Virus record (IMG/VR): IMGVR_UViG_3300021135_000003
From: a virus
Strand: one strand, 5' to 3'
Length of the DNA stretch: 64,000 bases
The notes beneath the pieces are model-generated. The model made no database searches. It saw only the letters and a list, made by a program, of their open reading frames with translations, and was not told the origin of the DNA. A program made the position numbers and the translations under genes. Shown in pieces: positions 1 to 64,000 of the stretch (positions within the stretch are counted from its first letter, which is position 1; every line of letters starts with the position of its first letter).

Positions 1-2
1 TT

Positions 3-401
3 ATGGATTTTCACATCTTTGAAGATCTGGAATTTATGCCAGATACACAAGAATTACTCACTTATGTGAGCAAACTCGACTTAATTAATATTGAAATTCT
101 CACTTCCATGGGAACTTTTGATGTTCAGCAAGGAAATGAAGCAAAAAGACAAAAACAAAAATGGTTAGATAAATGGAATATTCCATATAAAGCCAATTTT
201 GTTCGTTCTAAAGAAGAAAAATCTAATTTTGCTCACGATCGAGCAATATTAGTTGATGATTCTCCAGGATGCATCGACCCATTTTCTGCAAAGAATGGAT
301 ATGGAATTTTACATACACGTTCATCTGATACAATTCAGCAAATTCATGATACTATTCGTGGTATTCGTGGGTTATATGCATTAAGGAAAGATTATGCTTG
401 A
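3..401 (+). CDS. HAD-superfamily 5'(3')-deoxyribonucleotidase-like protein (probably 5'-truncated by window edge)
   Basis: ILTS motif, K-x-x-WL, and C-terminal ILVDDSP acidic motif typical of phage NT5C-like HAD proteins. Confidence 0.65.
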   Translation: MDFHIFEDLEFMPDTQELLTYVSKLDLINIEILTSMGTFDVQQGNEAKRQKQKWLDKWNIPYKANFVRSKEEKSNFAHDRAILVDDSPGCIDPFSAKNGYGILHTRSSDTIQQIHDTIRGIRGLYALRKDYA

Positions 402-705
402 TATTTTTGGACCAACTATTGAATGGATTAAAGATGACTGGAGAAGTAACCCTACTAGATTTGTTCTTGAGCTGCTTGCTTGGGCTATCAGTGTTGGCTG
501 CAGCATCACGATGGCAGTCACAGTCCCTAATCCTCCTCTTATTTTACTATACCCTGTCTGGATTAGTGGCTGTGCTCTTTATGCTTATGCTGCTTATACT
601 CGGAAATCGTTTGGGATGCTTGCTAACTATATCTTGTTAACAAGTATTGATACATTTGGATTAATAAGGATGTTGGTGGCGACTGGGGTTTTAAAACACT
701 GGTAA
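394..705 (+). CDS. Small membrane protein (about 3 TM helices), unknown function
   Basis: Three hydrophobic stretches; start overlaps upstream stop, AAGGA upstream. Confidence 0.6.
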   Translation: MLDIFGPTIEWIKDDWRSNPTRFVLELLAWAISVGCSITMAVTVPNPPLILLYPVWISGCALYAYAAYTRKSFGMLANYILLTSIDTFGLIRMLVATGVLKHW

Positions 706-713
706 AAGGAAAT

Positions 714-1286
714 ATGTTTAAAGATCTAATAATTGTACCAAATTTTTTTGATAATCCAGAAGAGATTGTTAATATAGCAAAATCTAACACATTTTATGCT
801 CACACAGAGCACCCCAAAGATAAGGGTACGCAAATTTATTATGGTGGCAAACGATCTGAACAATTAGATGAATATACAAATAATATCTTAAGTGATACTT
901 TTATAAAAAAAGTAGTTTTTGATAATATTCCGCCAGACTCAACTAGAAATGTTGAATATATGGGTAGTGCATATTTTCATTATTTTTCAAAAGAATATCT
1001 TGGTGGTAAATCTGAAATACATCAAGACTCTGAATTTCTTTCTGGTGTAATTTACTTAAACGACAAACCATTAGAAAACCCAAACGACCATGGAACTATC
1101 GTCTTTAATCAAAATAATGATTCATTTATTATGCCATATATATTTAATACATTAATTATGTATCGCTCTGATTATATTCATGCCCCACTTGCAGGATTTG
1201 GTGAAGATAAAAATAATGGTAGATTATCCCTAGTATTTACTGTACAAAAACTTAAATTAGAAATTTCTCGAAAAACTTTATCATGA
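714..1286 (+). CDS. 2OG-Fe(II) oxygenase-like protein (DUF6445-like)
   Basis: N-term IIVPNFFDNPEE, HxD (IHQDSE), GVIYLN, distal His (YIHAP) and Arg (GRLSLVF); SD AAAGGA. Confidence 0.7.
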   Translation: MFKDLIIVPNFFDNPEEIVNIAKSNTFYAHTEHPKDKGTQIYYGGKRSEQLDEYTNNILSDTFIKKVVFDNIPPDSTRNVEYMGSAYFHYFSKEYLGGKSEIHQDSEFLSGVIYLNDKPLENPNDHGTIVFNQNNDSFIMPYIFNTLIMYRSDYIHAPLAGFGEDKNNGRLSLVFTVQKLKLEISRKTLS

Positions 1287-1825
1287 ATATTTTTTATCTT
1301 GACAACGATCCCCGTAAGTGTGCAGAAATGCACGTTGATAAACATTGCGTAAAGATGATTCTCGAATATGCACAATTACTTTCTACTGCTCACCGCTATC
1401 TTGACGGTATTCTTACTAATGGTTTATCTAAGTCTGGTCGCAAACGGAAGCAATACATTCTCTCCGATAATCGTGAGCATATATTGTATAGTGCTACTCA
1501 TATTAACCATCCCTCTGCTGTTTGGGTAAGACAGTCGCTAGAAAATTATCAATGGCTTTATAATTTGTTTGTTGACTTATGTTACGAATACAAATTTAGA
1601 TATAATCGTGATCATAAAACATCATTGTTAATGTCAACATTACAATTTCCACCTAATCATATTCCAAAAGATAAATCATTTACTGAACCAACACCAGCGA
1701 TGCCTGACAAATATAAAGTAGCTGGCAATTCTGTGTTATCGTATCATAATTACTATATTGGCGATAAAGCAGAAATGTTTACTTGGAAAAATCGTCAACC
1801 ACCTAAGTGGATTGCATACGTATAA
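1283..1825 (+). CDS. Pyrimidine-dimer DNA glycosylase/endonuclease V-like protein
   Basis: MNIFYLD...HVDKHCVKMILEYAQLLSTAH and THINHPSAVW motifs of the widespread phage Pyr_excise-related family. Confidence 0.7.
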   Translation: MNIFYLDNDPRKCAEMHVDKHCVKMILEYAQLLSTAHRYLDGILTNGLSKSGRKRKQYILSDNREHILYSATHINHPSAVWVRQSLENYQWLYNLFVDLCYEYKFRYNRDHKTSLLMSTLQFPPNHIPKDKSFTEPTPAMPDKYKVAGNSVLSYHNYYIGDKAEMFTWKNRQPPKWIAYV

Positions 1826-1826
1826 G

Positions 1827-2429
1827 ATGCAGTACATTAATTTATTTCCAACACCACTATACGTTGATGAACAATTAGAATTAGCAAAAGAAATTCTTCC
1901 AGTGGCAGAAGATTATCTAAATGTATATGGTGACAAATATCTGAATCAACAAAATTATGATTCAACATATAATATTAATTCTGCTGGATTAAAACAAAGA
2001 ACAGATGCAAGATTAATTAATCTCAATAATTATATTAAGACTGCATCTAGAAAATATTTTGAAGATAATTGTATAGATTCTACTGGATGGTCTTTGACAC
2101 CATATTATTTGTTTAATAAAATAACATCTGGTGGAGCGCATCCACCCCACCCACACCCAGGATCATTATTATCTGGATGTTTTTATTTAAAAGTACCAAA
2201 AGATTCTGCGCCAATTGTATACAATGATCCAAGAGACTATTGGAAATTTATACAATATCCAATTAAATTTGGAGATACTATAGAAAAATATAATTTATTT
2301 CCAGAATATGTTATTAACCCAGTTGAAGGAACATTTTTAATGTGGCCAAGTTGGTTATGTCATGAAGTTCCAGCAAGTGCTAATACTGAAGACAGAATTT
2401 GTGTTGCGTTTAATCTTCAACCAAACTAA
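1827..2429 (+). CDS. 2OG-Fe(II) oxygenase, TIGR02466-like
   Basis: LFPTPLY N-term, HxH (PHPHP)-SLLSGCFYL, PSWLCHEV, RICVAFN; ATG 1827 directly follows upstream TAA. Confidence 0.8.
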   Translation: MQYINLFPTPLYVDEQLELAKEILPVAEDYLNVYGDKYLNQQNYDSTYNINSAGLKQRTDARLINLNNYIKTASRKYFEDNCIDSTGWSLTPYYLFNKITSGGAHPPHPHPGSLLSGCFYLKVPKDSAPIVYNDPRDYWKFIQYPIKFGDTIEKYNLFPEYVINPVEGTFLMWPSWLCHEVPASANTEDRICVAFNLQPN

Positions 2430-2432
2430 ATA
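2426..2432 (+). promoter_or_regulatory. T4-type late promoter (CTAAATA)
   Basis: (C/A)TAAATA recurs just upstream of many genes in this window; gp33 present. Confidence 0.55.
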
Positions 2433-2449
2433 GAAGGTAAGGAGATATT

Positions 2450-2698
2450 ATGCCAACATATGTATTTCGTAATAAAGAAACTGGCGAACAGTTTGAACAA
2501 GTGATGAAAATGTCAGAACTCGACCCATTCAGGGAAAATAATCCCCACCTAGAAACAGTAATCCAATCAGTAGCATTTGGAGATCCTACTAAATTAAGCA
2601 CAACTCGTAAATTTGATTCAGGATTTAAGGAGGTATTACAAAAAATACACGAACGATCACCAGGAAGCGAATTAAATAAAACATCGTCACAACTATAA
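2450..2698 (+). CDS. FmdB-like small regulatory/zinc-ribbon-like protein
   Basis: MPTYVFRNKETGEQFE N-terminus typical of this T4-like family; SD AAGGAG. Confidence 0.6.
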   Translation: MPTYVFRNKETGEQFEQVMKMSELDPFRENNPHLETVIQSVAFGDPTKLSTTRKFDSGFKEVLQKIHERSPGSELNKTSSQL

Positions 2699-2707
2699 GG
2701 AATTCTA

Positions 2708-3478
2708 ATGGCTCGTACTTCGGCAGCAAAAAAAGTAATAGAAATACATAATGAAGAACGTGAGTCAAAGCCAGTTGCTAGTAATCAATTAAAATTAAGA
2801 TTAGATAATTTAAAAACATTTCAACCATTAACTGATAATCAAAAACTATTTTATAATGCATATAAACAGGGTGACTACTTTATAGCACTCCATGGCGTCG
2901 CAGGTACTGGTAAAACTTTCATTGCACTTTATAAAGCAATTGAAGAAGTCCTCGATAAAACAAATCCATTCAATAAAATTATCGTAGTTCGTTCTGCGGT
3001 CCAATCTCGCGAAATTGGTCACCTTCCAGGCGATGTTGGTGAAAAGATGGATATCTATGAACAACCATATCGTCAAATCTGCCATCAGTTATTTGATCGT
3101 AAAGACGCATGGGATCGTTTAGAAGAACAGGGTTATGTAACTTTTATTTCTACCTCGTTTATTCGTGGTATGTCTTTTGATAATGCAATTATTATCGTTG
3201 ACGAGATGCAGAACTTGACTTATGAAGAGATTGATACAGTTATGACTCGTGTTGGTCATATGTCTAAAATTATCTGGTGTGGGGATTATCGACAAACCGA
3301 CCTAAATAAAAGAAAGAACGACGTTACTGGTATTTTAAAGTTTTTTGATATTGCTCAACACATGAAAGCATTTACTCGTATTGAATTTACTGTAGATGAT
3401 ATTGTTCGTTCATCACTAGTAAAAGATTATATTTTAGCCAAACTAAAATATGAAGATTACGAGGACAAGAAAAAATAA
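2708..3478 (+). CDS. phoH: PhoH-like ATPase
   Basis: Walker A GVAGTGKT, IGHLPGD, FIRGMSFDNAIIIVDEMQN, GDYRQTDL, DIVRS. Confidence 0.95.
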   Translation: MARTSAAKKVIEIHNEERESKPVASNQLKLRLDNLKTFQPLTDNQKLFYNAYKQGDYFIALHGVAGTGKTFIALYKAIEEVLDKTNPFNKIIVVRSAVQSREIGHLPGDVGEKMDIYEQPYRQICHQLFDRKDAWDRLEEQGYVTFISTSFIRGMSFDNAIIIVDEMQNLTYEEIDTVMTRVGHMSKIIWCGDYRQTDLNKRKNDVTGILKFFDIAQHMKAFTRIEFTVDDIVRSSLVKDYILAKLKYEDYEDKKK

Positions 3479-4320
3479 TGTATGATTTTGAGATAACACG
3501 TGTCGGTATACCAATTCGTAATACAGACATAACACAAAGTTTTTTAGAAGTTGTTAATAAATTAAAAACAAGCAATGATTGTATTGCGTTAATGACAGCC
3601 GACTATCTTGGAATAGATCATTCTTCTAATCCTGAATATTTAAGTGCTCCTTCAGGACATGAAATACTTTTTAAAGAGTTTGAATTTAATGTATATGATG
3701 GAAATTTAAAATATGGTGTGATGAATACGTTTGGTAGAATATGGAATATTAATGATGGAATTCAGAGGGATGGTCCGACAATAATTTCATATTTGTTTAA
3801 TTTTCTTCAGCAAGAATATAAAAAACTTAAATTTAAACATGTCTATATGTTTACTCCTGGTAGTCCATATGTGTACGATATGTTTACTGAATTTATAAAA
3901 AGAAAACGTGCTTTAAATATTATTGATGCAAGATCTTCTATTCACATATCAACTACTTTAATGTCTGAGTATTTAAATGTAGGAAGATTTAATATCCGAG
4001 AATATATACCAGATTTTATAGAGGAAAAAGATCCATCATTAAAACCTGGATTAAATGTTTTTGGTGGAATTTCTAATAACTATAATCATAATTCTGGTAT
4101 GCCAATGATAGAACATTTTTTTAAATCTCTAAAATCTTTATTAGACATTAATGATTTGTTTTTATATTCAAATATTGGTAAAGATGATGTATTTTTGAAA
4201 GCAGTAACATTTGAAGAGGCACTAAATAATGTTGAGTATTTTTCTAATCCAGATATGATCTTAACGTATGGAGTGTTCAAAAATGATAACAGCAGAACAG
4301 TTTGCTCAGATATTTCCTAG
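3478..4320 (+). CDS. Hypothetical protein
   Basis: 280-aa ORF coupled by TAATG to phoH; no recognisable motif. Confidence 0.6.
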   Translation: MYDFEITRVGIPIRNTDITQSFLEVVNKLKTSNDCIALMTADYLGIDHSSNPEYLSAPSGHEILFKEFEFNVYDGNLKYGVMNTFGRIWNINDGIQRDGPTIISYLFNFLQQEYKKLKFKHVYMFTPGSPYVYDMFTEFIKRKRALNIIDARSSIHISTTLMSEYLNVGRFNIREYIPDFIEEKDPSLKPGLNVFGGISNNYNHNSGMPMIEHFFKSLKSLLDINDLFLYSNIGKDDVFLKAVTFEEALNNVEYFSNPDMILTYGVFKNDNSRTVCSDIS

Positions 4321-4894
4321 AAATACAGACCCACAAGGTTGGGTTGCTTCTATGAATAAAACTTTTCCTAATTATGGTATTGATCAACCCCATCGTATTG
4401 CAGCATTTCTTGCTCAATGTGGTCATGAGTCAGGTGGATGGGCTATCTTTGAAGAAAATTTAAATTACTCAGCGCAAGGTTTAATGGGTATTTTTGGTTC
4501 GCATTTCCATGGAGATGCTGATCAATATGCTCGTCAACCAGAAAAGATTGCCAATAGAATCTATGCTAACCGAATGGGCAATGGCGATGAAGCATCTGGT
4601 GATGGTTGGAAATATCGTGGACGTGGTCCAATTCAGTTAACTGGTAAAGCCAATTATACTAAGTTTGCGCAAGATATGTTTGATGACTGGCAAAATTTAC
4701 TTGATAACCCAGACTGGGTAACGTATGATAAAGATTTCGCTTTAATGTCTGCGATTTGGTTCTGGAATGCACATAATCTTAATCACTATGCTGATATTGG
4801 TGATATTAAAACTATGACTAAGATTATCAATGGTGGTTATCTTGGTCTTGATGAACGACAACAATTATATAATCAGATTATTCAATACGTTTAA
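4283..4894 (+). CDS. Glycoside hydrolase family 19 endolysin
   Basis: AAFLAQCGHESGG, EENLNYS, DGWKYRGRGPIQLTGKANY, INGGYLGLDER. Confidence 0.92.
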   Translation: MITAEQFAQIFPRNTDPQGWVASMNKTFPNYGIDQPHRIAAFLAQCGHESGGWAIFEENLNYSAQGLMGIFGSHFHGDADQYARQPEKIANRIYANRMGNGDEASGDGWKYRGRGPIQLTGKANYTKFAQDMFDDWQNLLDNPDWVTYDKDFALMSAIWFWNAHNLNHYADIGDIKTMTKIINGGYLGLDERQQLYNQIIQYV

Positions 4895-5547
4895 TGAAAA
4901 CATTTATACATCATGATATCGCTAAACTTGAACGTGATACATCCCCCGATGGCACAAGAGTATATAAAACGCCATCGGGTAAATCCTATCCCTCCGTTAC
5001 GACAGTTACAGGACTGCACTCAGCAAAAGGGATCGCAGAATGGAGAAAACGAGTTGGCGAAGCAGAAGCAAATAAAATCTCTGGAAGAGCCTCAGCAAGA
5101 GGAACGAGGATTCACCAGTATTGTGAAGACTATTTACGAGGAAACCTATTCGAAGCAGATATGTTCGACCTCCAAATGTTCAACTCTATCAAACCCCTCC
5201 TTGACCAAGTTGACAACATCCACTGCTTGGAAACTCCATTATGGTCTGACCATTTACAAGTCGCTGGCACAGTTGACTGCATCGCAGAGTTCCAAGGTAA
5301 ACTTAGTGTTATAGATTTTAAAACATCAAGCAAACCAAAAGATAGAGATGACATTCATAACTACTTTATGCAAACTGCAGCATATGCAGTAGCTTTTGAA
5401 GAAAGAACAGGAATTCCTATCGGAAGACTTGTTATTATTATGGCAGTTGATAATGATGATCCAAGATGGTTTATAGAAAAAAGAGACAATTGGATTGGTG
5501 GGTTTAGAAAGTTAAGATTAGATTACAAAAATTTAAAAAATATTTGA
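4894..5547 (+). CDS. PD-(D/E)XK (Cas4-like) exonuclease
   Basis: YPSVTTV, RGTRIH, AGTVDC, IDFKTS, QTAAY motifs. Confidence 0.88.
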   Translation: MKTFIHHDIAKLERDTSPDGTRVYKTPSGKSYPSVTTVTGLHSAKGIAEWRKRVGEAEANKISGRASARGTRIHQYCEDYLRGNLFEADMFDLQMFNSIKPLLDQVDNIHCLETPLWSDHLQVAGTVDCIAEFQGKLSVIDFKTSSKPKDRDDIHNYFMQTAAYAVAFEERTGIPIGRLVIIMAVDNDDPRWFIEKRDNWIGGFRKLRLDYKNLKNI

Positions 5548-5554
5548 GGATAAA

Positions 5555-5788
5555 ATGATTTTGTTTAAAACTAAATTTTATGAAAAAACAATGCGCTCAT
5601 TGGGTAAAGTTGTTACATGGCGTATTCTTGTTACGATTACTAATTTTATTGGTGGTTACTTAGCATCAGGATCTTGGATGGTTGGTTTGGGTGTAGTTTC
5701 TTTTGCGCTCGTAGTTAACTCAATTCTATATTTCTTTCATGAACGTGCATGGAATGTAATTGATGTTGGTAAAGAAGTTAAAGAATAA
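5555..5788 (+). CDS. DUF2061-like small membrane protein
   Basis: RSLGKVVTWRI...YFFHERAW signature. Confidence 0.75.
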   Translation: MILFKTKFYEKTMRSLGKVVTWRILVTITNFIGGYLASGSWMVGLGVVSFALVVNSILYFFHERAWNVIDVGKEVKE

Positions 5789-5789
5789 T

Positions 5790-5818
5790 TTGACATTTTA
5801 AACTATATAATGTATAAT
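5790..5818 (+). promoter_or_regulatory. Consensus sigma70 promoter for tmRNA
   Basis: TTGACA (5790-5795), 17 nt spacer, TATAAT (5813-5818). Confidence 0.9.
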
Positions 5819-5824
5819 AGTGAT

Positions 5825-6141
5825 ATGGTTGTATGAAGCAACTAGAAAAGTGTTCTGGACGGGAGTTCGATTCTCCCCACCTCCACCAAAAGTATATTGA
5901 CGAACCGAGTTATCGGTAGCAAACATAGAAACTGTGGCAATATACTTCTGATGGGGGTGACTAGGTTTCGACAGGGCAACAAGTACAGAAGTGGACAACT
6001 TGGCAATGTGAAAGCCATTAGGATTGGGGAAACTCGGTCGAAGAAGCAAAAAACGTAAACGCAAACGACGAACTGTTCGCATTAGCAGCCTAAACACTGC
6101 TTAGGGTTTCGGTAACTTTCCTCGTAACAGAATAAGTTACC
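5825..6141 (+). ncRNA. ssrA: Circularly permuted (two-piece) tmRNA; tag ANDELFALAA
   Basis: Acceptor piece first: T-arm GGGAG-TTCGATT-CTCCC (5861-5877), CACCTCC-A-CCA ending 5888. Intervening sequence 5889-5952. Coding piece starts GGGGGTG (5953) pairing 7/7 with G3:U70. Tag ORF 6061-6093 gca aac gac gaa ctg ttc gca tta gca gcc taa. Outer ends approximate. Confidence 0.95.
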
Positions 6142-6170
6142 ATTTTTAAATTTAAAAAGGAAGTTAATTT

Positions 6171-6626
6171 ATGAAACATTTAGTTCTAGTTGCTGCTTTA
6201 ATGGCAGCATTTTCTGCCCAAGCATTTGAGGTTGGTGTTACTGGGAGTTATGATAACGCAAAACATGATCAAACAGGTTATGGCGTAACTGTTGGTGAAC
6301 ATTTTGGTAAATTTAGCGCAACTGCTGGATTTGATCGTTATAGCAAAGATAGTTTAAACAAATATAGTATCATTGGTGGTTATGATGTTGCTCAAATTGG
6401 CTCTGCAACTTTAACTGCTAAAATTGGTGCAGTATACCTTGATCAAGAAAATTCAAAATATTATTCCGATCGTTCTGGCTATGCTGGCGTAGTTGGTGCT
6501 GGTGTATCAATCCCAGTAACAAAATCTGTTGCTGCTACTGTTGATTATCGTTATCAGGCTGGACAATCTCGTGTTGATAACTTAAATGGATCAACTGTAT
6601 TGGTTGGCGCAAAGTACGCATTTTAA
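6171..6626 (+). CDS. Small outer-membrane beta-barrel protein (OmpA/Ail/Lom-like)
   Basis: Signal peptide ending AQA, amphipathic beta-strands, C-terminal aromatic YAF BAM signal; SD AAGGA. Confidence 0.85.
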   Translation: MKHLVLVAALMAAFSAQAFEVGVTGSYDNAKHDQTGYGVTVGEHFGKFSATAGFDRYSKDSLNKYSIIGGYDVAQIGSATLTAKIGAVYLDQENSKYYSDRSGYAGVVGAGVSIPVTKSVAATVDYRYQAGQSRVDNLNGSTVLVGAKYAF

Positions 6627-6627
6627 T

Positions 6628-6894
6628 ATGGAAATTAAACCACTGAGAAAAATGGTTTTGGTCGCTGAAAATGCAGTTGACCAAACCACTGAATCTGGAA
6701 TTATTTTAGATGGAACAACATCTAATCGTAATTCAAAAACAGGTACAGTATTAGCAATAGGTTCTGAAGTTACCGCAGTTAATGTTGGTGACAAAATTTA
6801 TTTGGAATGGAATAAAGGTCAAGTCGTTAAGATTGATGATGCTCAACGTGTAATGATTAAAGAAGAATTTATTGTTGCAGTGGTTGATGCATGA
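6628..6894 (+). CDS. groES: Co-chaperonin GroES (Cpn10)
   Basis: IKPLRKMVLV...TESGIIL...GTVLAIGSEV...VGDKI...MIKEEFIVAV. Confidence 0.9.
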   Translation: MEIKPLRKMVLVAENAVDQTTESGIILDGTTSNRNSKTGTVLAIGSEVTAVNVGDKIYLEWNKGQVVKIDDAQRVMIKEEFIVAVVDA

Positions 6895-7409
6895 AAGCTG
6901 CAGTAGTTTGCAATGGTCCAAGTAGATTTGCTTTTCAAGAAAATTTAGGGTATAATTATATTATCGGTTGTAATATACCTTGGACTAAAGTAAATGCAAC
7001 AGTTATACTTGATGGCAACGTAATACATCGCTGGGCAGGGGATCCTAATCTGATTTCTTGTCCAGCCTTTTTTACAACCAAAGCATGGCGAACGACTGAT
7101 GAAGTTAAGTTTAGAGAATATATACTAAACAATAATTTGTTTATTGATATGATGCCAGATGCTCCTGAATTCTTTTCAGCTGGTCATGTCGCTGCGCAAA
7201 TTATGTGTGAAAATGATTTCACAGAACTTGATATATTTGGGGTTGACTCAATGTTTAAGGATACTGTTGAAAGTTTTACTAATACATTAGTTTATGATCA
7301 TAATCCTGATTCAGAACTTCAGCGTATAGTAAATTGGAGGTTGAACTGGGATAAACTCCAAAACGATTATCCCGAAGTTACTTTTAATTTTATAAAGGAT
7401 ATAACATGA
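6891..7409 (+). CDS. Hypothetical protein with GT29/MptE-like N-terminal motif
   Basis: AAVVCNGPSR...IIGCN...SAGHVA...IFGVD pattern; function uncertain. Confidence 0.45.
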   Translation: MKAAVVCNGPSRFAFQENLGYNYIIGCNIPWTKVNATVILDGNVIHRWAGDPNLISCPAFFTTKAWRTTDEVKFREYILNNNLFIDMMPDAPEFFSAGHVAAQIMCENDFTELDIFGVDSMFKDTVESFTNTLVYDHNPDSELQRIVNWRLNWDKLQNDYPEVTFNFIKDIT

Positions 7410-7585
7410 AAAAAGAATTATTGTTAGCAGCATTAATGGCTAATTTGGCCATTAATGCAATCGCAGCAGATGCACCAAAGAAAGAAACAAAAGCAAAAAC
7501 TACTATTGCTAAAAAAGCGGAAACTCCAAAGGCTCCACCCTCTGGTACAAAACCTACTCCAAAGAAAAAAGTAGAAGCGAAGTAA
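7406..7585 (+). CDS. Small secreted Lys/Pro/Ala-rich protein (59 aa, not in ORF track)
   Basis: SD AAGGA, ATGA overlap; MKKELLLAALMANLAINAIA-ADAPKKETKAKTTIAKKAETPKAPPSGTKPTPKKKVEAK. Confidence 0.75.
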   Translation: MKKELLLAALMANLAINAIAADAPKKETKAKTTIAKKAETPKAPPSGTKPTPKKKVEAK

Positions 7586-7587
7586 TC

Positions 7588-7664
7588 CTAAATAATTATA
7601 CACGTGGGTTGGTGGAACCCAATAAAACCACCATTACACAAACACAACACAAAGGAGTATTATT
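7588..7664 (+). promoter_or_regulatory. Late promoter CTAAATA plus 5' leader with H-type pseudoknot and CA-rich tract
   Basis: CTAAATA 7588-7594; S1 TGGGT/ACCCA, S2 GGTGG/CCACC, A-rich loop; then ACACAAACACAACAC-AAAGGAG. Confidence 0.65.
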
Positions 7665-7940
7665 ATGTCAAATATGACACCATTCGAAATCCGTCTTGAA
7701 CTATTAAAAATGGCAAAAGACATGTTAAATGATGATTATTATGGTAAACGTGAAGTAATTAGCAATAGCTGGCATGCTAAGTTAGAAATTGCTAAAATTA
7801 ATGGTGGAGAGTTACCTGAACATCCAGGATTCCCAGCTTATCCATCCGAAGCAGAAATCATTGCCAAGGCTCAGACCCTAAATGGTTTTGTTTCAAACAT
7901 CCCACTAGATACTACAAAGACTAGCAAAAAGTCCACCTGA
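7665..7940 (+). CDS. Conserved phage hypothetical protein (PFEIRLELLKMAK family)
   Basis: Strong SD AAGGAG; motifs TPFEIRLELLKMAKDML and YPSEAEIIAKA. Confidence 0.7.
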   Translation: MSNMTPFEIRLELLKMAKDMLNDDYYGKREVISNSWHAKLEIAKINGGELPEHPGFPAYPSEAEIIAKAQTLNGFVSNIPLDTTKTSKKST

Positions 7941-7950
7941 TAGGGATTGA

Positions 7951-7980
7951 GAGAGAGCATTTTGCTCTCTTTCTCTTTTA
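7951..7980 (+). terminator. Putative intrinsic terminator/hairpin
   Basis: AGAGAGC-ATTTT-GCTCTCT followed by T-rich tract. Confidence 0.5.
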
Positions 7981-7992
7981 CAAGGAGATCAT

Positions 7993-8595
7993 ATGCGTAT
8001 ATACCGTATATACATACCAATAATATTATTATTCTTAAGCGTTATATTATTAACAAAAAATATGTTTTCTGATGCGATGTTGCTTGATGTAAGTTATAAC
8101 CAATTAACTAAAGAAACTCAACAACAAATCGATTGTCTTGCTGAAAATATTTACCATGAAGCTGGCTATGAATCCAGAGAAGGTAAAGAAGCAGTTGCGC
8201 TTGTTACACTTAATAGGACACAGGATCCTAGATTCCCAAAAGATATATGTGGGGTTGTTAAACAGAAAACAACTTCAGTTTGTCAGTTTTCTTGGTTTTG
8301 TCAAAATACTTCTATAAAAAATAAAGATGTATATGAAGACGCAAAAGAAGTAGCAGTTTATGTCTATGCTAATTATGAAAATTTAAAAGACATTACAAAA
8401 GGTGCATTATACTATCATGCAGATTATGTAAATCCAAAATGGAAACTCGAAAAGACTACTGTAATAGGTAGACATATTTTTTATAAAGAAAGTGGAAAAT
8501 ACTATGATGACAAAAATGAATCTGCAACTCAAGGAAGAACAATCAAAACATTCCTTTCTTCTTCTGATGGAGGAGATTACTCTAACCAGCGTTAA
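7993..8595 (+). CDS. Cell wall hydrolase, SleB/Hydrolase_2 family, N-terminal TM anchor
   Basis: CLAENIYHEAGYE, AVALVTLNR, FPKDICGVV, CQFSW, GALYYHADYVNPKW, IGRHIFY. Confidence 0.9.
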   Translation: MRIYRIYIPIILLFLSVILLTKNMFSDAMLLDVSYNQLTKETQQQIDCLAENIYHEAGYESREGKEAVALVTLNRTQDPRFPKDICGVVKQKTTSVCQFSWFCQNTSIKNKDVYEDAKEVAVYVYANYENLKDITKGALYYHADYVNPKWKLEKTTVIGRHIFYKESGKYYDDKNESATQGRTIKTFLSSSDGGDYSNQR

Positions 8596-9061
8596 GACTG
8601 CGGTTGAGTGGATCTTTGAAGCCAATTTTGCAGAAGAGCGTCCAGAATTACTTAATTTAATTATTACAAGTCCAGGTGGTGATTTGAATGCAGCATTTGC
8701 TTTGATCGACACTATGCGTGGTTCTGCTATTCCAATTCGAACAATTGGTCTTGGTCAGATTGCTTCAGCTGGACTTATGATTTTTATTGCTGGTGATAAG
8801 GGTCATCGTTTGTTGACACCAAATACTTCTATCTTGAGTCATCAATACTCATGGGGTGCATTTGGTAAAGAACATGAATTATTTGCCACTGTTAAAGAGT
8901 TTGACTTAACAACTAAGAAAATGATTAATCATTATAAAAAATGTACTGGTTTATCTGAAACAAAAATTAGAGAGGTATTGTTGCCACCTCAAGATATTTG
9001 GTTAAGCGCAACCGAATCAAAAAAATTAGGACTATGCGACGATGTTAAAGAACTTTCTTGA
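8504..9061 (+). CDS. clpP: ClpP-family protease proteolytic subunit
   Basis: ITSPGGD, catalytic Ser in GQIASAG, His in ILSHQ, Asp in QDIWLSA, LGLCD. Confidence 0.9.
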   Translation: MMTKMNLQLKEEQSKHSFLLLMEEITLTSVKTAVEWIFEANFAEERPELLNLIITSPGGDLNAAFALIDTMRGSAIPIRTIGLGQIASAGLMIFIAGDKGHRLLTPNTSILSHQYSWGAFGKEHELFATVKEFDLTTKKMINHYKKCTGLSETKIREVLLPPQDIWLSATESKKLGLCDDVKELS

Positions 9062-9230
9062 TTACGTAAGATTCTCTGGTATATGGGTAAGTTTTGCATT
9101 AAACCCATTCCACTGGAGATTATCTGGTTCATTTCATAAACCAACAGATACTGATCCTTCTATGTATGCAATTTATATTACCGTTGGTCCGCTGTCTGTT
9201 AGAACAGTATTGGATAACGGAACATGGTAA
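9042..9230 (+). CDS. Hypothetical protein
   Basis: 62-aa ORF tiling between clpP and next gene. Confidence 0.5.
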   Translation: MLKNFLDYVRFSGIWVSFALNPFHWRLSGSFHKPTDTDPSMYAIYITVGPLSVRTVLDNGTW

Positions 9231-9244
9231 AATTAAAGGAACTT

Positions 9245-9481
9245 ATGATTACAAACGATAAAGTGTTTATTATATCAATTCTTCTTGCAATTCTTGCATT
9301 AATTGGTAGTTATACTTACAATAAAAATGCAGAATTAAAATCAATGGAACGAAATATTGACTCTGCAATCGCAAAGGGAATTGATCCTCTTGCAGTTCGT
9401 TGCGCCTATGGTGATTCAAGCTGGATTTGTATGCAATATGCTTCAGGACATGGTAGAGAGTCAAATATCTCTAAAAAATAG
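9245..9481 (+). CDS. Small membrane-anchored protein
   Basis: SD AAGGA before ATG 9245; N-terminal TM; GIDPLAVRCAY. Confidence 0.6.
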   Translation: MITNDKVFIISILLAILALIGSYTYNKNAELKSMERNIDSAIAKGIDPLAVRCAYGDSSWICMQYASGHGRESNISKK

Positions 9482-9492
9482 TCAAAAATCGC

Positions 9493-9521
9493 TTTACTTT
9501 AATTAAAAAGTAGGGTATAAT
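9493..9521 (+). promoter_or_regulatory. Sigma70-type promoter
   Basis: TTTACT-17 nt-TATAAT. Confidence 0.7.
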
Positions 9522-9555
9522 ATATACTGTGATTAACTATTTTGATGACTATATT

Positions 9556-9900
9556 ATGCAAATGATTTTTACATCCCCTGGAAAGTCTAAAAAGAAAAAA
9601 CCCAATGCAAAACAACGTGAGTTACGAGATAGTTGGGAACAGTTGTTAAAGAAGTATACCACAAAGACTGTTGCTCCCAAAAAGCAACAACTCAGTGATG
9701 TATACTCACTTGGAAAACCTGCTTGTCGTGAGACACCTAAGATTCCGAGTCTTCCTTTTACTGGTGGTCCATGTGTTAAAAAAGAAGCTCCAGTTTATAC
9801 AGGAAGTTTGATCAAAGGTATTGGTACTATGCATAAGTCAAATGCAGTTCCAATTTTTAGCGATCAAGAAGCAAAAGATATTGCAACAATGCGTAGGTAA
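9556..9900 (+). CDS. Conserved T4-like hypothetical basic protein
   Basis: C-terminal YTGSLIKGIGTMHKSNAVP...IATMRR motif; start uncertain (9529 GTG or 9556 ATG). Confidence 0.65.
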   Translation: MQMIFTSPGKSKKKKPNAKQRELRDSWEQLLKKYTTKTVAPKKQQLSDVYSLGKPACRETPKIPSLPFTGGPCVKKEAPVYTGSLIKGIGTMHKSNAVPIFSDQEAKDIATMRR

Positions 9901-9902
9901 AC

Positions 9903-9931
9903 TTGACTTTTATGAAGAACTAAGGTATAAT
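9903..9931 (+). promoter_or_regulatory. Sigma70-type promoter giving a likely leaderless mRNA
   Basis: TTGACT-17 nt-TATAAT, ATG at 9938. Confidence 0.75.
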
Positions 9932-9937
9932 TATATA

Positions 9938-10150
9938 ATGGATTACAAAACTAAACGACAAGAACTTCTAATTCAGAAGATGAAATTAGATAAGTTCTTT
10001 ACGATGTATTTGGATAAATTTGATCGCCAGATGGATCCAGAACGAACTGATACCCCTATTTGGAAATTATATAAACAGAAATCTGCTGACTATAATAAAG
10101 TTTGCCAAGAAATTCGCAACACTGAATACTGGATTAAAAAACATGTTTAA
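9938..10150 (+). CDS. Hypothetical protein
   Basis: 70-aa ORF directly after promoter, overlapping gp33 start. Confidence 0.6.
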   Translation: MDYKTKRQELLIQKMKLDKFFTMYLDKFDRQMDPERTDTPIWKLYKQKSADYNKVCQEIRNTEYWIKKHV

Positions 10151-10358
10151 ATCTTCAAACGATTTTTCGCTCCATATTGAACAGATTGTTCGTGATAAAA
10201 AGATATCTTACATGGATGCTGTTCTTCAATATTGTAAAGAAAACTTTATTGAACCAGAAGATGTCGCAAAACTTGTAAATAAATCTCTTAAGGATAAACT
10301 TGAGGTAAATTTTCAAGATGAAAACTATTTACCTAAAAGAGCAAAACTGGACGTGTGA
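10143..10358 (+). CDS. gp33: Late-transcription coactivator gp33
   Basis: FSLHIEQIV...SYMDAVLQYCKENFIEPEDVAKLVNKSLKDKL; position before gp59-gp32. Confidence 0.88.
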   Translation: MFKSSNDFSLHIEQIVRDKKISYMDAVLQYCKENFIEPEDVAKLVNKSLKDKLEVNFQDENYLPKRAKLDV

Positions 10359-10966
10359 TGGATGGCTTTAAAGCATATCGTTACTATCTCGCATTAAAGT
10401 TACACTTTACCTCTGAGAAATTTAACGTCTTCGAAAACCGAGGAAATGTTAAAGGTTCACGTGAAGCATTTAATGCTCGGAATGATAGATATATTTTTGA
10501 GAAATTAGCAAGGAAGTTTGGAAACGATCGCGATATTATTCAGTTCTTTGTTGCGAATTTTGCTTATGGTAATGAGTCTGCAATTTATGCAGGTCAAGAA
10601 GCAGATGATAATCTAGCTGAATGGAATAAAAGAAAACAGAGTATTACTAAGATTTTTATTGACGACCTTGCGTCTTTATTGACATATGTTGAGATAAATA
10701 AATTACCAACTTCTAGTATTTTTGATTTTAATTTTAATGAATACCCAGCTGCATTAAAGTTATGGCTCGGTGGTAAAATTTCAATTGAAACCCTTGTGAT
10801 TGTAAATGAACTAGATCATATTATTGAACATTGGCTTGATAATACTTCTGTCCAATATATATGGAGTAGTGAATTATTACGAATAAAGAAGTTGACTGGT
10901 TTTATTAAATATGATAAAGAAAAACTACGTAAAATATTTACACATTTTGTTGAAGAACTAGATTAA
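10358..10966 (+). CDS. gp59: Helicase loader gp59
   Basis: AYRYYLALKLHFT, FNARNDRYIFEKLARK, ISIETL. Confidence 0.9.
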   Translation: MDGFKAYRYYLALKLHFTSEKFNVFENRGNVKGSREAFNARNDRYIFEKLARKFGNDRDIIQFFVANFAYGNESAIYAGQEADDNLAEWNKRKQSITKIFIDDLASLLTYVEINKLPTSSIFDFNFNEYPAALKLWLGGKISIETLVIVNELDHIIEHWLDNTSVQYIWSSELLRIKKLTGFIKYDKEKLRKIFTHFVEELD

Positions 10967-10967
10967 T

Positions 10968-11189
10968 ATGGGTCGCACATATCATAAATCATCAAAGAGT
11001 TTTGATGATACAGAATTTGGTGGTCGTTCGGGAAAGCATGCCAAACATTCTAACGGTAAAAAAACTGGCGGAATGAGAACGATAAATAACTATGTTGAAG
11101 AAGATTATGACATCAACGATGAAGACTTCGATGATGATGTTGAGTTAGATGATGAAATTTCAATACAACATAATACTAATACAAAGTAA
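10968..11189 (+). CDS. Small hypothetical protein (basic N-term, acidic C-term)
   Basis: 73-aa ORF between gp59 and gp32. Confidence 0.55.
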   Translation: MGRTYHKSSKSFDDTEFGGRSGKHAKHSNGKKTGGMRTINNYVEEDYDINDEDFDDDVELDDEISIQHNTNTK

Positions 11190-11213
11190 TATTTTAATAC
11201 AAAGGAAAATACG

Positions 11214-12131
11214 ATGGATATTCAAACACTCCGTAAAATGCGCAATCAAGACTTCAGCAAAATTGCTGGTGAATTTGATAAAATTTCTAACCCACAAAGT
11301 GGCGAAAAGAAGTCTTATGACGACAATCGCTTCTGGCGTCTAGAAGGCGATAAAGCTGGTAACGGAACAGCAACTCTCCGATTCCTACCACGTGTTGAAG
11401 GCGATGAACTCCCATGGGTTCGCATGTTTAATCACGGCTTCCAAGGTCCAACTGGAAAATGGTATATCGAAAACTCCCTAACAACTCTTGGTGAAAATGA
11501 TCCAGTCGGTGAATTGAACACTATGCTTTGGAACTCAGGTTCTGATGCTAACAAAGAGATCGCTCGTAAACAAAAGCGTAAGTTGTCTTTCACTGCTAAC
11601 GTACTCGTTGTGTCTGACCCAAAGCACCCAGAGAACGAAGGTAAAGTATTCTTGTTTAAGTTTGGTAAGAAAATCTTTGATAAGATTATGGACAAGGCTC
11701 GTCCAACTTTTGAAGATGAGAAGCCAGTGAATGTATTCGATTTGTGGGAAGGTGCTAACTTTAAATTGCGCATGCGCAAGAAAGATGGTTACGCCAACTA
11801 CGATGAGTCAGTATTTTCTGAACCATGTCCTGCTGCTGATTCTGATGAGGAATTGGTTCGTATCGTTAATGCTCAGTACAAGTTGTCTGAGTTTACTGAT
11901 CGTAGCAACTTTAAGTCTTATGATGAATTAAAGAAGAAACTTGATGCAGTTCTTTCTGGTGATACTTTTGCAGGTAAGTCTGCTGCTCAAATGTCTGAGG
12001 AAGATCGTCCAGTTGCTGCGGCACCAACCTTTGCTTCTAAGGCAGCACCAGCACCAAAAGCTGTAGCTGTAGCTGAAGATGATGACGAAGATGTAATGTC
12101 TTACTTTAAGAAAATTGCTGCTGAAGAATAA
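11214..12131 (+). CDS. gp32: Single-stranded DNA-binding protein gp32
   Basis: DKAGNGTATLRFLP, HGFQGPTGKWYIENSLTT, FDLWEGANFKL, acidic C-tail. Confidence 0.96.
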   Translation: MDIQTLRKMRNQDFSKIAGEFDKISNPQSGEKKSYDDNRFWRLEGDKAGNGTATLRFLPRVEGDELPWVRMFNHGFQGPTGKWYIENSLTTLGENDPVGELNTMLWNSGSDANKEIARKQKRKLSFTANVLVVSDPKHPENEGKVFLFKFGKKIFDKIMDKARPTFEDEKPVNVFDLWEGANFKLRMRKKDGYANYDESVFSEPCPAADSDEELVRIVNAQYKLSEFTDRSNFKSYDELKKKLDAVLSGDTFAGKSAAQMSEEDRPVAAAPTFASKAAPAPKAVAVAEDDDEDVMSYFKKIAAEE

Positions 12132-12146
12132 TTTAGTAGTTGTTGA

Positions 12147-12171
12147 AAAGGGCACTTCGGTGCCCTTTTTT
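12147..12171. terminator. Bidirectional intrinsic terminator
   Basis: AAAAGGGCAC-TTCG-GTGCCCTTTT between convergent genes. Confidence 0.9.
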
Positions 12172-13810
12172 ATGCGTATTTTGTAGCGATATACCTACTT
12201 TGAGATGACTCTTGGTTCCTAATTGGAGATTTAATAACCTGATTAGTAGTATTGTTCGTAGTTTGCGGAGCATTGACTACATTAGTCTTGTTACTTGCAA
12301 CTGGAGCACCAGATAATGCCGCATTATCAGCAGATTTTTGTTCAACTGTAGTAGCACTTGTTGGCGTAGCTGCTTCTGGTGTACTACCTTTTGCTTTAGC
12401 AGGTTCAGCATCTTTAAATGGATAGAACGGACCAACGCTAACTTTACCTGTTAATTTTGTATCTAATAAAGTAATTTCTGGAATACCTATCTTAGATAAC
12501 ATACCCATGAAAGCATCCTTCATTGATGTGAAGAATTCTGTTACTGGCTTAATGATATGGTCTTCAGTCCATGCTGCCATATCGCCAATAACTTCTTTGA
12601 TTTTATCTTTATCAAATAATCCAAAAGTTAAGAAATCAATTATACCAGCAAGACCAGCGATAAGTGCTTTACCGATATCGCCTGTCTTTTGGAACTCCTC
12701 AAACCCATCCATAATACCTTCAAATAACGCACCAACAATCATACCAATTGCAAATACTTTACCTAGTGCTTTAAGGATTGCTCCTGGATTTAATAATGCT
12801 TTAAATGCTTGCATTAAACCACCAGAGAGCATACTGAATAACGAATCTAATAAACCACCACCTTCTGGTTTCTTTTCATCTGGTTTAGCACCTTTAGATT
12901 TATCTGCGCCTCCAGTATTCTCAGCAATAATTTTTAAATAATGGAGTTCGTCATCCTCCATTTTTTTACTTTCTTCAACTGCTTCTGCGTTTTGAGTAGC
13001 TTCAGCAGCAGTTGCTGTTGGAGTTTTTTGAGGAGCACTAACCTTATCAAAATTAATATTTCTTTCAGTTGGATCTGGAGTTACTGCTTTTGCACTTTTA
13101 TCATAAGAACGGTATTGGTTAGTTAGCTGTTCTTTTTTATTAAGCATCTCTTTACCAGTTTTAGATGCTCCAAATTCTTCGTCGCTAATACCATGTTTAG
13201 CTTTAAGAGCAGAAATTTTCTGATCATGAGCTTTTATTTGTTTAGAAGTATTATATGCACCTTCAGCATCTTCATCAGTAACATCATTACCAAGTGCTTT
13301 TTGTTTCTGTTTAAACGCATCTTTGGCCAGAGTTTTATTAAAAACACCACCAACATTTAATGCCCCAAGAACTGTTTTCTTTAAACCACCATTAGCAATA
13401 CCAAACTTTTCTTTAACCCCCTCTTTCTTTTGAGTTAAAGAGTCACCAAGTTTTTGTAGAAAATTACCACTAGTATTCATCGCCTTTGCTAACTCAGCAA
13501 TCTTATCAGATTCTTGATAAGCAATCCTGTCCATTTCTTCTCTAGTTTTCCAAAATGTTTTGCTACCTTTTAACTGTTGTTTTGCGGTATCTAGAATTTG
13601 TTCTTGGATTTTGGAAACATCAATACCACCATTAGCATTTTTCTGAATTTTCTCACGGTCTTTAGATAGTTCCATCAGCTTTCTAATTGAAGATAGTTCA
13701 CCAAGAGAAGCCTGTTGTGCTGCCAGTAGATTATCTAATCCCTCAGCATTAGACTGTGTCTGTTGTCTGATACTAGAATTTACTGAACTGTTACCTGTGC
13801 GTTTTGCCAT
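12170..13810 (-). CDS. gp29-like baseplate hub / tape-measure protein
   Basis: 546 aa, helical K/E/A-rich with Gly-rich hydrophobic segment; downstream of gp26/gp51. Confidence 0.6.
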   Translation of the reverse strand: MAKRTGNSSVNSSIRQQTQSNAEGLDNLLAAQQASLGELSSIRKLMELSKDREKIQKNANGGIDVSKIQEQILDTAKQQLKGSKTFWKTREEMDRIAYQESDKIAELAKAMNTSGNFLQKLGDSLTQKKEGVKEKFGIANGGLKKTVLGALNVGGVFNKTLAKDAFKQKQKALGNDVTDEDAEGAYNTSKQIKAHDQKISALKAKHGISDEEFGASKTGKEMLNKKEQLTNQYRSYDKSAKAVTPDPTERNINFDKVSAPQKTPTATAAEATQNAEAVEESKKMEDDELHYLKIIAENTGGADKSKGAKPDEKKPEGGGLLDSLFSMLSGGLMQAFKALLNPGAILKALGKVFAIGMIVGALFEGIMDGFEEFQKTGDIGKALIAGLAGIIDFLTFGLFDKDKIKEVIGDMAAWTEDHIIKPVTEFFTSMKDAFMGMLSKIGIPEITLLDTKLTGKVSVGPFYPFKDAEPAKAKGSTPEAATPTSATTVEQKSADNAALSGAPVASNKTNVVNAPQTTNNTTNQVIKSPIRNQESSQSRYIATKYA

Positions 13811-13816
13811 TTTAGT

Positions 13817-13960
13817 TTATCTCTTGTTTGTTTCTATTCTTTGTTTTTCTTCTTCTAAATACTGTATTAACATAGCAACGTAAACTTCTCTTTCAAAAGG
13901 AATCATATTTTCAATCTCTGCTAGAGAGTATTTGTGGTACTGCATCAAAGCGAAATTCAT
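13817..13960 (-). CDS. gp51: gp51-like baseplate hub assembly protein (possibly expressed as -1 frameshift fusion to gp26)
   Basis: MNFALMQYHKYSLAEIENMIPFEREVYVAMLIQYLEEEK; frame open upstream to the gp26 poly-U tract; absent from ORF track. Confidence 0.85.
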   Translation of the reverse strand: MNFALMQYHKYSLAEIENMIPFEREVYVAMLIQYLEEEKQRIETNKR

Positions 13961-13998
13961 TTTATAATAATTCGCTAGACTTTCATGGCAGAGATTAA

Positions 13999-14721
13999 TT
14001 AAAAAAAACTTTGCATTCCCTCCAAGGTTTTAATATGATGTTTGCCACATATTGGACAGTCGTATTCAACATCTTTTTTAATCCTTGGTATAGTTGAAAA
14101 GAATTCTTGGACTTTTATAAATTGCTCAGAATTTAGATTACCCAAGAATTCAATTAGATCTTCTTTCTTTTGTTCTTTAGCGTAGTGTAGTTTATCGCCT
14201 TCGTAAATATAATTTACACACTCAGCTATAATATTAAAAATATTATCTAGATCATCAGTATCAGTTTTTTCTAACTTACTCATAATTTCAATTGTTGGAT
14301 ATTTCATTACAATACCAACATCACCAAATAAATCTATTTTTGCATTATGATTTTCTGGAGTTTCAACAGAAATTTTAGTTAAATCAATTGAGATCTTTAC
14401 CTTGGCTTTATCGTTTTGATCCCCATGGTCATTATCACACGGAAATAATAGTTCAACAGTTTCACCAACAGATTTTGCTCGAATTTGAGTAAAGATATAC
14501 TCAAGATCAAATGTAGCTAAATCATTTGGATCAATTTTATCTAAAATACAAGATCTGATTACACTCTTAAGCGTATCTACCATAATAACAGTATCTTCAC
14601 TTTGTTGCGCAATTAAAATTGCCTTTTCTTCTTTTACTAAAAACGGACGATACTTAACACTTTTTTTAGTAGAAGGTATCACCAAATTATAAATTGGTGT
14701 ACTCATTACTGGCAATGCCAT
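13999..14721 (-). CDS. gp26: gp26-like baseplate hub subunit/assembly chaperone
   Basis: MALP...YRPFLVKEEK, DLEYIFTQIRAKSVGE, MKYP, CPICG...LEGMQSFF. Confidence 0.9.
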   Translation of the reverse strand: MALPVMSTPIYNLVIPSTKKSVKYRPFLVKEEKAILIAQQSEDTVIMVDTLKSVIRSCILDKIDPNDLATFDLEYIFTQIRAKSVGETVELLFPCDNDHGDQNDKAKVKISIDLTKISVETPENHNAKIDLFGDVGIVMKYPTIEIMSKLEKTDTDDLDNIFNIIAECVNYIYEGDKLHYAKEQKKEDLIEFLGNLNSEQFIKVQEFFSTIPRIKKDVEYDCPICGKHHIKTLEGMQSFF

Positions 14722-14723
14722 AA

Positions 14724-15146
14724 TTATTCTCCTTTAGACATATTCTTAATTAACTTATTCAACTCAGCAGTGCTACCAACAAAGATAGCATTATTCGTTA
14801 CTTTATCAGCACCTTTCTTTGGTGCATCTAATTTTTGTTTTTGCTGATGTATATCTAATAGTTGTTGGTTTACATCAGCCAATTGTTTCATAAGATTACC
14901 CACAACCTCAAAAGCACGTGGATGTTCAGATTGTTTAGCTACTTCAAGAGCAGAATATAAAGCATTCTGTCCAGTAATAAGAAGCTCGCGCAGATTTGCT
15001 CTAGTAGTTTCGTAGTCGGTTTCAATTTTACTTTCTGGTGTTTGTAGAATTTCACCAGTAGTATTATCAATCACTTCGCTTACCTCACATTTAGATTTTG
15101 GAGGTGTCATATTAAACACCTCTGATAATGTATCATCAATTTTCAT
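14724..15146 (-). CDS. gp16: Terminase small subunit gp16
   Basis: DYETTRANL, SEHPRAFEV, NNAIFVGSTAELNKL. Confidence 0.88.
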   Translation of the reverse strand: MKIDDTLSEVFNMTPPKSKCEVSEVIDNTTGEILQTPESKIETDYETTRANLRELLITGQNALYSALEVAKQSEHPRAFEVVGNLMKQLADVNQQLLDIHQQKQKLDAPKKGADKVTNNAIFVGSTAELNKLIKNMSKGE

Positions 15147-15148
15147 AT

Positions 15149-15838
15149 TTATAGATCGTTTCTAGTATTTCTTGTTTGTGGGTCACTGGGGTGTAAAACA
15201 GGGGTTACTGCTGCTGGCGCTGGAGTTGTTGTAGGTGCGCTTCCAAAACTACCTGCGCCTGTTGCTGCTGGACTACCAAACCCACCTGCGCCTGCTGCTG
15301 GCGCTGGACTTGGTGAACTACCGAAACCACCCCCACCGAATCCTCCTGGCGTAGATGCGCCAAATGCTGGAGTGCTGCCCATTGATGAACCACCGAATCC
15401 GCCATTTCCTGCTCCTCCGAAACCACCTGTTGATCCACCAAATCCTCCAGCACCACCCATTCCTGTATTTCCACCAAATCCTCCAGCACCACCCATACCA
15501 CCTTGCATCCCGCTAGGAACACCTGACATATTTGTATTGTTTGTCATAGTTTGTGAAGTAGCTGTTGGATTTGCCGCAGTACCTGCTAATTTTTCTTGTG
15601 TGCGACCAAACGCACTAATACCTAAAACTGCTCCCATTGCTATATGAAATAAACCAGCACCCTGGAGAGTTAATGGATTCCATTGAATTAATGGTTGGTG
15701 ATTTAATGTTTGAACAACTGCCCAAAGAATTGGAAATATGCCCATGTCTAATAGACATATCAACATATACATCCAGCCCATAGCTGGACGCCATTTCTTT
15801 TGCATCCAATCTTCGTCTTTTTCCTTTTTCTCTGCCAT
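15149..15838 (-). CDS. Holin-like membrane protein (GTA 3TM-holin-like) with Gly-rich C-terminal tail
   Basis: WRPAMGWMY...WNPLTLQGAGLFHIAMGAVLGISAFGRTQEK followed by GGFGG repeats. Confidence 0.6.
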   Translation of the reverse strand: MAEKKEKDEDWMQKKWRPAMGWMYMLICLLDMGIFPILWAVVQTLNHQPLIQWNPLTLQGAGLFHIAMGAVLGISAFGRTQEKLAGTAANPTATSQTMTNNTNMSGVPSGMQGGMGGAGGFGGNTGMGGAGGFGGSTGGFGGAGNGGFGGSSMGSTPAFGASTPGGFGGGGFGSSPSPAPAAGAGGFGSPAATGAGSFGSAPTTTPAPAAVTPVLHPSDPQTRNTRNDL

Positions 15839-15847
15839 TTTAATTCC

Positions 15848-16543
15848 TTAAAACTTTATTGATGGTAAATTTTTAGTTAATGACGGTATTTTAGAAACAC
15901 CATATGCACCGATAGAACCGATAGCAAAATTTTGTAATCTATTTGTTAGAACATTTAATGGGTCATGACTGAGATCATTTACTCCTGGATATCCAATAAC
16001 ATCTTGTTGTTGAAGACCTTCTAATGCTCCGACGTGATAATATTTGTAGGCAAAATTAACAGATAACTTCATAACATCTTTGGCATTATAATCCATCTGA
16101 ACTGCACCAATACTTTTTGGAAATGCTTCAAACATTTTCATATTATATCTTGTTTGATTTTGTAAATCCTGAACTTCAATAACAATATCTGAAGTATAAT
16201 TCTCATAATAATTAAAATTACGAGAAACTGGATTTTGAATATGTTCCATCCAAAAATCAAAAAATAATTTTACAGACATATCAGTATCAACATAAAACGA
16301 CATATTAATGTCTTCATATAATCTTTCATATGGTGCTTTTCTAATTTCGCCATATGTTCTCATATCAGTTGTATTAAAATTTGTTCCAGGCAACTGGATT
16401 TGGTCACAAAATAATACTGTATTCTTTGTTAATGCTGATTCTGCCCATGGTGTATTTCCAAACATTACCGCATATCGGTTTGTTCTAGAAAGACCATTAG
16501 CTTTAATTGAAGAAATAAAATCGTTTATTGGAGAGTTTGCCAT
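15848..16543 (-). CDS. gp54: Baseplate-tail tube initiator gp54-like
   Basis: GLSRTNRY, CDQIQLPG, EAFPKSIGAVQMDY...LSVNFAY (tail-tube fold). Confidence 0.75.
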   Translation of the reverse strand: MANSPINDFISSIKANGLSRTNRYAVMFGNTPWAESALTKNTVLFCDQIQLPGTNFNTTDMRTYGEIRKAPYERLYEDINMSFYVDTDMSVKLFFDFWMEHIQNPVSRNFNYYENYTSDIVIEVQDLQNQTRYNMKMFEAFPKSIGAVQMDYNAKDVMKLSVNFAYKYYHVGALEGLQQQDVIGYPGVNDLSHDPLNVLTNRLQNFAIGSIGAYGVSKIPSLTKNLPSIKF

Positions 16544-17145
16544 TATGCTCTTCTTGTAATTTTTCTGGATTCTGACCAGACTTGTTGTTTAGATGCACCA
16601 ACAAATCTTTCAACTGGTAATAACATAGCAGTTGCCCAATCCTCTGAATAGATTTGTCTAAATTGACTTCTTACATGACCATTTAAATACTGCTTCACGC
16701 AAGGTTTCGCTGGAGCAAAACGGGAAACGCCATCTATTAATGCCCAGCTATATTTAATCTTTGTTGTTTCATCCCAACGACTATTGCTTTTAAAAACTAG
16801 AAGTTGATCAAGCAATTTAATACGTAAATCGTATGGTAAATAATGCATATTTAATCCATAGAAACCATCTTGGGTTTTTCTAAAAGGAAATACCAAAGGG
16901 AATCTATCATAATATGGCAAATCTTCTTTGGTTTTTGGGTCATAAATATACATATACAAAGACCCTGGAACAATTGAAGTTCGCATATCTGATGGCTCAC
17001 CCTTCAACACTTTATTGGGAGTGATGTTTTGCTGAGCCATTGCGGCAACTTGTTTTTCAAACCAACCTCTAGATCTCTTTACCGCAGTTAAGAGATCGTA
17101 TTTATTTTGGTCAAAAACGTCTTGAATTGGTTTCTTAATAGCCAT
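16543..17145 (-). CDS. gp2: DNA end protector protein gp2
   Basis: YDPKTKEDLPYYDRFPL, GLNMHYLP, KPCVKQYL..HVRS. Confidence 0.9.
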   Translation of the reverse strand: MAIKKPIQDVFDQNKYDLLTAVKRSRGWFEKQVAAMAQQNITPNKVLKGEPSDMRTSIVPGSLYMYIYDPKTKEDLPYYDRFPLVFPFRKTQDGFYGLNMHYLPYDLRIKLLDQLLVFKSNSRWDETTKIKYSWALIDGVSRFAPAKPCVKQYLNGHVRSQFRQIYSEDWATAMLLPVERFVGASKQQVWSESRKITRRA

Positions 17146-17159
17146 ATTCTTTATTTAGG

Positions 17160-17597
17160 TTAAGTAAGCCCAAGTTCTTTTTCTGTTATAATTTTAAATT
17201 CCCATCCACGATCTTTAGCATATTCGGTTGCTGCTTTCCATTTTGCTTGATTTTTAATATATGTAACAGATTCAGCTAGATAACGCTTAGTTTGTTTTCC
17301 AGGATACACAGGTGGAGAACATTGTTTAGCTGGTTTTACTTCAACCAAATATCGCTTTAATTTACCATTTGTTTGTAATACTTGAATTTGAAAATCAACA
17401 AAATACCGATGTATTCTGTTATCAGTTGGGCAGCGATATGGAACGACAGTTTCTTCTGACTGCCATTTTACTATACTTGGGTTTTTATCACACCAAGAAG
17501 CGAATCGGGTCTCCCAACTAGATCGCATTATGATATTAGTCGGATCTCCAGAGTATTTTTCTGGATGCAAAGGTTTAAAGAATCTTTTATGGAACAT
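17160..17597 (-). CDS. gp4: Head completion nuclease gp4
   Basis: PEKYSGDPTNIIMRSSWE, WQSEE, HRYFVDF, EVKP, NQAKW, FKIITE. Confidence 0.93.
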   Translation of the reverse strand: MFHKRFFKPLHPEKYSGDPTNIIMRSSWETRFASWCDKNPSIVKWQSEETVVPYRCPTDNRIHRYFVDFQIQVLQTNGKLKRYLVEVKPAKQCSPPVYPGKQTKRYLAESVTYIKNQAKWKAATEYAKDRGWEFKIITEKELGLT

Positions 17598-17635
17598 AAA
17601 TAAGAAATAGAATAGGTAATAATACTATTATTTAG
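17596..17635. promoter_or_regulatory. Overlapping late promoters for the divergent gp48 and gp4 operons
   Basis: ATAAATA (+) 17596-17602 and CTAAATA (-) 17635-17629. Confidence 0.65.
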
Positions 17636-17644
17636 AGAAAATAA

Positions 17645-18811
17645 ATGCCAACTACATACGACGAATTAGGTAATGTTATATCTAGCACACCAGATAGTGT
17701 TGAAAATGCTACATCAGGTGGACTATTAACTAACGCACCACCAGCTTCTACCAAAACAAACCTGTATACTGCAAGAGGTGGACCATCCGAATTCAATGCT
17801 GGTATGTATGATATTCAAAATTATTCATATCCAAGCGACCTTATGTCACCAGAGGGGATTTACGGTGGAAACTACGCTATTTTCTATATTAATGTATCAA
17901 TCGATTCAAAGTTGATTACCAGAGATGCTACGCCAACAGTTGAAGACAATACACCTAGAGATCGTGGTGATTTGGTTGGTATGGGGTTATCTAGCAAACA
18001 ATTAGTTGGAGCAAACGTAGGTGCTACTGCGGTTGAGGGTGCTATTGCTGGTGGATTAATGACTGGCGATCTTAAAGGTGCTGGTGTTGGTGCTGTTAAA
18101 GGTGGCGTAGTTGGTGGCGTAGTTGGTGGCGTAGTTGCATTAAATGCACCAGATGCTAAACGAAGTCAGAAACGATTAAAGACTGCTATTGCTTTACATA
18201 TACCAAATAACCTAGCAATTAATTATGGTGTTGAGTGGAGTGACGAAGATACTTCAGCATTAGCGATGGCTGGTGCAGTTGGTGGTGAAATAATGAAAGC
18301 ACTTCAAAGTAAAGGTAAAGATAGTGATGTTACTGGAGTTGGTGCAGATATTTTAACCAACCTCGCATTATCCAAAGGACCACAGGGTGCTGGCAATTCA
18401 GTCGCTACTGGTCTTGCAGCAAATCCTAAAAAGGAACAAGTATTTAAAGGTGTTCATTTTAGAACATTTAGTTTTGACTATAAGTTTTTTCCAAGAAATT
18501 CAACAGAAGCGCAAAATGTAATGAACATTATTAAACAGTTCAAATTACATATGCATCCAGAATTTAAAGATTCTAATAATTTCGTTTATATTTATCCATC
18601 TGAGTTTGATATTTTTTATTATACTGGTGGTAAACAAAATGATAAGATTCATCGTCACACTTCTTGTGTATTAACTGATCTTGCAATTAACTACGCCCCA
18701 AATGGCATGTTCAATACATTTGATGATGGTATGCCAACTCAAATTGATATTACACTTTCATTCCGCGAACTTGCCCTTCTTACCAAAGATAAAGTTAAGG
18801 ATGGTCTATAA
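17645..18811 (+). CDS. gp48: Baseplate tail tube cap gp48
   Basis: ANPKKEQVFKGVHFRTFSFDYKFFPRN..EA, YPSEFDI, CVLTDLAINY, LSFRE. Confidence 0.88.
   Translation: MPTTYDELGNVISSTPDSVENATSGGLLTNAPPASTKTNLYTARGGPSEFNAGMYDIQNYSYPSDLMSPEGIYGGNYAIFYINVSIDSKLITRDATPTVEDNTPRDRGDLVGMGLSSKQLVGANVGATAVEGAIAGGLMTGDLKGAGVGAVKGGVVGGVVGGVVALNAPDAKRSQKRLKTAIALHIPNNLAINYGVEWSDEDTSALAMAGAVGGEIMKALQSKGKDSDVTGVGADILTNLALSKGPQGAGNSVATGLAANPKKEQVFKGVHFRTFSFDYKFFPRNSTEAQNVMNIIKQFKLHMHPEFKDSNNFVYIYPSEFDIFYYTGGKQNDKIHRHTSCVLTDLAINYAPNGMFNTFDDGMPTQIDITLSFRELALLTKDKVKDGL
18101..18136 (+). repeat. Perfect 12-bp tandem repeat x3 (GGVV)
   Basis: GGTGGCGTAGTT x3 inside gp48. Confidence 0.9.
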
Positions 18812-19566
18812 TGTATTTTAAAAATTTCCCGCAGTTCCTTTATGATTTTGATATTACAACAACAGTCGGTTCTGGAACGCAAGCAGTATTAACTGCAGAT
18901 TTAGCTGGCCAAACAGTTGGTGCTGTAAATATTGTTAATGGTGGTTCAGGATATGTTAATGCAACAATTACATTTTCTGCTCCAGAAACTGGAGATTTGG
19001 CAGCAACTGCTTTTGCTGTCATTAATTCAGGTGTTATTACTGACGTTGTTATAACAGAACCTGGAACTGGATATGCGTCACCACCATTCGTTACAGTTTC
19101 TGCTCCATTTACTCACCAACAAACTCAGACTAAAGCATTAGCATTAACTGATATTACTAGAAATATTCGTTTCCGTAGAGATGTATTAGCAAATGTTACT
19201 GTATATGATTACTATGATATTGTTGATGGTGAAACTCCAGAAATTGTTGCTGAAAAAGTTTATGGCAATGCACAATATCATTGGATTGTAATGTTAGCAA
19301 ATGAAAGATATGATTATCTTGCAGATTGGCCACTTACTCAAGTTGCGCTTGATCAATTTGTAAGCGACAAATATGGTGATGCTTCTGATGATGTTCACCA
19401 CTATGTTGACTATAATGGATTTATTGTAAGTAGTGATGTTCCTGGAGCTACTTCAATTTCAAATAGACAATATGAAGATACTGTAAACGAATCAAAACGA
19501 TCTATTAAAATTATTTCAAGAGAATTAGTTTCTACGATTATACAGAACTTTAAAGATGAGTTATAA
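18811..19566 (+). CDS. gp53: Baseplate wedge gp53 with inserted GSGY beta-module
   Basis: MYFKNFP, YDIVDGETPEIVAEKVYG...HWIVMLAN, HHY, NESKRSIK. Confidence 0.88.
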   Translation: MYFKNFPQFLYDFDITTTVGSGTQAVLTADLAGQTVGAVNIVNGGSGYVNATITFSAPETGDLAATAFAVINSGVITDVVITEPGTGYASPPFVTVSAPFTHQQTQTKALALTDITRNIRFRRDVLANVTVYDYYDIVDGETPEIVAEKVYGNAQYHWIVMLANERYDYLADWPLTQVALDQFVSDKYGDASDDVHHYVDYNGFIVSSDVPGATSISNRQYEDTVNESKRSIKIISRELVSTIIQNFKDEL

Positions 19567-20858
19567 TGCAACCAGCGGATAAAGTTTTAAATTTTGCTGG
19601 TGAAGTCAGCATTGACAAATGTGATATTACTACCAGTGGTGGGGTGAAGCAAGATGTTGCTGCACAGGTTATTGCCATTTCAATTTATGAAGACTTATTC
19701 TCTCCATTTATGAGTGGTTCTTTAATTCTTAAAGAATCATTTGACTTAGTGAATCTCTTTCCTTTTGTTGGTGAAGAAATGATTGAGATTGAAATTAGTA
19801 CACCAACTTTAGACGAAAAGAAAAATATTAAAGGTAAATTTTATATTTACAAATTAAGCGATAGAGAATTAATTGGTGATAAGAACATTGTATATCAATT
19901 ACACTTTATTTCTATTGAAGCTGTTATTGATTTAAACAAAAAAATTAGTAAAGTATATACTGGAAGTCCAGTTGATATTGTTACTTCTTTAGTAAAAGAT
20001 TCATTTAATGGTTTACAGAGTCAAAAGGAAATCTTTACTGAACCTACGACAAAAGACATAAAGTTTATTTCTAATTTCTGGTCTCCAGTAAAAGCAATTA
20101 ATTTTGCTACTAGTTATGCTATTAATAAGAACCAATCTCCAAGTTATGTTTTCTTTGAGAATCGTTTTGGTTTTTATTTTATATCATTAGATAGTCTTTA
20201 TGCAAATGGTGTATATCAACAATTTACATATGACAAATATACCAGAGATAAAACTGGAAGTGGCGGTGATTCTAAAAATGTGCAGGAAGATTATAGACGC
20301 ATAGACAATATTACAATTCCAACTGGTTTTGATTATATGGATAGATTGCGTAGTGGTATGTTCTCGTCAAAGGTTACTACTTTTGATATTAATAAGAAAC
20401 AATATAATGTTAAGAATTATGATGCTAAAGCAGACTTCGATAGTTTAAATCATCTTAATAAAAATCCTCTTATTGGTGATAACGCAATTTTTAGATCTAA
20501 TGCATTACTAATAAATTATCCAAGAGATAATGCTAACTTTAGTGGATTTGGTGATGCTACTAATTTTAAAAATCTTCAGAAACGTATTTCATTAATGAAA
20601 ATGGCTGAAGCCAATAAAATTGAAATTGTAGTTCCAGGAAGAGCAGATTATACAGTTGGGCAAAAGGTTTCAGTTACATTAAATAAAATTGAACCAGCAA
20701 GTAATCAAGATAATGACAAAGATTTAATTGACCAAATGTTTTCTGGTTTTTATTTAATTTCAGCAATTAACCATTATATTACTCGTGAGCGTCATGAGTG
20801 TAATATGGAATTAATTAAAGATTCTTTACAATTGAGTATTGATAGGAAAAAATCATAA
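19566..20858 (+). CDS. Baseplate hub protein (gp27-like)
   Basis: IYEDLFSPFMSGSL, FFENRFG, GFYLISAINH; located between gp53 and gp5. Confidence 0.65.
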   Translation: MQPADKVLNFAGEVSIDKCDITTSGGVKQDVAAQVIAISIYEDLFSPFMSGSLILKESFDLVNLFPFVGEEMIEIEISTPTLDEKKNIKGKFYIYKLSDRELIGDKNIVYQLHFISIEAVIDLNKKISKVYTGSPVDIVTSLVKDSFNGLQSQKEIFTEPTTKDIKFISNFWSPVKAINFATSYAINKNQSPSYVFFENRFGFYFISLDSLYANGVYQQFTYDKYTRDKTGSGGDSKNVQEDYRRIDNITIPTGFDYMDRLRSGMFSSKVTTFDINKKQYNVKNYDAKADFDSLNHLNKNPLIGDNAIFRSNALLINYPRDNANFSGFGDATNFKNLQKRISLMKMAEANKIEIVVPGRADYTVGQKVSVTLNKIEPASNQDNDKDLIDQMFSGFYLISAINHYITRERHECNMELIKDSLQLSIDRKKS

Positions 20859-23800
20859 TGTTTTATACAGGTATAGTTGAAAATCGCTCAGATCCTTTAC
20901 AACTTGGTCGATGCCAAGTTCGTATTGTAGGATTGCATACTCACGATAAAACGCAACTACCAACAAATGACTTACCATGGGCAACTCCGATTCAGCCAGT
21001 AGGTTCTGCTGCGATGAATGGTATTGGCTCAACCCCAGTTGGTCCAGTTGAAGGTACAACTGTTATTATTATGTTTGCTGATGATTCGATGCAGCAACCA
21101 TTAATATTTGGTACTGTTGGTGGTATACCACAAAACCCAATTGCTATTTCTGATGATGATAGTGGAACTGCTATCCAAGAATATAGAACAAAAGATATTG
21201 TATTAAGAACTATTGTTGGACCAGTTTCTGGTAAACAATTAACTTTTTATGATCCAGAAAATGGATCTACAAATTTAACGACGCCACTAAAAGCCAATAT
21301 GAAAGTTGTTGGTTTTGGATTATCTCAAAATTGTTATATTGTTACAATTGATTCACCAACTCAGATTACAATTAGTGAAGAAGTTAGTGGTTATACTGAA
21401 AACATTATTACATTTAAAGATCCTCCTTCTAACTTAGATGCAGTAAATTCAAGTAAAGTTCAGGGAGTTGTAACCACAAGTACTGGACAACCTATATTAG
21501 ATAGTTCTGGACAACCAGTAAAATCTGCTCAACCTGATGCATCAGCAACAACTGCTGCGCCAGTTACTCAATCTAATACTAATATATCAATTCCAACAGT
21601 TCCGCCACCAAAATCATCTTCAAACTCTAGTAAAGCATCTGATGGTATTAAAGCACTTATTGCTGCATGCGACAAAGTTGGTTTAACAACAAAAGAACAA
21701 AAATGTGCATTACTTGGTATTGCTGGTGGTGAGTCTGGTTGGATTCCTCAATTAGAAGGTTTTAATTATAGCGAATCTAGATTAAAACAAATTTTCTCTT
21801 TTGCAACAGACGCTACTGCGGCACAATATGCCAATGCGCAAAAGAAAGGTCTTACAAGAGAACAATTTTTCTCTTGGGTTTATGGTCCATCAACTCGTGG
21901 TAAAGGTTTCTTAGGAAATCAAACAGACGAGGATGGTGGTAAATATTATGGACGTGGTTTTATTCAGTTGACTGGTAAAGCGAACTACGCAAAATATCAG
22001 AAGATGGCAAATGCCATGGGATTAACTCTTGATTTAATTAATAATCCTGATTCTCTTGATAGTGATATTAATGTATCAGCATTAGTTGCTGCTTTGTATA
22101 TTAAAGATCGTGTTCCAAAGGGAACTTCACCAACCGACCATCCTGGATATTTCTTTGCTGCTAAAAAATCTGTTGGTGTTAATTCTCCAGATATCGCAGC
22201 ACGTAAATTAGATTACTACCAATATTTTTATGGAGCACAAGCAACAGGCTCAGTAGATAAAGATGCTGGAACTCCAACACCTGAGCCACCAGCAGATGGA
22301 TCTAGTCCAACTCCTGGACCATCACCAGAAAGTGTTGCTCGTGGTACTGATAATACTGGATTTAGAGATCCAAATAATAAGTATCCACTAAAAGATTATA
22401 TCAATGAACCAGATACTAATCGTTTAGCACGTGGCATTATTGATGGTACTATTGTTGCTAAGAAAGATGCAAATAGAAGATTGGGTGTTCCATTAGCAAA
22501 TGGCGAAGGCTCTTGGGATCAACCAATGCCAGCATATGGTGCAAAGTATCCATACAATAAAGTATTAGAAACTGAATCAGGTCACGTTCAAGAGTTTGAT
22601 GATACACCAGGACAAGAACGTATCCATACTTATCATAGAGCAGGAACATATACTGAAGTAGATCCTAATGGGTCACAGACTAATTATATTATTGGTGAAA
22701 ACTTTATAATTATGGAACGTAATGGTTTTATTCACGTTGGCGGAGACTGTAACCTTACTGTTGAAGGTAATGCTAATATTTACGCAAGAACTGACGCTAA
22801 TGTTCAGGTAGAAGGTAATGCTACTTTAACTGTGGGTAATAATTTATCAATTGGTGTTGCCAATGATTTAGATATTGCTGTTGGTGGTGATATGCAAATT
22901 AAAGCAGCTGGTAGTTTGCATATTGCAGCGGATAATATGACTGCTAAATCTGCTAATAATTTATTATTCCAAGCAGGACAAGGCACAAGCATTAAATCAA
23001 ACGCACTTCAGTTAGAATCTTCTTCTGATATGAATATTAAATCAGGCGCAACTCTTAATGCTGATTATGCAACAGGTAATTTTGGTAATGGTGCTTCTGG
23101 TGGTCAAGATGTTGCTGACTTTGATTTACCACCTCCACCTGCTGGAGATCCAGTTGATCCAGTTGTTCCTCAATTACAACCACCAGATCGTCAAACTGAA
23201 GAATTAGCTTCTGCTGAAACACCAGAAGATTATGCTACTCCAGAAGGACGTAAGTTTAATAATGATCAAGCTCAATCTACTGGTGTTCCAAATGCACCAC
23301 CTCCTGTAGCTTCTGAAACTCCAGCATCCCCTTCTGGTGGTAAAGATAGTAAAATTCCTGTTGATTGTCAAGTTATTTACAATACAACAAACTTTACTAA
23401 CGATTATAGAATGTCCAAAAACTTTACGCTTGGTATGTTAATATCAGGTGGCTTAACTGGACCACATAAACTTGTTGATCAAGTGCTTAAAGATACAGCA
23501 AGTAGTCCAGAACGTGTATATAAAGTTCAAGAAATTGTTTGTAACTTGGCCACTGCTGCTCAAAATGTACTTGAACCATACCTAGATGTTCTTCCAGGTG
23601 GTATTGGTGGATACGGTAAACAGTGGACAATCAGTTCAGGATACCGTTTAAAAGGTGTTGTTAAAACTGAAAGTCCAACATCTGATCACTGTAAAGGTCA
23701 TTGTTTTGATGTTGCTTTATTATTACCTGATCGTTTTAATAAAACATATCAGCTTGTTCAACAGTTAGAGAAACTTATTAATTATGATCAGATTATTTTA

Positions 23801-23971
23801 GAATATCGCTATAAAGATCAAGTTTGGATTCATACTGGTTATAAACCTACAGGAAATCGTAAAATGGCATTTACTATGGTAAACGATAAAGTCTACCAAA
23901 GAGATTCCAAAGGCATGCCTTCTGGATTTGTTCTTCTCGATAATGGTGCACCACCACAGGAAAAGAAATAA
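20858..23971 (+). CDS. gp5: Baseplate spike gp5 with GH19 domain, beta-helix and C-terminal M15-peptidase-like domain
   Basis: N-term GIVENRSDPLQLGRCQVRIVGLH..LPWA; GRGFIQLTGKANY; YPYNKVLETESGHVQEFDDTPG; SSGYR..SDHCKGHCFD..WIH. Confidence 0.92.
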   Translation: MFYTGIVENRSDPLQLGRCQVRIVGLHTHDKTQLPTNDLPWATPIQPVGSAAMNGIGSTPVGPVEGTTVIIMFADDSMQQPLIFGTVGGIPQNPIAISDDDSGTAIQEYRTKDIVLRTIVGPVSGKQLTFYDPENGSTNLTTPLKANMKVVGFGLSQNCYIVTIDSPTQITISEEVSGYTENIITFKDPPSNLDAVNSSKVQGVVTTSTGQPILDSSGQPVKSAQPDASATTAAPVTQSNTNISIPTVPPPKSSSNSSKASDGIKALIAACDKVGLTTKEQKCALLGIAGGESGWIPQLEGFNYSESRLKQIFSFATDATAAQYANAQKKGLTREQFFSWVYGPSTRGKGFLGNQTDEDGGKYYGRGFIQLTGKANYAKYQKMANAMGLTLDLINNPDSLDSDINVSALVAALYIKDRVPKGTSPTDHPGYFFAAKKSVGVNSPDIAARKLDYYQYFYGAQATGSVDKDAGTPTPEPPADGSSPTPGPSPESVARGTDNTGFRDPNNKYPLKDYINEPDTNRLARGIIDGTIVAKKDANRRLGVPLANGEGSWDQPMPAYGAKYPYNKVLETESGHVQEFDDTPGQERIHTYHRAGTYTEVDPNGSQTNYIIGENFIIMERNGFIHVGGDCNLTVEGNANIYARTDANVQVEGNATLTVGNNLSIGVANDLDIAVGGDMQIKAAGSLHIAADNMTAKSANNLLFQAGQGTSIKSNALQLESSSDMNIKSGATLNADYATGNFGNGASGGQDVADFDLPPPPAGDPVDPVVPQLQPPDRQTEELASAETPEDYATPEGRKFNNDQAQSTGVPNAPPPVASETPASPSGGKDSKIPVDCQVIYNTTNFTNDYRMSKNFTLGMLISGGLTGPHKLVDQVLKDTASSPERVYKVQEIVCNLATAAQNVLEPYLDVLPGGIGGYGKQWTISSGYRLKGVVKTESPTSDHCKGHCFDVALLLPDRFNKTYQLVQQLEKLINYDQIILEYRYKDQVWIHTGYKPTGNRKMAFTMVNDKVYQRDSKGMPSGFVLLDNGAPPQEKK

Positions 23972-24270
23972 TGCCAGCATTGACTTATAAGGGTGCTTTA
24001 TCTGCTGGAGCTGATGGTGGTCCAGCAACACCTCTTACCCATAAAAATCAATGTACTAAAAGTTTTGTTGCAGAAGGTTTAATTGGAGTGGTTGGTGATC
24101 AATTTGAACAACATACTGCAAATAGATCTGTTCATCAGGATGCATTGAGACAAATAACTTCTGGTGCATCTAAAACATATTTTGAGGGATTTTTGGCAGC
24201 AAGAATTAATGATCCAATTGCAGACGGGGATTATGTAAATCAAGGTTCTGCAAAGACATCAGTAGAATAA
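23971..24270 (+). CDS. PAAR-like spike tip protein (gp5.4-like)
   Basis: MPA..., GDQFEQH, AARINDPIADG..QGS; follows gp5. Confidence 0.8.
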   Translation: MPALTYKGALSAGADGGPATPLTHKNQCTKSFVAEGLIGVVGDQFEQHTANRSVHQDALRQITSGASKTYFEGFLAARINDPIADGDYVNQGSAKTSVE

Positions 24271-24271
24271 C

Positions 24272-24278
24272 CTAAATA
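24272..24278 (+). promoter_or_regulatory. Late promoter CTAAATA (near-leaderless gp25 mRNA)
   Basis: CTAAATA then ATG at 24284. Confidence 0.6.
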
Positions 24279-24283
24279 AACAT

Positions 24284-24676
24284 ATGGCAAAGAATACCCG
24301 ATTATTTTCAGATTTAGATTTAAATTTCACGTTAAATCCAGTGACTCACGATGTAACACGTAGATATGATGAAGATGCGATTAAAACTGCATTAAAAAAT
24401 CTAATTCTTACTGCTAATTATGAAAGACCTTTCCATAGCGAAATCGGCAGTCCAATTAAAAAATTGCTATTTGAACCAGCAACACCAATGCTTGGTGCTA
24501 TGCTAAAAAGAGCAATTACAGATACTATTGATAGTTTTGAGCCAAGAGTAAGCATTATTGATATTGTTGTTGTAACAAATGAAGATGATTACTCTATTGA
24601 CGTTTCGATTGAATTTACTATACTCAATACTACTGCTCCAATAACGCTAGATTTAACTCTACAGAGAACACGATAA
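24284..24676 (+). CDS. gp25: Baseplate wedge subunit gp25
   Basis: FSDLDLNF, AIKTALKNLILT..ERPF..IGS, FEPRV. Confidence 0.93.
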   Translation: MAKNTRLFSDLDLNFTLNPVTHDVTRRYDEDAIKTALKNLILTANYERPFHSEIGSPIKKLLFEPATPMLGAMLKRAITDTIDSFEPRVSIIDIVVVTNEDDYSIDVSIEFTILNTTAPITLDLTLQRTR

Positions 24677-24677
24677 G

Positions 24678-26513
24678 ATGGCAACCTCTAACAAAAAAAT
24701 TAATGTTACTGATCTAGACTTTGATCAGATAAAAACCAATTTAAAAACATTTTTAAGCGGACAATCAGAATTTCAAGATTATGATTTTGAAGGTTCTGCT
24801 ATGTCGGTTTTATTAGACGTCTTAGCATATAACACACATTATAATGCACTGTATAATAACATGGCAATTAATGAGATGTTTTTAGATTCTGCTCGTAAAC
24901 GTAATAGCGTAGTTTCTCTTTCCAAGATGCTTGGATATTCGCCACGTTCTGCCACATCATCTCAAGCAACAGTTACTGTTACAGTTAATACAAATAACCC
25001 AGCAGCAAATACATTAGTTCTACCAGCATATAGTCAATTTAATACTACAATTGATGGTAAAAATTATACTTTCTTTAATAGAGGTTCTGTTGCTGCAACT
25101 AGCAGTACTGGTATTTTTACTTTTCAAAATATTGTAATTACAGAAGGTACTCCACTAACATATAACTATACAGTTGACAGTGGAACTCGTTTTATTATTC
25201 CTAATTCAAATATTGATTTAAATACATTAACAGTTCGTGTTCAGGAATCGCAGTCATCATCAATATTCGAAACCTTTTATCAGGCAGATAGTTTAATTAA
25301 TGTTGATTCTGTAAGTAAAGTATATTGGGTAAAAGAAATTGATGATGGTTTATATGAATTAACATTTGGTGATGGCAATCTTGGTATAGCATTATCCACT
25401 GGTAATGTGGTTCGTTTAAATTATTTTTCATCAAGTTTAGATGCTCCAAATGGCGCAAGAGTATTTACGTATTCTGGTGGATCACTGGGTGTTGGCGCTA
25501 CTATAAGTGTAGTAACAACTGGTATTGCATCAAATGGTGCTGCTCCAGAAGATATTGATTCTATTCGTTTTAATGCACCAAGAATGTATGCTTCACAAAA
25601 TCGTGCAGTTACACCTGACGATTATAAAGCACTTGTATACTCTTTATTCTCTGATGCTGCCTCAGTTTCTTGTTGGGGTGGCGAGGATAATAATCCTCCA
25701 GTATATGGTAAAGTATATCTCTGCGTTAAACCAAAAGATGCTGATAAACTAACAACTACACAAAAATCTCAACTTACTTCAAGTATTCTACAATCAAGAA
25801 ATGTGGTTTCAGTAATTCCAGTTATTGTTGATCCAGAATATATTAATATTGCTATCACATCAACTGTTTATTATAATGAACAGGCTACTACAAAAACTGC
25901 TTCTGACATCGCATCATTAGTTACAAATACAATTAATGCGTATGACGTTAATGAACTTGATCGTTTTGATGGCGTGTTTAGATATTCTAAATTAAGTCGT
26001 TTGATTGACGCAAGCGATCCATCAATCACAAATAATATTACAACTATTCTATTGCGTAGAGCATTAATTGTTCGCTATAATACCTCTGCACAATACCTTC
26101 TAAATATGATTAATCCTATTTGGAGCTCTGGTCAACCAGAAGAATCATTTAAGAGTACTGGTTTTTATATCGCAGGTAGCGATGAATTACATTACCTTGA
26201 TGATGATGGTGTTCAATATGTTCGTTTATTTAAATATGGACAAAATGGTATTAAAATAATTGTTAATGGTTCTATTGGAACTATTGACTACGCAAACGGT
26301 ATCGTGGATATTAGAAATTTAAACATTACGGGTCTTGCTAACGTAGACTTAGAAATTTCTATTCGCCCATTATCTAATGACGTAGTTTCAGCATTAACAC
26401 AAATCGCACATATTCCTCCAGAACATTTAAAAATTACAGCAATTCCTGATCCAACTGCTTCTGGTGATCTACGTGGTGGTTATAACTATACATTTACTTC
26501 TAGTCGTTCATAA
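24678..26513 (+). CDS. gp6: Baseplate wedge subunit gp6
   Basis: LDFDQIKTNLK..DYDFEGS..LAYNTHY, QNRAVTPDDY, PVYGKV. Confidence 0.93.
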   Translation: MATSNKKINVTDLDFDQIKTNLKTFLSGQSEFQDYDFEGSAMSVLLDVLAYNTHYNALYNNMAINEMFLDSARKRNSVVSLSKMLGYSPRSATSSQATVTVTVNTNNPAANTLVLPAYSQFNTTIDGKNYTFFNRGSVAATSSTGIFTFQNIVITEGTPLTYNYTVDSGTRFIIPNSNIDLNTLTVRVQESQSSSIFETFYQADSLINVDSVSKVYWVKEIDDGLYELTFGDGNLGIALSTGNVVRLNYFSSSLDAPNGARVFTYSGGSLGVGATISVVTTGIASNGAAPEDIDSIRFNAPRMYASQNRAVTPDDYKALVYSLFSDAASVSCWGGEDNNPPVYGKVYLCVKPKDADKLTTTQKSQLTSSILQSRNVVSVIPVIVDPEYINIAITSTVYYNEQATTKTASDIASLVTNTINAYDVNELDRFDGVFRYSKLSRLIDASDPSITNNITTILLRRALIVRYNTSAQYLLNMINPIWSSGQPEESFKSTGFYIAGSDELHYLDDDGVQYVRLFKYGQNGIKIIVNGSIGTIDYANGIVDIRNLNITGLANVDLEISIRPLSNDVVSALTQIAHIPPEHLKITAIPDPTASGDLRGGYNYTFTSSRS

Positions 26514-28876
26514 TGATTACAAGACCTAAAGTTTCATCGATAGTAGCATCACAGCTACCTGAATTTATCAGGGATGACTATCAAACATTCGTTGATTTTT
26601 TAAAAGCATATTATGAATTTTTAGAAAGTACGCAACAGGATCCAATATCTTTACGAGATTTAGATACCACACTTGATACATTTATTACATATTTTAAGTC
26701 TGAACTTGCTACAAGTTTACCATATTCTACAGTTGACGAAAGATTTTTATTAAGTAAAATTAAAGATTTATATCTAGCAAAGGGTAGTGAAGCGTCGTTT
26801 AGATTATTGTTTAGAATTCTTTTTAATAAAACTATTGAACTTGATTATCCTGCAACTCAAATGTTGCGTGCTTCGGATGGTAAATGGAATCAAGACGTTT
26901 CCGTATTCGTTAATATCCTTGTTGGTAAACCAGAGGATATTGTTGGTAAATTAGTTGATGTAGTAACACAAACTAAAATTATTCGTGTTCTTATTGATCG
27001 CCGTCAGTATGTTGAGGTTGAAGTTGATCGTGCAATTAGAATATCAAATAATTTATACGAGTTAATTCTTGATAGACGTTTCTTTGGTACAATTTCAGTT
27101 GGTGATACTTTACGCTATATTGATCCAGCAACTAATCAATTGGTATTCAATGCTCAGATATTACCAACTACTTCAAACTTAATTGTTGAGAAACCTGGAT
27201 CTGGTTTTAAAGTAGGCGACCTCTATAATATCAACAACTATAATGGTTATGGAACCATTATGAAAGTTTCTGCTGTTGATGCGAATGGTGGTATTGCTCT
27301 TGGTCAGTTTATTAAATATGGTACTGGATATACAACAGATTTTACTACAACAATTTCTGCCACTTCTGGACAAGACGTAGCTGGAACTGCTGGTACTATT
27401 ATTCAACGTGTTGATACATTCCTTGCGCCAGCAAATAAAACTGTTAATCTTACTATTACAGAATCATTAAATGGATTTGCTGAATCTGGATCTCTTAATA
27501 CTGCTGATTATAACTTAGAAAGTTCAGCTGAAATTGCTGCAGATATTGCATCATATGGCGTTCAAAAGGGTAACTTCTTTGATGGTGCATATGCTGGTAT
27601 TACACTTCGTGAATTTGGTATTACTAATATCGATTCTCAAGTAACTACTACTGATCCTGCAATTATTAAAGTAACTCTTGGACCATTGGCAAAATATCCA
27701 GGTTACTATGTTAACAACGATGGATTCTTAGATGATGCGGTATTTATTCAAGATAGTAAATACTATCAAGCATTCTCATATGTTATTAAAATTGATCAAG
27801 CATTAGATTCTTACAAAACAATTGTTAAGAATTTAATTCACCCAGCTGGTACTCAGGTATTTGGTGAATACGATATTCGTAATGAATTTTCAATCGGTAC
27901 AGCTTTAGAATCATTAATTAAAATCCTTTCTGTTACATTAAATGATAGTGTTATTACAGATTCAGGAAATGATGTTACTGATCTAACTCGTGTTAATCCT
28001 GTCTTTAATGTTCCTACTGGAACACTATTAAGTGGTTCTTCTGCTGGTATATTGAAGCCAATTGATGATACAGTTTTAAATAATGATGGTAGTCAAGATA
28101 ATCAAACAGTTACCATGGTTGAAACTGGTATTGCATTAGATTCAACAAGAACTATGCCTTACCTAGTAACATCAAAACCAATTGATGATACAGGTAATAA
28201 TAAATTAAATGATGGCAGCACAGTCGATACGTTCTACGTAACTATGACTGATAATGGTACTAATTTTATTGCATTAAGCGGAACTTTATTAACTGGTTCT
28301 GATGCTGGTGTATTAAAAACTTTAGACCAAACTCATATAATAAATGATGGTGTCACAATTGACAACGAGTCTGTAGTATTAGGTGATGGTGGTGATATTC
28401 AAGATTTGACTAGAACTAACCTAGCATTTACCAATACTAAATTACTTGATTCCACTCACTATTTAAATGATGGAACTACATTAGATTCAGAATCTGTGAC
28501 TATGTCTGAACCAACTTACACCAACTCTGATGGTGTAAGTGGACGTTATGGTATTAGTACATATTCAGTTTCTAAAACTATTGATTCAACATCTTTTGTT
28601 CACTATTTGTATGATAACTCAACTGCAGATAGCGATACAATTACACCATTAGATACAGACGCCACAAGTTCTACTGACCTAAATAGAACGACACCTGCGT
28701 TTGCGTTAACTACCACATTTGGTTTATTGCTAAATGATGGTATTACTTCTGATACAAATACTGCCACTCCAACAGATAGTGGCGGTACTATGGACGTAAA
28801 CCCATATGGAGAAGCTGGTTATTTCTTAAATGACAATGGCTTATACGTAGGAAACCCAATAACCTTTACTGGATAA
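26513..28876 (+). CDS. gp7: Baseplate wedge gp7-like protein with acidic C-terminal repeats
   Basis: SQLPEFIRDDY..FLKAYYEF, KGSEAS, IQDSKYYQAFSY, HPAG. Confidence 0.75.
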   Translation: MITRPKVSSIVASQLPEFIRDDYQTFVDFLKAYYEFLESTQQDPISLRDLDTTLDTFITYFKSELATSLPYSTVDERFLLSKIKDLYLAKGSEASFRLLFRILFNKTIELDYPATQMLRASDGKWNQDVSVFVNILVGKPEDIVGKLVDVVTQTKIIRVLIDRRQYVEVEVDRAIRISNNLYELILDRRFFGTISVGDTLRYIDPATNQLVFNAQILPTTSNLIVEKPGSGFKVGDLYNINNYNGYGTIMKVSAVDANGGIALGQFIKYGTGYTTDFTTTISATSGQDVAGTAGTIIQRVDTFLAPANKTVNLTITESLNGFAESGSLNTADYNLESSAEIAADIASYGVQKGNFFDGAYAGITLREFGITNIDSQVTTTDPAIIKVTLGPLAKYPGYYVNNDGFLDDAVFIQDSKYYQAFSYVIKIDQALDSYKTIVKNLIHPAGTQVFGEYDIRNEFSIGTALESLIKILSVTLNDSVITDSGNDVTDLTRVNPVFNVPTGTLLSGSSAGILKPIDDTVLNNDGSQDNQTVTMVETGIALDSTRTMPYLVTSKPIDDTGNNKLNDGSTVDTFYVTMTDNGTNFIALSGTLLTGSDAGVLKTLDQTHIINDGVTIDNESVVLGDGGDIQDLTRTNLAFTNTKLLDSTHYLNDGTTLDSESVTMSEPTYTNSDGVSGRYGISTYSVSKTIDSTSFVHYLYDNSTADSDTITPLDTDATSSTDLNRTTPAFALTTTFGLLLNDGITSDTNTATPTDSGGTMDVNPYGEAGYFLNDNGLYVGNPITFTG

Positions 28877-28888
28877 ATAGGAGATTTT

Positions 28889-29341
28889 ATGAAAATCAAA
28901 AAACAAGACGAATTGTTAGCAACTGGGCAAGTACTAATTCAGTTGTTAGATTCAAATGGTAATTTAAAAGAAGAACACAAAGTTAAAAACTTAGTTGTTA
29001 CAACTGGTAAAACTTATATTGCCAACCGTATGCAAGGTTCTGGCGTTGCTACTGTAATGGGCTGGATGGCCATTGGTACTAACACTACTACTCCTGCTGT
29101 TGCCAATACTGCGCTTGGTACTGAAGCTGGACGTGTTACATTAGCATCCTTTACTTCTTCTGGTGCTCAAGTTACTGCTACTGCTACATTCCCAGCAGGT
29201 ACTGGTACTGGTGCTATTACTGAAGCTGGTATTTTTAATGCAAGCTCATCAGGCACTATGCTTTGCCGCACTACATTCCCAGTTGTTAACAAAGCAGCTG
29301 GCGACTCTATTGCTGTTACTTGGGTAGTTACAGTAAGTTAA
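28889..29341 (+). CDS. Conserved baseplate/tail-associated protein
   Basis: NLVVTTGK, MAIGT, TEAGIFN, VNKAAGDS; ATAAATA and AGGAG upstream. Confidence 0.65.
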   Translation: MKIKKQDELLATGQVLIQLLDSNGNLKEEHKVKNLVVTTGKTYIANRMQGSGVATVMGWMAIGTNTTTPAVANTALGTEAGRVTLASFTSSGAQVTATATFPAGTGTGAITEAGIFNASSSGTMLCRTTFPVVNKAAGDSIAVTWVVTVS

Positions 29342-29357
29342 TTTTTAGGTAAAATAA

Positions 29358-32228
29358 ATGTCATCATTACTAAAATCTCCGTTAGACAATTCTATTGCTA
29401 ACGCAGTATATAATGAAATCCAAAATCGTAGTGCTCGTTACTACTACTTTTTAGGTAAAACTTTAACATGGCCAGTGGATACAAATCCTCCACTACCAGT
29501 TGATAGTTTTGCTTATGAATTAGCAACACGTAACGAAATTATTACTATGAAAGAAGTTAAGTCAACTGACGTGGCTTTCGTTATCCCTAGAGCAGACTGG
29601 GTTACTGGTCAAGTTTGGGATATGTATGATGACCAATATTCTACTGAAGTTCAAGGTATTAATTTAATTGCTGGTGGATATGGTTATTCATCAGTTCCAA
29701 CTGTTACTATTTCAGGTGGTGGTGGTTCTGGTGCAACTGCAGTAGCAGTGTTAAACTCTGGTGTTGTTGCAGGAATTACTTTAACTAGCAAAGGTATTGG
29801 ATATACTGCTGTTCCAACTGTTACTATTTCAGGTGGTGGCGGCACAGGTGCTGTTGGAACAGCAGCAGTTACTATTGCTCCTTCTGGTGCTCAGCGTTTA
29901 GAAGATACCATGTGTTATGCATTAACTGACGATTTTAACGTATACAAATGTCTTGATAATAATAACAATTCAATTTCTACATATAAACCAGTTGGTACTG
30001 TTGTAGATCCAGTTGTTATGCCTGACGGATATATGTGGAAATACTTATACAGTATTCCTATTGCTCTTCGCAATAAGTTTTTAACTGACGTATATATGCC
30101 AGTTGTTAATTCTATTCGATCTCAGTTTTATTCTGGTGGTGAGATTCTAAATGTCCGTATTGATAATCAAGGACAGAATTATACTTTCGCAAATATTTCA
30201 GTTTCTGGTGATGGTTATATAAAATCAGATCCTGTTTTAATTGACCATATGGTTATTTCAAATCCTGGATCTGGATATACTGGTGGGGCGACAATGACTA
30301 TTGATCCACCAATCAGTGGAGCCAGTGTCTGGCAAAATGGAATTCAGATTCTTGTTGGGCAATCAGTAGAATATAATAATAATCTTTATACTGCAACAGT
30401 TACTGGTACAATGGCTTCTCCTGGACCTACTCACAGATCTGGTGTTGTTGCTAATGGAACTGCAGCTTTACAATATGTTGGAACACGTGCTACTGGTGTA
30501 TTAACTACGACTGGTGGTGCTATTACTGGTTATACCTTATTTGGTAGCATATATGATGTTACAATTACCAATGGTGGTTTGGGTTATACATCTACTCCAT
30601 CAGTGGCATTGGTTGATGATATCGATAGTGCACCTGACGCTGATTATGATGGAACAGGTTTCGTTGGTCAATGTATTATGAATGGAACTTCTGTTGGTAA
30701 AGTTCAAGTTGTTGATCCAGGATATGGTTATGGCTACGCTCAAAATTTAGTTATTGGTACTCCGTTTGTAGCTTCAACTGCATATAGTGTTGGTCAACAG
30801 ATTTATTACTCAAATAGACTTTATACTGTAACTGTTGCTGGAACTTCAAGCGCATCTGCAACCCCAACAATTAATGGAGCAATTACCGCAATTAATCTTA
30901 CTTCTGGCGGATCTGGTTATAGTTCCGTAACTCCTCCTGTTATTAATATTTCTGCTCCTGATGTTTCTACTGGTACTCAAGCTGTTGCTACACCAGTAAT
31001 TACTTCTGGTGTAATTACTGGTATTACTGTTACTGCTGGTGGTTCAGGTTATATTAATCCACCAACTGTTACTATTACTTCATCAATCGGTACTGGTGCT
31101 TTAGCTGGTGCTACTACATTACAAACTGCAACAAATGGAACTATGACACTGCGTTATTCTGGTGTTGCAGCAACTGGTACTGTTAATTTAAGATATGGTG
31201 CTGGTTATAAAGTTGCCCCAAATGTTTCAATTACTGCTATTTCAGGTGGGCTTGGAGCAACAGCATATTTCGTTGCTCCTCCATCTAAAGCAAAATTAAC
31301 ACCAATTATTGTTAATGGCGCAATTAGTGCAGTTCAAATTGATGATGGTGGTACTGGTTATACATACGCTAACTTAACAGTCACTGGTGACGGTAATGGT
31401 GGTGGTACTAATCCGAACACTGCTCAATTAACTGCTGATTTATCTCCAGGTGATTTAAATACTTTACAAGCAAATACTGAACTATTGACACCTGATGGGC
31501 GTATTATGGCTTATCCAGTTATTTCTGGTGGATATGGTTATGGTTCAGATTTTCCTATAACAATTACTGGTGATGGTACTGGTGCTGCAGCAACTGCTAA
31601 TGTAGTTAATGGTACAGTTACAAAAATTACTGTTACAAATTATGGTTTAGGATATCGTTGGTGTAAAGTAGCATTTGATCAAGGTTCTGGTTTCGGTGCT
31701 GCTGCTCGTGGTGTTATGGCTCCATATGGTGGTCATGGTAAAGATCCAATTACTGGTATGTTTGCTAAAACTTTAATGTTTTATACAAACGTATCTAAAG
31801 ATACAAACCAAGGATATATTGTAAATAATGACTTTAGACAATTGGGTATTATTAAAAACCCACGTCAATTCGGAGCATATGGTAACTTGGCTACTTCATT
31901 GGCATCCGCTTGTTATTTGGTAACTGGTTTTATTGATACTACTAACTTTGTCGCTGACCAAAATTTAACACTTGGAACTTCTACTGGTCCTTTGTTTAGA
32001 ATTGTTGCTGTTACTTCTACTGGTGCTTTGCTTCAATCTATTGATAATGCAGTGCCAACTGTTGGATCAGTGTTTATTAACGTAGCAGGAAATACTTTTA
32101 CTGCTTCAGGTGTAACCTCTCCAACAGCAGATAAATATTCAGGTAATATATTGTTTATTGATAACAAACAAGCGTTTACGCCAACTGCTGATCAGAACGT
32201 AACATTAAGAACTGTTATCCACTTCTAA
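29358..32228 (+). CDS. gp8: Baseplate wedge gp8-like protein with multiple GSGY and CBM-like insertions
   Basis: VIPRADWVTG..YDD, VYKCLDNN, DGYMWKYLY, GGHGKDP, NDFRQLGIIKNP, YSGNILFIDN. Confidence 0.8.
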   Translation: MSSLLKSPLDNSIANAVYNEIQNRSARYYYFLGKTLTWPVDTNPPLPVDSFAYELATRNEIITMKEVKSTDVAFVIPRADWVTGQVWDMYDDQYSTEVQGINLIAGGYGYSSVPTVTISGGGGSGATAVAVLNSGVVAGITLTSKGIGYTAVPTVTISGGGGTGAVGTAAVTIAPSGAQRLEDTMCYALTDDFNVYKCLDNNNNSISTYKPVGTVVDPVVMPDGYMWKYLYSIPIALRNKFLTDVYMPVVNSIRSQFYSGGEILNVRIDNQGQNYTFANISVSGDGYIKSDPVLIDHMVISNPGSGYTGGATMTIDPPISGASVWQNGIQILVGQSVEYNNNLYTATVTGTMASPGPTHRSGVVANGTAALQYVGTRATGVLTTTGGAITGYTLFGSIYDVTITNGGLGYTSTPSVALVDDIDSAPDADYDGTGFVGQCIMNGTSVGKVQVVDPGYGYGYAQNLVIGTPFVASTAYSVGQQIYYSNRLYTVTVAGTSSASATPTINGAITAINLTSGGSGYSSVTPPVINISAPDVSTGTQAVATPVITSGVITGITVTAGGSGYINPPTVTITSSIGTGALAGATTLQTATNGTMTLRYSGVAATGTVNLRYGAGYKVAPNVSITAISGGLGATAYFVAPPSKAKLTPIIVNGAISAVQIDDGGTGYTYANLTVTGDGNGGGTNPNTAQLTADLSPGDLNTLQANTELLTPDGRIMAYPVISGGYGYGSDFPITITGDGTGAAATANVVNGTVTKITVTNYGLGYRWCKVAFDQGSGFGAAARGVMAPYGGHGKDPITGMFAKTLMFYTNVSKDTNQGYIVNNDFRQLGIIKNPRQFGAYGNLATSLASACYLVTGFIDTTNFVADQNLTLGTSTGPLFRIVAVTSTGALLQSIDNAVPTVGSVFINVAGNTFTASGVTSPTADKYSGNILFIDNKQAFTPTADQNVTLRTVIHF

Positions 32229-32260
32229 TAAATAAACGAATAACATAAAGAGTAAAAAGA

Positions 32261-35200
32261 ATGCTAGACTTTAATACCGAACCGTATAATGATGATTACG
32301 ATCCTGCGAAACAATTTTATAGAATTTTGTATCGTCCTTCGTTTGCTGTTCAGGCTCGAGAACTTACTCAAATGCAGAGTATTCTGCAGAATCAAATTAA
32401 AACCCATGGCGATAATATCTTTAAAAATGGTGCCATGGTTATTCCTGGACAGGCTTCCATTCAAGCTGATGGCCAGCCAGGTGGTGGAGCAGACTACGTA
32501 AAACTTATTCCTGTTTATTCAAACGTAGCAGTTGAAACTTTCTTATCAGCATTAAATGGTCAAACTATTATTGGCCAAACTACTGGTCTTACTGCAACTG
32601 TTACTTACTGCCAAAGCGCAGAAAATGATGATCCAACTACATTATATCTAAATTATACTGGACCAACACCAACAGGTTCTACTACTGCTAAAACTTTTGG
32701 TATTAATGAAGTATTAAAAACTTCTGATGGAACATATACATTCCAAATTGGTTCTACTTCTGACTGTGTTGGTAAAGGTTCTTTAGCAAGTATTCAACAG
32801 GGTGTTTATTATATCAACGGATATTTTGTTCTTTGCACACAACAAACTATCGTTCTTGACAAATATACAACTACTCCAACATATCGTATTGGTTTAGTTT
32901 ATACAGAATCTATTGTTACACCAGAATCAGATGAAACTCTTTTAGATAATGCTCAAAACTCATATAACTATGCTGCTCCAGGTGCACATCGTTATATGAT
33001 TGATTTGACTTTAACTAAACTTACAATTGATTCAACTTCTGATACAAATTTCGTTGAAGTTATCCGTGTAACAAATGGTAAAATTAATACTATTGTTCAA
33101 GACACTGCTTATAATACAATTTACAATCAAATTGAAACTGAAATCCAAAGAAGAACATATGATACTAATGGTGATTATACTGTTAGTGGTTTTGACATTG
33201 ATGTTCGTGAACACCGCAATAATAATCGCGGAACTTGGACTACAAACACAGCATATTTAATCGGCGACGTTGTTACTTACAACGGTAATATTTACACTGC
33301 ATTAAATACTACTACTTCTATTACCACTCCTCCAACACATACTTCTGGTTCTGCTTATGATGGATCAAGCACAACAGGTGTAAATTGGCAATATACTACA
33401 AACCCAATTTATAATCGTGGTATTAATTTAGATGGCAATGAAAATCAATTAGCCATTGGTATTGAAGCTGGTAAAGCATATGTTCAGGGTCATGAGATTG
33501 AAAAGACTGCTGTAACATATATTCCAGTTAATAAAGCTAGAGATTTTGTTCAAACTACTAACTCAGTTATACCAGCAACAGTTGGTAACTATGTTCTTGT
33601 TACAAACGTAAATAACCTACCTCCAGTTGATACATATGCAAACGTAATTTTGTATAACTACATTACTGGTGGTACTGTTGGTACTTCTCCAAGTGGAGCA
33701 ACAGCAGTTGGTACTGCTCGTGTTCGTGTAATGGAATACCATAGTGGTTTACCATTTAGTTCTTCAACTATCTACAAGTTAAGTTTATTTGATGTTCAGA
33801 TGAACTCTGGATATAAGTTTAACACAGATGTAAAATCTTTTGTATATGCAGTTGGTTCTGCCGCAACATCATTTAGCGCAGATATTAGCCCAATCACTAA
33901 TCAATTGATTGGTTCAGTTACTGCTTCTGGCACAACAGTTAATGGTACAGGAACATCATTCTTAACTGATTTAGCAGTTAATGATCTAGTTCAAATTTCA
34001 GCTTCTGGTTCTAGCTACTATCGTAGAGTAGTATCAATTACTAACCAAAACGCAATTGTTGTTGATTCTTCTGTTACTGTTACAGGAGCAACAATTATCA
34101 AATGTACTACTCAGATTGCTGAGCCAGAGAATATTTCCCTAATATTCCCATTACCTTACTACGCAATTCGTAGCGTTAAGGGTGTTGGTTCAAGTGGTGT
34201 TAATAATACTACTTACGTTTGCTATCAAAAGTTTACACAAAACGCATCTGGTACAACTTTAAATTTAAGTACTTCTGGTACATTTGCCTCTGCAGCAGAT
34301 AGCACACATTATGCTTGTTATGATAATACTACTGGTGTTGTATTCACTCCAATAACTATCCTACCAGTTGGAAGTAACGCAACCATTACTGTTCCTTCTG
34401 CACAATCAGGACACTCTATTACTGTTATTGCAACAGTTCAACGTAATGGTTCTGGCTTCGAAAAGACTAAAACATTATATACAGTCTCTGAAACCTTTAC
34501 TACTGCTGCAGCTGCACAAGCAGCTGTCGTTTATCTAGATAAAGCAGACGTATTCCAAATCGTAAGCGTAACAATGGCCACTGGTGCTGCATTTGGCACT
34601 ACTCCAGCTTCCACTGCTTATACTACTGATATTTCAGATCGTTATAGTTTTGACAATGGTCAGCGTAATACCCACTATGACTGGGGCTCATTAACATTAC
34701 TTCCATCTTTTGCTGCCCCATCAAATCCAATTAAAGTAACGTATCAATATTTTGAACATACTTCTGGTGACTATTTTGATGTTAACTCATACTATAACCC
34801 ATTAGTTGCTAACTCTGGTATTGACTATAAACTTATTCCTGCAAATTTAAGAGACGCTATTGACTTCCGTCCTCGTGTTGCAAATAGAAGTTTTGCTGTT
34901 GCTTCAGGTGGATCAAACTTTATGGCATATAAGAACTTTACTCAAACAGGTTCTAGTTACTCAGCTATGCCGAAACGAGGTGAATCTATTACTGCTGATT
35001 ACAGTTATTATCTTGCTCGTAGAGATAAAGTTGCTGTTGACTTAAATGGTAATATTTTTGATATCAATGGTGTTTCTTCTGTAACTCCAGGATATCCAGT
35101 TGATCCAGCATTGGGTATGGTTCTCTACACACTAGATTTACAACCATATACGTTTGGAACAACTTCTACAAACGTATCAGTTTCTAAAATTGATAATAAG

Positions 35201-38200
35201 CGTTACACAATGCGTGATATTGGTAAATTAGAATCACGTATCAATACACTTGAGTATTATACTTCTCTTTCTTTATTAGAGCAAGAAACTCAATCAATGA
35301 AGATCACTGACTCTAAAGGTCTTGATCGCATGAAAAATGGTTTCGTTGTTGATAACTTTGCTGGTAATAATCTTGGAGATAGCACAAATCCTGACTATTT
35401 CTGTTCTGTTGATATGGAAAGCAATCAATTGCGTCCATTCTATACAATGTATAACGTAAACCTGTTAGAGAAATTCTCTACTAATACATTACGTTCTGGG
35501 GCAAATTATCAGTTAACTGGTGATATTATTACATTACCTTACACAACTACTCCATTAATTACTCAGTCGTATGCTTCTCGTTTAGAGAATATTAACCCAT
35601 TTGCTATCTTTACTTTCTTAGGTTCAGTACAATTAAATCCACCAACAGACGATTGGTTTGAAACTGCTCGCTTACCTGATATTATTCAGCAAGTAGAAGG
35701 TAACTATAATATGGTTGCCCTTATGGCTGAGAAAGCTGGTGTTCTTGGTACTGTTTGGAATGCTTGGCAAACTGAATGGACTGGTCAACCAGTAAGCACA
35801 GGAACAACAACTTATGTTGGTGATAAACGTGGCGTTGGTGTTGCATCTTGGAGAGATGGAACTGTTTCTAATACTGATGCAAGTCAACTCGATGCTACCT
35901 TTGGTGGTGGTCCACAATCTCCATTAGGTGGCTGGGCTCACCGTCAAGTTACTGTTGAAACAACTGCAGTTGCTATCGGACAATCTAGAAGTGGTGTTAA
36001 TACATCTATTGCTCTTAAAACTGATTATCAGCAAGTTGATGATGTTGTAGTTTCTACTGCGCTTATCCCTTATATCCGTTCAAGAAATATTCTTGTTCAA
36101 GCGCATAAATTAAAACCAAACACTAAATTCTATCCATATTTTGATGGTCTTGATATTAGTGCTTTCTGCATTCCAGCTATTAAAATTATTATAAGTGGCG
36201 TAACTGGAACATTTGATACATCATCAAATGTTGGTGCTCAGGCTTCAGATCCAAAACGTAGAATCGCAAATGATGTTCAAGTTTGTTTAAATGCAGGCGA
36301 TGTTATTTCTAATGGTACTGGTGGTTCAGCTGTTGTTGTTAATTCATATATTGATGGTAATGGCAATAAATGTTTAAGCGTTGTTAATATTATTGGAACT
36401 TTATCTGGTCCAACTATTGTAGGTGGTATTTCTATTCCAGGTGATAGTATTACTGGTTCTTACAGTGGAGCTACTGCTACTATCGTTTCAGTAACACCAC
36501 AATCAACTTTAACAACTACTGCTTCTGGTGACCTTGAGTTCTTATTTAATATTCCTAATACTGATTCTGTTCGTTTCCGCACTGGTTCTCGTGAATTGAA
36601 ACTTGTTGATTCTAGCACATATGCTGGTAACTATACATCACGTGGTATTGCTACATATGAAGCTACTGGTACTTTAACAACTAAACAAGCTACTATTAAT
36701 GCAGTTCGCAATGCTACTTTAGTTCAAGAACAAGTTAGTGATAATCAAGTTATTCATCAATCTGGTCCAGATCGTGTTCTTTCCGATACTGGTTGGTATG
36801 ATCCTCTTGCGCAATCATTCTTAATTCAACAAAAGGGTGGCGCATTCTTAACAAGTATTGATATTTTCTTTGCAACTAAAGATGCCAATATTCCAGTAAC
36901 ACTATCAATTCGTGAAATGATCAATGGTGCTCCTGGAAAACGAATCCTACCATTTAGTACTGTTACTAAGTTCCCTGCTGATGTTAACTTATCTGCAAAC
37001 ACAGTAACTACTGCTGATGGTAATACTTACCCAACATTCGATACGCCAACTACATTTACTTTTGATTCTCCAGTTTACGTTCAAGACACAACTGAGTATT
37101 GTTTCGTTCTACAATCAGACTCAAACAGCTATAATGTTTGGATCTCTTATATGGGCGACACAATTCCAGGTTCAGGTAGAACAATTTCTGAACAACCATA
37201 TGCTGGTGTAATGTTTAAGTCTCAGAACGCATCTACTTGGACACCTGATCAAAGTGCTGATATTAAGTTTACAATTAATAGAGCAGTATTTAATACTTCT
37301 GTTGTTGCTGATGTAGAATTTGTTAATGATGTTCTACCATACGATAATCTTGACACAGATCCGTTTGAAACTACAAGTGGTTCTAACTTAGTTCGAGTTT
37401 GGCATTATGATCATGGTATGCCAGTGGGATCAACTGTTGATATTTCAGCAGTCAATGCAAATGATCCAGGAACTGGAACTATTACTACTTCTATTTCAAG
37501 TAGCACTGTTACTGGTGTTGGAACTACATTTACTACTCAAGCTATTGTTGGAACAAACCTGTATAGCGCACAAGATGTTTATATCGGTACTGTTACTGCG
37601 GTTGGTAGCGATACTTCATTAACTCTATCGGCCAATGCTACTATTGCTTTACCTGCTGGATCTACTTTCCAATATGTTGGACCTGTTAATGGTATCCCTG
37701 CTAATCAGGTATTTAAACAATCAATTATCTCTAACGTAGATTTAAACTCATACACAATTACTACAACTGCTAATGCTACTTTAACTGGTTATACTGGTGG
37801 GACTTTAATTCGTGCGTCTAGAAATATTGAATTTGACACAGTAAATCCATCTGTTCAGATTCAGTCATTCTCTGATACAACATCTTCTTTTGCAGTTAAA
37901 ACTACTTCTGGTAAGTCAGTTGATGGTAGTCAAACACCATATGTTGTTGATAGTAGTTTTACTCCATGTTTAATTAAACAGAATAATGATTTTGGTTCTC
38001 CAAGAATGATTGCTTCTGAATGGAATGAAGGTGCTAATATTGGTGGTTCTAAGAGTTTAACTTTCTCTGCTGCTCTTCAAACATCGAATGATGCTGTATC
38101 TCCAGTAATTGATACAACTAGAACAAGTTTGATTGCAGTTAAGAATATTCTTAATTACCCAACTGAATCTAATACTAACGTGGCAGCAATTGATACTGTA

Positions 38201-38848
38201 ACTTCGTTTACTGGATCTACTGGCGCATTTACTTTTAATGCGGGCGGAACTCTTACTTCTACTATTGCTGGCGTTAGAACTGCAATGTCTTCTATCGGTA
38301 TCGGTAAATATGTAACTATTGCTAATGCTACTACTAGCACCAACAATGGAACATTCTTAGTTACTGGCTTCACAGACGATGGTACTACTGGCACCCTTAC
38401 ATTGAATACCACGTTTACTGGAGAATCTGCTGTTACTTCTGGTACTGTAACTACGGTTTCTGCTCGTGTATTATTCGCTGATGAAATTGCTCCAATCGGC
38501 GGAACTACTGCAAGTAAATATGTAACTACTCCTATTAAGTTTGCCAACGCATCGACTTATATGAAAGTTATGATTACTGCAAATATCCCTGCTGAAGCTG
38601 ATGTTGGTGTATTTTATAAAACAGTTACTGGTGATAGTGCTCAACTAAAGTATGCTAAATATACTAAAATGACACCAGATTCACCTATCGTTAAGGTAGA
38701 TAATGGTAATAATACTTTTACTGATATTACCTATACATTGACTGGTATACAATCGTACGATACGGCAACAATTAAAATCGTTATGAATTCTTCGAATTCT
38801 GCTGCAGTACCGATTATTAAGGACTTCAGAGTAATCGCTTGCCCATAA
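32261..38848 (+). CDS. Large virion structural protein (VrlC/DUF4815-like)
   Basis: PYNDDYD..FYRILYRP..VQARELTQMQSILQNQ, KRYTMRDIGKLE, DPLAQSF, PIIKDFRVIA. Confidence 0.85.
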   Translation: MLDFNTEPYNDDYDPAKQFYRILYRPSFAVQARELTQMQSILQNQIKTHGDNIFKNGAMVIPGQASIQADGQPGGGADYVKLIPVYSNVAVETFLSALNGQTIIGQTTGLTATVTYCQSAENDDPTTLYLNYTGPTPTGSTTAKTFGINEVLKTSDGTYTFQIGSTSDCVGKGSLASIQQGVYYINGYFVLCTQQTIVLDKYTTTPTYRIGLVYTESIVTPESDETLLDNAQNSYNYAAPGAHRYMIDLTLTKLTIDSTSDTNFVEVIRVTNGKINTIVQDTAYNTIYNQIETEIQRRTYDTNGDYTVSGFDIDVREHRNNNRGTWTTNTAYLIGDVVTYNGNIYTALNTTTSITTPPTHTSGSAYDGSSTTGVNWQYTTNPIYNRGINLDGNENQLAIGIEAGKAYVQGHEIEKTAVTYIPVNKARDFVQTTNSVIPATVGNYVLVTNVNNLPPVDTYANVILYNYITGGTVGTSPSGATAVGTARVRVMEYHSGLPFSSSTIYKLSLFDVQMNSGYKFNTDVKSFVYAVGSAATSFSADISPITNQLIGSVTASGTTVNGTGTSFLTDLAVNDLVQISASGSSYYRRVVSITNQNAIVVDSSVTVTGATIIKCTTQIAEPENISLIFPLPYYAIRSVKGVGSSGVNNTTYVCYQKFTQNASGTTLNLSTSGTFASAADSTHYACYDNTTGVVFTPITILPVGSNATITVPSAQSGHSITVIATVQRNGSGFEKTKTLYTVSETFTTAAAAQAAVVYLDKADVFQIVSVTMATGAAFGTTPASTAYTTDISDRYSFDNGQRNTHYDWGSLTLLPSFAAPSNPIKVTYQYFEHTSGDYFDVNSYYNPLVANSGIDYKLIPANLRDAIDFRPRVANRSFAVASGGSNFMAYKNFTQTGSSYSAMPKRGESITADYSYYLARRDKVAVDLNGNIFDINGVSSVTPGYPVDPALGMVLYTLDLQPYTFGTTSTNVSVSKIDNKRYTMRDIGKLESRINTLEYYTSLSLLEQETQSMKITDSKGLDRMKNGFVVDNFAGNNLGDSTNPDYFCSVDMESNQLRPFYTMYNVNLLEKFSTNTLRSGANYQLTGDIITLPYTTTPLITQSYASRLENINPFAIFTFLGSVQLNPPTDDWFETARLPDIIQQVEGNYNMVALMAEKAGVLGTVWNAWQTEWTGQPVSTGTTTYVGDKRGVGVASWRDGTVSNTDASQLDATFGGGPQSPLGGWAHRQVTVETTAVAIGQSRSGVNTSIALKTDYQQVDDVVVSTALIPYIRSRNILVQAHKLKPNTKFYPYFDGLDISAFCIPAIKIIISGVTGTFDTSSNVGAQASDPKRRIANDVQVCLNAGDVISNGTGGSAVVVNSYIDGNGNKCLSVVNIIGTLSGPTIVGGISIPGDSITGSYSGATATIVSVTPQSTLTTTASGDLEFLFNIPNTDSVRFRTGSRELKLVDSSTYAGNYTSRGIATYEATGTLTTKQATINAVRNATLVQEQVSDNQVIHQSGPDRVLSDTGWYDPLAQSFLIQQKGGAFLTSIDIFFATKDANIPVTLSIREMINGAPGKRILPFSTVTKFPADVNLSANTVTTADGNTYPTFDTPTTFTFDSPVYVQDTTEYCFVLQSDSNSYNVWISYMGDTIPGSGRTISEQPYAGVMFKSQNASTWTPDQSADIKFTINRAVFNTSVVADVEFVNDVLPYDNLDTDPFETTSGSNLVRVWHYDHGMPVGSTVDISAVNANDPGTGTITTSISSSTVTGVGTTFTTQAIVGTNLYSAQDVYIGTVTAVGSDTSLTLSANATIALPAGSTFQYVGPVNGIPANQVFKQSIISNVDLNSYTITTTANATLTGYTGGTLIRASRNIEFDTVNPSVQIQSFSDTTSSFAVKTTSGKSVDGSQTPYVVDSSFTPCLIKQNNDFGSPRMIASEWNEGANIGGSKSLTFSAALQTSNDAVSPVIDTTRTSLIAVKNILNYPTESNTNVAAIDTVTSFTGSTGAFTFNAGGTLTSTIAGVRTAMSSIGIGKYVTIANATTSTNNGTFLVTGFTDDGTTGTLTLNTTFTGESAVTSGTVTTVSARVLFADEIAPIGGTTASKYVTTPIKFANASTYMKVMITANIPAEADVGVFYKTVTGDSAQLKYAKYTKMTPDSPIVKVDNGNNTFTDITYTLTGIQSYDTATIKIVMNSSNSAAVPIIKDFRVIACP

Positions 38849-38849
38849 T

Positions 38850-39074
38850 ATGAAATATTTGAAAGTTGCGGGACACGCTGGTTTAGTTAGAGATACCACG
38901 ACTGGCGCAATCCTAAATACTAATAAGAGTGAATATGAGGAATATATCGCTAGACAGCGTGAAGCTGAGGAGCGAGAAGCTGAAATTTCTCAACATACTG
39001 AAGATATAAATAACATTAAGAACGAATTGCAGGACATTAAATCATTGCTTCTTCAAATATTGAAAAAAGATTGA
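38850..39074 (+). CDS. Small conserved protein (coiled-coil C-term) following VrlC-like gene
   Basis: KVAGHAGLVRDTTTGAILN..EY, heptad tail. Confidence 0.7.
   Translation: MKYLKVAGHAGLVRDTTTGAILNTNKSEYEEYIARQREAEEREAEISQHTEDINNIKNELQDIKSLLLQILKKD
39005..39012 (+). promoter_or_regulatory. T4 consensus late promoter TATAAATA upstream of the NC-tailed fiber
   Basis: Exact TATAAATA about 80 nt before ATG 39091. Confidence 0.65.
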
Positions 39075-39090
39075 CCAAAGGAAACCTTAA

Positions 39091-40293
39091 ATGGCAAACA
39101 TAACATCCGCATCTATTACGCTAAGATCTTCTAAAGGAAGCCCTCTTACTAATACAGAAGTAGATAATAACTTCTCAAACATTAATACAGCCCTTGCGAC
39201 TGGTCTTACTGCAGCTAGTTATACTGCAGCAGACGTATTATCAAAATTAAACTCTGTTTCTGGACCTACTCAAGCTGGTGGTGTAAACGCTGATACTGTG
39301 ACCTTTGCGTCTGGTGCTCGTTCTGCTACTAACTTGGCTACTGGTAATACTATCGTTGCTCGCGACAGTTCTGGAAATTTCTCTGCTACTACGATTACTG
39401 CTAACTTAACTGGAACTGCCTCTGTTGCTTCTAGTTTAAACTATACAGTGGCTATTTCTGGTGGTGGTACTGGTGCTACTGACGCTGGTACTGCTCGTAC
39501 TAACCTTGGACTTGCTATTGGTTCAAACGTACAAGCATATAGCGGAACTCTTGCTGCATTAGCTGGTACAACTACTGCTACTGATACTTTACCATACTAC
39601 ACTGGAGCAGGAACTGCGTCAACCACTACTTTTGGTTCTTATGGAAGAACATTAGTTGGTTCTGCTGATGCTCCTACTGCTCGTAGTAATCTTGGTCTAG
39701 TTATTGGCACTAACGTACAAGCATATGACGCAACATTAACTTCATTGGCTGGTTCTGGAACTGGTATTTTAGTTAAAACAGGTACTGGTACAACTGCTCC
39801 TCGCTCACTTGCTGCTGGCACAGGTATTACTATTAGTAACGCTGATGGTACTGGTGGTAACCCAACGATCTCCGTTACATCTTATGTTTCTTCTGTACAA
39901 GGAGCAATAGGTGCTGTTATTGTTTCTGTTCCTGTTACATCCGTTCAAGGTAGCATTGGTGGTGTTATTGTAACAAACATCTCTGGTTCTGCTGGATATG
40001 CTACTAATGCTGGTTATGCTACTAATGCTGGTTACGCTGGAAACTCTGGCGGTGGTTGGCCAGGTTCTCTATCGCAGTTTTCCAATAACTTAGGTAACTA
40101 TGGCGCATGGGTTCCGCATAACCAAAAATATGGTCAACAGCGTATGTCTGGTTTTGGACCATATTCTGGAGGGCAGGGTAACTGTGGTAATAATCCATAT
40201 GGTCCAGTTGCGTATATTTACTTGGATACTGGCTCTGCTATGAATGCTGGTTGGTACCATCAAAATTGTCACAACTGTAACTGTAACTGCTAA
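39091..40293 (+). CDS. Tail-fiber-like protein with Cys/Asn-rich C-terminus (NCHNCNCNC)
   Basis: KGSPLTNTEVDNNF N-term, two ARxNLGL..GxNVQAY repeats, GYATNA repeats; all five Cys lie in the last about 36 aa. Confidence 0.8.
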   Translation: MANITSASITLRSSKGSPLTNTEVDNNFSNINTALATGLTAASYTAADVLSKLNSVSGPTQAGGVNADTVTFASGARSATNLATGNTIVARDSSGNFSATTITANLTGTASVASSLNYTVAISGGGTGATDAGTARTNLGLAIGSNVQAYSGTLAALAGTTTATDTLPYYTGAGTASTTTFGSYGRTLVGSADAPTARSNLGLVIGTNVQAYDATLTSLAGSGTGILVKTGTGTTAPRSLAAGTGITISNADGTGGNPTISVTSYVSSVQGAIGAVIVSVPVTSVQGSIGGVIVTNISGSAGYATNAGYATNAGYAGNSGGGWPGSLSQFSNNLGNYGAWVPHNQKYGQQRMSGFGPYSGGQGNCGNNPYGPVAYIYLDTGSAMNAGWYHQNCHNCNCNC

Positions 40294-40304
40294 GGATAAA
40301 AATA

Positions 40305-41141
40305 ATGGCAATAATTAAAAAAATTAAACCTGTAGCTCAGTATTTTCCAGAGTTATTTACTGGAAAAAATCATACAATAAATTATATTTTTAATATAACA
40401 GAAGATGTATTGAACTTACAAATAACTAGAACTAAAACAACTGAAGAAGAAGATGTAGTTTTATACGCATTTTCTCTTTCGTTAGACGTATTAAAATCAA
40501 GTTCTCGACTTTCTGATCATTCATATTGGACTTTTGGTAATGTAAATTTACACCCAATTGATGGATATGTACAAAATTTAACTGTTGCTAATTTGTTATC
40601 AATTTTTGATAAAACATTTGCAACTAAACCAAAAATATTAGTGAATGAACAATTAGGTGGTGCTGAACTTGATTACAAGTTTCCTGTTAGAATATTCGTT
40701 CCTTCTTATAATTCAAAATTTACTGATTGTACATTTTTAGTTGCTAAATTTGATCAGTTACAACCTACAGATGATTCTCCGCCTGTAAACGATCCATATA
40801 ATATTAGTATAACAGTAGATGTAAATTCTCCAAATACATTTGTTGATGAATTTACTACTGCTTCTGAATTATTGGGAACAGTAACTTCTTCAACTACTCT
40901 TACCGATGTTTCTGCTGGTACCACAATTCCTGTTACTGTAACATGTTCAGATATTTCTGTTTCTATATTGTATCTTGAATCTGTGTGTGGTATTCTAGAT
41001 AGAAATCAAGTAAAAATGACAAATGGTTCTGGAACATTTAATGTTTTAACAAATACGTTAGAATCAGGCGATACTGTAGAGATTAAAATTGGATATAAAA
41101 AATATTCTAATGTTAATACCTTTACTAAAACATTAGCATAA
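40305..41141 (+). CDS. Hypothetical protein (possible fiber partner; beta-rich C-term)
   Basis: 278-aa ORF with SD AAGGA between fiber and radical SAM gene. Confidence 0.6.
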   Translation: MAIIKKIKPVAQYFPELFTGKNHTINYIFNITEDVLNLQITRTKTTEEEDVVLYAFSLSLDVLKSSSRLSDHSYWTFGNVNLHPIDGYVQNLTVANLLSIFDKTFATKPKILVNEQLGGAELDYKFPVRIFVPSYNSKFTDCTFLVAKFDQLQPTDDSPPVNDPYNISITVDVNSPNTFVDEFTTASELLGTVTSSTTLTDVSAGTTIPVTVTCSDISVSILYLESVCGILDRNQVKMTNGSGTFNVLTNTLESGDTVEIKIGYKKYSNVNTFTKTLA

Positions 41142-41159
41142 ATATTTTTATACTATGTT

Positions 41160-41193
41160 AATCCCACTATAACATAGTGGGATTTTTCTTTTT
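41160..41193 (+). terminator. Intrinsic terminator-like hairpin upstream of radical SAM gene
   Basis: AATCCCACTAT-AAC-ATAGTGGGATT followed by a T-rich tract. Confidence 0.7.
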
Positions 41194-41209
41194 ATACTCG
41201 GAATAAACT

Positions 41210-42604
41210 ATGGCCAAATTTGAAATTACCGCACATAATCCTTTAACCAAAGATACACGTAAAATAATTTACGATTCTTCTAGAAGTACATTGAAATGGG
41301 AAGATGGTACTGATCTAGTAGATTTTCCAAAAACACCAACAATTATTGCAGAAAAACAAATTAAAATTCAGCAAGGCAAGCGCGACTTATCAACAATAAA
41401 AATTCAGCTTGGTCTTTCGTGTAATTTTGAATGTGATTATTGTAATCAAAGATTTGTACCCCACGCAGATTCAACTAATCCAGACGATGTATTTCCATTT
41501 GTTATGAATATGTCAACCTGGTATAAAGGTGGGGAAGATGGCCAAGGTAAAGGAACTAAAATTGAATTTTGGGGTGGAGAGCCATTCGTTTATTGGAAAA
41601 CAATGAAACCTCTTGCTGAAATGATAAGGATGCGATACCCTAATGCAGAATTTGGAGTTATTACAAACGGTAGTCTGTTGGACCAAGAGAAAAATGATTG
41701 GTTAGAAAAACTAAATTTCTCTGTTTCAGTATCACATGATGGTCCAGGTCAATTTGTTCGTGGTCCAGATCCATTATTAGATACTACCTCAAAGGCAGGT
41801 ATTATAGATTTATATAAAAGACTTGCGCCAAAACAACGATTTAGTTTTAATTCCATGATTAATAGTAAGAATATTAGTCGTGTTGATATTGAAGCATTTT
41901 TTGTAAAATTTGTTGTCGATGAAATTGGACCAACATACTTAAATCATCTTATGATAGGTGAGGGTACTTTTGTTGATGCCTATGATGAAGGTGGATTGGC
42001 TAATTCATTATTAGACGAGGAAGAAGATATTGCATTTAGAAATAAATCTTTAATGGATTTACGTTCTGGTAATGCAATGAAGTTTGGTACAATTCATGAT
42101 AAAGTAAAGGGTTTTATTGCATCACTAGAAACGAGAATCCCTCTTGAAGTTGTTACTCAAAAGTGCGGTATGGACAAACCTGAGAATATTGCGATTGACT
42201 TAAATGGTAACGTGTTAACCTGCCAAAATGTAAGCACAGCTTCGATTAATCCTGCAGGTGTTTCTCATCATATTGGCCATGTTTCTAATCTGGAAGCAGT
42301 TGATTTAAAAACATCAACTCACTGGAGTGATAGAGAAGAATGCCCAAATTGTCCAGTAGTTCATATTTGTAAAGGTGCTTGTATGTTTCTTTCTGGAGAA
42401 CTTTGGGAAGCATCTTGTAATAATGCCTTTAGTGATAATATAACTGTACTAACAATCGCTATAGAGATTCTTTCCAAGGGATATGTTCTTGGTTATATTG
42501 AAGGACCATTACGTCAAGATAGAAAAGATGTTTACTGGTGGATGAATGGTAAACCAGAAAATACTCGTAAAGCAAAAAAAGTAATCTCAATTATGGCAGT
42601 ATAA
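41210..42604 (+). CDS. Radical SAM enzyme with SPASM domain
   Basis: CNFECDYC (CxxxCxxC), FWGGEP, ITNG, SHDG; SPASM Cys: CGM...TCQN...CPNCPVVHICKGAC...C. Confidence 0.93.
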   Translation: MAKFEITAHNPLTKDTRKIIYDSSRSTLKWEDGTDLVDFPKTPTIIAEKQIKIQQGKRDLSTIKIQLGLSCNFECDYCNQRFVPHADSTNPDDVFPFVMNMSTWYKGGEDGQGKGTKIEFWGGEPFVYWKTMKPLAEMIRMRYPNAEFGVITNGSLLDQEKNDWLEKLNFSVSVSHDGPGQFVRGPDPLLDTTSKAGIIDLYKRLAPKQRFSFNSMINSKNISRVDIEAFFVKFVVDEIGPTYLNHLMIGEGTFVDAYDEGGLANSLLDEEEDIAFRNKSLMDLRSGNAMKFGTIHDKVKGFIASLETRIPLEVVTQKCGMDKPENIAIDLNGNVLTCQNVSTASINPAGVSHHIGHVSNLEAVDLKTSTHWSDREECPNCPVVHICKGACMFLSGELWEASCNNAFSDNITVLTIAIEILSKGYVLGYIEGPLRQDRKDVYWWMNGKPENTRKAKKVISIMAV

Positions 42605-42605
42605 G

Positions 42606-42899
42606 ATGGAATCATTCATTAAAGGGTATCTTTTTGAAATTAATGGATTCCCAAGAAATAACGATCTTTTTACGATAAAAGATTATTTTTATTACGAATC
42701 AAATACACCAGAATATGGGTATAGAGACACAATTATCCCACGAGAACTTGTTATAAATAATGATGAAATTCCAGATGAAGGTATCATAAGAGAACTTATA
42801 AATAAAGGTATATTCTCTATGAAAAGGTCAATTGACCTAAATAAACAAACAGAAACGTGGTTTTTTGAAACTAAGTGTTTAAAGGAAATAAACAAATGA
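42606..42899 (+). CDS. Hypothetical protein
   Basis: 97-aa ORF immediately after radical SAM stop. Confidence 0.5.
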   Translation: MESFIKGYLFEINGFPRNNDLFTIKDYFYYESNTPEYGYRDTIIPRELVINNDEIPDEGIIRELINKGIFSMKRSIDLNKQTETWFFETKCLKEINK

Positions 42900-43843
42900 C
42901 AACCAAACATGTAAAATGGGTTATTGCCCACGAGCCAATCGGCTTATTTTTGAAAGTTGCAGAAGCATTTTCTGCTGAAGTTAACGAGAAAACTAATGGT
43001 GCATTTAACATCGAAGTTCTTTCTTTAACTGACTATACTAACAAGTATAATGCTGGTAAGAAAATTACCAAGAATGAACTAATGGAGTTGGTTGATAATG
43101 GCACTATCGAAATGAGCCATATCTACACTACTTGGTTGGCTGATTACAATAAAGATCTTCATGCTTTAGATCTACCATTCCTATTCCGCGATCATGATCA
43201 CGCTAATGCAGTTTTAGAAGGCGAGATCGGTGCTGAGTTATTAGCAGGTGTTGCTAAGAATTCTAATACTCACGCTATGTCTTTCACTTACTCTGGTGGA
43301 TATCGTGTTGTTCCAGCTAACTTCCGTGCTGATACTGTAGAAGCATGGCAAGGTCAAACAGTTCGTACTTCTCGTAGCCCAGTTGCTGTTGAAACTTTCA
43401 AACTTCTTGGTGCTGAGCCAAAAGAGCATATCGCTCTTGAGGAAATGAATGAATTTGCAGATCGCGGTGAGATCGCTGCTGGTGAGTCTACTTACGTACG
43501 TATTTTCCCACTAGATCAATATAAGTCTTTCAAAGTTGTTAATGATACAGCACACAGCTTGTTCTTGACTTCTATTATCGTTAATAAAGATTTCATGAGC
43601 CAGTTTGATGATGAGACTCAAGAGATTATGGCTACTGCTGCATTCAATGCTGCTCGTAAAGAGCGTCGCGAATCAGTTGCTGATATTCCTAACATTCTTG
43701 CAGAATGTGAAGCCAAAGGTGTTGAAGTTGTTCGTATGTCTGCTGAAGAAGAAAGTAAGTTCAAACAAGTTACTTCTAAGGTATATGAGAAATTTGCTGA
43801 TTACTTCACTCCAGGTTTGGTTCAGAAGATTCAGTTACATTAA
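42896..43843 (+). CDS. dctP: TRAP-type (DctP-like) solute-binding protein lacking a signal peptide
   Basis: LDLPFLFRDHDHA, GGYRVV, conserved Arg in TVRTS, LGAEP, TAHSLF; SD AAGGA; CTAAATA at 42837-42843. Confidence 0.82.
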   Translation: MTTKHVKWVIAHEPIGLFLKVAEAFSAEVNEKTNGAFNIEVLSLTDYTNKYNAGKKITKNELMELVDNGTIEMSHIYTTWLADYNKDLHALDLPFLFRDHDHANAVLEGEIGAELLAGVAKNSNTHAMSFTYSGGYRVVPANFRADTVEAWQGQTVRTSRSPVAVETFKLLGAEPKEHIALEEMNEFADRGEIAAGESTYVRIFPLDQYKSFKVVNDTAHSLFLTSIIVNKDFMSQFDDETQEIMATAAFNAARKERRESVADIPNILAECEAKGVEVVRMSAEEESKFKQVTSKVYEKFADYFTPGLVQKIQLH

Positions 43844-43865
43844 TTGTAATTAATGCCTAAATATG

Positions 43866-43892
43866 AGGGAGCTTCGGCTCCCTTTTTATTTT
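43866..43892 (+). terminator. Intrinsic terminator with UUCG loop
   Basis: AGGGAGC-TTCG-GCTCCCT then TTTTATTTT. Confidence 0.88.
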
Positions 43893-43902
43893 GAAAGATA
43901 TT

Positions 43903-44967
43903 ATGAATAAACCAAAACATCCAGAAATTTTATATTATGATGTAAATAATGTATCAAAATATATGAAAGGACGTCCTGAAGATTTAATAAATTTTTCAGT
44001 TGAACGTAACGCTCAAACATATTTTGAATTGTATGAACTCTTTGGATTAAACAAGTATAATGTTGTCTACGATAGAACTGGGAACTTACCCCATTATCTT
44101 AGAATGGTTCCAGATTTATATCCAATACCAGATGCAGATATAAGTTATAATAAATCATTCTTTGAAGTAACAGAACAAAGATGTAAAGAATTACTTGCTC
44201 TAAACAAACCAATAAATGTTATGTGGTCTGGTGGTATTGATAGCACCTTTGTTTTGTTTATGTTACATTATTTTGCAAACGATAAAGATCAAGTTCGAGT
44301 TTGTGGGACTTATAATTCTATAATAGAATCTGGGGATATGTTTGACAGAAAAATTAAACATATGTTCAACCATAAGATAACAATCCCATTTACTAATGAG
44401 ATTAATTACCAAGAAGATGGGATCTATGTAAGCGGAATGTGCGGGAATCAGTTATTTGGTCCAACTGATGATATGTTTGCAACAGGTGGACCAGCAATGT
44501 TCCACCACACTCTTGGCACAAAAGAAACCATATATGAGCCGTATGAGAAAAATGTTGATCAAAAATTCTTGGAATTTTTAGATCCAGCGATCAAAGCCAG
44601 CCCAAGAAAACTTGAAACTGTCGCAGATTTACGATGGTATTGCATTTTTAATTTAGATTGGTATACTGCAGTTTATGAACATAAGATACGATTAGAACCA
44701 TCTAAGGCGGAGAAGATTCATGGGTTTTTTAATTCCATCGAATTTCAAAAATGGGCAGTAAATACTAAAGAGCCGTTCACAAAGATAAGAGGGGATTCAA
44801 CTACTCATCGATGGCAGATGAGAGAAATCCTTAAAGATCTATTTGGTGAAGAACATTATGCATTAAACAAAACGAAAAAGATATCTAATTTTGGAATCAA
44901 TCAGCAGAACTGGATTTTTCTACTAGAAGGATATCATAATGTTTTTGTCGACCAAGATGCAAACTAA
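43903..44967 (+). CDS. Asparagine-synthetase-like PP-loop ATPase (adenine nucleotide alpha-hydrolase)
   Basis: VMWSGGIDST and VSGMCGNQLFG (cf. AsnB SGEGADELFG); no glutaminase domain. Confidence 0.7.
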   Translation: MNKPKHPEILYYDVNNVSKYMKGRPEDLINFSVERNAQTYFELYELFGLNKYNVVYDRTGNLPHYLRMVPDLYPIPDADISYNKSFFEVTEQRCKELLALNKPINVMWSGGIDSTFVLFMLHYFANDKDQVRVCGTYNSIIESGDMFDRKIKHMFNHKITIPFTNEINYQEDGIYVSGMCGNQLFGPTDDMFATGGPAMFHHTLGTKETIYEPYEKNVDQKFLEFLDPAIKASPRKLETVADLRWYCIFNLDWYTAVYEHKIRLEPSKAEKIHGFFNSIEFQKWAVNTKEPFTKIRGDSTTHRWQMREILKDLFGEEHYALNKTKKISNFGINQQNWIFLLEGYHNVFVDQDAN

Positions 44968-44985
44968 GTCCCAACTTCCGTATCT

Positions 44986-44993
44986 TATAAATA
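44986..44993 (+). promoter_or_regulatory. T4 consensus late promoter TATAAATA
   Basis: Exact match 34 nt before ATG 45027. Confidence 0.7.
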
Positions 44994-45026
44994 AAGAGGT
45001 ATAAGAATAGTGTTTAGGATGGGTCA

Positions 45027-45362
45027 ATGGCTACTATTAGCAATCTTTTCGTGGACGCTGGAAGCGATTACAGTAACATAATTACTGTTAGTTCAACCAA
45101 CGGACAACCTCTGAATTTAGGTGGGTATACTGTAGCTTCTCAGATGAGAAAGTCCTACAGTTCATCCACAGCATATGCATTTACCGCAACAGTTTATGAC
45201 GCTGCCAATGGTAAAGTTAGACTCCAACTATCCGCTTCAGATTCTTCAGCTATTCCCGCAGGGAGATGGCTTTATGACGTGGAGATCACTTCTGCATCTG
45301 GTTCAAAAACCAGAGTAGTAGAGGGTATCGTAACAATAACCCCACAGATAACACAAATATAA
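45027..45362 (+). CDS. Conserved tail-fiber-associated Ig-like protein
   Basis: NLFVDAGSDY, SQMRKSY, GRWLYDVEI, RVVEGIVTITP. Confidence 0.7.
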   Translation: MATISNLFVDAGSDYSNIITVSSTNGQPLNLGGYTVASQMRKSYSSSTAYAFTATVYDAANGKVRLQLSASDSSAIPAGRWLYDVEITSASGSKTRVVEGIVTITPQITQI

Positions 45363-45613
45363 TGGCAGATATAGTAGCAGTTGTAACCCCAGACCAAGCA
45401 TTATCGGTCGCAGTTTCGGAAGGTGTTCTTACACTTTCACAAACAAATTTAGCTGCGCCAGCTGTGGTTGAATCGATTTCAAATATCGCCGATGTCGATA
45501 TTACTACTTACGGTAAAGTAAACGGGTCCATACTGGTTTACAAAACAAATACAAATAAATGGACAGCTTCCACTACGCTTGATGCGCAGAATATGGAAGG
45601 TGGCGAATTTTAA
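45362..45613 (+). CDS. Small fiber-associated protein ending MEGGEF
   Basis: IADVD...NGSILVY...KW motif; TAATG coupling. Confidence 0.65.
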   Translation: MADIVAVVTPDQALSVAVSEGVLTLSQTNLAAPAVVESISNIADVDITTYGKVNGSILVYKTNTNKWTASTTLDAQNMEGGEF

Positions 45614-45627
45614 TCGGAGAATAAAAG

Positions 45628-48600
45628 ATGGCATCAATAATTAGAATTAAGCGTTCATCGACAGCGGGAAATCCAAGTACACTTGGTGCTGGTGAATTAG
45701 CGTATTCAGCCTACGCTGGCGCAGGTGGTAATCGCTTATATATCGGTATTGGATCAGAGACTACAGGTAATGCAGCAAATCACTATGTAATCGGTGGTAC
45801 TTACTATACTGGTTTAATCGACGCATCAACTGCTGGTACATTAACTACTAACGCATCATCAATTCCAGTTCTATCATCAACTGGTACTATTGATAAGTGG
45901 TTAGTTGGTAATACTCAATTAACTGGTAATACTTTAAGCACAACAAATACCAATGGCAACTTAGTTCTTAATCCGAACGGCACTGGTATGGTTCAAATTG
46001 CTGGTACTTGGACACTACCAAGATCAGCTGGTACTAACACTTACGTATTGACTACCAATGGCACTGATACTGCTTCTTGGCAGCCAACTGTTGCAACATT
46101 ATCTCTTGCAGCTGGTGGTGGTACAACCAGCACAGTAAACCTATTAAATCAGACATTAACAGTCGCTGGTGGTAATGGTATTACTACTACTGTTTCTGGT
46201 CAAACAATTACAATTTCTTCTATCGGTGCAGGTGGATATAGTTCTACTGCCACTGGTGCAGGTGTTACAACTTTATCTGCTTCTAGTCCAGCAAACCAGT
46301 TCTTCACTGGTACAACTACTCAGACTGTTAAACTTCCTGACACATCAACATTAACTGTTGGTCAAGAATACATTCTTACTAATAACAGTACTGGTAATAT
46401 TACTGTTCAAACTTCTACTGGTGGTGGATTATTAGTTCAGCTTGCTGGTCAACAAGTAACATATACCGTTTCATCTATCTCTACTCAATCTTGGGTATAT
46501 GAATACAGTGGTTATAACTCTGTAACTGGTACAGGTTCAGTTGTTCTTGCTAACAGCCCAACTTTAGTAACCCCAACATTAGGTGCTGCAACTGCAACTA
46601 GCATTGTTACTTCTGCTGGTTTAGTTTCTTCTGGTATTTTCAGTGGAACATATTCTGATGGTATAATTCTTGATTACGATTCAGGTAATAGTAATGCTCG
46701 TGTTTCTGCTGGTTCTGGCGATAGTATTACTTTCTACAATGCTGCTGATGCTACTCGTGTTCAATTATTAAAAATTGGATCTACTGGGCATATTACGCTT
46801 GAAGGAGTTACTTCTACTGGAGCAACTGGTACTGGTAATTTTGTATTCAGTACTAGCCCATCATTAACAACTCCAACTATTGGTTCTGCTGGTGCGAACT
46901 TTTCTGGTTCTACTTCTGGTACTATCACTCTTGCAGCTACTGCGATTGCTGGTTCAAATACATTAACATTACCAGCAGCAACTGATACATTAGTTGGTCG
47001 TGCTACTACTGATACATTAACTAATAAGACTTTTGATACAGCTGGCGCAGGAAATGTCTTTAAGATTAATGGAACACAGATTACATCAAATACTGGTACT
47101 GGCGCCAATGTTTTAGCAGTTTCTCCAACAATTACTGGTCATCCAACAATTGAAGGTGTTACTTCTACTGGTGCAACTGGTACTGGTAACTTTGTATTCA
47201 GTTCTAGTCCAATTTTAGTTACTCCAACTCTTGGAGTTGCAACTGCCACAAGTATTAATGGTTTAACAATTAGCACTACTACTGGCACATTAACTCTTGC
47301 CAATGGTAGCACTTTAGTTACTTCTGGTGCATATAGCACTACTTTAACATCTACTGGTTTAACAAACGTAACATTACCAACTACTGGTACTCTTGCTACT
47401 TTAGCCAATAGTGAAACATTAACTAATAAAACTTTATCTACAGGTTCTACTTGGAACGGTAATACAGTTGCTGTTGCTTACGGTGGTACTGGAACTACCA
47501 ATGGTTCTATCACTGGTACTGGCGCATTAGTATTTACTGCTGGTGGAACAAACCAGAACGTAGATTTGGTTCCATCTGGTACTGGTACTGTTGATGTTTC
47601 TTCTGCTCGTATTACTTCTCTAGGTACTCCTACTCAAGCAACTGATGCTGCTACTAAAGCATACGTTGACGGATTGAAGTCTGGTTTAGCAGTTAAATTC
47701 CCTGCTCGTTTAGCAACTACTGGTGCAAACTTATCTGTAACTGCTTCTGGTTCTGGCGCAGGAAAAACTCTTACTAACTCTGGCACACAAGCTGCTTTAG
47801 TTATTGACTCTGTTCCTGCTGTTGTTGGTGATCGTGTTCTTATTAAAGATCAATCAACTGCTAAAGATAATGGTATCTTTGTTGTTACAAATATCGGTTC
47901 TGCTTCTACAAACTGGGTATTGACTCGCGCAACTGATGCTGATGGCGCAACAACTACTGGTACAATGGATCCAGGTGCATTTATCTTTGTTACTGAGGGT
48001 ACATTAAATGCTAACTCTGGTTACGTAATTGCTGAGTTTTCTTCTGATGTAGCAACTATTACTGTTGATACAAACCCAATTAACTTCGTTCAGTTCTCAG
48101 GTGCTGGTGAAATTAATGCTGGTTCTGGTTTATCTAAGAATGGTAATACACTATCAGTAAACGTAGATAATGCAACATTATCAATTACTGGTGGTAACCT
48201 ACAAGTTAATACAGGCTACGTTGGTCAAACAAGCATTACTACATTAGGTACTATTACTACTGGTACTTGGCATGGTAACGTACTTGGCGCTACATATGGT
48301 GGTACTGGTGTTAACAATGGTTCAAATACTATCACTCTTGGTGGTAATATTAACACTGCTGGTGCACTTACAACTTATGGCGCATTCCCAATTGCAATTA
48401 CTGCAACTGCCAATACTGGTGTAACACTACCAACTACTGGTACTCTTGCTACTCTGGCAAACTCAGAAACACTAACTAATAAGACACTTGGTTCAGGTTC
48501 TACTTGGAATGGTAATACTATAAATGTTGGATATGGTGGTACTGGTATTACTACTGCTACTCAGTATGGTATCGTTTATGGTAATGGTTCTGGTCCACTA

Positions 48601-48717
48601 CAAGTTACTGCTGCAGCTGCTGGTGGTTCTGGAACTGATTTAAGTTATCAAATATTAACTGTGAATTCTTCTGGAGTTCCAATGTGGTCATCATCAATTG
48701 ATGGTGGTACGTATTAA
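45628..48717 (+). CDS. Long tail fiber protein
   Basis: IRIKRSS..GELAY N-term, Thr/Gly-rich repeats, DAATKAYVD, ends IDGGTY. Confidence 0.85.
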   Translation: MASIIRIKRSSTAGNPSTLGAGELAYSAYAGAGGNRLYIGIGSETTGNAANHYVIGGTYYTGLIDASTAGTLTTNASSIPVLSSTGTIDKWLVGNTQLTGNTLSTTNTNGNLVLNPNGTGMVQIAGTWTLPRSAGTNTYVLTTNGTDTASWQPTVATLSLAAGGGTTSTVNLLNQTLTVAGGNGITTTVSGQTITISSIGAGGYSSTATGAGVTTLSASSPANQFFTGTTTQTVKLPDTSTLTVGQEYILTNNSTGNITVQTSTGGGLLVQLAGQQVTYTVSSISTQSWVYEYSGYNSVTGTGSVVLANSPTLVTPTLGAATATSIVTSAGLVSSGIFSGTYSDGIILDYDSGNSNARVSAGSGDSITFYNAADATRVQLLKIGSTGHITLEGVTSTGATGTGNFVFSTSPSLTTPTIGSAGANFSGSTSGTITLAATAIAGSNTLTLPAATDTLVGRATTDTLTNKTFDTAGAGNVFKINGTQITSNTGTGANVLAVSPTITGHPTIEGVTSTGATGTGNFVFSSSPILVTPTLGVATATSINGLTISTTTGTLTLANGSTLVTSGAYSTTLTSTGLTNVTLPTTGTLATLANSETLTNKTLSTGSTWNGNTVAVAYGGTGTTNGSITGTGALVFTAGGTNQNVDLVPSGTGTVDVSSARITSLGTPTQATDAATKAYVDGLKSGLAVKFPARLATTGANLSVTASGSGAGKTLTNSGTQAALVIDSVPAVVGDRVLIKDQSTAKDNGIFVVTNIGSASTNWVLTRATDADGATTTGTMDPGAFIFVTEGTLNANSGYVIAEFSSDVATITVDTNPINFVQFSGAGEINAGSGLSKNGNTLSVNVDNATLSITGGNLQVNTGYVGQTSITTLGTITTGTWHGNVLGATYGGTGVNNGSNTITLGGNINTAGALTTYGAFPIAITATANTGVTLPTTGTLATLANSETLTNKTLGSGSTWNGNTINVGYGGTGITTATQYGIVYGNGSGPLQVTAAAAGGSGTDLSYQILTVNSSGVPMWSSSIDGGTY

Positions 48718-48731
48718 TTAAAATTTAGTAT

Positions 48732-48766
48732 AGAGGGAATTTTTATTCCCTCTGTTAACCTTTTTA
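48732..48766 (+). terminator. Hairpin/terminator-like element between fiber genes
   Basis: AGAGGGAAT-TTTT-ATTCCCTCT; U-tract offset from stem. Confidence 0.5.
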
Positions 48767-48775
48767 GGGATATGA

Positions 48776-50704
48776 ATGAGTACAGGAATTCTACTCAAGA
48801 AGTCATCAGTCTCAGGTAAAGTACCTCAGCCTACTGACTTAAATTACGGTGAAATAGCATTAAACTATGCTGATGGATTATTGTATTTTAAAAATTCTTC
48901 TAATACAATACAATCATTCACAAGTAATCTTTCATCATATGTTACCTTAACAGGTACACAAACCCTAACAAATAAAACCCTTTCTAGTCCAACTCTTACT
49001 GGTGCAGTAACAGCAGGTGGATCTACTGGAACTGCGGGACAATATCTACAAACAACTGGTACTGGTGTTCAGTGGGCAAATATTGCCACTGGGATTTCAT
49101 ATACTTTAGTAAATTCAAATACTACCGCAGTATCTGGTCAAGGTTATTTGGCGAATACGATTGGTGGTAGTTTTACAATTACCCTTCCAGCATCTCCACA
49201 AAATGGTAATTATGTAGTTATTGCTGACGATGCAAATTTTAATAGCAATAATTTAACCATTGCTGGTAATGGTTCTAGTATTGATGGTTATAATGCAAAT
49301 TTAGTGGCTGATGTTGCGGGAGTTGCAATAACTTTAGTGTTTGACGGAACTACTTGGAAAGTATATGCTCAAGTTGGAGCAACTGCTGGATACACAAATA
49401 CATTTAATGTACCAACTGCCACTAATAGTAATCTTGGTATAGTTCAACCAGACGGAACAACTATAACAATTAACTCTGGTGTAATCTCTGCTGCAAATCA
49501 ATCTTTTCAGCCAAATGGCGTAACTAATATTACTGCCAACAATACAACAACTACACTAACAGTTTCTACTGCTATAAACATAACAGTATCAGGAAATAAT
49601 ACTCAGATAATTAAATTACCTGATGCTACTACATTAAAAGCTGGCTGGATTTTCCGTATTAATAATAACACAAGTAGCGCATCGAGTTTAACAATAAACA
49701 ACAATGGTGGTGGCCAAGTTGGAACAGTTCCGCAGGGTGGTGATTGTCAAGTAATTTTATTAGATAATTCAACAACAAACGGATCATGGGATTTCCATGG
49801 TTGGATTCCTTCTAATCTTTTAATGGGGTCATCAGTTTTTCAACTAGGATCTTCCTCATATACTATTGGTCCATATAATTCCGCATTAAGTATTGGCACG
49901 TCAACTGCTGCAACTACATACAATTTTGGAACTGGTGCAACATTATCAGGTAATACCAAAACAATTAACATTGGTACTGGCGGTGCATCTGGTTCAACAA
50001 CAGTTGTAAATATTGGTTCGTCAAACTCTAGTAGTGTTGTTCTAAGTGGATTAATATCTTTAAACTATACTGGTGCTGGTTCTACTTCTACTTTAAACCT
50101 TGCTGGTTATAACAGCAAAGGTGGTACTGGTTATCACGACTTTTTAGTAGCAACTAATGGATATGGTAGCGCATCAAATCCAAACAAATGGTTTAGAATA
50201 GATTCTACTGGTAGTTTACAAGTTATTAATAGCGCATATTCTACAACTCTGTTTAGTTTAACTGATACTGGCGATTTAGGTATTAATGGTAGCATAACAA
50301 TGCCAAATCGACCAGCATTCCGAGTTTATGGTGGTGGCACAACAGCGATTAACGCAACAAATACACTTACTAGCAGCAACTGGGTTGTTGATTATCAGCA
50401 GGGTTCTAACTTAAACGGATCTACTGGTATTTTTACTGCTCCATTTGCTGGTTTATATCAAGTTAATCTAGTGGCAAGATGGGGTGGATCCGCAAATACA
50501 TCCGCAATTCAAGTTCAGAAAACAAGCGGTGGAACTACGACAACCCAAGTATATCTAGAGTGGGGTGGAAACTCAACAGCATTTCACTATGGTGGTTCTG
50601 CCGTTGTTAAACTCGCAGCTAATGATACACTTAAAGTAACTGTTACTTCTGGTACTGTTACATTTGATGCCAATGACTGTTGGTCCGTGGCTTTTATAGG
50701 ATAA
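48776..50704 (+). CDS. Tail fiber with C-terminal C1q-like domain
   Basis: ILLKKSS..GEIALNYADG N-term; PAFRVY...GIFTAPFAGLYQV...VKLAANDTL C-term. Confidence 0.8.
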   Translation: MSTGILLKKSSVSGKVPQPTDLNYGEIALNYADGLLYFKNSSNTIQSFTSNLSSYVTLTGTQTLTNKTLSSPTLTGAVTAGGSTGTAGQYLQTTGTGVQWANIATGISYTLVNSNTTAVSGQGYLANTIGGSFTITLPASPQNGNYVVIADDANFNSNNLTIAGNGSSIDGYNANLVADVAGVAITLVFDGTTWKVYAQVGATAGYTNTFNVPTATNSNLGIVQPDGTTITINSGVISAANQSFQPNGVTNITANNTTTTLTVSTAINITVSGNNTQIIKLPDATTLKAGWIFRINNNTSSASSLTINNNGGGQVGTVPQGGDCQVILLDNSTTNGSWDFHGWIPSNLLMGSSVFQLGSSSYTIGPYNSALSIGTSTAATTYNFGTGATLSGNTKTINIGTGGASGSTTVVNIGSSNSSSVVLSGLISLNYTGAGSTSTLNLAGYNSKGGTGYHDFLVATNGYGSASNPNKWFRIDSTGSLQVINSAYSTTLFSLTDTGDLGINGSITMPNRPAFRVYGGGTTAINATNTLTSSNWVVDYQQGSNLNGSTGIFTAPFAGLYQVNLVARWGGSANTSAIQVQKTSGGTTTTQVYLEWGGNSTAFHYGGSAVVKLAANDTLKVTVTSGTVTFDANDCWSVAFIG

Positions 50705-50714
50705 TAAATATAAT

Positions 50715-50954
50715 ATGTCTTCTGGAAATCCTACCCTTCTATCACAGATTTTACCAACTGGTAATGGATCAGGTGGAACAACACTTCCAACACCATATGT
50801 TGCAGGAGAGTTTTTAACAAATAATGGTACTACTCTTTCCTGGGCTTCAATAACATCTGGAAATAACAATGGGTTTCCCATAGCAGATATGGGTTTAATT
50901 ACAGATTCAATTTCTGCAGCTGCAACAGTAGACGCAGGATCAATAGCGAGTTAA
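50715..50954 (+). CDS. Small fiber-associated protein
   Basis: GEFLTNNGTTLSW, DMGLITD; ATAAATA at 50704-50710. Confidence 0.65.
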   Translation: MSSGNPTLLSQILPTGNGSGGTTLPTPYVAGEFLTNNGTTLSWASITSGNNNGFPIADMGLITDSISAAATVDAGSIAS

Positions 50955-50959
50955 GATAA

Positions 50960-53797
50960 ATGTCAATTCAATTTCAACTAAGACGAGGTACGAGCACTCA
51001 GTTTGCTACTTTTACAGGAGCACTTGGTGAAGTCACATACAACACAACAGCTGGTTCTATTAGAGTACATGATGGATCTACTGTCGGTGGTATTGAAATG
51101 CTTCGTCTTGATTTGGCAAATATTGGCGGGTCAATTCCCAATACAGCTTTATCGCATTCTACTATTTCGGGTGTCGCTCTTGGTTCAAATTTAAATGCAT
51201 TAACTATCGGTACTGGTTTATCTGGTACTTCTTATAATGGTACAACTGGTGTAACTATTGCTCTTGCTGCATCTGGTGTTACTGCTGGTTCTTATGGTTC
51301 TTCTACTGCAGTTCCAGTTATTACTTTTGATACATATGGTCGCGCAACAAGCGTAAGTACTGCTTCTATTTCCAGCGCAATTAGTTTTACTGGTGACGTA
51401 ACTGGTTCAGGTACTACTGGAAGTAGTACTGCTTTAACTCTAGCGACAGTTAATAGTAACGTAGGTTCTTTTGGTTCCGCAAGCACTACATTATCAGCAA
51501 CAGTTAATGCCAAAGGATTAATAACAGCGATCTCTTCTCAAGCAATCGCAATTGCCAATACTCAGGTTTCTGGGCTTGGCACTATGTCAACACAATCTGC
51601 TAGTTCAGTTAATATTACTGGTGGAACAATAAATGGTACTGCAATCGGTGGAACAACTCCTGCAGCAATTGCTGGTACTACAATTACTGGTACTACATTA
51701 ACATCAACAGTAGCTACTGGAAGTGCGCCATTAGTAGTTACATCTACGACTCCTGTTGCAAATTTAAGTATTGGTGCTGGTGGTAGTTATCAGGGTAATG
51801 TTATCTCTGGAACTTATGGTGGTACTGGTGTTAATAATGGTTCAAATACATTAACACTTGCTGGCAATGTGACACACGCTGGTTCGTTTACCCAAACATT
51901 TACTGCAACTGCTAATACTTCTCTTACGCTTCCAACTACTGGTACTCTTGCTACTTTAGCTGGCGCAGAAACATTTACTAATAAAACTATTAGTGGTTTA
52001 ACAAATACTTTTACGTCTATTCCAAATAGTTCGTTATCAAATTCATCAGTAACAATTGGTTCTACAAACGTAGCATTAGGCGCAACTTCAACAAGTATAT
52101 CTGGTTTAACTGCCATAGATGGTACTTCTGGCGCAACATCTTTCTTCGCTACACCAACAAGCCCAACTCTGTTTGCTGCTGGTACTTCTATTAATATTGG
52201 TGCTTCTACTGGTACAACTACTGTTAATAATAACATGGTTGTTACTGGTAACTTTACAGTAAATGGAACTACTGAAACAATTAACTCAACAACAATGGTT
52301 GTTGCAGATAAAAATATTGAAATTGGTAAAGTTGGCACGCCAACAGATACTACTGCAAATGGTGGTGGTATTCTTTTATATGGCTCCACAAATAAAACTT
52401 TCCAATGGGCTTCTTCAACAAGCGCATGGACTTCTTCTGAAAATATTGCACTTGCTGCTGGTAAAAGTCAATTATTTAATGGTTCTACTTCAGGAACTAT
52501 TACTTTAACATCAGCAGCGATTGCTGGAACTAACACTATTACTTTACCAGCAACCACTGGTACTGTTGTAACAACTGGTGATACTGGTACTGTTACAAAT
52601 ACAATGTTGGCTGGATCAATTGCTAACTCTAAATTAACAAATAGTTCAGTAACAATTGGTTCTACAAACGTGGCACTTGGTGCTACGGTAACTACTTTTG
52701 CTGGTTTAACATCTGTTACTTCTACTACCTTTGTTGGTGCATTAACTGGCAATGCTAGTACTGCAACTACTTTACAAACTCCTAGAAATATTAATGGAGT
52801 AGCATTTGATGGTTCTGCTAATATAATTATTGCGGCAAGCACAACAAATGCATTAACTATTGGTACTGGTCTAACAGGAACATCTTTTAATGGTTCTTCT
52901 GCAGTAACTGTAGCATTAGCATCCTCTGGTGTTACCGCTGGATCTTATGGATCCGCGACTGCTATCCCTGTATTATCAATAGATCAATATGGACGTATAA
53001 CATCAGCATCTACTATTGCTTTATCTAGCACAATAGCGTTTAGTGGAGATGTAACTGGTTCAGGTACTACTGGAACTACTACGGCAATGACCCTTGCCAC
53101 AGTTAATACCAACGTAGGTTCTTTTGGTTCTACCACACAAATACCAGTTGTTACTGTTAATGCAAAAGGTTTAGTCACTGCAGTTTCTACCGCTTCAATA
53201 TCTGGTGCAATTACTTTAAGTGGTGATGCAACAGGTACTGGTACTACTGGCGGAACAACAACAGTTACTTTAGCTTCTGTTGGAACTGCAGGTACTTATA
53301 CTAAGATAACAACAAATTCTAAAGGACTGGTTACTGCTGGTTCAAATGCTACCACTGATGATATTGCTCAGGGATCTTCTAATCTTTATTTTAGTGTTCC
53401 ATTAGCAAGAGCTTCGATAAGCGCAAGTGGTATTGCTTCTTATAATTCATCTACTGGGGTTATTAATGTAAATAATCCAACTCTACAATCACTGTCTGGA
53501 GTTAATATAAGTAGTCCTGCTGCTAACCAAGTATTAACATATACTGGTTCAGCATGGATTAATGCAGCATCAAACGCAACAGTTGCTTCTGCGATTTTTG
53601 CAACTTCTGCTTCAGATCTTGGTTACGTCACTGATAATAATATTACCATTACTGAAGATGAAGGAACAGTATATTCTACCGCAAATAATATTTACGATTG
53701 CGGTATTTTAAGTTTTACAGGTATTATTTCGTTAAACAACATCGACCAATCAGTCAAATCAGATTATTTGGCTCAAGCACTTATTTTTGGTTTCTAA
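50960..53797 (+). CDS. Tail fiber with Mtd_N-like N-terminal domain and internal duplication
   Basis: QFQLRRGT..FTGALGEVT..RVHDGSTVGG; about 110-aa module duplicated near 51196 and 52847. Confidence 0.85.
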   Translation: MSIQFQLRRGTSTQFATFTGALGEVTYNTTAGSIRVHDGSTVGGIEMLRLDLANIGGSIPNTALSHSTISGVALGSNLNALTIGTGLSGTSYNGTTGVTIALAASGVTAGSYGSSTAVPVITFDTYGRATSVSTASISSAISFTGDVTGSGTTGSSTALTLATVNSNVGSFGSASTTLSATVNAKGLITAISSQAIAIANTQVSGLGTMSTQSASSVNITGGTINGTAIGGTTPAAIAGTTITGTTLTSTVATGSAPLVVTSTTPVANLSIGAGGSYQGNVISGTYGGTGVNNGSNTLTLAGNVTHAGSFTQTFTATANTSLTLPTTGTLATLAGAETFTNKTISGLTNTFTSIPNSSLSNSSVTIGSTNVALGATSTSISGLTAIDGTSGATSFFATPTSPTLFAAGTSINIGASTGTTTVNNNMVVTGNFTVNGTTETINSTTMVVADKNIEIGKVGTPTDTTANGGGILLYGSTNKTFQWASSTSAWTSSENIALAAGKSQLFNGSTSGTITLTSAAIAGTNTITLPATTGTVVTTGDTGTVTNTMLAGSIANSKLTNSSVTIGSTNVALGATVTTFAGLTSVTSTTFVGALTGNASTATTLQTPRNINGVAFDGSANIIIAASTTNALTIGTGLTGTSFNGSSAVTVALASSGVTAGSYGSATAIPVLSIDQYGRITSASTIALSSTIAFSGDVTGSGTTGTTTAMTLATVNTNVGSFGSTTQIPVVTVNAKGLVTAVSTASISGAITLSGDATGTGTTGGTTTVTLASVGTAGTYTKITTNSKGLVTAGSNATTDDIAQGSSNLYFSVPLARASISASGIASYNSSTGVINVNNPTLQSLSGVNISSPAANQVLTYTGSAWINAASNATVASAIFATSASDLGYVTDNNITITEDEGTVYSTANNIYDCGILSFTGIISLNNIDQSVKSDYLAQALIFGF

Positions 53798-53807
53798 AGG
53801 ATAGAAC

Positions 53808-56711
53808 ATGGCACGTCAGCTAATTGAAAAGTATGTCTTTACTCCAGGTCCAGCAGGACAGGGAACATTATTATTCCCTGGTAAAGTGGATCTAACCCAG
53901 TTATTAATTATTGCAAATAAAACAGCGCAGACAAATATCTACGCTCTTGGCGATCCTACCAAAAATGGTACGATTGTATATAATCCAAACGATACTACAT
54001 TTACTCCACAACCAAGTGGTTTTGGGTATACAATGGGTTCACAAACTTCTGAACAGTTAGGAACATCATTGGTTACTTTTGGTGCTGATACTTCAACAAT
54101 GTTGAGCACAGATAAGATTGCAATTTATTCTGACGCACCTAAACAAATCGGTAATATTGTTCGCCCATATGCGTTTGGTGTTGATGCTATTGAACGTATG
54201 CGTGTTGCTGAACCACAGGCTATGATCGACGCTGACTTTGAATATGGTCTCCAACCAACAAAGTGGCAAAATTTTGCACACAATAGATTGATCCCAGGTA
54301 TTTTTGAAAAACCAGGTCTTGACTTATTCGTTACCAATATTACATCAGATGGAGGCAATCCATCAGTTATGACTGTTACTTGTTCACAGGCTCACGGTCT
54401 TACAGCTGGATCTCCAGTTATTGTATTCGGTTTAACAGGTACTCAATATTATGCTCGTGCTGAAGGTTCATTCGTTGTTGTTTCTACGCCAACAACAACT
54501 ACATTTACTTACTACGCAAAAGGTATTGTTGGTACAAACGGATTAAGCGTTTTCCAAGGAAGTTCTTATGCACGTAAAGGTGGTTTCTATGCTGGGTCAC
54601 AAATTCCAATTGCATCTGTAACATCTGATGGTAACTCTCCATCTAAGATTACTGTAACATGTTCTGCTAATCATGGTATTGTTCCAGGAACTCCATTAAT
54701 TAATACTGTTCAATCAAGTGGTACTAACCATGTTTACATGCAAGGTAACTTCTACGCTGAGACAGTTCCTTCTCCAACTACCTTTACGTTTACTGCTCAG
54801 GTTGGTGGTGCCGTACAAAACTCTGGTATATCAATAACTTCCCACGTTCGTTCTGATGCGTTCGTTCAGCACAGACCATTTGATGGTGGTATTAACTTGG
54901 GAACTTTCGTTTCAAGTCATGGTGCTTCTATATCTCGTCAGACTAAGAAATATATCCGTTACCAATCTGGTAAAGGTATTATGTGGACTTCTGGTGTTTT
55001 GTTTAACCCAGTTCTTAACCTTGACCAAATTTCTGCAAACGGAACAACAGTTGGTTCTGTAATTACTGTTTCAACTGAAGTTGACCATGGTATTCAAGCT
55101 GGCGCAACAATTGTTATCTCAGGTGTTGTTACTGCAGGATATAATGGAACTTATGGTGTTACTGGTGTAGTTTCTGAAAACCAATTTACTATTGCAGCAA
55201 CAACTCCATTGGGTTCTGCTTCTTCAGTGTTGACAAATCTTCCACGTGTTACAGTTACTAACTGGCATGGCGCAACTACTCGTTGTGGTACGTTTGATGA
55301 TCAAAATGGATTATTCTGGGAATTTGATGGGCGAGAATTAGCAGTTGTTAAACGTGCCTCAGTTTTTCAAACATCAGGATTCGTTTCAGTAACTCCAGGC
55401 TCACAAACTGTAACTGGAACATCTACTCGTTTTACTCAACAATTAAAAGTTGGTGATAACGTAGTTATTCGTGGTATGTCATATAAAGTTAATGCTATCA
55501 CAAGTGATACATCAATGACAGTTAATCCACCATATCGTGGTATTAATGCATCAAGTCTTATTAAATTATCTTTAACAATTGATACTCGTTACCCACAATC
55601 TCAATTTAATATTGATAAAATTGATGGTACTGGTATTTCTGGTTATCAAATCTCTGTTAATAAAATGCAGATGTTGGGTATTAGCTGGTCTTGGTATGGT
55701 GCTGGTTTTATTGATTTTATGTGCCGTGGTTCTGATGGTAACATGATTCTTGTTCACCGCATGAAACAAAATAACGTAAACGATTCTGCTTACATGCGTT
55801 CTGGTAACATGGTTGCTCGATACCAAGCCATCAATGAATCTGCTGCTGATCGTTTAATGGCAAGTATGACAAGCACTGATACTACATTAACATTAAATGA
55901 TGCTTTAAGATTTCCAACAAGTGGCGGAACAGTTTTAGTTGAAAATGAATTGATTAATTATACTGGTGTTTCTGGTAATCAATTAACTGGTTTAACACGT
56001 GGTGCATCGATGACATTCTTTATCGGTGGATCTAATAAAACATTTACTGGTGGCGCAGCAGGAATCCATGCGGTTGGCAATGGATTTAATTCGGTAACAT
56101 TAGTTTCTTGTACTGCTTCTCCTGTTGTTAACCACTGGGGTTCTTCTTATATTACTGATGGTAAGTTTGATAACGATCGTGGTTACTACTTTAACTATCA
56201 ACAACAGGTTACTAATTTAGCAGCCAATGCATCGGTAACAGCGTTCTACCTACGTCTAGCACCTTCTGTTTCTAACTCAATTGCTGGAGTTTTCGGAGAT
56301 AGAGATCTTGTCAATCGTGCGCAATTATTGCTGCAATCATTACAAATTCAGTCTGACCAATCAGTTACTGTTACTGGTATTTTAAATCCAGGTAATACCG
56401 ATGCATCATCATTAACATGGACAAACGTAAACACAACTGCATTAGGTTCACAACCTTCTTTTGCACAAATTTCAACAAGTTCAGCAACTGCTGCTACTCC
56501 AGGCGAACAGTTATTTGGTACACTTGGACAGCCAGGAGGTTTCGCTTCTATTGACTTATCCAACTTGAAAGAATTTGGTAACTCAGTAATTGGTGGTTAT
56601 AGTAACTTCCCTGACGGTCCAGACGTTTTGGCAGTTGTAATTAAAAACAACAGTACTACAACTGCTGCGAATCCAATTGTCAACTTATTCTGGACAGAAG
56701 CGCAAGCATAA
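53808..56711 (+). CDS. Large virion structural protein with repeated beta-sandwich modules
   Basis: Repeated VTCS..HG...G...F.V...TTFT(Y/F) units; RQTKKYIRYQSGKG, SWYGAG. Confidence 0.7.
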   Translation: MARQLIEKYVFTPGPAGQGTLLFPGKVDLTQLLIIANKTAQTNIYALGDPTKNGTIVYNPNDTTFTPQPSGFGYTMGSQTSEQLGTSLVTFGADTSTMLSTDKIAIYSDAPKQIGNIVRPYAFGVDAIERMRVAEPQAMIDADFEYGLQPTKWQNFAHNRLIPGIFEKPGLDLFVTNITSDGGNPSVMTVTCSQAHGLTAGSPVIVFGLTGTQYYARAEGSFVVVSTPTTTTFTYYAKGIVGTNGLSVFQGSSYARKGGFYAGSQIPIASVTSDGNSPSKITVTCSANHGIVPGTPLINTVQSSGTNHVYMQGNFYAETVPSPTTFTFTAQVGGAVQNSGISITSHVRSDAFVQHRPFDGGINLGTFVSSHGASISRQTKKYIRYQSGKGIMWTSGVLFNPVLNLDQISANGTTVGSVITVSTEVDHGIQAGATIVISGVVTAGYNGTYGVTGVVSENQFTIAATTPLGSASSVLTNLPRVTVTNWHGATTRCGTFDDQNGLFWEFDGRELAVVKRASVFQTSGFVSVTPGSQTVTGTSTRFTQQLKVGDNVVIRGMSYKVNAITSDTSMTVNPPYRGINASSLIKLSLTIDTRYPQSQFNIDKIDGTGISGYQISVNKMQMLGISWSWYGAGFIDFMCRGSDGNMILVHRMKQNNVNDSAYMRSGNMVARYQAINESAADRLMASMTSTDTTLTLNDALRFPTSGGTVLVENELINYTGVSGNQLTGLTRGASMTFFIGGSNKTFTGGAAGIHAVGNGFNSVTLVSCTASPVVNHWGSSYITDGKFDNDRGYYFNYQQQVTNLAANASVTAFYLRLAPSVSNSIAGVFGDRDLVNRAQLLLQSLQIQSDQSVTVTGILNPGNTDASSLTWTNVNTTALGSQPSFAQISTSSATAATPGEQLFGTLGQPGGFASIDLSNLKEFGNSVIGGYSNFPDGPDVLAVVIKNNSTTTAANPIVNLFWTEAQA

Positions 56712-56736
56712 TAAATAGAGAAAATAGAGGAATAAC

Positions 56737-58209
56737 ATGTCAACACAAGTACAATTTAGAAGAGGAACTACCACACAGAACAATGCGTTCACTGGAGCAG
56801 CAGGAGAATTATCTGTTGACTCAACACTTAACGTATTGCGTCTCCATGATGGTACAACTGCTGGTGGTAACGCATTATTAAGCGCAAACGCAGTTCAAAC
56901 TGCTTTAAATAAAACCTTTAGTACTGGTTCTGTTTGGACTGGTACTGCTGTTGGTTTAGGATATGGTGGTACTGGTTCAGCAATTACAGCAAATGCTGGT
57001 TCTGTTGCTTATTCTACTTCTAATGGTCTTGCTCTTACTGCTTCTGGTACTTCTGGACAACTTCTTGTTTCTGGTGGTATTGGTGCACCTACTTGGGTTG
57101 CTGCTTCTTCTATCTCAGCTGGTACTGCAACTACTGCTGTTTCAGCAAATAATATTAATGGTGGTTCTGCGGGTCAGTTAATTATTCAGTCTGACGTAAG
57201 TACTACTACTTTTATTACTGCTGGTGCATCTGGTACATTCTTAAAATCTGCTGGTGCTGGTTATGCTCCTACTTGGGCAACTGGTCAGGTTACTATTGGT
57301 TCTAGTTCAGTTTCTCTTGGCTCAACAATTACTAGCGTTGCTGGTTTAGATGTACTTTCTGCAACTGGCACAAATTATTGGTTGATTCCAGTTGGTACTA
57401 CTGCTCAACGTCCAGGATCGCCATCTGCTGGTATGATGCGTTATAATACGGATCAAGTTTCTTTCGAAGGGTATTCTTCTGGCGCATGGTCTTCATTAGG
57501 TGGTGTATCTTCTGTTGACAAATATACTTACATTAGAGCAGAAACTTCTGCTGGTGCATCCAACGGTGAATTAGAATTCTTTGCTAAGAACTCTGCTGGT
57601 AATGCTGCACTAAAAGTTGCTGGTATGAACTACTCTCGTTTCTTAGAAGCGACTGGTACTGTTCTTGGAACACAAACTACTCAGAACTTATTTAATACAG
57701 TAGCGACTACTCTTAATATTGGTGGTTCAGCTACTACAGTTTCTATTGGTGCGGGTACTGGTACTACTACTGTTAATAATAACTTAACAGTTACTGGTAA
57801 CCTTACAATCAATGGTACAACTACAACAGTAAACAATGAAACTGTAGTTAATACTATTACAGTTTCTACTTTTGACGATACGATTAGAACTAGAAAATCA
57901 TTCTCTGGTTCTACTTCTGGATCAACTGCAACTGCTATTACTACTTTCGCAACAGCAACGTATCGTTCTGGTGTTATTGAAATGCAAGTTGTTAATGGAA
58001 CTGCATACAGAGTTCTTCGTTTGATGTTTGTTCATGATGGAACTAACGTAACTTTATCTGAAAACTATTTGGCTGGTATAGAAGTTCAAACAGCAACAAC
58101 TAACACTACGTTTACAGCATCTATTTCTGGTGGTACATTAACTGTTTACGCTACTTGTTCTTCTGGAACCTCTGCTATCAAAGGCGAATCAATCGCATTC
58201 AAGGTATAA
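56737..58209 (+). CDS. Tail fiber with Mtd_N-like N-terminal domain
   Basis: QVQFRRGTT..FTGAAGELSVD..HDGTTAGG; IPVGTTAQRP..GMMRYN..FEGY. Confidence 0.82.
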   Translation: MSTQVQFRRGTTTQNNAFTGAAGELSVDSTLNVLRLHDGTTAGGNALLSANAVQTALNKTFSTGSVWTGTAVGLGYGGTGSAITANAGSVAYSTSNGLALTASGTSGQLLVSGGIGAPTWVAASSISAGTATTAVSANNINGGSAGQLIIQSDVSTTTFITAGASGTFLKSAGAGYAPTWATGQVTIGSSSVSLGSTITSVAGLDVLSATGTNYWLIPVGTTAQRPGSPSAGMMRYNTDQVSFEGYSSGAWSSLGGVSSVDKYTYIRAETSAGASNGELEFFAKNSAGNAALKVAGMNYSRFLEATGTVLGTQTTQNLFNTVATTLNIGGSATTVSIGAGTGTTTVNNNLTVTGNLTINGTTTTVNNETVVNTITVSTFDDTIRTRKSFSGSTSGSTATAITTFATATYRSGVIEMQVVNGTAYRVLRLMFVHDGTNVTLSENYLAGIEVQTATTNTTFTASISGGTLTVYATCSSGTSAIKGESIAFKV

Positions 58210-58212
58210 TAT

Positions 58213-59181
58213 ATGGCAATCCCAGCTTCTAGAGAAGATCTAAAGCAATACTGCCTCAGAGATCTAGGTGCTCCAGTTTTGGAGATTAACGTAGATGATG
58301 ATCAGTTAGAAGATCGTATTGATCAGGTGCTAGATTACTGGCGTCTATATCACTACGAAGGTATCGAACAAGTATATCTTAAGTGTCAAATTCATGCTTC
58401 CACTATAACTCTTACTACTAATAATGCTTCATCATTTGGTTTAGAAGATCAGGTAGTAGGTCAAACTTCTCTTGCTGTTGCAACAGTTACTAGAGAAAAT
58501 TTTGCTGCGTCATCAGGCAATAACCTAATGGTTAAAAATGTGGTCGGAACATTTTTAGCTGGTGAAACTATTATTAGCGGACTTGGTGTAACTGCTACTC
58601 TTGGTTCAGGATCCCCATGCGTTCTTGGTGAATATGATAAAAAATATATTGATATTGATGACTCAGTATACGGTGTTCAAAAAGTTTTAAGTATAGGTCA
58701 GGCTTCATCATCTAAGAATATTTTTGATTTACAATATCAATTGCGTTTGAATGACCTATACGATTTAACATCTACATCAATTATTTACTACAAAACTGTT
58801 ATGTCTCATCTGGCTCTATTAGATTTAGAGTTAAATGGTCATACGCTTTATCGTTTTAATCGTTTACAAAATCGTTTATACCTAGATATTAACTGGGCAA
58901 CTGATATTCAGTTTGGTGACTATATTATTGTTCAAGCATATCGTGCTTTAGATCCAGCTGCTTTCTCTAAAGTTTGGAATGAAAACTGGATTAAGCGTTA
59001 TTGCACTGCTCAATTTAAACGTCAATGGGGTACTAACCTAAAGAAATTTACAGGACTTCAACTTCCAGGTGGCGTAACATTAGATGGCGATAAATTATAT
59101 CAAGAAGCCATGACAGAAATACAAACCTTAGAAGACGAACTACAAAATAAATCAGCCCCATTAGAATTCTTCTTAGGATAA
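58213..59181 (+). CDS. gp13: Neck protein gp13
   Basis: LKQYCLRDLGAPVLEINVDDDQLEDRID, KRQWGTNLKKF..LPGGVTLDG. Confidence 0.93.
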   Translation: MAIPASREDLKQYCLRDLGAPVLEINVDDDQLEDRIDQVLDYWRLYHYEGIEQVYLKCQIHASTITLTTNNASSFGLEDQVVGQTSLAVATVTRENFAASSGNNLMVKNVVGTFLAGETIISGLGVTATLGSGSPCVLGEYDKKYIDIDDSVYGVQKVLSIGQASSSKNIFDLQYQLRLNDLYDLTSTSIIYYKTVMSHLALLDLELNGHTLYRFNRLQNRLYLDINWATDIQFGDYIIVQAYRALDPAAFSKVWNENWIKRYCTAQFKRQWGTNLKKFTGLQLPGGVTLDGDKLYQEAMTEIQTLEDELQNKSAPLEFFLG

Positions 59182-59182
59182 A

Positions 59183-60109
59183 ATGAGCACCGTAAATGTA
59201 TATTTTTCTCAGGGAACTAAAAACGAGCAATTCCTGATTGAAGACATTATCATTGAATCGTTAAAGATTTATGGTAATGAAGTTTTTTACATTCCAAGAT
59301 CCTTAGTTTCTAAGGATAATGTTCTAGGTGAAGATCGCCTTTCTCAATTTAAAACTGCATTTCCTATTGAAATGTATTTTGAGAACGTAGACTCGTTTTC
59401 TGGTCAAGGTGCATTTATTCAGAAATTTGGTTTAATGATTGAACAGTCTGCAACTTTAGTTGTTGCTCGTAGACGTTGGGGTCAGTTTGTTGGTCGTTAT
59501 GGCGTAACAACTGTTCCTGATAGACCAAATGAAGGTGATTTAATTTACTTCCCACTTACTGGTGGATTGTTTGAAATTAAATTTGTTCAACATCAAGATC
59601 CATTCTATCAACTTGGTAAACTTTATGTTTACAAATTACAAGTTGAATTGTTCCAGTACTCTTCAGAAAGAATTGATACTGGTATCGCTGAAGTGGATAA
59701 TTTTGAATCTCTTAAAACATTCAGCACTAATACTACTAGAAATATTCATGGTCGTGTGCATACTATTACATTAACAAATAATGGAACAGGATATACTTCT
59801 GTTCCAACAGTTACATTTACAAGTTCTTCTGGAACTGGTGCAGCAGCAACTGCAGTTTTAGGATCTGGAACTACTGCTGGTCAGATTGTTGCAATTAACC
59901 TTACCAATGCTGGTACTGGTTATCAAATTGCCCCAATTATTAGTTTTGTTGGTGGTAGTGGCGTTGGAGCTGCTGCAACGACAACTCTTGATATTGATAT
60001 TAATAAGTCTTCTGACGGATTTGGTGAAAATGATGCCTTTAAATCTGCAGCAACAGGGGTATTAAATTTTGATGAGCTTAATCCATTCGGAGAAATAAAC
60101 AATGCTTGA
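59183..60109 (+). CDS. gp14: Neck protein gp14 with GSGY-module insertion
   Basis: ESLKIYG..YIPR, RPNEGDLIYFP, PFYQLGK..ELFQYS, NPFGE. Confidence 0.93.
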   Translation: MSTVNVYFSQGTKNEQFLIEDIIIESLKIYGNEVFYIPRSLVSKDNVLGEDRLSQFKTAFPIEMYFENVDSFSGQGAFIQKFGLMIEQSATLVVARRRWGQFVGRYGVTTVPDRPNEGDLIYFPLTGGLFEIKFVQHQDPFYQLGKLYVYKLQVELFQYSSERIDTGIAEVDNFESLKTFSTNTTRNIHGRVHTITLTNNGTGYTSVPTVTFTSSSGTGAAATAVLGSGTTAGQIVAINLTNAGTGYQIAPIISFVGGSGVGAAATTTLDIDINKSSDGFGENDAFKSAATGVLNFDELNPFGEINNA

Positions 60110-60851
60110 TGGAAATGTTTATTATCATGGTTCAATAAGAAAAGCGATCGTTGCGTTCGGTCGTTTATTCAGCGACATTTATATTGATCGTAAACAAGGC
60201 GACTCTGTTAATGGTGATACTATTCAGCGTTTACAAGTTCCGCTTTCTTATGCGCCAAAAGAAAAATGGTTAGTTCGTTTAGACCAACAACCTGATATTG
60301 AAAATAATGTTACTATGGTTTCCTTGCCAAGAATGTCATTTGAGATTATTGGTTATGTTTATGATTCATCTCGTAAATTAAATAGAATGCAACAAATTAA
60401 AACTGACGCTTCTAATTCAACAAAACCAACTGTATATACTCCTGTTCCTTATAACTTAGATTTATCTCTTTATGTTATAACTAAAACACAGGAAGATGGA
60501 ATGCAGATTATTGAGCAGATCCTTCCTACTTTTACACCAGAATATACACTTCAAATTAACATGGTACCTGAAATGGGTATTACCATGGATGTTCCTATTA
60601 TTTTAAATAGTGTTTCAGTTGTTGATGAATACGATGGATCTTTTACTGATAGAAGATTTGTTACTCATACGCTTAATTTTGAAATGAAACTTAACCTTTA
60701 TGGTCCAGTTTCTGGTCAGGGTGTTATTACTCAGGTTAATGCTAATATTGGAGAGAATGAAGCTACTGGTGCTAATAGGGCATATGTGGCGCAAGGTGAT
60801 GTGACTACCGCAACAGTTACTTCGGAGCAGTGGACTGGCCAAGGATTATAA
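60102..60851 (+). CDS. gp15: Tail sheath stabilizer/terminator gp15
   Basis: AFGRLF, VPLSYAPKEKW, LPRMSFE, PVPYNL, QIIEQILPTF. Confidence 0.93.
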   Translation: MLDGNVYYHGSIRKAIVAFGRLFSDIYIDRKQGDSVNGDTIQRLQVPLSYAPKEKWLVRLDQQPDIENNVTMVSLPRMSFEIIGYVYDSSRKLNRMQQIKTDASNSTKPTVYTPVPYNLDLSLYVITKTQEDGMQIIEQILPTFTPEYTLQINMVPEMGITMDVPIILNSVSVVDEYDGSFTDRRFVTHTLNFEMKLNLYGPVSGQGVITQVNANIGENEATGANRAYVAQGDVTTATVTSEQWTGQGL

Positions 60852-62429
60852 ATGGCAGAAATATATAATTCGAATGCGAACTTAAAAGCAGCAGGTGTAG
60901 TAGTTGATTTTACACAGGATAATATTAAAGAGTACATGAAATGTGCTCAAGATTATATTTACTTTATTGAGAATTATTGTTATATCGTTACTCTTGATTA
61001 TGGTCTGCAGTTGTTTAAATTGTATGATTGTCAGAAGAATAAATTAAATGTAATCCATAATAATAGACGTGTTATCCTTATGGAAGGACGTCAGCAAGGT
61101 AAAACTACTGCCTCTGCTGCTTATATTCTTTGGTATACATTATTTCAAGCAAATAAACAAGTTGCTATTTTGGCCAACAAAGCAACTGCTGCAAGAGAAG
61201 TTTTAAATCGTTACCAAACCATGTATGAGATGCTTCCTTTGTGGATGCAACAAGGTGTTACTACTTGGAATAAAGGTGACGTAGAACTAGAAAATGGTTC
61301 AAAGGTATTTACAGCTGCCACATCTACTTCTGGTATTCGTGGTAAATCTGTTAATTTACTTTATGTTGACGAGGCTGCGATTATTCCTAATAACGTAGCT
61401 GAAGAATTCTTTACTTCTGTTTACCCAACTATTTCTGCTGGTGAAACAACAAAGATTCTTTTATCTTCAACACCACTTGGATATAATCATTTCTGGAAAT
61501 TTTGGAATGATGCTGAAAACGGACGTAATGGTTTTACTGCTTTGTTTATTCCGTATTGGGAAATCCCTGGACGTGATGATAAATGGGCAGCTGAACAGAA
61601 AGCAATGCTTGGTGAACTTAAATATAATCAAGAGGTTGCTTGTAAGTTCCTTGGTTCTAGTTTAACTTTGATTAGTGCTGATATTATTGCCAAGATGTCA
61701 ATTGATCCTAGAATCTATGAAAAAGATGGATTAGATGTTTATGTAAGACCACAAAAAGGTCATACATATTGTTTAGTGGCTGACGTAGCAAAAGGTGTTG
61801 GTGGTGACTATTCTGCTTTCCAAGTGGTTGATATTACTGAAGCACCATATAGAATTGTTGCAAAATATAGAAAAAATGATATTAGTCCTTTGTTATATCC
61901 AAACATACTGTATAAAGTAGGTAAAGAATATAATGAAGCATATCTCTTGTTAGAGATAAATGTTAGCGAACAAGTTGCCCATATCTTGTATAATGAATTA
62001 GAATACGAGAATATATTGTTTGTTAATCGTCACACACAAGGGCAATATGTTGGTGCTGGTTTCGGTGGGGGTAAAACCCAATTAGGAGTTAACACTGATA
62101 AAAAGATTAAACGAATTGGGTGTCACAACTTCAAATCTTTGGTTGAAGAGAATAAATTATTAATTACTGATGCGGATACGATCTCTGAAATCTCTACTTT
62201 TATTGAGAAAAAAGGTTCGTATGAAGCAGACGAGGGATATCATGATGACTTGGTTATGCCTTTGGTTCTTTTCGGTTGGCTTACAACTCAGCCTTATTTT
62301 AAAGACCTAAATAACATAAACCTAAGAACTATTATGTATGAGAAACAGATTCAAGCAATTGAAGATGAACTTACTCCCTTTGGGTTCTATGATGATGGAA
62401 ATGACGATAAAGAACCACTTAATTTTTGA
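60852..62429 (+). CDS. gp17: Terminase large subunit gp17
   Basis: RQQGKT, AILANK, VDEAA, SSTPLG, DVAKGVGGDYS, HDDLVM. Confidence 0.97.
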   Translation: MAEIYNSNANLKAAGVVVDFTQDNIKEYMKCAQDYIYFIENYCYIVTLDYGLQLFKLYDCQKNKLNVIHNNRRVILMEGRQQGKTTASAAYILWYTLFQANKQVAILANKATAAREVLNRYQTMYEMLPLWMQQGVTTWNKGDVELENGSKVFTAATSTSGIRGKSVNLLYVDEAAIIPNNVAEEFFTSVYPTISAGETTKILLSSTPLGYNHFWKFWNDAENGRNGFTALFIPYWEIPGRDDKWAAEQKAMLGELKYNQEVACKFLGSSLTLISADIIAKMSIDPRIYEKDGLDVYVRPQKGHTYCLVADVAKGVGGDYSAFQVVDITEAPYRIVAKYRKNDISPLLYPNILYKVGKEYNEAYLLLEINVSEQVAHILYNELEYENILFVNRHTQGQYVGAGFGGGKTQLGVNTDKKIKRIGCHNFKSLVEENKLLITDADTISEISTFIEKKGSYEADEGYHDDLVMPLVLFGWLTTQPYFKDLNNINLRTIMYEKQIQAIEDELTPFGFYDDGNDDKEPLNF

Positions 62430-62444
62430 GAAAACCAATAAAAA

Positions 62445-62451
62445 CTAAATA
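62445..62451 (+). promoter_or_regulatory. Late promoter CTAAATA for gp18
   Basis: Followed by hairpin TAGACA/TGTCTA and SD AAGGAG. Confidence 0.65.
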
Positions 62452-62506
62452 AATGGTAGACACGAATTTCTGTCTAAAGTAAAACTTATTAACAAGGAGA
62501 ATTACA

Positions 62507-64000
62507 ATGCCTTTCCAATTATCTCCAGGCGTTGCAGTCGTAGAAAAAGATTTTTCAGCGATCGTTCCAGCAGTATCTACTAGTCGTGGTGCTACAGTTG
62601 GTGCGTATGTATGGGGTCCAGTTATGTCCCCAGTTCAGGTTACTTCAGAGAACGAATTAGTTCAAATCTTTGGCAAACCACAAGACGCTAATGCTCAAGC
62701 CTTTTTTACTGCAGCGAACTTCCTGTCATATACAAATGCTCTTCTAGTTACTCGTGCTGATTGCACAAACGCTAGAAACGCAGTATCAACACCATCTGGT
62801 TCTATCAGTGCTGTTACTATTTCTAATGCAGGTTCTGGATACACTTCTGCTCCAACTGTTACAATTGGTGCACCTCAAGTTACTGGTGGTATTCAAGCTA
62901 CTGCTACTGTTACTCGTTCTGGTGGTACTGTAACTGGTGTAACTATTTCTGCTGGTGGTACTGGCTATACTGGTACTCCTACTGTTACATTTAGCAACCC
63001 ACAAGTTGCTGGTGGCACAAATGCTACTGGTACAGTAACTGTTGTTGCTGGTGCTGTTACTGCAATTACTATTACTAATCCAGGTTCTGGTTATACTTCT
63101 GCTCCAACTGCTACAATTACTGGTACTGGTACTGGTGCTACTGTTGGTACTGTTACTATTTCTGGATCAACTATTACTGGTATTACTATTACTAATCCAG
63201 GTACTGGTTATACTTCTGCTCCAGCAATTAGTTTAACTGGTGGTGGTGGTTCAGGATTTACTGCAACTACAACTATTTCTGTTGGTGGTGTTAAGATTAA
63301 TAACAGCACAGTTTATCTAAACAGCTTTATCGATGGTGAAGGTGTTGTTGGTGAATTTGCTGCCAAATATCCAGGTACACTAGGTAACTCATTACAGGTT
63401 GTAATGGCTGACTCTGCTACTTTCACTGGTTGGACTTATGCTGCTGCATTCCCAACTGCTCCAGGCACATCTCCATATGCAGCTTCTGTTGGTGGTTCTA
63501 ATGACGAACTCCACGTTGCTATCATTGACCAAGATGGTCTATGGTCTGGAATTCCAGGAACTATCCTAGAGAAATTTGCTTATGTTTCTAAAGCATCTGA
63601 TGCAAAATCTCCAAACGGAACTAACAACTATTACAAGAATGTAATTAACTCTACTTCTAAATATGTATGGTGGTTAGATCACACTACTGCAGTTCTTTCT
63701 GGATCTGCTTGGGGTACTGCTGCTCAAGTTGGTTCTGTTGGTACTATTTTTGCATCATTATCTGCAGCGTATACTTCTTCCCTATCAGGTGGTGTTGATG
63801 ATCTAGCAGTTACTGATGGCCAATTAGAAAATGCTTGGGCACTTTATGCTGACGACGCTCAGTATGATATCAGCCTATTGCCAGTTGGTCCAGCTTCTGC
63901 TACTGTTGCTCAGTATGTTATTTCTAACATTGCTGAAACTCGTCTTGATTGCGTAGCGTTTATTTCTCCACAAGACGTTTCTTCTGGTAACCCAATTACT
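62507..64000 (+). CDS. gp18: Tail sheath protein gp18 (3'-truncated by window edge)
   Basis: MPFQLSPGVAVVEKD...WGPV...FGKP...AANFLSY, AKYPG..GN, SKASDAK; contains GSGY repeats. Confidence 0.93.
   Translation, partial: MPFQLSPGVAVVEKDFSAIVPAVSTSRGATVGAYVWGPVMSPVQVTSENELVQIFGKPQDANAQAFFTAANFLSYTNALLVTRADCTNARNAVSTPSGSISAVTISNAGSGYTSAPTVTIGAPQVTGGIQATATVTRSGGTVTGVTISAGGTGYTGTPTVTFSNPQVAGGTNATGTVTVVAGAVTAITITNPGSGYTSAPTATITGTGTGATVGTVTISGSTITGITITNPGTGYTSAPAISLTGGGGSGFTATTTISVGGVKINNSTVYLNSFIDGEGVVGEFAAKYPGTLGNSLQVVMADSATFTGWTYAAAFPTAPGTSPYAASVGGSNDELHVAIIDQDGLWSGIPGTILEKFAYVSKASDAKSPNGTNNYYKNVINSTSKYVWWLDHTTAVLSGSAWGTAAQVGSVGTIFASLSAAYTSSLSGGVDDLAVTDGQLENAWALYADDAQYDISLLPVGPASATVAQYVISNIAETRLDCVAFISPQDVSSGNPIT

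What the first reader, a model, noticed from the sequence alone, without database searches (positions are those of the whole stretch)
39005..42604. Candidate RiPP-like system modifying a virion fiber: NCHNCNCNC-tailed fiber next to a radical SAM/SPASM enzyme
Seen: a 400-aa tail-fiber-like protein has no Cys until its last about 36 residues, where all five Cys occur as Asn-Cys (GNCG...QNCHNCNCNC-stop). Two genes later is a radical SAM enzyme with CxxxCxxC and a 7-Cys SPASM domain. Both sit in the tail module behind late-promoter motifs (TATAAATA 39005, ATAAATA 41138). Established: SPASM enzymes form Cys-to-carbon thioethers in peptides (sacti/ranthipeptides; NxxcB links Cys to the Asn beta-carbon in NxxC; QhpD crosslinks the protein QhpC), and NCNCNC contains overlapping NxxC motifs. 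Inference: the phage crosslinks or metallates its fiber tip, a RiPP-type core fused to a structural protein, to build or stabilise a receptor-binding tip. An alternative is that the trimeric Cys tail simply binds metal or an Fe-S cluster.
Basis: partly seen in the sequence, partly recalled or inferred. Interest (0 to 1): 0.92.

Follow-up and report, generated by a model that had tools for sequence, protein, structure and literature searches.

The report
Phage fibre tail matured by radical-SAM enzyme
This T4-like phage has a tail-fibre protein ending in repeated asparagine-cysteine pairs, and a radical-SAM enzyme of the peptide cross-linking kind that almost never occurs without such a tail, so phages probably modify a fibre end chemically, a step I found in no paper.

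Summary
The 400-aa fibre (39091-40293) has five Cys, all in its last 36 residues and all preceded by Asn. The second gene downstream (41210-42604) is a radical SAM/SPASM enzyme with exactly 3+7 cluster cysteines.

- Of 119 homologous rSAM loci with at least 4 kb upstream, 115 carry a same-strand protein with an Asn-Cys repeat, nearly always at its exact C-terminus. Three of the four exceptions carry shorter or truncated versions.
- In reverse, 16 of 18 ORFs ending NCNCNC have the rSAM downstream.
- None of 27 related fibres without such a tail has it.

The closest solved fold is the thioether synthase CteB (Z 20.2). The sulfatase maturase anSME is next (Z 16.9).

The recognised unit is the Asn-Cys dipeptide, not NxxC: 87% of isolated tail Cys have Asn at -1.

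An Ig-like protein (40305-41141) co-occurs in about 80% of well-covered loci. 2OG oxygenases occur in about half and an Asn-synthetase-like enzyme in a subset. Some phages expose the repeat through a self-cleaving Hint domain.

The chemistry is untested; I think Cys thioether cross-links most likely. The complex prediction gave no answer. This scan reported the same system earlier on other DNA. Eight literature searches found no description.

The parts
39005..39012 (+). TATAAATA, a T4-late-promoter-like octamer 79 nt upstream of the fibre ATG, inside the preceding 74-aa virion-protein gene
   Evidence: Exact match. The octamer is not enriched in the window (5 found, 10.4 expected), so this is a plausible promoter only.
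39091..40293 (+). Tail-fibre protein (400 aa) with an Asn-Cys tail. It is the proposed substrate.
   Evidence: PHROG tail-fibre and structural families (phrog_697 3e-15, phrog_24210 1e-12). It belongs to the gene cluster found in 116 of 164 rSAM loci.
40180..40290 (+). Cys-bearing C-terminal segment (residues 364-400), holding GNCGN, LDTG and the terminal NCHNCNCNC
   Evidence: All five Cys lie here and all follow Asn. The layout is conserved in relatives.
40264..40290 (+). Terminal Asn-Cys repeat (residues 392-400, NCHNCNCNC) ending at the stop codon
   Evidence: In 124 of 135 related proteins the repeat lies within 8 residues of the C-terminus.
40305..41141 (+). Co-conserved partner 'MID' (278 aa), an all-beta tandem Ig-like protein with a conserved C-terminal Big_1-like domain and a variable N-terminal part
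   Evidence: Present in 117 of 164 loci. AlphaFold model pLDDT 87. Best fold matches are intimin D00-D0 and invasin InvE. A paralogue gives a weak Big_1 hit.
41137..41144 (+). cATAAATA, 7 of 8 of the late-promoter octamer, overlapping the MID stop codon
   Evidence: By my reading of the spacers printed, an xATAAATA motif lies at the same place in about 19 of 30 distinct spacers of relatives.
41160..41194 (+). Terminator-like hairpin (11-bp stem, 3-nt loop) with a T-run, between MID and the rSAM
   Evidence: By my reading, about 27 of 30 distinct MID-to-rSAM spacers hold a stable hairpin (-11.6 to -21 kcal/mol) with differing stem sequences.
41210..42604 (+). Radical SAM/SPASM enzyme (464 aa), the proposed maturase of the Asn-Cys tail
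   Evidence: phrog_1802, 6e-63. AlphaFold model pLDDT 84. CteB is the best fold match.
41210..41314 (+). N-terminal three-stranded beta-sheet (residues 1-35), possibly a reduced substrate-docking element
   Evidence: DSSP strands at 3-10, 15-22 and 27-30, with block-mean pLDDT 91-94 over residues 1-30. The CteB and TigE alignments start at model residue 1; the anSME alignment starts at residue 59.
41420..41443 (+). CX3CX2C motif (C71, C75, C78) for the SAM-binding [4Fe-4S] cluster
   Evidence: Invariant in 24 sequences.
42164..42418 (+). SPASM domain with seven invariant Cys (C319 to C403)
   Evidence: TIGR04085, 34 bits against a cut-off of 27, residues 319-394. Invariant columns.
42606..42899 (+). 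97-aa protein of unknown function that follows the rSAM in this phage lineage
   Evidence: Found in 26-27 loci. It stays with the block when the rSAM moves to the end of the cassette (L050, L051).
42875..43843 (+). DctP-family TRAP solute-binding protein homologue. It is lineage-specific, and its membership in the system is uncertain.
   Evidence: Pfam DctP 3.6e-40. Found in 26-27 loci.
43865..43894 (+). Second terminator-like hairpin with a T-run, after the DctP gene
43891..44967 (+). Asn-synthetase-like PP-loop enzyme (358 aa, SGGIDS motif), a possible accessory tailoring enzyme
   Evidence: ESM Atlas neighbours are named asparagine synthase family. Found in 30 loci, including the distant Polynucleobacter prophage L145.

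Best explanation
The window carries a conserved phage cassette for maturing the end of a fibre protein. The fibre's C-terminal tail of Asn-Cys units is the substrate of the neighbouring radical SAM/SPASM enzyme.

Proposed mechanism, in order:
1. The enzyme docks the unassembled fibre tail, possibly through its small N-terminal beta-sheet.
2. A tail Cys thiolate binds the open iron of an auxiliary [4Fe-4S] cluster.
3. Reductive cleavage of SAM gives 5'-deoxyadenosyl radical, which abstracts a hydrogen from a neighbouring residue.
4. The sulfur is joined to that carbon as a thioether. Asn at -1 is the likeliest acceptor or recognition residue.
5. Repeating this along the tail gives a redox-insensitive, rigid, possibly inter-chain cross-linked end of the trimeric fibre.

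The Ig-like MID protein is a co-evolving structural partner or assembly factor for that end. In other phages 2OG-Fe(II) oxygenases add further tailoring steps, and here an Asn-synthetase-like enzyme may do so.

Shown: the gene pairing, the enzyme class and the tail grammar. Inferred: that the tail is the substrate (I put this at about 0.8) and that the product is a thioether (about 0.45).
For: Forward association:
- Of 164 rSAM-homologue loci, 119 have at least 4 kb upstream. Of these, 115 carry a same-strand ORF with (xC) repeated three or more times and including NC.
- The four exceptions are L001, ending TNCQCGN; L007 and L008, ending INCRNCNC; and L096, where the fibre gene is cut by a deletion.
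- In 124 of 135 such proteins the repeat lies within 8 residues of the C-terminus.

Reverse association:
- A DNA pattern for NCNCNC-stop was searched in IMG/VR. Of matches that end an ORF of at least 60 aa with at least 5 kb downstream, 16 of 18 have the rSAM downstream on the same strand. With 2.5-5 kb downstream the figure is 6 of 7.

Negative control:
- Fibres that share this fibre's shaft repeats but lack the tail have the rSAM in 0 of 27 cases.

Independent genomic backgrounds:
- JWF-like siphoviruses and Burkholderiales prophages carry the cassette beside a lambda-J-type central fibre gene.

Tail grammar in 98 non-redundant tails:
- 712 of 804 Cys lie in the last 70 residues.
- 74% of tail Cys follow Asn, although Asn makes up 14.9% of the tails.
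- 87% of 212 isolated Cys follow Asn. A pure metal site would not need this.

Exposed C-terminus:
- Five loci place a Hint domain directly after the repeat. In JWF, Pfam Hom_end_hint scores 47.5 bits against a cut-off of 32.1 and begins at the Cys that follows the repeat. This implies that a free C-terminus after the repeat matters.

Enzyme:
- The best NCBIfam hits are peptide maturases: PapB, the nif11 maturase, YhhB, DynA and QhpD.
- The best fold match is CteB, Z 20.2 over 344 residues, with the N-terminal region inside the aligned range.
- Only seven SPASM Cys are present, so two auxiliary [4Fe-4S] clusters cannot both be fully Cys-ligated. This resembles CteB, which has an open iron, and differs from anSME, which is fully ligated (review PMC8326336).

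Chemical precedent:
- NxxcB links a Cys to the beta-carbon of an Asn that lies N-terminal to it.
- PapB accepts an acceptor residue adjacent to the donor Cys (PMC12373016).
Against: - There is no biochemical or proteomic evidence for any modification.
- anSME, which oxidises Cys to formylglycine, is nearly as close in fold (Z 16.9).
- All curated RiPP-maturase models are far below their cut-offs, for example PapB at 58 bits against 340. The chemistry therefore cannot be transferred by homology.
- The N-terminal extension lacks the helices of a true RRE.
- A terminator-like hairpin separates the rSAM from the fibre and MID genes, so they need not be strictly co-transcribed.
- Relatives have His-rich stretches just before the repeat, and some tails end in CC or CCC runs. 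These features fit metal binding.
- The MID protein and the oxygenases are not explained mechanistically.
Confidence: 0.6

Rival explanations
1. The rSAM does act on the Asn-Cys tail, but it does not make thioethers. It might oxidise Cys to formylglycine as anSME does, or make another modification with Asn at -1 as the recognition element. The result would be reactive aldehydes or altered side chains at the fibre end.
For: anSMEcpe is among the top fold matches (Z 16.9, 313-316 residues). anSME is a SPASM enzyme that acts on whole proteins and recognises a short motif around its target Cys (established knowledge; review). The strict Asn at -1 rule for isolated Cys looks like a recognition motif.
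Against: NCBIfam anSME TIGR03942 scores only 34.5 bits against a cut-off of 349, below many RiPP maturases. The enzyme has seven rather than eight auxiliary Cys ligands, whereas the auxiliary clusters of anSME are fully Cys-ligated. The sulfatase motif C/S-x-P/A-x-R is absent from the tail.
Confidence: 0.15
2. The Asn-Cys tail, with the His-rich stretch in relatives, is simply a metal or Fe-S binding site on the three-fold axis of the trimeric fibre. This would be analogous to the metal-binding His motifs of T4 fibre proteins. The rSAM would then have another substrate, such as MID, a small molecule or a host component, or would only help to load the metal.
For: The Cys alternation puts all thiols on one face of a strand. 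Tails of relatives carry HHHH runs just before the repeat, or end in CC, CCC or CCGCC. Metal ions bound by His in T4 fibre tips are a structural precedent; I cite this from my own knowledge and did not test it here.
Against: A metal site does not explain why 87% of isolated Cys need Asn at -1. It also does not explain why the rSAM tracks the tail so tightly in unrelated phages. No rSAM/SPASM enzyme is known to act as a metal chaperone; that statement rests on my own knowledge.
Confidence: 0.12
3. The tail is the core of a true RiPP. It is cut off the fibre-like 'leader' and released as a small bioactive peptide.
For: Some loci encode small proteins of 81-156 aa with the tail. L052 has three such genes in tandem. 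That resembles multi-precursor RiPP clusters.
Against: None of the recurrent gene clusters named is a protease or a transporter. The 'leaders' carry fibre motifs or are full fibres of 300-1000 aa. The cassette always sits among tail genes.
Confidence: 0.05
4. The neighbourhood is inherited synteny without a functional link.
For: Many of the loci are related T4-like phages. RSP15 shares a wider module with the window, including the giant structural protein at 31-32% identity.
Against: The pair recurs beside unrelated tail genes in siphovirus-type phages and prophages. Gene order changes, with the rSAM moved to the end of the block in L050 and L051. Fibres with the same shaft but no tail lack the enzyme.
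Confidence: 0.03

Closest known systems
CteB / SCIFF (CteA) ranthipeptide system (PDB 5WGG, 5WHY)
   Same: It is the best structural match (Z 20.2, 344 aligned residues, with the N-terminal region inside the aligned range). Both are SPASM enzymes with two auxiliary clusters. Both have Cys-rich C-terminal substrates. Neither can fully Cys-ligate both auxiliary clusters.
   Different: Sequence identity is 14-16%. The SCIFF maturase model TIGR03974 scores 36.8 bits against a cut-off of 425. CteB has a full RRE and this enzyme has only a three-stranded sheet. The substrate here is a 400-aa virion fibre rather than a peptide of about 45 aa. The Cys grammar is Asn-Cys with a spacing of two.
PapB / freyrasin (NCBIfam NF047865)
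   Same: It is the top NCBIfam hit (7e-16). It makes several thioethers along a repeat, and the acceptor may be adjacent to the donor Cys (PMC12373016).
   Different: The score is 58 bits against a cut-off of 340, and only the N-terminal half aligns. PapB needs an acidic acceptor on the C-terminal side of the Cys. Here the conserved partner is Asn on the N-terminal side.
NxxcB / NxxcA (Streptococcus orisratti)
   Same: It is the only known enzyme that links Cys sulfur to an Asn beta-carbon lying N-terminal to the Cys (review PMC8326336).
   Different: Its motif is N-x-x-C with a single link. In this family Asn is enriched at -1 and not at -3.
QhpD / QhpC (quinohemoprotein amine dehydrogenase)
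   Same: It is a radical SAM/SPASM enzyme that installs Cys thioethers in a protein subunit rather than in a released peptide. It gives a weak NCBIfam hit, TIGR03906, at 1.6e-11.
   Different: The score is 43.5 bits against a cut-off of 453. Its acceptors are Asp and Glu, and its substrate is an enzyme subunit rather than a virion part.
Anaerobic sulfatase-maturating enzyme (anSMEcpe, PDB 4K36-4K39)
   Same: It is the second tier of fold matches (Z 16.9). It is a SPASM enzyme that acts on Cys within a short motif of a whole protein.
   Different: It has eight auxiliary Cys ligands and a C/S-x-P/A-x-R motif, and it makes formylglycine. TIGR03942 scores 34.5 bits against a cut-off of 349. It has no N-terminal sheet.
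CXXX-repeat radical-SAM systems in phage tail-fibre modules
   Same: The theme is the same: a phage rSAM sits next to a Cys-repeat fibre-associated protein.
   Different: It is a different rSAM family with a Cys spacing of four and many more Cys. TIGR04115 is not among the 25 best NCBIfam hits of this enzyme. I did not compare them further here.

Membership tests
Radical SAM superfamily (PF04055) | CX3CX2C motif for the SAM-binding [4Fe-4S] cluster, and a Pfam score above the gathering cut-off | tested here: met
   C71, C75 and C78 are invariant in 24 sequences. PF04055 scores 30.0 bits against a cut-off of 29.5.
SPASM-domain rSAM enzymes (TIGR04085) | Seven-Cys pattern CX9-15GX4C, gap, CX2CX5CX3C, gap, C | tested here: met
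   C319-X13-G333-X4-C338, C378-X2-C381-X5-C387-X3-C391 and C403 are all invariant. TIGR04085 scores 34 bits against a cut-off of 27.
Ranthipeptide and sactipeptide maturases (PapB NF047865; SCIFF/CteB TIGR03974) | A score above the curated family cut-off | tested here: not met
   PapB scores 58.3 bits against 340. TIGR03974 scores 36.8 bits against 425.
Ranthipeptide and sactipeptide maturases | The overall fold of CteB, including an N-terminal substrate-binding domain | tested here: inconclusive
   Z is 20.2, with model residues 1-423 aligned to CteB residues 2-448. However, the N-terminal part of the model has three strands and no helices, so it is not a complete RRE.
Ranthipeptide and sactipeptide maturases | An auxiliary cluster with an open iron for the substrate thiolate | tested here: inconclusive
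   Only seven auxiliary Cys exist, and the window protein has no other Cys. This is compatible with an open site as in CteB. A non-Cys ligand cannot be excluded.
Ranthipeptide and sactipeptide maturases | A thioether product (-2 Da per link) | not testable with these tools
   This needs mass spectrometry of co-expressed substrate.
Anaerobic sulfatase maturase (TIGR03942) | A score above the cut-off, eight auxiliary Cys ligands, and the substrate motif C/S-x-P/A-x-R | tested here: not met
   The score is 34.5 bits against 349.45. There are seven auxiliary Cys. The tail holds no CxPxR or CxAxR.
NxxcB-type Asn-x-x-Cys system | The acceptor Asn lies three residues before the donor Cys | tested here: not met
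   For 212 isolated tail Cys, Asn is at -1 in 87%. Asn is not among the five commonest residues at -3, the fifth of which is at 8%. In the window only C398 and C400 have Asn at -3.
QhpD (TIGR03906) | A score above the cut-off | tested here: not met
   43.5 bits against 453.
Phage tail fibre | Similarity to fibre families and a position in a tail module | tested here: met
   phrog_697 at 3e-15, phrog_24210 at 1e-12 and three further tail-fibre PHROGs. The flanking genes are gp5-, gp6- and wedge-like baseplate genes and other fibres. Presence in the virion was not tested.
Hint/intein-like autoprocessing domain (variants in JWF, phage 2-1, L073, L115, L141; not in the window) | A Hint module that starts with Cys directly after the repeat | tested here: met
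   In JWF, PF05203 scores 47.5 bits against 32.1 at residues 308-344. Cleavage itself was not tested.

The most novel reading that the evidence does not exclude
Phages of several unrelated kinds share a dedicated enzymatic pathway that installs an undescribed covalent modification on Asn-Cys units at the extreme C-terminus of a virion fibre protein. The pathway consists of a radical SAM/SPASM enzyme, often with 2OG oxygenases or an Asn-synthetase-like enzyme, plus an Ig-like partner. The modification could be an adjacent-residue or inter-chain Cys-Asn thioether. This would be a RiPP-type maturation logic applied to a structural virus protein and needed to build or stabilise the host-contact end of the fibre.
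Probability: 0.5. Interest if true: 0.88.

Novelty: new variant of a known kind. Interest (0 to 1): 0.8.

Why it matters
Radical SAM/SPASM maturases are known from secreted peptide natural products and from a few enzyme subunits. A phage-encoded one dedicated to a tail-fibre protein would have two consequences:
- It would add an enzymatic, covalent step to virion assembly, alongside self-cleaving chaperone domains and capsid cross-links.
- It would add a new substrate grammar, the Asn-Cys dipeptide, to thioether or Cys chemistry.

The family is large. It has 489 clusters at 50% identity with E up to 1e-30. It occurs in cultivable phages (JWF, 2-1, RSP15), so the question can be tested directly by co-expression and mass spectrometry. 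It also bears on attempts to express or engineer such fibres: without the enzyme the fibre end may be immature.

Tried and rejected
- Complex prediction of the rSAM (alignment A2) with the 70-aa fibre tail (A4), three 4Fe-4S clusters and SAM. The verdict was no answer, with run scores of 0.01, 0.57 and 0.00. This counts neither for nor against binding.
- Megablast of 38800-45000 against isolate phages found no match.
- ESM Atlas on fibre residues 290-400 gave only low scores, and the Atlas model of the whole protein has pTM 0.20. Nothing was learned about the fold of the tail.
- Hydrophobic-phase analysis of the strand before the repeat gave no clear phase. I dropped the idea that the Cys face is demonstrably core-facing.
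- The idea that the JWF-type middle gene (c23) is a diverged MID was rejected: hhalign probability was 0.2%.
- Pfam and PHROGs gave nothing for c23, for the 97-aa protein or for the small Asn-Cys proteins.
No expression or read-level test could be run.
- The fringe family member P0258 is a tandem rSAM fusion in a multi-rSAM locus that is cut off upstream. It is uninformative about the substrate.
- Eight literature searches and six papers opened found no description of an rSAM acting on a phage fibre. The JWF record only calls the gene 'anaerobic sulfatase-maturating enzyme'.

Full report
ANATOMY. The finding lies in the baseplate and fibre module of a T4-like myovirus. Upstream are homologues of the tail-tube cap, the gp5-type hub lysozyme and the wedge subunits, followed by a 2195-aa structural protein (phrog_358). 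More fibre-like proteins lie downstream. The genes of interest are all on the + strand:
- a 74-aa virion protein (38850-39074, phrog_473);
- the 400-aa fibre (39091-40293);
- a 278-aa protein that I call MID (40305-41141);
- the radical SAM/SPASM enzyme (41210-42604);
- a 97-aa protein (42606-42899);
- a DctP-family solute-binding homologue (42875-43843);
- a 358-aa PP-loop protein (43891-44967).

OBSERVATION. The fibre has five Cys, at residues 365, 393, 396, 398 and 400. All follow Asn, and the protein ends NCHNCNCNC. Shuffling only its last 40 residues reproduces 'every Cys after Asn' with P about 5e-5. No other of the 180 six-frame ORFs in the window has such a tail. The rSAM has exactly ten Cys. 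Three form CX3CX2C and seven form the canonical SPASM pattern, and all ten are invariant across 24 homologues. TATAAATA at 39005 is exact, but the octamer is not over-represented in the window. The 41138 site is cATAAATA over the MID stop codon. A strong terminator-like hairpin (41160-41184, 11 bp plus a T-run) lies between MID and the rSAM.

THE ENZYME. It belongs to phrog_1802. Its best NCBIfam matches are peptide maturases (PapB, the nif11 maturase, YhhB, DynA, QhpD, SCIFF and others). anSME and MoaA score lower, and every curated model is far below its cut-off, so this is a subfamily of its own. The AlphaFold model has pLDDT 84. Its best structural match is the thioether synthase CteB (Z 20.2, 344 residues, aligned from model residue 1). 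ChlB (17.6), TigE (17.1) and anSME (16.9, aligned from residue 59) follow. Residues 1-35 form a confident three-stranded sheet without the helices of a full RRE. With only seven auxiliary Cys, two [4Fe-4S] clusters cannot both be fully Cys-ligated. [quoted passage not shown]

CO-OCCURRENCE. The family is large. It has 2774 clusters at 90% identity with E up to 1e-10, and 489 clusters at 50% identity with E up to 1e-30. I collected 164 loci: 80 IMG/VR contigs, 80 contigs from species-representative genomes (mostly Burkholderiales prophages such as Limnohabitans, Polynucleobacter and Burkholderia), three isolate phages (RSP15, JWF, 2-1) and the window itself. Three tests were run.
- Forward. Of the 119 loci with at least 4 kb upstream of the rSAM, 115 have a same-strand ORF with (xC) repeated three or more times and containing NC. 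In 124 of 135 such proteins the repeat is within 8 residues of the C-terminus. The four exceptions are shorter or damaged versions: RSP15 ends TNCQCGN, L007 and L008 end INCRNCNC, and L096 has a deletion inside the fibre gene.
- Reverse. I scanned IMG/VR for DNA encoding NCNCNC-stop. Of matches ending an ORF of at least 60 aa with at least 5 kb downstream, 16 of 18 have an rSAM homologue downstream on the same strand. With 2.5-5 kb downstream the figure is 6 of 7.
- Control. Fibres that share the window fibre's shaft repeats but end differently have the rSAM in 0 of 27 cases with at least 5 kb downstream.
RSP15 shares a wider module with the window, including the giant structural protein at 31-32% identity. 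The JWF-like siphoviruses and the prophages place the cassette beside a lambda-J-type central fibre, which is an independent background.

TAIL GRAMMAR. In 98 non-redundant tailed proteins, 712 of 804 Cys lie in the last 70 residues. Of these tail Cys, 74% follow Asn, although Asn makes up 14.9% of the tails. For 212 Cys with no other Cys within two residues, Asn is at -1 in 87% and is not enriched at -3. In the window only two of the five Cys have Asn at -3. Terminal repeats have 3-7 xC units, and x is Asn in 75%, Asp in 9% and Ala in 6%. Many T4-like relatives have His-rich runs just before the repeat, and many prophage tails end in extra CC, CCC or CCGCC. In five loci a Hint domain starts at the Cys directly after the repeat. 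In JWF, Hom_end_hint scores 47.5 bits against a cut-off of 32.1. Self-cleavage would leave the repeat at a free C-terminus, which matches the position it has everywhere else.

ACCESSORY GENES. I clustered all same-strand ORFs of the 164 loci.
- MID occurs in 117 loci, and in 96 of the 119 well-covered ones.
- An unrelated 232-291-aa protein (c23, JWF gp029-like) takes MID's place in 19 loci. hhalign probability against MID is 0.2%.
- 2OG-FeII_Oxy_5 oxygenases occur in 88 loci and 2OG-FeII_Oxy_3 oxygenases in 36. Both score above their Pfam cut-offs. Neither is in the window.
- The Asn-synthetase-like PP-loop protein occurs in 30 loci, including the distant Polynucleobacter prophage L145.
MID is a confidently modelled all-beta tandem Ig-like protein (pLDDT 87). 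It is closest to intimin and invasin domains. Its C-terminal Big_1-like domain is conserved and its N-terminal part is fast-evolving. It therefore looks structural or adhesin-like, not enzymatic and not an RRE. Some loci have small tailed proteins instead of long fibres. L052 has three in tandem (81-87 aa), followed by two MID paralogues, three oxygenases and the rSAM.

TRANSCRIPTION SIGNALS. By my reading, about 27 of 30 distinct MID-to-rSAM spacers in T4-like relatives hold a stable hairpin (-11.6 to -21 kcal/mol). The stems differ in sequence, and about 19 of the 30 spacers carry an xATAAATA motif. This suggests a conserved terminator, attenuator or 5' stabiliser that sets enzyme expression apart from the abundant structural genes. 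That reading is inference.

MECHANISM. I think the following most likely.
1. The rSAM acts on the unassembled fibre tail.
2. A tail thiolate binds the open auxiliary iron.
3. 5'-deoxyadenosyl radical abstracts a hydrogen from a neighbouring residue, and a thioether forms. Asn at -1 is the acceptor or the recognition residue.
4. Repeated along the tail, this gives a rigid, redox-insensitive and possibly inter-chain cross-linked fibre end.
Two precedents exist separately. NxxcB uses an Asn acceptor on the N-terminal side of the Cys. PapB accepts an acceptor adjacent to the donor Cys. I put the substrate relationship at about 0.8 and thioether chemistry at about 0.45. The rivals are anSME-like Cys oxidation, a plain metal or Fe-S site, a released RiPP, and mere synteny.

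COMPARISON AND NOVELTY. The system works like a ranthipeptide or QhpD-type Cys cross-linking system, but it is a member of none of the curated families. Its substrate is a virion fibre and its Cys grammar is new. Eight full-text searches and six opened papers gave no description. This scan has already reported the same system on other DNA (e1-5633109, e1-3503543, e1-5358319), and also a thematically related CXXX-repeat system in giant phages. My tests were run independently and agree with those reports. New here, as far as I can tell from those summaries, are:
- the reverse test and the negative control;
- the Asn at -1 rule, as against Asn at -3;
- the Hint junctions;
- the census of accessory genes;
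- the conserved spacer hairpin.

LIMITS. No experiment, proteome or read data bear on the modification. The complex prediction gave no answer. The fold of the tail could not be modelled.

Noticed in passing
window 41160-41194; spacers of L004-L066: A stable hairpin lies in the MID-to-rSAM spacer. By my reading it is conserved in structure but not in sequence in about 27 of 30 distinct spacers, and about 19 of 30 carry xATAAATA. It may be a terminator, an attenuator or a 5' mRNA stabiliser.
   Followed up: partly
window 42875-43843: A DctP-family TRAP solute-binding homologue with no obvious signal peptide sits inside the fibre module. It is 85-92% identical in many relatives whose rSAMs are only about 57-75% identical to the window's. 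Its role in a phage is unexplained.
   Followed up: no
window 43891-44967; L145 9504-10709: An Asn-synthetase-like PP-loop enzyme (SGGIDS motif, no glutaminase domain) travels with the cassette in the T4-like lineage. It also lies three genes after the rSAM in a distant Polynucleobacter prophage. It may be a tailoring enzyme.
   Followed up: partly
L052 1868-6000: Three tandem small proteins (84, 81 and 87 aa) each end in NCNC[A/N]CNC. They follow a fibre with a Peptidase_S74 self-cleaving chaperone domain. Two MID paralogues, three 2OG oxygenases and the rSAM come next.
   Followed up: partly
L002 4706-6157, L003 4808-6250, L141 4733-6262, L073 3013-4437, L115 4262-5392: These fibre proteins carry a Hint (intein-like) domain that begins at the Cys right after the Asn-Cys repeat. 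Self-cleavage would expose the repeat, and possibly a thioester intermediate, at the new C-terminus.
   Followed up: partly
L147 3025-3930, L152 3037-3750: In this variant the Asn-Cys gene lies downstream of the rSAM. The repeat is followed by an extension that runs on for at least 102-174 aa (SKIICAKLY...). L147 has no Pfam match.
   Followed up: no
L012, L017, L022, L066 fibre tails: His-rich runs (for example HLDTNHHFDPHHHH) lie directly before the Asn-Cys repeat in many T4-like relatives. This suggests metal binding in the same C-terminal domain. The window's tail has only three His in its last 45 residues.
   Followed up: no
L145 6552-6947; L142 6527-6982: Small proteins (131 and 151 aa) lie directly upstream of the rSAM. 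Their C-terminal halves are almost entirely Asn-Cys-rich, with about 20 Cys. In L142 the repeat is followed by an acidic Gly/Asp tail.
   Followed up: no
L355 877-5608: A fringe family member is an 800-aa fusion of two rSAM domains. Two further rSAM genes and a c23-like gene precede it, and the substrate region is cut off.
   Followed up: partly
window 32261-38848 and L001 8427-13274: The 2195-aa structural protein (phrog_358) has a 31-32% identical homologue directly after the rSAM in Ralstonia phage RSP15. The cassette therefore travels with this giant protein in two otherwise different myoviruses.
   Followed up: partly
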